Source: Sulfurimonadaceae bacterium
GTDB lineage: Bacteria; Campylobacterota; Campylobacteria; Campylobacterales; Sulfurimonadaceae
Reading direction: 5' to 3'
DNA: 26,601 nt
Assembly: GCA_041548245.1 (NCBI GenBank)
Contig: JBFESZ010000021.1
Location: 1-26,601 of the forward strand
This document shows positions 1-26,601 of this stretch, one piece after another (the first letter of the stretch is position 1; each line of letters opens with the position of its first letter). The position numbers were made by a program, and so were the translations under genes. Under the pieces are notes generated by a model that did no database searches, was not told where the DNA came from, and was given only the letters and a program-made list of their open reading frames with translations.

Positions 1-1
1 C

Positions 2-847
2 GAAGCCATTAAGACAGTCATCCCTAAAAAAAAGATAAAGATCTCCAAAGATGAACTTGAAGACCTGTTACTCGAGTGTGATGTTCATTACGATCTAATT
101 GAGAAAATACTGGGCGAGATCCCTTATGATGAAGTCAAGCGGGAACATCTCGAGTCAAAACTCTTGGCTTGTTTTAACTGGGCTTATTATGATGAGAAAG
201 AGTTTACTCCTCCCAAAGTCCAACTTATCATCGGTGTAAATGGTGCCGGTAAAACGACCACTATTGCCAAACTTTCTCAAAAGTACCTCAATGAAGGTAA
301 AAAGGTCATGCTGGGTGCTGCTGACACCTTCAGGGCAGCAGCCATTGAACAATTAAGCCGATGGGCTGATAAAATCGGTGTTCCTATCGTTGCGACCCAA
401 CAGGGCCATGATCCTTCGGCTGTTGCCTTTGATGCTATTTCCTCGGCAAAAGCGAAAGCCATGGATAACGTAATCATCGATACTGCCGGAAGATTACACA
501 CGCAGACAAACCTCTCGAATGAACTCAAAAAGATTGTTCGTATCTGTGACAAAGCCCATGCCGGTGCACCTCATGAAAAAATTCTTATCCTCGATGGGAC
601 ACAGGGAAACTCAGCCATCGATCAGGCCCGGGCTTTTAATGAAATGGTCGATATTGATGCTATTATTATCACAAAACTTGATGGTACAGCCAAGGGAGGG
701 TCTGTCTTTAGTATTGCCTATAGCCTTGAGATACCTATTCTCTATATCGGTGTCGGCGAGACACCTGATGACCTTGTAAAATTCGACAAAAGAGAATTTG
801 TCAGTGACTTTTTAGATGCGATCTTCGTAGAAGAAGAGCGCGCATAA
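2..847 (+). CDS. ftsY: Signal recognition particle receptor FtsY (5' truncated by the window edge)
   Basis: The frame is open from base 2 (EAIKTVIPKKK...LLACF), upstream of the ORF-track start at 164. SRP-GTPase motifs: GVNGAGKTTT, DTFRAAA, DTAGR, TKLDGTAKGG. Confidence 0.97.
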   Translation, partial: EAIKTVIPKKKIKISKDELEDLLLECDVHYDLIEKILGEIPYDEVKREHLESKLLACFNWAYYDEKEFTPPKVQLIIGVNGAGKTTTIAKLSQKYLNEGKKVMLGAADTFRAAAIEQLSRWADKIGVPIVATQQGHDPSAVAFDAISSAKAKAMDNVIIDTAGRLHTQTNLSNELKKIVRICDKAHAGAPHEKILILDGTQGNSAIDQARAFNEMVDIDAIIITKLDGTAKGGSVFSIAYSLEIPILYIGVGETPDDLVKFDKREFVSDFLDAIFVEEERA

Positions 848-870
848 AGATGACAAGTTGTCATCTTTTT
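846..870 (+). terminator. Probable intrinsic terminator after ftsY
   Basis: Stem AAAGATGAC/GTCATCTTT with an AAGTT loop, running into a T tract right at the ftsY stop codon. Confidence 0.65.
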
Positions 871-929
871 CACCTTTCTATCCTTGTTTATATTACACTT
901 TTTAACCGATTGAATAAGGAGTCATAACT

Positions 930-2279
930 ATGGCCAAAAAGAAAACTGTACTGTTTGAATGTCAGCACTGTGGTCTGACAAGTCCCAAATGGATGGGAAA
1001 ATGTACAAGTTGTGGCGCATGGGACTCGATGGTCGAACTCAATGAACATCAACAAGAGATCATTAAACTCACCTCTTCATCCCCTTCTGGAAGCTCTAAA
1101 GCCAAACCTATCACGGAAATTGAAGAGACAGAAGTTGAACGCTTCTCATCTGATGACATCGAACTTGACCTTGTGCTCGGTGGAGGAATAGTTCCGGGGG
1201 CCCTGACACTGATTGGAGGGAGCCCCGGGGTTGGAAAATCGACCCTGCTTCTAAAAATCGCTTCCAACATTGCCAAGCAAGGGAAAAACACACTTTATGT
1301 TACCGGAGAAGAGAGCGAAGGGCAGATCAAGATACGTGCTAATCGTTTAAAGGCCAATCAGGACAAACTCTTCCTTCTTAGTGAAATCAGACTAGAACAA
1401 GTCATGATTGAACTTTCCGAGCGTGAATATGAGTGTATTATTATTGACTCCATACAGACGCTCTATTCGGAAACGATTACCTCCGCACCAGGCTCTGTAA
1501 GTCAGGTACGCCAGATTACCTTCGATCTAATGCGTCTAGCCAAAGAAAAGAAAATCGCGATCTTTATCATCGGTCATATAACCAAAGAAGGATCCATAGC
1601 TGGACCTCGTGTTTTGGAACATATGGTCGATACTGTCTTGTACTTTGAGGGGGATTCTTCTCAAGAGTTGCGTATTTTACGTGGTTTTAAAAACCGTTTT
1701 GGTCCCACATCTGAAATTGGTGTATTTGAAATGAAAACTGAAGGATTAATCTCTGCCAAAGATATATCTTCCAAGTTCTTTTCAAAAACGAATGCTCAAC
1801 CGGGATCTGCCTTGACCGTCATTATGGAGGGCTCGCGTCCAATCATTATCGAAGTGCAAGCCCTGGTATCAGACTCCTATTCACCAAATCCAAAACGGCA
1901 AGCGACAGGTTTTGAAAACAATCGACTCAATATGCTTCTTGCTTTGCTGGAACGAAAGCTTGAAATACCTCTAAACCAATATGATGTCTTTATCAATATC
2001 ACAGGCGGTATTAAGATTACAGAGACCTCTGCTGACCTTGCCATCCTTGCAGCCATTATAAGCAGCTTTAGAAATCGAGCCATTTCAAAGGAGACAATCT
2101 TTATTGGAGAAGTTTCGCTTGTGGGTGATGTACGTGAAGTCTTTCAGCTTGACGCTCGCCTCAAAGAGTCGGCTATGCACAAGTTATCAAAAGCCCTGAT
2201 CGCAAAAAAACCCTCAGACAGCTTTGGATTAAAATGTTACGAGGTCAATGAGGTGACAAAACTAATTGATTGGATGTAA
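930..2279 (+). CDS. radA: DNA repair protein RadA/Sms
   Basis: N-terminal C4 zinc finger (CQHC...CTSC), Walker A GSPGVGKS, the KNRFG motif and a C-terminal Lon-like domain. SD AAGGAG lies upstream. Confidence 0.97.
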   Translation: MAKKKTVLFECQHCGLTSPKWMGKCTSCGAWDSMVELNEHQQEIIKLTSSSPSGSSKAKPITEIEETEVERFSSDDIELDLVLGGGIVPGALTLIGGSPGVGKSTLLLKIASNIAKQGKNTLYVTGEESEGQIKIRANRLKANQDKLFLLSEIRLEQVMIELSEREYECIIIDSIQTLYSETITSAPGSVSQVRQITFDLMRLAKEKKIAIFIIGHITKEGSIAGPRVLEHMVDTVLYFEGDSSQELRILRGFKNRFGPTSEIGVFEMKTEGLISAKDISSKFFSKTNAQPGSALTVIMEGSRPIIIEVQALVSDSYSPNPKRQATGFENNRLNMLLALLERKLEIPLNQYDVFINITGGIKITETSADLAILAAIISSFRNRAISKETIFIGEVSLVGDVREVFQLDARLKESAMHKLSKALIAKKPSDSFGLKCYEVNEVTKLIDWM

Positions 2280-2348
2280 TTTTTTCTCTTGCATAATATT
2301 ATTGCCATAACTCTTTAAATTCTTTGCCAATATTTACCAATTCTTGAG

Positions 2349-2354
2349 TATAAT
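2349..2354 (+). promoter_or_regulatory. Putative sigma70/80 -10 box for the 91-aa gene
   Basis: TATAAT about 36 nt before the ATG at 2391, with an AAGGA SD in between. Confidence 0.55.
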
Positions 2355-2390
2355 CAAAAATACTTATTTAGCACTAGAAGGATACTCTTT

Positions 2391-2666
2391 ATGAAACAAT
2401 GCTCTATTGATGCAGAATACAGAGGTGAAGAACGTTACAGCAAGCTCTCTTTGGCTTACGCAGATGCTGATGAAGAAAAGCGAATCAATTCAGCTATAGA
2501 GGAAGCAACTAATAAGTTCCCAGGCGTTGAACCGCAAATTTACACATCTAAAACTGTGGATGGGCGCAAACTTATTATTATTGAATACCATGATGATTAC
2601 GACCGTGAAGCCAATCAGGTATTTGAGATCTTATTGAAAAGGCTTGACATCACCGTGTGTCAATAG
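2391..2666 (+). CDS. Hypothetical small acidic protein (91 aa)
   Basis: Clean ORF with an AAGGA SD, an upstream TATAAT and a downstream hairpin. No family recognised. Confidence 0.8.
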   Translation: MKQCSIDAEYRGEERYSKLSLAYADADEEKRINSAIEEATNKFPGVEPQIYTSKTVDGRKLIIIEYHDDYDREANQVFEILLKRLDITVCQ

Positions 2667-2694
2667 CACCTTAAGCAATACTAGCACACATTAT

Positions 2695-2725
2695 TCGGCC
2701 TTCTCAAGCCTGTATAGAAGGCTGA
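2695..2725. terminator. Hairpin between convergent genes (possible terminator)
   Basis: TCGGCCTTCT/AGAAGGCTGA 10-bp stem (one G-U pair) with an 11-nt loop. A second A/T-rich stem, GCTTTTT/AAAAAGC, lies at about 2755-2776. Confidence 0.4.
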
Positions 2726-2784
2726 TTAAACACCTTTCTTAATGAAACCACTTGGCTTTTTGTACAAGTAAAAAGCATTTACTC

Positions 2785-3579
2785 CTACCAACCGATATAC
2801 AAAAAGAAAGATGATAAAAAATAATTAGCAACAAAAATTGAGACGGCTGAATAGACAACCGCGTGAATAGTTGCCAATCCCACACCTCTTGCTCCGCCAT
2901 GCGTAAAATAACCGATATATGTACCTATAGCGCTTACAAGAAAACCAAAGACAGCCGCTTTGATTAAACCTGAGCCAATGTCACTAAAATGTCCTAGGCG
3001 CATTATAGTATCCTGATAAGAATTTGGATTGACATCCAAGACCAGTGTAGATATGAAAAAAGCACTTGTGATCGCAACAAAATCAAAAACGAGTACCAGC
3101 ATCGGTAATGAAATTGTCGTCGCTACTATACGCGGAACAACCAGGTATTTTTTTGAATCGACGCCCAGGGTCTCTATTGCATCAATCTGTTCTGTTACAC
3201 GCATGGTTCCAAGTTCGGCGGCCATAGCACTGACTGCGCGCGAGATCAACATCAATGTGGCAAATACAGGTCCTAGTTCTTTTGTAATAGAGACGAATAT
3301 CGTATAGCCCATAAAACTCTCTACACCAAAGTCATGAAAGCCGTTATAGAGCTGTATTGCTTCAACCATTCCGGTAAAAAGACCTGTAAGCGCAACTACT
3401 CCGATGGTACCAATACCGATCAGTTCAATCTGTTTTAACAAAAGAGTCAGGCGGGAAAATGTTGTAAACAATAGCGGCAAGACACGTATCTGAAAAAGAA
3501 CAAAAGCACCCAGACCGTTAAGCATGCGGAAACTGTTGACTACAGGCCTTCCAATCGTTGCAAAAAAACTTTCAAACAT
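2785..3579 (-). CDS. mlaE: MlaE-family ABC transporter permease (lipid asymmetry maintenance)
   Basis: Signature motifs KELGPV, AAELGTMRVTEQIDAIETLG, YLVVPR and GGARGVG. Multi-TM protein with a GGAG SD. Confidence 0.93.
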   Translation of the reverse strand: MFESFFATIGRPVVNSFRMLNGLGAFVLFQIRVLPLLFTTFSRLTLLLKQIELIGIGTIGVVALTGLFTGMVEAIQLYNGFHDFGVESFMGYTIFVSITKELGPVFATLMLISRAVSAMAAELGTMRVTEQIDAIETLGVDSKKYLVVPRIVATTISLPMLVLVFDFVAITSAFFISTLVLDVNPNSYQDTIMRLGHFSDIGSGLIKAAVFGFLVSAIGTYIGYFTHGGARGVGLATIHAVVYSAVSIFVANYFLSSFFLYIGW

Positions 3580-3671
3580 CCACGACTCCGAAAATAACTG
3601 ACAAATTGTAACGAAATAATAAAGAATACTCTCTGAAGAGAGCTGAACACTCTTTACATATTACTCTGCTT

Positions 3672-3680
3672 TGCTATAAT
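3672..3680 (+). promoter_or_regulatory. Extended -10 promoter (TGnTATAAT) for fliL-acpS
   Basis: TGCTATAAT lies 31 nt upstream of the ATG at 3712. Confidence 0.65.
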
Positions 3681-3711
3681 AGAGCTAAATTAAATGCGCA
3701 GGAGCACGTTA

Positions 3712-4230
3712 ATGGCTGAAGAAGAGACAGAAGATCAGAGTACGCAGGAACAAGGTACAGAAAAAAAATCAAATCTGGTTTTGATTATTGTCATTGTCGC
3801 CCTTGTCTTTGTTTTACTTATTGTTGGTGTTGTTGTCGCCATGCTCGTAGGTGGAGATGCTGAACCATCTCAAAAAAGCAGCCCGTCGGCAAAGGAAAAA
3901 ACAAATACGTCTATGGAGTCCATGGAAGTCGGTCCTATGTTCCCGCTTGACACCTTTACAGTAAACTTACTCAGTGACAGTGGTCGTCGATATCTGAAAG
4001 TGCAGATGAACCTGGAACTCGACGGTGAAGAATTAGCGGCGGAGCTTGAGAGCAAGACAGCTGTTGTGCGTGATGTTGTTATCCGTATGCTCTCTTCAAA
4101 AACACTAGAAGAGATCTCTACTGCGAAAGGTAAGGACAAGTTAAAAGAACAGATTGTCATTCAGCTCAATCTTCGACTGCGTGACGGAAATGTCAGAAAT
4201 GTTTATTTTACTGAGTTTGTTGTTCAATAG
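3712..4230 (+). CDS. fliL: Flagellar basal body-associated protein FliL
   Basis: Single N-terminal TM helix followed by FTVNL...RYLK...RDVVI...GKDKLKEQI...VYFTEFVVQ. The start is moved from 3694 to 3712 because an AGGAG SD precedes that ATG. Adjacent to acpS, as in other Campylobacterota. Confidence 0.93.
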   Translation: MAEEETEDQSTQEQGTEKKSNLVLIIVIVALVFVLLIVGVVVAMLVGGDAEPSQKSSPSAKEKTNTSMESMEVGPMFPLDTFTVNLLSDSGRRYLKVQMNLELDGEELAAELESKTAVVRDVVIRMLSSKTLEEISTAKGKDKLKEQIVIQLNLRLRDGNVRNVYFTEFVVQ

Positions 4231-4236
4231 AGCCAA

Positions 4237-4596
4237 ATGATAGGGATAGACCTTATTAAACTTGATCGTATAAAGGGATCCTTAGATCGCTTTGGAGACA
4301 GGTTCCTTAAACGTTTTCTCTGCGATGAAGAGATTCTTCTTGTAAAAAACCATAAAACAGCCGCCGGATTTTGGGCTGCTAAAGAGGCCTCTTCAAAAGC
4401 TTTGGGAAGCGGTATCGGGAAAGAGTGCGGGTTTCACGACATTATTCTTTCCAAGACAGACAAAGGCGCCCCAAAGCTTACTCTTTCTGCTCGTCTTATG
4501 GAAATCCATAACATCACGGACACATCTGTATCCATCACCCATGACGGTGATTATGCCATAGCCGTTGTAGCCCTGGAAAGTTCTCGTAAGCTTTAA
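4237..4596 (+). CDS. acpS: Holo-[acyl-carrier-protein] synthase
   Basis: Motifs [21 protein letters not shown] and [10 protein letters not shown]. Confidence 0.96.
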
Positions 4597-4600
4597 CTAC

Positions 4601-4801
4601 TCAACCGCCTCCCACAAAGTCTAGTAGCTCTACCTTATCACCGTCATTCAGTGTATGTGTGTCCCATACATCCTGTTTTACAATATTCATATTGACTGCT
4701 GCCGCCATTACTTTATCCACAATACCCAGCTGTTTCATCATCTCTAAGAGTGTTAACTCTGCACTGTACTCTTTTATTTCACCATTTACTATAATTGTCA
4801 T
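4601..4801 (-). CDS. thiS: Sulfur carrier protein ThiS
   Basis: 66 aa with IIVNGE, AVNMNIV and LNDGDKVELLDFVGGG, ending in the C-terminal di-Gly. Confidence 0.93.
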   Translation of the reverse strand: MTIIVNGEIKEYSAELTLLEMMKQLGIVDKVMAAAVNMNIVKQDVWDTHTLNDGDKVELLDFVGGG

Positions 4802-5814
4802 TCTTTTCCTTTTTTATCTTTATCTTCTTGACGAAATCGTATCATCTTGAAACGTTCCCCTAAAAATGAAGGCATGATAAGCTGCTTTGCCCTCTCCAAC
4901 TCATGAGCGTAGATCTCTTCTCCACCCTGCTCTTTCAAAATCTCTAATAATTCCAAGAGACCCATATCCACCAAAGCCAGAGCCTGCGTCTTAAAATCGC
5001 ACATCTTAATACCGGCTTCTTCATAAGCATCTTTTAGATGCTCAAAGGTCACATCATAAGTTATATCAGAAACAGAAAATACCTTATCAAGATTTAAACC
5101 CTCCTCAAAAAGCGGAAATACTTCATGATCTTTATATACTCGTATAGAAAAGTCAGGACGAGCTTGCATCTCGCCGTAGTCATAAGTCATGAACTCAAAT
5201 CGTTTGGCTGCGGCTTTCATCTGCAAAGCAAATGCTTCATATCCGACAGCGATTTCACCTTTGTCTTTATGATACTTCTTTGCCTTTTCACTTACCCACT
5301 CGTCTGCTTCTTCAAACACGATATTTCCATTGAGCAAGGTAGCAATCTTATCTTGATAGATCAGCTCACAAGGAAAGGCATCAAATATCTCATTTGCAAT
5401 GAAAAAGGCATTCGGCAAATCCAACTCTTCTAATGACTTAACCTGTTTTAAAGTGACAATGTCTCCAAATGACTCCTTGAAGTACTTTCTTTGTTCTGCC
5501 TGTAGAAAATCAAACCGCTCAACAATAGCAAAAGAAAGCGTATCTAGCAGTTCTGGTCGTAAGGTATAGATGAACTGTACGATATCTGCTAGAAGATATC
5601 CCTTATGGGCTCCTATCTCACAGATTGTTGTCTCTTTGGGCAAAAAACCTTCATCAATAACGGAAATTATATGTTTCGCAATCGTTCCGCCAAAAAACTT
5701 GGAAGTAGAAACAGCAGTATAAAAATCGCCCTCTTTTCCAATCTCTTTGTATTTCGTATAATAGCCATTCTTACCGTAGAGCCAATCATACATATATTCA
5801 CTAAACTTCATCAT
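4798..5814 (-). CDS. SAM-dependent methyltransferase, MidA/NDUFAF7 (Methyltransf_28) family
   Basis: Motifs FSEYM..WLYG..GYY, GDFYTAV, EIGAHKG, NEIFDAFP, DYG, DITYDV and GERFK. Confidence 0.88.
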   Translation of the reverse strand: MMKFSEYMYDWLYGKNGYYTKYKEIGKEGDFYTAVSTSKFFGGTIAKHIISVIDEGFLPKETTICEIGAHKGYLLADIVQFIYTLRPELLDTLSFAIVERFDFLQAEQRKYFKESFGDIVTLKQVKSLEELDLPNAFFIANEIFDAFPCELIYQDKIATLLNGNIVFEEADEWVSEKAKKYHKDKGEIAVGYEAFALQMKAAAKRFEFMTYDYGEMQARPDFSIRVYKDHEVFPLFEEGLNLDKVFSVSDITYDVTFEHLKDAYEEAGIKMCDFKTQALALVDMGLLELLEILKEQGGEEIYAHELERAKQLIMPSFLGERFKMIRFRQEDKDKKGKE

Positions 5815-7030
5815 TTATCAACTTCTCATATAGGTTTAAAAGCTCAAGCTGTTTATCCAATTTGAATATTTCTTGATCAACCTTTTCTATTTCTACCGAG
5901 TTTTCAAGATTTTTTACATCATACTGCGTTTTATAACCAGCCTTATAGAGTGCTTTTGTGTCATCCAACAGTGTAGTATAAAGCTGTTTATTGTCCTGTG
6001 ACAAGGCTATCTTTTTATCAAAATTATGGATATTTTGCGTGACCTGCTCGTACAGGGCCTGAAGTTCACGTTTCTTATCATCAACAAGAATGATCGACTT
6101 CAAATATTCAACCCTGGCTGACTCAATATCCCTAAAGGTATTCAAATCAAAAGGCATAGTAACTTTTAGTCCATAGTTGTAATATTGTGTCTCCGGAGGA
6201 TTGAATGCACTCCCGGCTCCCATAAATGAGACATCTTCTTGCTTGTCCCAATTATACCCGGCTATCAAGTTTACCGTAGGAAGGTACTTTGCTATGGTTA
6301 CATTTTTGTTGTATCGATTCTTCTCGCGCCCACTACTCAACTGTCTAAAATCGATATTGTGTTCCAGAAATCTATCTTCGTTGACAAGTTCAAGATGTGG
6401 AATTGGCGTATTTGTATAATCAAGATCGCTGATCGCTTCAAACTTGGAGACTAGACGCTCTTTATTGGTCTGAAGATCATAAAGGACCTGCATCGCTTTG
6501 TTTTTTTCAATAATAGCACTGTTTAAAAAACCAGAATCCAGCTGACCGTTAAGATACTGCTCTTTTTTCTGTTCAAGGTTAATACGTGAATTATCAATCT
6601 GAAGTTCTTGACGGATCAAAGCAAGCTCGCTCTGCTTAATCTGAATCAGAAGCTGTACAGCCTCTTTAATCAACTTGCGTTTGGCAGCTTCTATACTGTA
6701 ATTGTTGTACTTGTAAGAGGCCTCTGCAAACTTGATTCCGTAGTATATCCCGCCGCTTTTGAAAATAGGTTGGTCCATAACGATAGCTGCGTTTTGCGTC
6801 TTCTGTGTAGAAGCACCCTGTTCGTTATATGGATTGCTTTTGGCGATGGTATAGTGCAGTTTAAGCGGCTGAATCCATGAATCTCTTAACTTCTTTTTTT
6901 CCAAAAGTGATTTTTCATAATCATAAGAGAACTCTTTGTGCTTAAGTTCTGATATATACGTATCTAAATCCAGTTCTTGCGCATAGACTGCAGCCAAGAA
7001 AAAGAGACTACAAAGAGCTAAGTGCTTCAT
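5801..7030 (-). CDS. TolC-family outer membrane efflux protein
   Basis: Signal peptide and two internal repeats of coiled coil plus beta strands (QPIFKSGG, YLPTVNL, YLNG, YKAG), typical of OEP repeats. Confidence 0.8.
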   Translation of the reverse strand: MKHLALCSLFFLAAVYAQELDLDTYISELKHKEFSYDYEKSLLEKKKLRDSWIQPLKLHYTIAKSNPYNEQGASTQKTQNAAIVMDQPIFKSGGIYYGIKFAEASYKYNNYSIEAAKRKLIKEAVQLLIQIKQSELALIRQELQIDNSRINLEQKKEQYLNGQLDSGFLNSAIIEKNKAMQVLYDLQTNKERLVSKFEAISDLDYTNTPIPHLELVNEDRFLEHNIDFRQLSSGREKNRYNKNVTIAKYLPTVNLIAGYNWDKQEDVSFMGAGSAFNPPETQYYNYGLKVTMPFDLNTFRDIESARVEYLKSIILVDDKKRELQALYEQVTQNIHNFDKKIALSQDNKQLYTTLLDDTKALYKAGYKTQYDVKNLENSVEIEKVDQEIFKLDKQLELLNLYEKLINDEV

Positions 7031-8186
7031 CTAAACGCTTGAATCCTTCGGCAATCTCTTCATCGCTGATCGTCAACGGTGGTAAAAGTCGAAGTGTATT
7101 ACGTCCTGCTTTGAGTACCAATACTCCATTTTCATGCGCTGCTTTAATAATATCTGCTAATGTCTGCGCATCTTTGACCCGGAGTCCTCTCATCAGACCG
7201 AACCCGACACTTTGTGTAAAAAGATTTGGATATTTGCCAAAAAGACTTTCCAAATATGTCTCAAATTTAATGAAAGTACGATCAAGTTCTCCACTGTTTT
7301 TCACACTTTCTAGAATATCCAATACAGCATTGGCAGCTGTCGTCGAAAGATAGTTTCCACCGAAAGTAGAACCGTGATCCCCCGCTTTAAAAATATCCTT
7401 TTTAGACGTCATCACAACACCAATAGGGACACCCCCGCCAAGTCCTTTTGCCAGGGTGATGACATCAGGCTGTATCTCATAGACATTCGAAGCCAAGAAT
7501 TCCCCAGTTCTGTACACACCTGTCTGAACTTCATCAACAATCAACAAAATGTCTTTCTCTTTTAAAACCTTGGCCAGGGCTTGCACCTTCTTCTTATCCA
7601 AAGGCTGAACACCACCTTCTCCCTGAACAAGTTCAATCATAACGGCTATCGTGTGATCATCAAGCATCCCTTCAATAGCGTCTATATCACTTGCATAAGT
7701 AAAACCGTCTGGAAACGGACCAAAATAATTGTGCATTGCTTCCTGACCCGTTGCTTTAAGCGCCGTAATAGTACGTCCATGGAACGATTGATCCAAAGTA
7801 ATAATCTTATAACGCTTGGGTTCACCCTCGACTTCACCATATTTACGTGCTATTTTAATAGCACCCTCATTAGCTTCAGCCCCTGAGTTTGCGAAAAAAC
7901 ACCTCATGTCATAACCACTCTGCTTCACAATACGTTCTGCGCATTTCACCTGTGGTTCGATCACATAGAGATTGGATATATGTGTAATATTGCTCACCTG
8001 ATTACAAATAGCCGTTGCTACTTTTTCATTCCCGTGGCCTACACTAACCACACCTATACCTGAGGTAAAGTCTATATATTCTTTGCCTGTATCATCCTTT
8101 AATACAGCGTTCTTTCCACTTACAAAGTTCGTATAGTTTCTCCCGTAAGTCGGTAATATATATTGGCTTTCTAAATCTTTTAACAT
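7008..8186 (-). CDS. argD: Acetylornithine aminotransferase (class III PLP enzyme)
   Basis: Motifs YIDFTSGIGV, NSGAEANEGAIK, SFHGRT, VQGEGG, DEVQTG, TLAKGLGGG and HGSTFGGN. Confidence 0.92.
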   Translation of the reverse strand: MLKDLESQYILPTYGRNYTNFVSGKNAVLKDDTGKEYIDFTSGIGVVSVGHGNEKVATAICNQVSNITHISNLYVIEPQVKCAERIVKQSGYDMRCFFANSGAEANEGAIKIARKYGEVEGEPKRYKIITLDQSFHGRTITALKATGQEAMHNYFGPFPDGFTYASDIDAIEGMLDDHTIAVMIELVQGEGGVQPLDKKKVQALAKVLKEKDILLIVDEVQTGVYRTGEFLASNVYEIQPDVITLAKGLGGGVPIGVVMTSKKDIFKAGDHGSTFGGNYLSTTAANAVLDILESVKNSGELDRTFIKFETYLESLFGKYPNLFTQSVGFGLMRGLRVKDAQTLADIIKAAHENGVLVLKAGRNTLRLLPPLTISDEEIAEGFKRLDEALSSL

Positions 8187-8207
8187 TTTTTTCCTTTTAT
8201 AGCTGAT

Positions 8208-8999
8208 TTATTTAAATTCTATCTTGTAAAGTTGTGAAAACTGTTTTGGTGCATCAACAATGATCTCCGTCTTATAGGATGAGATATGTTCCGTATCACT
8301 TAAAGGCCAGATCTTGTCTATCTTATACCCTGTTTGTTCACCATTAAGATATATCTCTTTGTTCTGAACTTCTTGTATTTCCTCAAGATTTAAAAATATC
8401 GTCAGCTTCGCCCTAGAAACATCTGCAATCTCAGCCAGATTCATACCCGCAGCGACCACCTGTCCCTTTTTGACATGCAACTTATACAAGACCATATCCT
8501 TTGCACTGATATGTTTATCCTTGATAGAACGTTCTAGCTGGGCTAAACGCAAGTTCGTATCATTAAGTTGAGAAGATATCGTTTCGATCTTTTCCAAAGT
8601 CGACAACTGTTGGTTCTGTGTCGTTGACAGATCAAAAAACTCTTTGTCCTTTTCAATCCTGGACTTGATAGGAAGATCCTTGATCCGTTCATAGTTCTCG
8701 CTCTTTCTATCAATCATGGCCAAAAGATTTTGCGACATTTTCTTGTTCAGGCTTAAACTTTCCTGCAGGTTAAGCTTTTTCTGTTGTAACAATGTCAACT
8801 CTTTATGATCCAGTTCATCATCAATGACAATAAAGTTCTGTGCTGAAAGCACCTTACCTTCTAAATCCTCATCTGCTCTTAGAACCAGACCAGACACGCT
8901 CGCCTGCAGTATATAGAACCGATAAGGCTCAGCTTTTGAATAATATTCTGAAGCCGTCATAACAGTAGAAATAAGTATACCCAGTATAATGTTTTTCAT
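8208..8999 (-). CDS. HlyD-family periplasmic adaptor / membrane fusion protein
   Basis: Signal peptide and split lipoyl-like halves (ASVSGLV...; LHVKKGQVVAAG..LAEIAD) flanking a long coiled coil. Confidence 0.75.
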   Translation of the reverse strand: MKNIILGILISTVMTASEYYSKAEPYRFYILQASVSGLVLRADEDLEGKVLSAQNFIVIDDELDHKELTLLQQKKLNLQESLSLNKKMSQNLLAMIDRKSENYERIKDLPIKSRIEKDKEFFDLSTTQNQQLSTLEKIETISSQLNDTNLRLAQLERSIKDKHISAKDMVLYKLHVKKGQVVAAGMNLAEIADVSRAKLTIFLNLEEIQEVQNKEIYLNGEQTGYKIDKIWPLSDTEHISSYKTEIIVDAPKQFSQLYKIEFK

Positions 9000-9006
9000 G
9001 AAATAG

Positions 9007-9012
9007 ATTATA
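9007..9012 (-). promoter_or_regulatory. -10 box 7 nt upstream of the HlyD-gene ATG (candidate leaderless start)
   Basis: The minus strand reads GGTATAAT-CTATTTC-ATG with no SD. Confidence 0.5.
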
Positions 9013-9063
9013 CCTAAAGTAGGTAGAACTCAAACTTTAGAACACTCCCTTTGAAAAAAACTA

Positions 9064-9072
9064 TGTTATAAT
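9064..9072 (+). promoter_or_regulatory. Extended -10 promoter for cheV
   Basis: TGTTATAAT lies 34 nt upstream of the ATG, with a GGGGA SD in between. Confidence 0.6.
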
Positions 9073-9106
9073 CAAGCCAATATTAAATTAATGATTTGGG
9101 GATAAC

Positions 9107-10057
9107 ATGTCAATTATGGACCACGTTGATGCTGCCACACAGCTTGCTAGAAATAATGAGGTACAGCTACTTGTCTTTAAGGCATCTTCTGACAAAGATT
9201 CACCCTTTTATGCGATCAATGTGTTCAAGACACGTGAAGTCGTAGAAGCCAAGAATCATTTTCTAACCCAAATACCTTCCTCACATCCCCTGCTTGAAGG
9301 CAGCATTGTCCTACGTGGACTTCAAATACCAATTCTTAACCTACCAAAATGGCTTGATCAGCAGATCAGCCGTGAAGAGATGAATTCATCGCGTCTTTTG
9401 ATCTGCGACTTTAATGGTGTCATCATCGGTCTACGCATTATGGAAGCTTATCGTGTCATCAAAAAGAACTGGGAAGATATGCATGCTCCCGATAGCTACA
9501 ATATGCAAAACCACACAAAAGTAGTCAATGACACCCGTTTGGAAGATGGCAGTATATGTATGGTCTTGGACTTCGAACAACTGCTTGCAGATGTCATCCC
9601 TTCAGCAATGGTCAATGTCGATGAGTCACCGGAGAATATCAAAGATCTAAATATCCCAAAAAAACTGCGTGAGGGGGTGATACTCATTGCCGAAGATTCA
9701 AAGATTGCACAGAAGCATCTTCGCCAGATTTTTGAAAAAGCTTATATCAAATATCGTATCTTTAATAATGGAAAACAGCTTATAGACTATATCGACAGCC
9801 TTCCTGACAAAAGCATTATTCCTGCTGTCATCACAGATATCGAGATGCCTGAAATGTCGGGCTTTACTGTTATGAGACTACTCAGAGAGAACCCGCAGAC
9901 TAGTAATATCCCTATTATTGTGAACTCATCCATGACAGGAGAGAACAATAAGCGTGAAGCTGAATCATTAGGTGCTGATGATTTTATCAGTAAAACCAAA
10001 AGTCATGATGTCTTACCGCTTGTGATCAAAGTCATGGAAAGAAAGGGCATCGTTTAA
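9107..10057 (+). CDS. cheV: Chemotaxis protein CheV (CheW domain plus receiver domain)
   Basis: N-terminal CheW domain (YAINVFKTREV, LRGLQIPILNL) and a C-terminal receiver (AEDS, TDIEMPEMSG, NSS, ISK). Confidence 0.94.
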   Translation: MSIMDHVDAATQLARNNEVQLLVFKASSDKDSPFYAINVFKTREVVEAKNHFLTQIPSSHPLLEGSIVLRGLQIPILNLPKWLDQQISREEMNSSRLLICDFNGVIIGLRIMEAYRVIKKNWEDMHAPDSYNMQNHTKVVNDTRLEDGSICMVLDFEQLLADVIPSAMVNVDESPENIKDLNIPKKLREGVILIAEDSKIAQKHLRQIFEKAYIKYRIFNNGKQLIDYIDSLPDKSIIPAVITDIEMPEMSGFTVMRLLRENPQTSNIPIIVNSSMTGENNKREAESLGADDFISKTKSHDVLPLVIKVMERKGIV

Positions 10058-10084
10058 CGCCCACTTCTGACATACACTAGATCC

Positions 10085-10441
10085 TTAACTAGCCGCACAA
10101 ACTTTTTCAATATCATCTGCCAATTGCTGATTCCATTCAAAATCAACGCTATATCTGCCATCGGGATATAAATGATAGTTCAGAGTGTTCCAACGATTTT
10201 CTTGCCCCTCAGCTGTTTGAAAGTGAAGTTCCAGCAAAAGGTCAATCAGTTGTTTTTTGTCATCTTTAGAGAATGTAAAAGAGAGAGGTTCATGGCCAAG
10301 ACCATGCAGATAACCACCTGAAAGTTTTATTGCTAAAGCATGAAGTTCAACCTCCAAGACAGCTTCCGTCCAGGAGGAGTCCATACCTTTAACCATCATT
10401 GCCGAAATTTCAATATAGATATGGTCCAAATCTTTGTTCAT
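10085..10441 (-). CDS. YezG/DUF600-like polymorphic-toxin immunity protein (putative)
   Basis: The pattern IY.EI...M....W..AVL.V...G Y...LLEL......NRWN...Y.L..DGRYSVDFEW resembles DUF600/YezG antitoxins. The start is placed at ATG 10441, behind an AAGGA SD. Confidence 0.6.
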   Translation of the reverse strand: MNKDLDHIYIEISAMMVKGMDSSWTEAVLEVELHALAIKLSGGYLHGLGHEPLSFTFSKDDKKQLIDLLLELHFQTAEGQENRWNTLNYHLYPDGRYSVDFEWNQQLADDIEKVCAAS

Positions 10442-10504
10442 AACCATCCTTTTTGCCAATGCCTTTAAGGAAGGTAAACAAATTCCATTCCATTTTGACG
10501 GATA

Positions 10505-10518
10505 AGGCGATTACGCCT
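10505..10518 (-). terminator. Short hairpin downstream of ccsBA
   Basis: AGGCG-TAAT-CGCCT just after the stop codon, with only a weak U tract. Confidence 0.3.
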
Positions 10519-10526
10519 GAATCTGC

Positions 10527-13500
10527 TTAAGCCTTTTCAATCTTACGATTACGTGAAGCCACAAGAATCAATACGAAGATAATCGCGTACGTCCATGGAA
10601 CAAAGTCAGGCACAGGAATAGGGTCTCCCTTAGCATATGAATGCATACCTGCAAGATAGTAGTTAACACCGAAATAGGTCATCACAATCGATGAAAAGAC
10701 CAGTAGGGAAACAGTTGCAAAGATGAATGGTGTGTATATCGCCTTAATAAATCTTAAATGAATCACAACAGCATATAGTAAGATACTGACCAGGGCCCAT
10801 GTCTCTTTCGGGTCCCATCCCCAATAACGTCCCCATGACTCGTTCGCCCAGACTCCGCCAAGAAAGTTACCTACAGTAAGAAGCACAAGACCGACGATAA
10901 GGCTCATCTCATTAATCGCATTCAACTCCAAGATGGAAAGGTTGATACGTCCTTCATTTTTCTTGCTTCTAAGCGCAAACAGGATTAAAACGATAAATCC
11001 AAGCAAGGCACCTAAAGCAAGAAAACCATAACTCGCCGTAATCATTGATACATGAATAGACAACCAATATGACTGCAGAACCGGTACAAGGTTCGTCACT
11101 TGAGGATCGAGCCAGTTTAGATGCGCTACAAAGAGTATAAGGCCAGAGAGTACACCTGTAGCAGCAAGTGTGATTGCAGAGTTGCGTGAGAAGATGAATC
11201 CGGCAAGAACGGTTGCCCATGCGATGTAGATCATAGATTCATAACCGTTAGACCAGGGAGCATGTCCTGAAATATACCAGCGGATAATAAGCCCGATCGT
11301 ATGGAAGACAAACAGAACAATCAAAATAAGCATCGCCGACTTTGAAAACCATTGCAGTTTGAACTTCGGTTGGATAATCTTAACAAAACTCAACACCAGT
11401 AAAACAAGTCCCATAACCAGATAAAATGGCATTAACTGTTCAAAGATGTTGTATTTGTTATAAAAAATCTCGGCTGTTATCTTTTGCTCAGTTGGATAGA
11501 CCTCTGCTCCATATCTTTTCTGATATTCAGCGATCTTGGCTATTCCTTTGTCTGCACTGCTCCAATCACCTGTTTTTAACGATGATTCAACCCCTGTAAA
11601 GTACGCGACAGCAGCTTCACGTACCTTCAGGCTATCCTCCGGGCTAAAGGTCTGTAGAGCTTCAATCGTAGCAAACCATTTGTTGTTTTCATGGTTAGGT
11701 TTGGCAAACAGTTTAAAAATAGATCCTGTAAAGACCATATAAACGATATTAAAACGCTCATCAACTTGTAAAACAGCCTTGTCGAACTTATTACGTTCAG
11801 CTGGTGCCTTCTGGGCAGCAAGCTCAACAAACTCTTGAAGCTTATATCCCTGAAGCGTGTCAGGCGACTCCAGAAATTGGGAAAAAGAGGCATACTTGCT
11901 TTTAGGATCATTACCCAAGATCTTATTGATCTCTTCGTGCTTAGTCTTGATAAGATTGATCTCACGCCACGCATCGGGACGGACCATCATCCCAAGTACC
12001 ATCTGATCTGCACTCATACCTGCGATACGACCCCCATGCACCTTGTTTACGATCTCCGTATTAAGTGTGTTCAAGGGTTTCATACGACCGGAACTGTCTT
12101 GAGTTATGAGTTTACCAAAGTTCGCTGCATGTTCTTTGTCAAAGGATGTGATAGTCTTGACAAGTTCATTAACGCCTTCTTCAGCCCTAACCTCATTCGA
12201 GATGCCAAGAAGCAGTGAAAATGCCAATAAGACACTAGCTATGCCATCACGCTTGGCAGCATATTCACGACCCTTTTTAACAAGCTTTCTAAAACGTCCA
12301 TTAGGCATGAAAAAAGAGGCAAACATACCGATAGCCAACATCGTATAACCTATATATGTCGGTAGCGTCCCAGGATCGTTGTTCACTGAAAGAATCGTTC
12401 CCTGCTCATCCCTATCAAAAGAGGATTGAAAAAACCTAAAGTTTCGATGATCAAGTATATGATTCATATAGATTCTGTATGGCATATTGACCCCTTCTTC
12501 CTTGTCAATCAAAACCACTTCACTCGCATACGAAGCTGGACTCATCGAACCAGGATAACGCTCAAGCTGAAAATCAACAAGTTTCAAACTAAATGGAAGT
12601 ATTTTGATGATTGCGCCATAAGAAAGTTCGATCTTCATCCCGTCAAACTCTGCCAACTTTTCAAAGCCAATAGCACCTGAGCTTCCAACAAGTGTCACCT
12701 CTTTACTCTGGCCCTTATAGATCACTTCCATGACAAGTCCGTCTTGAAGACGGTTTCGACTTCCTTTTACCTTCTTGGATACCAGTTTTTCAATCACATG
12801 CGCATTCACTTTGCGCATCACAAAGTTCGTTCCTGCTGTCTGATACAATGTGCGTGTTTTAAGCTCGTTCTTTTCACCTGCTTTTAACGTATTTCCCGAA
12901 CGTGTAGCCATATCCAGTGTATTAAATTCAAAAGAATGTGACATATATAGATGCTCATTCTCAAAACTGATATTGACAATAGGTTTATCAGATTTTACTT
13001 CGGCACCAAAGTTTAAGATAAGATCACTCGCTTCGAAGAATGAGCCCTCTTTCAACTTGATCTGTTCAGGCTGATTGTTCACAGTGATCATAAACTCTAA
13101 AACTGTTTTACCGTTTTCTTTATCTTCGACCAACTCATTGACAGCATTGGGAATGTACTCTTTAAGACGCAATCTAACCGTCTCTCCTTGAACATCAATC
13201 TCTTCGTCCAAGTGGTTTTCACTCAACTCCGAAAGAAGCACAACCTTTTTGTACTCATGTTTTGTATTGTCTTTCTCAAAAATAGCACGAACATAGGTCT
13301 CGCGAGATGTGATACGATTTTCAATCTCACCTTCGCGAATATGCATACTTCCTTCATAGCCGACAAAACGTGTAATGATCGCACCCAGCAAGATGACCAG
13401 AAACGAACCATGGAACAGAACAATATTCCATTTTTTCTGGTTAAACATGGAGTGTCTGATCATCGATGTCAATAGATTTAGCGCCAAAACTCCCAAAAGT

Positions 13501-13661
13501 ACTTCAAACCAGCGAGCACTGTAGACCTCTGCCTGCGCAGTCTGTGTACTAAAGTCACTCTCAATAAAAGTCGCGATACCGACCGCAAATGCAAAAACAG
13601 TCAATAAAATAGCCGTCAATCGCATCGAAGACAAAAAATTAAATACTTGTTTCATATTCAT
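10527..13661 (-). CDS. ccsA: Cytochrome c biogenesis system II heme lyase, CcsBA (ResB-ResC) fusion
   Basis: N-terminal ResB region (ATFIE, FHGSF, GYEGSMHIREG, IYMNHILDH..FRFFQSS) and C-terminal CcsA region (GHAPWSNGYES, WLSIHV, the WWD motif WANESWGRYWGWDPKETW, GMHSYA). Confidence 0.95.
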   Translation of the reverse strand: MNMKQVFNFLSSMRLTAILLTVFAFAVGIATFIESDFSTQTAQAEVYSARWFEVLLGVLALNLLTSMIRHSMFNQKKWNIVLFHGSFLVILLGAIITRFVGYEGSMHIREGEIENRITSRETYVRAIFEKDNTKHEYKKVVLLSELSENHLDEEIDVQGETVRLRLKEYIPNAVNELVEDKENGKTVLEFMITVNNQPEQIKLKEGSFFEASDLILNFGAEVKSDKPIVNISFENEHLYMSHSFEFNTLDMATRSGNTLKAGEKNELKTRTLYQTAGTNFVMRKVNAHVIEKLVSKKVKGSRNRLQDGLVMEVIYKGQSKEVTLVGSSGAIGFEKLAEFDGMKIELSYGAIIKILPFSLKLVDFQLERYPGSMSPASYASEVVLIDKEEGVNMPYRIYMNHILDHRNFRFFQSSFDRDEQGTILSVNNDPGTLPTYIGYTMLAIGMFASFFMPNGRFRKLVKKGREYAAKRDGIASVLLAFSLLLGISNEVRAEEGVNELVKTITSFDKEHAANFGKLITQDSSGRMKPLNTLNTEIVNKVHGGRIAGMSADQMVLGMMVRPDAWREINLIKTKHEEINKILGNDPKSKYASFSQFLESPDTLQGYKLQEFVELAAQKAPAERNKFDKAVLQVDERFNIVYMVFTGSIFKLFAKPNHENNKWFATIEALQTFSPEDSLKVREAAVAYFTGVESSLKTGDWSSADKGIAKIAEYQKRYGAEVYPTEQKITAEIFYNKYNIFEQLMPFYLVMGLVLLVLSFVKIIQPKFKLQWFSKSAMLILIVLFVFHTIGLIIRWYISGHAPWSNGYESMIYIAWATVLAGFIFSRNSAITLAATGVLSGLILFVAHLNWLDPQVTNLVPVLQSYWLSIHVSMITASYGFLALGALLGFIVLILFALRSKKNEGRINLSILELNAINEMSLIVGLVLLTVGNFLGGVWANESWGRYWGWDPKETWALVSILLYAVVIHLRFIKAIYTPFIFATVSLLVFSSIVMTYFGVNYYLAGMHSYAKGDPIPVPDFVPWTYAIIFVLILVASRNRKIEKA

Positions 13662-13753
13662 CTCACTTATTATAATTATTTGGTATATTTTAGCTTGCCA
13701 ATGTTAAGACAAGGTTACATCTCAAGAAAAAAAAATCCCATTTTTCAATAGTA

Positions 13754-16456
13754 TTACTTTAGTTCACTCCAATTCTTTCCTATGTTGACCGAAGAACGTA
13801 GTGGAACATTGAGCGTATATATACCTTCCATGATCGTTTTGAACCTCTCAGCCAGAACTTCTGCTTCATCTTCGTTCACTTCGAAGATCAACTCATCATG
13901 TATCTGCAGTAACATTCTTGCATGTAGATGTTCCTTTTTTATCACATCGGAGATCTTATTCATGGAAAGCTTGATAAGATCCGCTGCCGAGCCCTGAAAG
14001 ACAGTGTTAACGGACTCCCTTTCATAGGCAGCCTTCATCATAGGAGGTGCACTTTCAAAATTAAAATAACGGCGACGGCCAAGAAGTGTCTCCACATAGC
14101 CCACCTCTTTCGCCTTGTCCGCTACACTGCGTAAAAATGTCTTTATGGTTGGAAACTTCTCAAAATAGGCCTCGATGATCTCTTTAGCCTCTTTCGTACT
14201 TACACCGACATCAACTGAAAGTTTTTTCGGACCCATCCCGTATAAAAGCCCGAAGTTGACAATCTTCGCGATATTTCGCTTGCTGTCTGCTTCTTCTTCT
14301 CCAAAGATAGCAGCAGCTGTTTGACGGTGAATGTCTTTATCGTGTGCAAAGGCATCTAACAAGGTCGGGTCCTGTGAGAAGTGTGCTAGAAGACGCAGTT
14401 CAATCTGTGAATAATCGATCCCGACAAGCATCTTTCCTTCAGAAGCGACAAAGGCCTGACGTATCTTCGCACCCATTGGCGAGCGTACCGGAATATTTTG
14501 AAGGTTCGGGTTCTTTGAGCTTAGACGTCCGGTCGCTGTTCCCGTCTGCAAGAAAGAGGTATGCACCCGTCTATCCTCATTCTCAAGTCCCAAAGTCAAG
14601 AGCGGATCGATATAGGTGGAATAGAGCTTGAAGACCTCCCTGTACTCTAAAAGAGCTGGAATGATCTCATGGGTGTCATACAGGCCGTTAAGAACTTTTT
14701 CATCGGTAGAGTAACCGGTTTTTGTCTTCTTGCCGGCAGGAAGACCCAAGGTCTCAAACAGAACGACACCAAGTTGCTTCGTCGAGTTGATGTTAAACTC
14801 ACCGCCTGCAAGTGCGTAGATCTTTCGACGTAGTTCGTCCAAAAGCACTTCTGTCTCTGCCTTAAAGTTTTGCAAGAAGTCGGTATCGACTTTGATACCT
14901 TCCTCTTCCATCTCAATCAGTGTCTGAATAAAAGGAAATTCGACCTCTTTAGCCTCTCCAATCAAGTGCTCAGCACCTTGAAGCTTTAATTGTTCAAGAA
15001 GCTTATGATAGAGTTTATACGTTATCAAAGCATCTTCTGCAGCATAATCAGCCGCCTCTTCCAAAGCGACAGAAGCAAAGTTCTCGCCTTTTTTGACTGT
15101 ATCTTTAAAAGCGATCATTGTATGATTGAAGTAGAGCGTAGAGAGTTTATCCAGGCCGACGGGTTTTTCAGAGTTGACTAACCAGGCCAAAAGCATGGTA
15201 TCAGCATAGGGCTTATACGCTTTTAGGCCAAGATACGGGCAGATGAACTTCAGATCAAACTTCAGATTGTGACCAATGACCTTGAAATCCAGTAGCTCTC
15301 TCAACGCTCTAACACCGATTTCTTTTGATATCTGATCACCTACACCCAGATAGACATGGGCCAAAGGGATGTAATACCCCCTGTTCTGTTCAAAAGAAAA
15401 ACTGAACCCAACCAATGAGTCTTGGCTAGAGTCTAGACCCGTTGTCTCCGTATCAAGGGCTACAACACTCTCTTTAGGAATACTTTTGATCACATTAAAA
15501 AGCTTCTCTTCATCATCAAGAAGAGTATATTCAAATACTTCTTGTGGTGCTTCGGTTTTCTCTTCTATTTTTGAAGGTTGAATTTCAGCGATCATTCCTT
15601 TTGCCTTAAGTTGCCTAAGGATTCCGTTGAGCTCATATTTATGCAGATCATCGACAATGCCCAAAAACGGGTTCTCATAAGTCAGGATGAAACGTGAAAA
15701 ATCAAGTTCTTCAAAAACATTGTCCACTAAAGTAACAAGCTTTTGTGATCGCCAAGCATCCTCTTCATATGTCTTTAACTTGTTTTGCACACCGGCAGGT
15801 TTAACCTCATCAATATGATCATAAATACCCTGAAGTGTATCAAACTCATTGAGAAGTTTTTGTGCCGTCACTTTTCCCACCCCTTTGACACCAGGAACAT
15901 TATCGGCACTGTCACCCAGGAGGGACTGATAGTCTGTAAACTGATCCGGACGGATCCCGTACTTTGCAATACATGCTGCTTCATCAATATCTTTACGCTT
16001 GATCGCGTCGACCACTATGACCTTTCCGTCATCAATCATCTGATAGAGGTCTTTGTCGTGAGAAACGATACGGACATTCATTCCCTGCGCTGTTGCAAGT
16101 CTGGTAACCGATGCGATCATATCATCGGCTTCATATCCCTCTTTGCAGATGGTGGCAAACCCCATTTTCTCCACCCACTCCACGGCAATCGGAAGCTGTG
16201 CCATCAACTCTTCAGGGGGAGAGGGACGATGCGCCTTATACTCCGGATCGATCTCATTTCTAAAGGTAGGTCCTTTCATGTCCAACGCAAAGACGATATA
16301 GTCTGTGTTATGCTCTTTTTCAATACTGGCAATAAAATTGGTAAATCCTGTCAAAAGCCCCGTAGGAAAGCCCTCTTTGTTTTTTAATGGGGGTAGCGCA
16401 TAAAAACTGCGAAAAAGAAATCCAAAAGTATCTATGATAGTGATCGTTTTAGCCAA
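13754..16456 (-). CDS. polA: DNA polymerase I
   Basis: 5'-3' exonuclease motifs (YKAHR, EADD, DKD, GDSADNVPGV), 3'-5' exonuclease motifs (DTETTG, HNLKFD, YAAED) and polymerase motifs A/B/C (DYSQIELR, KIVNFGLLYG, QIHDEL). TTG start with an AAGGA SD. Confidence 0.98.
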   Translation of the reverse strand: MAKTITIIDTFGFLFRSFYALPPLKNKEGFPTGLLTGFTNFIASIEKEHNTDYIVFALDMKGPTFRNEIDPEYKAHRPSPPEELMAQLPIAVEWVEKMGFATICKEGYEADDMIASVTRLATAQGMNVRIVSHDKDLYQMIDDGKVIVVDAIKRKDIDEAACIAKYGIRPDQFTDYQSLLGDSADNVPGVKGVGKVTAQKLLNEFDTLQGIYDHIDEVKPAGVQNKLKTYEEDAWRSQKLVTLVDNVFEELDFSRFILTYENPFLGIVDDLHKYELNGILRQLKAKGMIAEIQPSKIEEKTEAPQEVFEYTLLDDEEKLFNVIKSIPKESVVALDTETTGLDSSQDSLVGFSFSFEQNRGYYIPLAHVYLGVGDQISKEIGVRALRELLDFKVIGHNLKFDLKFICPYLGLKAYKPYADTMLLAWLVNSEKPVGLDKLSTLYFNHTMIAFKDTVKKGENFASVALEEAADYAAEDALITYKLYHKLLEQLKLQGAEHLIGEAKEVEFPFIQTLIEMEEEGIKVDTDFLQNFKAETEVLLDELRRKIYALAGGEFNINSTKQLGVVLFETLGLPAGKKTKTGYSTDEKVLNGLYDTHEIIPALLEYREVFKLYSTYIDPLLTLGLENEDRRVHTSFLQTGTATGRLSSKNPNLQNIPVRSPMGAKIRQAFVASEGKMLVGIDYSQIELRLLAHFSQDPTLLDAFAHDKDIHRQTAAAIFGEEEADSKRNIAKIVNFGLLYGMGPKKLSVDVGVSTKEAKEIIEAYFEKFPTIKTFLRSVADKAKEVGYVETLLGRRRYFNFESAPPMMKAAYERESVNTVFQGSAADLIKLSMNKISDVIKKEHLHARMLLQIHDELIFEVNEDEAEVLAERFKTIMEGIYTLNVPLRSSVNIGKNWSELK

Positions 16457-16529
16457 GGGAAAAATCCTTCAAAAAATTTTCTTAGTATAGTTATTCAAGC
16501 CAAAAAGTTTGATGAAATAGCGTTTAGAT

Positions 16530-16535
16530 TATAAT
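16530..16535 (+). promoter_or_regulatory. -10 box 7 nt before ATG 16543 (candidate leaderless)
   Basis: TATAAT-TACACCA-ATG, no SD. Confidence 0.55.
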
Positions 16536-16542
16536 TACACCA

Positions 16543-17046
16543 ATGAAATCACTAAAATATCTTAATCGCTATACTCCTGAAACCCAAAATAAGGTACATG
16601 AGCTTATTGAAAAACAGCAGCTCTCTGCGTATATCTTGAGTAAATATCCCAAAGCACACGACATAAAAACGGACAAAGCACTTTTTAGCTACGTCATGGA
16701 GCTTAAAGAGAATTATATGAAGAAGTCTGCTCCACTGAGTAAAGTTATCTATGACGGAAAGATTCATGTCATTCATAATGCTTTGGGCACCCATCGTTTT
16801 GTCTCCAGAGTACAGGGAGGTAAACTCAAAGCAAAAAACGAGATTCGGATTGCCTCCATGTTTAAAAGTGTCCCTGAATCATTCTTGTCGATGATCGTCG
16901 TGCACGAACTGGCTCACTTCAAAGAGAAAGAGCACAACAAGGCATTTTACAAACTGTGCGAATACATGGAACCCTCCTATCATCAACTCGAATTTGACCT
17001 AAGACTCTATCTGACACACATCGACCTCTTGGGAAAATTATATTAA
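16543..17046 (+). CDS. ygjP: YgjP-like (DUF45, M48-type HExxH) metal-dependent hydrolase, possible UTP pyrophosphatase
   Basis: Motifs SRVQGGKLKAK, IVVHELAH.KEKEHNKAFY.LC and MEP.YHQLEFD closely match E. coli YgjP as recalled. Confidence 0.88.
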   Translation: MKSLKYLNRYTPETQNKVHELIEKQQLSAYILSKYPKAHDIKTDKALFSYVMELKENYMKKSAPLSKVIYDGKIHVIHNALGTHRFVSRVQGGKLKAKNEIRIASMFKSVPESFLSMIVVHELAHFKEKEHNKAFYKLCEYMEPSYHQLEFDLRLYLTHIDLLGKLY

Positions 17047-17086
17047 CCCTCTTGTATTTACTTGAGCTAGCCTCAACATTTCCGGT

Positions 17087-17092
17087 TATAAT
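17087..17092 (+). promoter_or_regulatory. -10 box 6 nt before ATG 17099 (candidate leaderless)
   Basis: GGTTATAAT-TGTTCT-ATG, no SD. Confidence 0.55.
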
Positions 17093-17098
17093 TGTTCT

Positions 17099-17620
17099 AT
17101 GAAACTATCCAAACTCTTTTTCTTGTTACTGATTTTGCTGAATGTTGCCCAGAGCAATGAACTGCATGATGACGTCATCAAAAGCAATGAAGACTTACAT
17201 GAGCTCTTTTTGACGGCCTACATCCTCTCCTTTCATTGGACAAAAAACGACAGTACTGGTGAGAAGTATAACGATACACACAAAGCCTATGGCCTTGAAT
17301 ATATCCGCGACAATGAATATTCACTTTCATATAATCATTTTATTAATTCAAGAGGAAGAAAAGTAGACGTATACGGAGCTGGATACCTTTTTGATTTTGA
17401 TAAGCAACCGTTCGGATTGCATTTGGTCGGAGGCTATCAGGAAGGATATTGTTTCAACGGTCTTTTAAACTCTGTAGAATGTACCCAAAGTAGTGATGAC
17501 AGCAGTGCCTTCATCCTGCCCATGCTTTACTATAAACATCCATTTTTTAAAGTAGATCTTTTCAGCAATGGCAATATGATTGCATTTCGCTTCAATATAA
17601 AAATATACGATCTGTTTTAG
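17099..17620 (+). CDS. Secreted small beta-barrel outer-membrane protein, PagP-like (putative)
   Basis: Signal peptide, alternating aromatic-rich beta strands and a C-terminal Phe. The H...YN...G.E...F.NS...G.GY pattern resembles PagP. Confidence 0.55.
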   Translation: MKLSKLFFLLLILLNVAQSNELHDDVIKSNEDLHELFLTAYILSFHWTKNDSTGEKYNDTHKAYGLEYIRDNEYSLSYNHFINSRGRKVDVYGAGYLFDFDKQPFGLHLVGGYQEGYCFNGLLNSVECTQSSDDSSAFILPMLYYKHPFFKVDLFSNGNMIAFRFNIKIYDLF

Positions 17621-17634
17621 CCCCCTGCTAAACT

Positions 17635-17643
17635 TGCTATAAT
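17635..17643 (+). promoter_or_regulatory. Extended -10 box 7 nt before ATG 17651 (candidate leaderless)
   Basis: TGCTATAAT-TGCGTCC-ATG, no SD. Confidence 0.6.
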
Positions 17644-17650
17644 TGCGTCC

Positions 17651-18904
17651 ATGAACAACTATGATGAGAAATTCAACACCGCAATAAAATCTACCTATTT
17701 TTATAAACTCAAACCCGAGCAGAAAGACTTCATCAGGGAAAAGGCCTATGCTCATCGATTTTCCTTTCAACAGCTACGCCTCATCATCGAGATGGCTAAT
17801 GACCTTGAGATGTGGGATGAAAGCAATATCATAGATCTTTGGCCTGAGCATACCCATGCGAAAGTGATCTTGCAGCGTCTTACCAAAAGCTATGAAGCAC
17901 TTAAAAACAAGCCAAACTCATACAAAGGTTTTAATCCAAGTGTCTTACGTTCAGAACAGAAATTCAAATTTGTCACACAGGAGAAAGAGGGCTTTGGTCT
18001 AGGGATGTGTCCAGTCGCTTCAGAAGAGACACGTTGCTGCAATCTCATGACTCTTGACGCGGTCGAGAGCTGCGGATTTGACTGTTCCTACTGCACCATA
18101 CAGTCTTTTTACAAACAAGACAAAATCACCTTTGATTCCGGCTTTAAAGAGAAACTTGCAAAACTCCAACTTGACCCTAACCGTACCTACCACATAGGGA
18201 CAGGACAATCTTCTGACTCTTTGATGTGGGGAAACAAAGAAGGTGTACTCGACGCTCTTTTTGATTTTGCCCGCCGTAATCCGAATGTGATCTTGGAGTT
18301 CAAGACAAAATCAGACAATATCAAGTACTTTCTTGAGAATGATGTCCCGAGGAATATCATCTGCACATGGTCTCTAAACACCCCTGTTATCATCGAAAAT
18401 GAAGAGCATTTGGCCGCTTCACTGGAAAAACGTATAGGCTCGGCACGTGCCCTGGCCGACAAAGGTGTCATCGTTGGTTTTCACTTCCATCCTATCGTCG
18501 AATACGAGAACTACTTAAATGACTATAAAGCAGTCTATGACGAGCTGATAAACAGATTCAAACCGGAGGAAGTTGCATTGGTCTCTATGGGAACATTGAC
18601 CTTTATTAAACCTGTCATCCAGAAGCTTCGTCAACGAAACTTCAAATCAAAGATCTTGCAGATGCCTTTTGATGATGCAGCAGGAAAAGCCTCCTATCCT
18701 GTCTCTATTAAAGAAGAGATGTTCAAACATGCCTACGAAAGCTTTAAACTCTGGCATAGGAAAGTCTTTTTCTATCTCTGTATGGAGGACCACTCATTAT
18801 GGAAAAAATGTTTCGGATATGAGTACTTCAGCAATATGGACCTAGAGAGAGCAATGGTTTCAAGCTATTGTGAGAAAACGGGGATGGAATATATCTACTC
18901 TTAA
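17651..18904 (+). CDS. Radical SAM protein, spore photoproduct lyase (SplB)-like family
   Basis: CxxxCxxC motif (CGFDCSYC) plus SPL-family motifs SSDSL, FKTKS, WSLN, E...ASLEKRI..A, GF.FHPI and YLCME. Confidence 0.85.
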   Translation: MNNYDEKFNTAIKSTYFYKLKPEQKDFIREKAYAHRFSFQQLRLIIEMANDLEMWDESNIIDLWPEHTHAKVILQRLTKSYEALKNKPNSYKGFNPSVLRSEQKFKFVTQEKEGFGLGMCPVASEETRCCNLMTLDAVESCGFDCSYCTIQSFYKQDKITFDSGFKEKLAKLQLDPNRTYHIGTGQSSDSLMWGNKEGVLDALFDFARRNPNVILEFKTKSDNIKYFLENDVPRNIICTWSLNTPVIIENEEHLAASLEKRIGSARALADKGVIVGFHFHPIVEYENYLNDYKAVYDELINRFKPEEVALVSMGTLTFIKPVIQKLRQRNFKSKILQMPFDDAAGKASYPVSIKEEMFKHAYESFKLWHRKVFFYLCMEDHSLWKKCFGYEYFSNMDLERAMVSSYCEKTGMEYIYS

Positions 18905-18927
18905 AATCCTAAAAGGAAAAAAACCTT

Positions 18928-19755
18928 TTAGTAGTCAGACACAACACCCAGCTGATCCATCACGTTATCGATGATGTCTTCGAGCATCTCGTGATCATAC
19001 CCGGCATCAGCAGCTTTGCGCAGACCGAAGGTAATGGACTGTTCAGAAAACGGTGCATTGACAGGAACGACTGTTTTTACGATATTAAGCGCTGTCGCGT
19101 ACTCTTTGATCTCTTCAGGAGCTTTCTGATAAGTATCAGAAAAACGGATCATCTCAACAAAGGTCTCATCAAACTTCCAGTGCTCAAAAATAGCAGCTGT
19201 CACTGTTGCCGTTGTCTCTTCAACATAAGAAAACTCGACTTGAGGAATATTGTTCGTCGTCTCTATCTCAGACTTGAAATTGAACAACAGGTCCTCTTTG
19301 ATGATATCTGAAGCGATGATGATTTTACCCGTCTCTTGAAGAAAAGAGGCCAGGAAAAGGTTCTCCATCTTTTTTCTATCGATCTTTGAATACCAGTTAT
19401 GCATCAATACGGCCTGCTGATTAGAGATTTCAGCAAACTTTTCTGATGTGATACCGTAAGGCTCCATATCAACATTCAACAGTTTGCGTACAGAGTTCCC
19501 TATCGCAATTGAACGTGTCATACTCATACCAAAAAGAGAAACAGCCTGAGCAACACTTTTAATCTCTTTGCCAAAACAGTATAAAGGCGAATTTGCTGCC
19601 TTTAAAAGGTTGGCAACGATCATAGGATCTTTGTCGACAACATTGACTAGATCGTTAATACCAGCATCCGGATCAGCACAAACTTGCTGTAATTCAACAA
19701 TAGTCTTGGGTAAGGCTGGCAGAGATTTGATACTTTCTACGAGAGATGTCTTCAT
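18928..19755 (-). CDS. Stand-alone HDOD domain protein
   Basis: Motifs LPALP, DPMIVANLLKAANSPLY, IKSVAQAVSLFG, LFLASFLQETGK and W.F. Confidence 0.9.
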   Translation of the reverse strand: MKTSLVESIKSLPALPKTIVELQQVCADPDAGINDLVNVVDKDPMIVANLLKAANSPLYCFGKEIKSVAQAVSLFGMSMTRSIAIGNSVRKLLNVDMEPYGITSEKFAEISNQQAVLMHNWYSKIDRKKMENLFLASFLQETGKIIIASDIIKEDLLFNFKSEIETTNNIPQVEFSYVEETTATVTAAIFEHWKFDETFVEMIRFSDTYQKAPEEIKEYATALNIVKTVVPVNAPFSEQSITFGLRKAADAGYDHEMLEDIIDNVMDQLGVVSDY

Positions 19756-19801
19756 CTATTTAACACCTATATATATTAATTTCATTTTTATTATTGTACC
19801 A

Positions 19802-22636
19802 CTACTTTTTTATATCTAACTGATTAGTGTGCAGTGCCAGCTCTTTTTCTAAGAACTGACCAGTATACGAACCCGTCTCTTTATGATATTGAGCCAACTC
19901 CTCAGGTGAACCTACACCGACCACCCGTCCGCCTTTTGCTCCGCCTTCAGGCCCCATATCGATGATATAGTCAGCATTCTTTATCATATCCAGGTTATGC
20001 TCGATCACCAAAACAGAATTTCCCAACTCCACAAAATGATGTAAGACATCTGTCAGACGATTGACATCATCAAAATGCAGACCTGTCGTCGGTTCATCCA
20101 GAATATACAAGGTTTTACCCGTGTCTTTACGGCTCAGCTCTTTAGAGAGCTTTATACGCTGGGCTTCTCCGCCTGAAAGTGTGACGGCGTTTTGGCCAAG
20201 GTTTATATACCCCAGACCGACATCATGCAGGGTCTGAAGTTTTGCTTTTATTTTGGGAATAGGTGCAAAGAATTCCAAGGCCTCTGTCACACTCATGTTC
20301 AATACATCAGAGATCGACTTGCCCTTGTATAATATCTCCAGAGATTGTGGATTGTAACGCTGGCCATGACATGAATCACATTTGACCATGATATCGGGCA
20401 AAAAGTGCATCTCAATCTTGATCTCACCCTCACCCTGACACTTCTCACAACGCCCACCTTTTACATTAAAACTGAAACGTGAAGCAGTATAGCCTCGTAT
20501 CTGAGCTTCTTTTGTCTTGGCAAAAAGATTACGCAGTTCATCCATCACTCCGGTATAAGTTGCCGGATTCGAGCGCGGTGTCCTACCGATCGGACTTTGA
20601 TCCAAAAAGATAACCTTGTCAAGTTTTTCAAGTCCCTCAATCTCAACACCTTTGACTTTTTTTACCTTGCGCGCATGATTAAGCAGCTCTCGTGCAACCG
20701 GTAGAAGAGTCTGAAGAATAAGTGATGACTTTCCGCTTCCGCTTACTCCACTGACACAGACAAAGTTATTCAAAGGCAACTTGACCGATACATCTTGAAT
20801 ATTATTGATCGTGACATTTTTAATCTCAATCCACTCCTCTTGCGGACGGCGGTAAAAATATTCTATCTGTTTTCGGCCATACAGGTAATCAGCCGTCAAG
20901 GTCTTTGCCTTGCTCATCTGCTTACGTGTTCCTGCAAAAACGACCTCTCCTCCATATTTTCCTGCCCCCGGACCGATATCAATGATATAGTCAGCATTTT
21001 CTATGGTCTCCTTGTCATGTTCAACAACGATAACAGTATTGCCTTTCTCCTGCAAAGAACGCAGGGTTCGAATAAGCTTCAAGGTGTCTCTTTCATGCAA
21101 ACCGATACTCGGCTCATCCAGCACATACATCACACCCGTCAGTCCGCTTCCGATCTGCGAAGCGATACGAATCCGCTGAGCTTCACCTCCACTGATTGAG
21201 CGTGCATCGCGTGAAAGAGAGAGGTAACCCAGTCCTACATCATACAAAAAGAAGAGCCTCTCTTTGATCTCATTCAAGATAGGCTCACCGATCATTTTTA
21301 TCTGTGCAGAGAAGTGATTGAAGTTTTTTTCGTCACTGAAAAAAGTATAAGTATCCTCAATAGGCATGCGTATCAGTTCAGATATTTTTTTGCCGCTGAC
21401 ATCAACGGCAAGGCTCTCTTTTCGAAGACGGTTACCATCACATTTTGAGCAGACCTTCTCACTCATATAGTCCTGCAGCTCTTTTTCATCTTTGAACATA
21501 TCATAGGCTATTTTGGTGATGCCTGGCCAGATACGCTTAATCGGATGCCCTTTCCATTCAAACTCTATCTCGTCAATGCTGCCATGAAGAATTGCCTTCT
21601 TCTGATACTCTTCAAGCTCTGAGAAGGACTTACTTATAGAGATTTTCTCATGGGCGCAAAAACCTTTGAGAAATGTGAAATAGTACCCCTTGTTAAACCC
21701 GTAAACAATCTTTACAGCACCTTTTTCAATACTCAGGTCAGGATCTATGATTTTATCCGTATCCAAAGCATAACGGATACCAAGACCATCACACTCCGTA
21801 CAAGCCCCCTTAGGCGAGTTAAAAGAGAAAGAGAGAGGCTCAAGCGGCTCAAAACTCACCTTACAATCGTGGCAGGCCAGATGCTCACTGTAATGAACAA
21901 CCTTCTCATCAAAACCCATCTCTTCATGGTTTAAAACCTCTATCTCAAGTTCACCGTAGGACTCTTTAAGAGCTTTTTCAACATCTTGAGCAATACGTTC
22001 TTTATTGTCTTCTTTAATGACAATACGGTCAATCACGACCTTAATGGTATGCTTCTTTGTTTTTGAAAGTTCAATCTCTTCATCCAGACGCACCATCACA
22101 CCGTCAATCATAGCCCGGACATAACCTTTAGCCGATAATGAAGCCAGCAAATCGGAAAATGTGCCTTTTTTCTCACGAATCAAAGGGGCCAAAATAATGA
22201 CTTTTGATCCTACTGGAAGTTTAGCTACCTGTTCGATGATATCTGAAGCGTTCATCTGTGAGATAGGTTTTGAACAGATATGACAATGCTGCACACCCAC
22301 ACGAGCGAATAGAAGACGAAGATAATCATAAATCTCTGTGATCGTCCCTACCGTAGAACGAGGGTTTTTTGAAGTCGTCTTCTGATCGATCGCAATGGCT
22401 GGAGTCAGACCTTCTATCTTGTCGACTTCAGGCTTGCCTATCTTATCCAAGAACTGACGTGCATATGAAGATAGTGATTCTATATAGCGTCGTTGTCCCT
22501 CTGCATACAAGGTATCAAACGCCAACGTCGACTTTCCACTTCCGCTCAGTCCTGTACAGACGACAAGTTTGTTTTTTGGAATTTCCAAAGAGACATTTTT
22601 AAGGTTGTTTTCACGTGCACCTGTAATTTTTATCAT
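19802..22636 (-). CDS. uvrA: Excinuclease ABC subunit A
   Basis: Motifs GARENNLK, GLSGSGKSTL, EGQRRY, two xSGGEAQR signatures, GVSGSGKS, zinc-finger CxxC pairs, and DEPSIGLH/DEPTTGLH. Confidence 0.99.
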   Translation of the reverse strand: MIKITGARENNLKNVSLEIPKNKLVVCTGLSGSGKSTLAFDTLYAEGQRRYIESLSSYARQFLDKIGKPEVDKIEGLTPAIAIDQKTTSKNPRSTVGTITEIYDYLRLLFARVGVQHCHICSKPISQMNASDIIEQVAKLPVGSKVIILAPLIREKKGTFSDLLASLSAKGYVRAMIDGVMVRLDEEIELSKTKKHTIKVVIDRIVIKEDNKERIAQDVEKALKESYGELEIEVLNHEEMGFDEKVVHYSEHLACHDCKVSFEPLEPLSFSFNSPKGACTECDGLGIRYALDTDKIIDPDLSIEKGAVKIVYGFNKGYYFTFLKGFCAHEKISISKSFSELEEYQKKAILHGSIDEIEFEWKGHPIKRIWPGITKIAYDMFKDEKELQDYMSEKVCSKCDGNRLRKESLAVDVSGKKISELIRMPIEDTYTFFSDEKNFNHFSAQIKMIGEPILNEIKERLFFLYDVGLGYLSLSRDARSISGGEAQRIRIASQIGSGLTGVMYVLDEPSIGLHERDTLKLIRTLRSLQEKGNTVIVVEHDKETIENADYIIDIGPGAGKYGGEVVFAGTRKQMSKAKTLTADYLYGRKQIEYFYRRPQEEWIEIKNVTINNIQDVSVKLPLNNFVCVSGVSGSGKSSLILQTLLPVARELLNHARKVKKVKGVEIEGLEKLDKVIFLDQSPIGRTPRSNPATYTGVMDELRNLFAKTKEAQIRGYTASRFSFNVKGGRCEKCQGEGEIKIEMHFLPDIMVKCDSCHGQRYNPQSLEILYKGKSISDVLNMSVTEALEFFAPIPKIKAKLQTLHDVGLGYINLGQNAVTLSGGEAQRIKLSKELSRKDTGKTLYILDEPTTGLHFDDVNRLTDVLHHFVELGNSVLVIEHNLDMIKNADYIIDMGPEGGAKGGRVVGVGSPEELAQYHKETGSYTGQFLEKELALHTNQLDIKK

Positions 22637-23358
22637 TATAAGAATGTCCTTGCTAATAGATAAGATAAGACCAGAAGGTAAAACAGAAGAAGTAGCCGTT
22701 TCTGAATAAGCGTCTGTGTCATATGATTCAATTGGACTCCGATAAAGACACCGAGTAATGAAGCCGCACCGATCACAAGCCCGTCAAAATAGGCGATCTG
22801 ACCAGCCATAGAAAGACTTATCAGGCCGGAGACGGATGAAAAAACGACAAAGAACAGGCCGGCAGATATAGCTTTTTTAAGTTCAAAATGCAAAAAGCCC
22901 ACTAAGACAGGTACCAACAAAATCGACCCGCCTACACCAATTGAAATGGCGAACACCCCTATTATCGCACCTATAACAAACAGTACAAGAGGATGAGCCG
23001 ATCGTGTTTCCTTATAGAGTGCCGGTTTATAGGCCATTCGAGCCAGAGCAATCAACACAAAAAGTATAAAAGTATACTCAAGTATCTGTGAGGAGAGAGA
23101 CGAGACAACAAAACCGCTAAGCATTGCTCCGAAAAAACCCCCTATCCCAATAGAGAAAAGTGTGTCAAACTGTAATGAGCCTTTTTTAAAATTAAGAAAT
23201 GATCCATAGACTGAACTAAAGACCATCTGCATGACTGAGATTCCGATGGCGACTTTTATATCATATCCCATTAACAAAAGTATCGGTACAAGGATAGTAC
23301 CACCACCGATACCGAAAAAACCGGAAAGTATACCAACTCCAGCCCCAAGAGCAGTCAT
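22636..23358 (-). CDS. Sulfite exporter TauE/SafE family membrane protein (start uncertain)
   Basis: Two repeats of G..SG.FGIGGG..LVP / IGVGGS..LVP, about 8 TM helices. The stop overlaps the uvrA ATG. The hydrophilic 53-aa N-terminal extension in the ORF track is probably not translated. Confidence 0.88.
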   Translation of the reverse strand: MTALGAGVGILSGFFGIGGGTILVPILLLMGYDIKVAIGISVMQMVFSSVYGSFLNFKKGSLQFDTLFSIGIGGFFGAMLSGFVVSSLSSQILEYTFILFVLIALARMAYKPALYKETRSAHPLVLFVIGAIIGVFAISIGVGGSILLVPVLVGFLHFELKKAISAGLFFVVFSSVSGLISLSMAGQIAYFDGLVIGAASLLGVFIGVQLNHMTQTLIQKRLLLLFYLLVLSYLLARTFL

Positions 23359-23671
23359 CTCTAAAATTATTAATGCTTCTATGTTTTCTCTTTCTCTAAA
23401 AGGATTTTCTACGATGTAGATTCGATTTTTACTGATTTTATGAAGAAACTTTTCACCTTGGGCAAAACCGTCTCGACTAGTTTTGGAATTGTACTCTACT
23501 TTCACAAAGAAGGGCATTAAACATATAAATTATGTTTAGAGGCTTAAAATACTCATACACACAAAAAAAGAAAGTGTTTTGTAGCGTATTGTCATAGAAA
23601 CACCCACCCAATCTTTTTATGGAATTTGTACACAAGCCGTAGCTATTAAACTTCACTTAATTAGATTTTCC

Positions 23672-23677
23672 TATAAT
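23672..23677 (+). promoter_or_regulatory. -10 box for cheX-fliN-fliO
   Basis: TATAAT lies 34 nt upstream of ATG 23712, with an AGGA SD in between. Confidence 0.5.
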
Positions 23678-23711
23678 TCACACTATTATACATATTATAT
23701 CAGGACAGGCT

Positions 23712-24134
23712 ATGATCTCACTTATCGTTGAAGCTGCTGAAAACTTTCTTCAAAACCAAATCGAACTTAAGACAGAAAAAACCGACACATTATCGCAAGT
23801 GAGAACAGTAATTGCTTCTATTGATGTAAAGATGGATGATGGTGAGACGAAAAGCGTCTATCTTGGATTCAATGAATCACTGGTTAAAGAGATTGTTTCT
23901 GTGTATCTTATGGAAGACGATCCGGATGAGCAGACGATGATTGACATGGCACTTGAATCGACCAATATGATTGTCGGAAGTGCCAAAGTATTGGCTGAAG
24001 AAGCTCAAAAAGAACATTTTATGATAACAACACCTAAGTTTAAAGCCATAGAGACATTTAACAACTGTAAATGCAGTCAACTCTCTGTCTTAAAAACACC
24101 CAAAGAGGATCTAGTTATCGGCATTAAAGGGTAA
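23712..24134 (+). CDS. CheX-like chemotaxis phosphatase family protein
   Basis: ExxN motif (LESTNMIVGSAK) followed by ITTP. It lies directly upstream of fliN, as in other Campylobacterota. Confidence 0.7.
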   Translation: MISLIVEAAENFLQNQIELKTEKTDTLSQVRTVIASIDVKMDDGETKSVYLGFNESLVKEIVSVYLMEDDPDEQTMIDMALESTNMIVGSAKVLAEEAQKEHFMITTPKFKAIETFNNCKCSQLSVLKTPKEDLVIGIKG

Positions 24135-24140
24135 GATCAT

Positions 24141-24509
24141 ATGCCAGAAGAATATGAAGATTCATTTCCGGAAGAGATAGCTAAGAACAAAGCTGATGCG
24201 ATTAATCTCAATGATGAAGAGATTGAAGAACTAGCATGGATGAATTATGATGGACTTCTTGATATGGAAGTCGAGTTTATTGCTGATCTCGGTCAGACAA
24301 CACTGACCATCAGAGAAATACTTGCCCTGCAAAAAGGTTCTGTGATTGATTTGAACAAACCTGCCGGCGAGAGCGTGGAAGCCTATGTAAACAACCGTAT
24401 TATCGGTAAGGGTGAAGTGATGGTTTATGAAAAAAACCTTGCTATTCGTATTAATGAAGTCCTTGATTCCACTTCTGTTATCTATTATCTATCAAAAGAA
24501 CGCTTATGA
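24141..24509 (+). CDS. fliN: Flagellar motor switch protein FliN
   Basis: SpoA domain motifs LGQTTLTIREIL.L.KGSVIDLNK.AGESVE, GKGEVMV and AIRI. Confidence 0.93.
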   Translation: MPEEYEDSFPEEIAKNKADAINLNDEEIEELAWMNYDGLLDMEVEFIADLGQTTLTIREILALQKGSVIDLNKPAGESVEAYVNNRIIGKGEVMVYEKNLAIRINEVLDSTSVIYYLSKERL

Positions 24510-25354
24510 GAATCATCTTATTTCTATTACTACCTCTTTTCCTTTTCGGTTCCAAGATACTCTCATATAATGTCTATGAACGTTCCAGCCGGGTCGATAT
24601 CATGCTTACCTTTGACACACCCTATGAAGGCAAACTCTCAAAGACCCTACACAACAATAAGATCATACTTAAACTCAAGGATGCTTCCATCGAGGCACCC
24701 AAGATCAAGAACATCAATACGTCATACCTTCATAAGATGACCATTACCCCTATTAATGCCCATACAGAGATCATTCTGCAAACAGCACCGGGTGTATCTA
24801 TGAGTGCATCAAAGACAAGTGATGCCTATGGACTGCGTCTTCGTTTCATTAAAGGCGAACCTCTGAAGAAAGCAGACGGTATCACAAAGACGCTTGATCA
24901 ACAAACAGATACATTACCGACTAAAAAAAGCAACGAGCTTAACAACTCATACTATATTGTGATTGCTATCTTGCTTCTTGGAATTATCATTATGTTATGG
25001 CTTAAGAAGAAAATGGGACTACCTACAAGTCAAGGAAAACAACCTTGGCTGTTTAAGGGAATTACGAAAAAAGAAGGTATCGCCATACGTTTTCAAAAGG
25101 CACTTGATCCTAAAAACCGTGTGGTCATGCTTGAATATGAAGGGCAAAGCTATTTAGTTCTCATCGGTAATTCCAACCTTTTGCTTGACAAATATAACGG
25201 TAATAAACCTATTACTACACAAGGCGAATTTGACAGGCTTCTGGATGAGAACAGGACAGAGCTTGACTCTTACCTTCAACTTGATTCCAGTGAGATAGAG
25301 CCGTTGCAGTCCTATAAAGAAAAAGCCTCAGGCAAGATTCACGAGCTAATATAA
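24506..25354 (+). CDS. FliO-like flagellar biogenesis protein with an N-terminal periplasmic (AMIN-like) domain
   Basis: Signal peptide, periplasmic domain and a TM helix, then the FliO-like FQKALDPKNRVVMLEYEG..YLVLIG. Overlaps the fliN stop codon. Confidence 0.7.
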   Translation: MRIILFLLLPLFLFGSKILSYNVYERSSRVDIMLTFDTPYEGKLSKTLHNNKIILKLKDASIEAPKIKNINTSYLHKMTITPINAHTEIILQTAPGVSMSASKTSDAYGLRLRFIKGEPLKKADGITKTLDQQTDTLPTKKSNELNNSYYIVIAILLLGIIIMLWLKKKMGLPTSQGKQPWLFKGITKKEGIAIRFQKALDPKNRVVMLEYEGQSYLVLIGNSNLLLDKYNGNKPITTQGEFDRLLDENRTELDSYLQLDSSEIEPLQSYKEKASGKIHELI

Positions 25355-25377
25355 ACTCGCTTAGATAATTTTGTCCA

Positions 25378-25399
25378 TCTCTTTATCATGCTAAAGAGA
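25378..25399. terminator. Hairpin between the convergent fliO-like and dus genes
   Basis: TCTCTTTA-TCATGC-TAAAGAGA, an 8-bp stem. Confidence 0.35.
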
Positions 25400-25416
25400 A
25401 TCCCTTAAAGCAGGGC

Positions 25417-26361
25417 TTAAGCCTCTTCCGTTGTATTATAGAAGTCTTCCAGGACCTTTCTGAATTCATCAATGTCATTGATCGTATTGACTTGGTTTCT
25501 CAATGCCGATGCACCTTTGAGGCCCTTGCAGTAGGTGTGGATATGTTTTCTGAACATTGGCACACCATGTCCGCCGTAAAACTCGATCATCTTGTCATAA
25601 TGTTCCAGGACGATCTCTTTTTTCAGTGCTATACTGACATCTTTCTCATTAGTCTTAAGCTGATGAAATATCCATGGCTGGCCAATTGCCCCACGACCTA
25701 TCATCAGACCATCTGCCTTCGTATGTTCAAGTACCCATTGTGCTTTTTCATAATCCGTGATATCACCATTGGCAATCACCGGAATACTTAATGCCTCTTT
25801 GACTTCGGCAATGGCATCATAATCGACCTCAGCCTTGAAGCGCCCTGCTCTGGTACGACCATGAACCGCAATAAAGTCGGCACCCGCATCCTGTACCACT
25901 TTGGCGATCTCAATATGATTTTTTTCACTGAATCCCAAACGGATTTTTACACTCGTATAAGGCTTATTTGATGTCTTTTTAATCGTCTCAATCAATCTTC
26001 CCATCTGATCAAGATCTCGTAGTAAAGATGAACCCGATCCTCCACCGACGACCTTTGGGACAGGACAGCCACAATTAAAATCAATAGCATCGACACCTTC
26101 TTGGGTATTGATAAACTCAACTGCCCCTCTGACCACATCCACATCTCCACCTGCAATCTGCACAGAATAAGGATCTTCAATGGCATTTTTCTCAAGCATC
26201 TTTATCGATTTTTCCGAATTATGGATAAGAGCGTTTGAACTCACCATCTCTGAAACAGTCAGATCCGCACCGAACTTTTTTACAACAGAACGAAAAGGCA
26301 GGTCCGTATACCCTGCCAATGGTGCCAAAACGTATAAGGTCTTATCAAAAGATAGTTTCAT
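25417..26361 (-). CDS. dusB: tRNA-dihydrouridine synthase (DusB-like)
   Basis: Motifs LAPLAGYTDLPFR, SEMV, NCGCP, KIRLG, VHGRTR, ANGDI and MIGRG. Confidence 0.9.
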   Translation of the reverse strand: MKLSFDKTLYVLAPLAGYTDLPFRSVVKKFGADLTVSEMVSSNALIHNSEKSIKMLEKNAIEDPYSVQIAGGDVDVVRGAVEFINTQEGVDAIDFNCGCPVPKVVGGGSGSSLLRDLDQMGRLIETIKKTSNKPYTSVKIRLGFSEKNHIEIAKVVQDAGADFIAVHGRTRAGRFKAEVDYDAIAEVKEALSIPVIANGDITDYEKAQWVLEHTKADGLMIGRGAIGQPWIFHQLKTNEKDVSIALKKEIVLEHYDKMIEFYGGHGVPMFRKHIHTYCKGLKGASALRNQVNTINDIDEFRKVLEDFYNTTEEA

Positions 26362-26452
26362 AATCTATTAGGTCCTATAAAATAATTATGGAATTTTATC
26401 AAACTAATACACTGAGTAAGTTAAATTTATTTTCCTAATATTTTTTAATAGT

Positions 26453-26458
26453 TATAAT
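26453..26458 (+). promoter_or_regulatory. -10 box for yebC
   Basis: GTTATAAT upstream of an AAGGA SD and the ATG at 26504. Confidence 0.5.
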
Positions 26459-26503
26459 ACGCGCAATAAAACATGGCCAAAGAGCCTGACAAGGATACAT
26501 TTT

Positions 26504-26601
26504 ATGGGTAGAGCCTTTGAATATCGTAAAGCGGCAAAGATGAAACGTTGGGGAAATATGTCACGCATATTTCCCAAACTGGCAAAAGCAATTGAGAAAG
26601 C
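26504..26601 (+). CDS. yebC: YebC/PmpR family protein (3' truncated; not in the ORF track)
   Basis: Translates as [32 protein letters not shown], the characteristic YebC N-terminus. AAGGA SD upstream. Confidence 0.9.

Follow-up and report, generated by a model that had tools for sequence, protein, structure and literature searches.

The 417-aa protein encoded at positions 17651..18904 on the forward strand of the window, the whole 26,601-nucleotide stretch of Sulfurimonadaceae DNA analyzed here, belongs to a widespread and unstudied family that is related to spore photoproduct (SP) lyase (SPL) and that probably catalyzes another kind of radical reaction, with DNA the likeliest substrate. The conserved partner of this radical SAM gene is a dedicated MTAN-fold nucleosidase, not polA or uvrA, which a preliminary description of the window had taken to be its telling neighbors. 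The nucleosidase was overlooked in that description because it is encoded on another contig. The open reading frame and every residue that the description named are real in the sequence.

The predicted model of the 417-aa protein clearly exhibits the SPL fold. The protein matches the Pfam SPL family (PF20903) with 40.9 bits against a gathering cut-off of 27, over residues 187-334 only, and its AlphaFold model has a pLDDT of 95.3. The best solved fold is SP lyase in Foldseek (E 1.7e-14; runner-up 2e-5) and in VIA (Z 26.7, rmsd 2.6 A over 270 residues; runner-up Z 15.4), where residues 99-378 of the model superimpose on residues 53-341 of SPL. Given the Pfam score, the model confidence and the lead of SP lyase over the runner-up, the likeness to SPL does not arise by chance. 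The structural match begins at residue 99, and the two proteins differ in their N-terminal domains. SP lyase has an alpha/beta N-domain, described in the excerpted text of PMC3467042, whereas residues 1-98 of the 417-aa protein (17651..17944, + strand) are predicted to form an all-helical domain in its stead, with helices at 4-13, 22-35, 39-54, 60-63 and 70-86. In fused relatives (P0121-P0136), the all-helical domain sits between the nucleosidase and the SPL core. A comparison of residues 1-100 with the protein atlas gave a top score of 0.81, which is at chance level.

The 417-aa protein shares with SplB (EC 4.1.99.14; TIGR04070; PDB 4FHC-4FHG, 4K9R and 4RH0) the partial TIM-barrel radical SAM core, the C-terminal hairpin region, the TK, WSxN, E-x-x-TAS and R-x-x-AA motifs, the CX3CX2C motif with Tyr96/97, Lys309 and a Cys at the residue-76 site. 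However, the two proteins are only 17% identical, and Cys140/141, Tyr98/99, Arg304/Tyr305, Arg193 and Glu268 of SplB are all absent from the 417-aa protein, whose family in turn has a C-x8-CC...C set, an obligate MTAN-fold partner and non-sporulating hosts of its own. Residues were mapped using a profile of 81 family members, comprising a near group (38 sequences) and a far group (43 sequences), that was aligned to the G. thermodenitrificans SP lyase chains. The cluster motif C141-x3-C145-x2-C148 (18071..18094, + strand; codons starting at 18071, 18083 and 18092) aligns to CMGHCHYC of SP lyase and represents the radical SAM CX3CX2C motif, which is invariant in 81/81 sequences. Within this motif, Tyr147 (18089-18091) is the equivalent of Tyr96/97 and is kept in 80/81 sequences.

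A manual alignment in the preliminary description had put Thr at the Tyr99 site and Gln at the Cys141 site of SplB. The profile alignment places residue 149 opposite Tyr98 and residue 186 opposite residue 140, and the manual alignment was therefore right. Thr149 (18095..18097, + strand) occupies the position of Tyr98/99 in the radical return path, where the near group has Ser, Thr or Ala and the far group has Ile or Phe; Tyr is found there in 3/43 far-group sequences, or 3/81 family-wide. Gln186 (18206-18208), located in the IGTGQSSD motif of residues 182-189 (18194..18217, + strand), occupies the position of the H-atom-donor Cys of the Bacillus and Geobacillus enzymes (Cys141/Cys140) and faces the SP lyase residue that is Ala in 4rh0 (C140A) and Ser in 4fhg (C140S). 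This position is Gln in 37/38 near-group sequences and Glu in 37/43 far-group sequences.

Arg193, Glu268, Arg273 and Lys309 of SP lyase have their roles described in the excerpted PMC3467042. On a manual reading of the profile alignment, the dihydrothymine ligands Arg193 and Glu268 are replaced by Thr239 and Gly314, respectively. The phosphate ligand Arg273 is replaced by Thr317, with Arg kept in the far group. Lys309, a ligand of the phosphate bridge, is the only one of the four that is kept in the 417-aa protein, as the near-invariant Lys346 (18686..18688, + strand), which follows a short hairpin without the WGRYGI tip. This tip contains Arg304/Tyr305, which contributes to lesion flipping in SP lyase and is thought to wedge into DNA (PMC3467042, in excerpt); it is a six-residue SPL insertion that has no counterpart in the family of the 417-aa protein. 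The SplB equivalog model TIGR04070 scores 55.2 bits against a cut-off of 400 and matches residues 136-307 only. Judged by its sequence, the 417-aa protein is not a canonical SP lyase. Because SplB residues are missing and TIGR04070 falls far below its cut-off, the 417-aa protein is likely to differ from SplB in substrate or chemistry, as the preliminary description had argued. TIGR03916, the NCBIfam model of a radical SAM protein linked to UDG, was also considered and was rejected, as its match covers 46 residues and reaches 16.4 bits where 343 are required.

The absence of the catalytic Tyr and Cys, which the preliminary description had reported, stands for Tyr98/99 and for the Bacillus-type Cys. 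However, the invariant Cys120 (18008..18010, + strand; 81/81 sequences) is found at the clostridial donor site, so the absence of a catalytic Cys is true of the Bacillus-type position only. The profile alignment sets Cys120, with high posterior, opposite residue 76 of Geobacillus SP lyase, which is Cys in the C140A/S76C mutant of PDB 4rh0. The corresponding residue of C. acetobutylicum SP lyase, Cys77, is the fourth conserved Cys of that enzyme according to the excerpted PMC3467042, and Cys120 is accordingly a putative H-atom donor. A single-sequence alignment had placed Cys129 opposite residue 76 with low posterior and was superseded by the profile alignment. Cys129-Cys130 (18035..18040, + strand) belongs to an inserted stretch of six residues that precedes strand beta1 and is absent from SP lyase; Cys129 is present in 77/81 sequences and Cys130 in 81/81. 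With Cys377 (18779..18781, + strand), which is part of the FFYLCME motif and is also invariant (81/81), these residues make up the C-x8-CC...C set (C120, C129, C130 and C377) beside the SAM cluster, and they may serve as a second metal or redox site.

The nucleosidase partner of the source genome is a PNP-like protein encoded at G000:C32:141-722, unlinked to the radical SAM gene. It matches an operonic member of the family with E 1.3e-10 and the family profile with E 9.7e-49, and the shared motifs align. The two genes also lie on different contigs in Sulfurimonas genomes. In related loci, a PNP-like open reading frame adjoins the radical SAM gene in 44/100 Campylobacterota loci and 6/80 metagenome loci. 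Co-occurrence is almost complete: among 201 Campylobacteria genomes, the SPL-like gene is present in 36, a strong PNP-like gene in 36 and both in 35, and one further genome with the SPL-like gene has a partial adjacent PNP-like copy. Among the genomes that are devoid of the SPL-like gene, 1/165 has the PNP-like gene, and both genes are missing from two genomes of the source's own family. In other phyla, fusions of the two proteins occur. Representatives of seven clusters at 50% identity, 598-668 aa long, have an N-terminal region before the SPL-like core. Pfam and NCBIfam flag a nucleosidase relative in one of the seven only (P0123), and the N-terminal parts of 5/7 align with stand-alone nucleosidases.

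The nucleosidase model (pLDDT 85.8) matches MTAN and futalosine hydrolase chains only among the best 48 rows. Among family models it scores highest with futalosine hydrolase (42-43 bits), MTAN and HpnG, but far below the cut-off of each. Residues E10, M129-E130 and S154-D155 are invariant, and in E. coli MTAN we take E12, M173-E174 and S196-D197 to be their counterparts; Glu12Gln and Asp197Asn mutants are named in PDB titles among the MTAN matches. A canonical PNP_UDP_1 gene (168 bits) is separately present in the source genome, and the partner nucleosidase thus looks specialised. A complex prediction with alignments for the radical SAM protein and the nucleosidase of its own genome gave a score of 0.00, the mark being 0.32, an outcome that speaks neither for binding nor against it.

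Is the gene linked to DNA repair by its neighborhood? The preliminary description had read a repair link from polA and uvrA, and this reading stands in part: relatives repeatedly have repair genes as neighbors, in several arrangements, but polA only in the gene's own clade. polA (13754..16456, - strand) is found in 7/180 related loci, all 81-88% identical. uvrA (19802..22636, - strand; Pfam UvrA domains) is found near relatives in 9/180 loci and in two arrangements. Both genes are on the opposite strand and are not co-transcribed with the radical SAM gene. In one divergent clade, which makes up 9 clusters at 70% identity, uvrC is present in 12/12 loci; in 11 it is oriented divergently at a distance of 24-174 bp, and in the twelfth (L201) the ORF calls overlap. 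Single loci contain fpg, 29 bp upstream and co-directional, a divergent XPB-like helicase gene, or a gene for Pyr_excise, a pyrimidine-dimer glycosylase, on the same strand 1.35 kb upstream; except for fpg and Pyr_excise, all repair neighbors are on the strand opposite to the radical SAM gene. None of the uvrA, uvrC, fpg, XPB-like helicase or Pyr_excise genes occurs in the examined flank of 156/180 loci. These neighbor counts overstate the repair link, as related loci are not independent, and single-linkage clustering at 60-70% identity merges most Campylobacterota loci and is thus a poor gauge of their independence.

The remaining genes around the radical SAM gene include two clade-only neighbors upstream on the same strand, a YgjP-like metallopeptidase-domain gene (PF01863; 16543..17046, + strand), found in 6/100 related loci, and a 173-aa open reading frame with a signal-peptide-like start (17099..17620, + strand), which ends 30 bp before the radical SAM gene and matched no family model. 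Downstream, a convergent HDOD-domain gene (18928..19755, - strand) lies 23 bp past the stop codon; in another clade, too, relatives have an HDOD gene, there at the second place upstream. A promoter and terminator scan of positions 16300-19900 gave 10 and 1 candidates, respectively, against 9.0 and 2.8 in shuffled sequences, with no excess. A search of sequencing runs yielded three DNA entries, all of one study, and no RNA. Other recurrent neighbors are an SDR gene, in 36/100 Campylobacterota and 7/80 metagenome loci, a gene for a CAT-like acyltransferase, in 12 loci, and one for an RNase Z-like MBL, in 10. An arsenosugar pathway was considered from an ArsB gene near the radical SAM gene in two Sulfurimonas loci and was rejected, given that ArsB is 2-3 genes away in mixed orientation; ArsS, moreover, is apparently HemN-like.

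We tentatively propose, with somewhat less than even confidence, that the 417-aa protein works as the radical SAM component of a two-protein system with an adenine nucleosidase and that its substrate is likely to be a lesion or modification in DNA other than the spore photoproduct. A [4Fe-4S] cluster on C141/C145/C148 would cleave SAM reductively, and the 5'-deoxyadenosyl radical would attack a substrate in the pocket equivalent to that of the flipped-out dinucleotide in SP lyase. The substrate radical would be resolved via Cys120, via a second metal or redox site at C120/C129/C130/C377, or via both. As the Tyr98-Cys140 return path is absent, we propose that SAM would be consumed and not regenerated. 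The partner nucleosidase would then strip adenine from 5'-deoxyadenosine or from an adenosyl-substrate adduct, and in many lineages an SDR would act on the ribose product. One example of a substrate would be a radical-induced methylene-bridged intrastrand cross-link in DNA; the yield of methylene-bridged G-mC cross-links is higher anaerobically, and UvrABC incises them, according to the excerpted PMC1976268. Both characterised SPL-fold enzymes, SP lyase and phage M6 gp53, act on DNA, as stated in the excerpted PMC8989533.

Several observations sit less easily with a DNA substrate. The protein lacks the wedge hairpin tip and has a nearly neutral pI of 6.8 (median of the family 7.7), although pI and net charge proved uninformative as a gauge of DNA binding. 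The SDR, the GT2 fusion, the RNase Z-like MBL and the CAT-like acyltransferase resemble small-molecule tailoring enzymes. It is also difficult to see why a rare repair event would call for a nucleosidase of its own when a canonical MTAN is present.

The best-surviving alternative, which we regard as possible although not probable, is by analogy the radical adenosylation of a small molecule other than a nucleic acid, on the model of HpnH/HpnG and of MqnE with MqnB or MTAN. HpnH, HpnG, HpnI and MqnE function in the adenosylhopane and aminofutalosine pathways. In these systems, as in the present one, a radical SAM enzyme is paired with a PNP_UDP_1-family nucleosidase. The radical would add to an unsaturated substrate, the nucleosidase would remove adenine, the SDR would reduce the ribose carbon to a polyol, and a GT2 enzyme would glycosylate the product in some lineages; the SDR and GT2 accessories presumably resemble hopanoid side-chain tailoring. 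Such a pathway would account for the obligate pairing and the fusions, for the sub-cut-off matches of the partner to futalosine hydrolase, MTAN and HpnG, and for its coexistence with a canonical MTAN-like gene. It is also consistent with the SDR remaining with the nucleosidase where the radical SAM gene sits elsewhere (L219), with a GT2::SPL-like fusion (P0135), and with the missing H-donor and SAM-return residues, which an enzyme would not need if 5'-deoxyadenosine is never formed. However, the protein shares its fold with the two DNA-acting enzymes and not with MqnE, which is the best non-SPL chain in a list without an HpnH structure but whose Z of 15.4 is on par with generic radical SAM chains (Z 13-15) and well below the 26.7 of SPL. 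The partner scores far below the cut-offs of all nucleosidase families. Repair genes recur as neighbors in six arrangements, the equivalent of the phosphate-binding Lys309 is kept, the neighborhood shows no conserved candidate for a substrate pathway, and a search of the source genome for an SDR orthologue found none (best match 27% identical, E 6e-7).

The same adenosylation chemistry may instead be directed at DNA, which we consider improbable. The 5'-deoxyadenosyl radical would be added to a DNA base or lesion without H abstraction, adenine would be removed, and the SDR, with GT2 in other phyla, would yield a polyol or sugar appendage. If true, cells would possess a DNA modification or repair reaction with the SAM ribose as its building block, and DNA adenosylation would be a third, structurally unrelated radical adenosylation after those of MqnE and HpnH.

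More doubtful is that the same two-protein chemistry acts on tRNA or rRNA, or in the modification or salvage of free nucleotides. Vertical, core-like inheritance, with the gene present in 9/11, 6/6 and 6/6 genomes of three families, would suit RNA modification, as would the co-directional RNase Z-like MBL and HDOD genes found upstream in the 10 loci of one clade and the kept Lys that binds the phosphate bridge in SP lyase. However, genes for tRNA or rRNA modification are not among the recurrent neighbors, the repair-gene neighbors favor DNA, and the gene was not found in 64/64 and 79/83 genomes of two large Campylobacteria families, which would be odd for a core RNA modification. It is very improbable that the protein is a genuine clostridial-type SP lyase that uses Cys120 as the H donor to repair SP in the dry or cold DNA of non-sporulators, since the SPL fold and the Cys at the residue-76 site are set against a TIGR04070 score of 55 for a cut-off of 400, the change of Arg193 and Glu268 to Thr and Gly, the loss of Tyr98 and the Arg304/Tyr305 tip, a different N-terminal domain, a nucleosidase partner that to our knowledge no true SP lyase has, and close relatives from sediment and marine metagenomes (by record titles), where UV is unlikely as a selective force.

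For a DNA substrate, our preferred reading, one parallel is phage M6 gp53, an SPL-like radical SAM isomerase that functions in thymidine hypermodification within a set of tailoring enzymes and thus acts on DNA without SP repair; the likeness is by description alone (PMC8989533, in excerpt). gp53 differs in being a phage enzyme with kinase and PLP-enzyme neighbors, and no nucleosidase partner is reported in the excerpted PMC8989533. SplB-like proteins of non-sporulators have been grouped by repair neighborhoods into archaeal NreA-linked and bacterial ImuB-C/DUF4130/UDG-linked proteins, and the role of SP-lyase homologues in such organisms is a question raised in the same excerpted reports (PMC4929162 and PMC3765255). 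The defining NreA, ImuB-C, DUF4130 and UDG neighbors were not seen beside relatives of the 417-aa protein, and the excerpted PMC4929162 and PMC3765255 mention neither nucleosidase coupling nor a C-x8-CC...C motif for those groups. No description of a nucleosidase-coupled SPL-fold family was found in the literature searched, which did not extend to subscription journals.

The obligate nucleosidase offers an experimental handle, since its substrate would show the fate of SAM at the radical enzyme. A DNA substrate would imply that anaerobes and microaerophiles have either another type of radical SAM DNA repair, the second one, or a new DNA modification, and a small-molecule substrate would imply a new radical adenosylation pathway; either outcome would widen the known radical SAM chemistry. 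The branch is large, with 1510 clusters at 50% identity for E <= 0.001 and 262 for E <= 1e-30.

The SPL-like radical SAM protein of the window is encoded by a 417-aa ORF (17651-18904, + strand) that occurs as a single copy in its genome. A script check finds the cluster cysteines C141, C145 and C148 (18071-18094), Thr149 and the + strand motif IGTGQSSD (residues 182-189) with Gln186 (18206-18208) exactly where the preliminary description had put them. Pfam SPL (PF20903) matches residues 187-334 only (40.9 bits; cut-off 27), and TIGR04070, the NCBIfam equivalog for true spore photoproduct (SP) lyase, scores 55.2 bits against a cut-off of 400. The sole relatives retrieved by a sequence search of solved structures are Geobacillus SP lyase chains (E 3e-4). 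The AlphaFold model, built with 81 homologues as input (pLDDT 95.3), retrieves SP lyase in Foldseek at E 1.7e-14, with the runner-up at E 2e-5. VIA-align superimposes model residues 99-378 on SP lyase residues 53-341 (Z 26.7, rmsd 2.6 A, 270 residues); the runner-up is MqnE (Z 15.4), and generic radical SAM chains reach Z 13-15. Thus, the closest solved fold to the predicted model is that of SP lyase, by a wide margin, and the radical SAM cluster site lies within this fold. However, the N-terminal 98 residues are modeled as all helices, in contrast to the alpha/beta N-terminal domain of SP lyase described in the available part of PMC3467042.

The profile of the 81 family sequences, over which conservation is also counted, aligns window Tyr147 with SP lyase Tyr96 (Geobacillus numbering), position 149 with Tyr98 and position 186 with residue 140, which is Ala in 4rh0 and Ser in 4fhg. 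Therefore, the earlier manual alignment, which placed Thr149 at the Tyr site and Gln186 at the Cys site, is correct. Tyr147 is kept in 80 of the 81 sequences. Position 149 is S, T or A in the 38 closer sequences and I or F in the 43 distant ones, with Tyr in three only, and position 186 is Gln in 37/38 closer and Glu in 37/43 distant sequences. In the profile alignments, the family also lacks WGRYGI, a six-residue SP lyase insertion with Arg304/Tyr305 at its hairpin tip. Substrate contacts were read by hand from the alignment against the available section 14 of PMC3467042: Arg193 corresponds to Thr239 of the window protein, Glu268 to Gly314 and Arg273 to Thr317 (the distant group retains Arg), and Lys309 is retained as Lys346. 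As judged by alignment, the SPL-like family has lost the residues for dihydrothymine binding, DNA wedging and radical return to SAM.

Beyond the SAM cluster, C120 (81/81), C129 (77/81), C130 (81/81) and C377 (81/81) are conserved in the family. A profile of 38 distant members aligned to 4rh0, a C140A/S76C mutant of SP lyase, places C120 on residue 76 with high posterior and the C129-C130 pair in a six-residue insertion ahead of strand beta1. A single-sequence alignment had instead put this CC pair on residue 76 with low posterior, a placement rejected in favor of C120. PMC3467042 describes a fourth conserved SP lyase cysteine whose position differs between species: Cys140 in the Geobacillus enzyme, but Cys77 in that of C. 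acetobutylicum, a site occupied by Ser76 in Geobacillus. With C120 on residue 76, the SPL-like family has no Bacillus-type donor Cys, and its clostridial donor site is occupied by an invariant one. The proposed absence of the canonical Tyr and Cys thus holds for the Tyr98 and Cys140 sites and must be amended for the clostridial one. C120 may act as the H donor, or the four cysteines may constitute a second metal or redox site. At one locus, a thioredoxin-like gene (L139:7223-7756) shares 8 bp with the 3' end of the SPL-like gene, and an ORF in the same position at another (L140:7223-7753) takes this label from its position alone; the product of the thioredoxin-like gene could serve these cysteines as a redox partner.

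A ~170-aa nucleosidase-family gene directly precedes the SPL-like gene in 44 of 100 Campylobacterota loci, and 36 of these 100 loci have an SDR gene nearby; of the 80 metagenome loci, six carry the former and seven the latter. The top family scores of the nucleosidase (futalosine hydrolase at 42-43 bits, MTAN and HpnG) are all far below cut-offs, and its model (pLDDT 85.8) has MTAN/futalosine hydrolase chains as all of its best 48 matches. Residues E10, M129-E130 and S154-D155 are invariant. Seven SPL-like representatives (598-668 aa) carry an N-terminal region ahead of the core; Pfam/NCBIfam flags a nucleosidase relative in one of them only (P0123), and the N-terminal parts of five of the seven align with stand-alone nucleosidases. 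Spirochaeta lutea and a Fidelibacterota MAG are among the named members of the fused clusters. The ORF G000:C32:141-722 of the window genome shares motifs with both stand-alone and fused forms in the alignment. Strong nucleosidase matches (E <= 1e-21) occur in 36 of 201 Campylobacteria genomes. The SPL-like gene is likewise present in 36; 35 genomes have both, and the remaining SPL-like genome has a partial adjacent copy of the nucleosidase gene. A nucleosidase without the SPL-like gene is found in 1 of 165 genomes, and two genomes from the window's family have neither gene. The coupling of the SPL-like enzyme to an adenine nucleosidase is obligate, and this partner is an additional, dedicated enzyme because a canonical PNP_UDP_1 gene (168 bits) is present in the window genome as well.

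The single strong nucleosidase match in a genome without an SPL-like match is G065:C1:23576-24097 (E 5.9e-67). At locus L219, the SDR gene stays beside a nucleosidase gene that is unlinked from the SPL-like gene; the window genome yielded no SDR orthologue, its best match having 27% identity (E 6e-7). The window-genome nucleosidase gene begins 2 bp past the stop of a same-strand HtrA/DegP-like protease gene (G000:C32:141-2173; loci L132 and L221). In Sulfurimonas, a gap of only 8-12 bp separates unlinked nucleosidase genes (L217:4405-5004, L218:4203-4742) from a downstream gene that fuses GH3 (NagZ-like) and Amidase_2 domains, and a sodium:solute symporter gene is also downstream. One 704-aa representative (P0135) combines an N-terminal glycosyltransferase family 2 (GT2) domain with the SPL-like core; it may be a true fusion or an artefact of gene calling.

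The SPL-like gene shares its strand with a neighbouring YgjP-like gene and a signal-peptide ORF; polA and uvrA are encoded on the opposite strand of the window. The order polA, YgjP, orf173, SPL-like, HDOD, uvrA recurs in L052-L056 and L059 (82-88% identity), as far as the flanks reach, and in part in metagenome loci L194 and L207 (81-86% identity); it is absent from every other locus. The position between polA and uvrA had been read as fitting a DNA-repair or nucleotide-modification activity. The polA link is confined to the window clade (7/180 loci); other repair genes recur elsewhere, in different arrangements. In another genus, uvrA is divergent from a nucleosidase/SPL-like/SDR operon in three loci. 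In one clade (L134-L136, L162, L165, L172, L176, L179, L187, L192, L201, L210; nine clusters at 70% identity), uvrC is divergent at 24-174 bp in 11 of 12 loci, and the ORF calls overlap in the twelfth, L201. This clade has holA beyond uvrC in 11/12 loci and, downstream, a CAT-like gene in 12/12 and thyX in 11/12. Furthermore, fpg lies 29 bp upstream on the same strand in L195, an XPB-like helicase gene is divergent in L171 and Pyr_excise is three genes upstream in L033. Any of these five types of gene is found in 24 of 180 loci and none in 156, related loci not being independent, and all except fpg and Pyr_excise are on the strand opposite to the SPL-like gene. By rough estimate, three separate NER arrangements in ~15-20 lineages would be far above chance.

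In the proposed mechanism, SAM would be consumed and its adenosyl part would pass to the nucleosidase as 5'-deoxyadenosine or an adduct. A DNA lesion or modification other than SP is, tentatively, the likeliest substrate because both characterised SPL-fold enzymes, SP lyase and phage M6 gp53 (PMC8989533, in the part available), act on DNA, because repair genes recur next to the family and because the Lys309 equivalent is retained. Methylene-bridged intrastrand cross-links, which form in higher yield without oxygen and are incised by UvrABC (PMC1976268, in the part available), are a candidate. The main rival, radical adenosylation of a small molecule in a pathway of the HpnH/HpnG or MqnE/MqnB type, is possible but doubtful; it better accounts for the SDR, the GT2 domain and the existence of a dedicated nucleosidase but leaves the SPL fold and the repair-gene neighbours unexplained. 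An RNA or nucleotide role is improbable, and true SP repair by the SPL-like enzyme is hardly credible.

A word-indexed search yields 4104 relatives among 7999 scored candidates, named at source only 'spore photoproduct lyase (family)', 'radical SAM' or 'hypothetical'; an exhaustive search of 50%-identity representatives yields 1510 at E <= 0.001, of which 262 reach E <= 1e-30. PMC4929162 and PMC3765255 ask what SplB-like proteins with other partners do in non-sporulators, and our literature search found no description of a nucleosidase-coupled SPL-like branch. The nearest genome contigs (82-88% identity) are, by their record titles, Sulfurimonadaceae or Sulfurimonas MAGs. A close orthologue (E <= 1e-129) is present in 28 of the 201 Campylobacteria genomes, and eight others have a distant-group member only; two large families have the gene in 0/64 and 4/83 genomes.

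An HDOD gene accompanies the SPL-like gene in two different arrangements. In the window clade, it (18928-19755, - strand, in the window) is convergent with the SPL-like gene, 22-47 bp apart in most loci; in another clade (L137, L143, L149, L150, L157), HDOD is on the same strand, two genes upstream, and an RNase Z-like MBL gene comes after it. In Sulfurimonas loci L033, L034, L035, L079 and L082, one to three same-strand HSP20 genes directly precede the SPL-like gene (at a distance of 81-89 bp, except for 662 bp in L082), which hints at stress-linked expression. The CAT-like gene of the uvrC-linked clade (~310 aa) always follows the SPL-like gene and weakly matches the catalytic end of 2-oxoacid dehydrogenase acyltransferase, with no NCBIfam match. 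Elsewhere in the window, a 1044-aa ORF (10527-13661, - strand) encodes one protein with both a ResB-like domain and a CcsA-type cytochrome c assembly domain.
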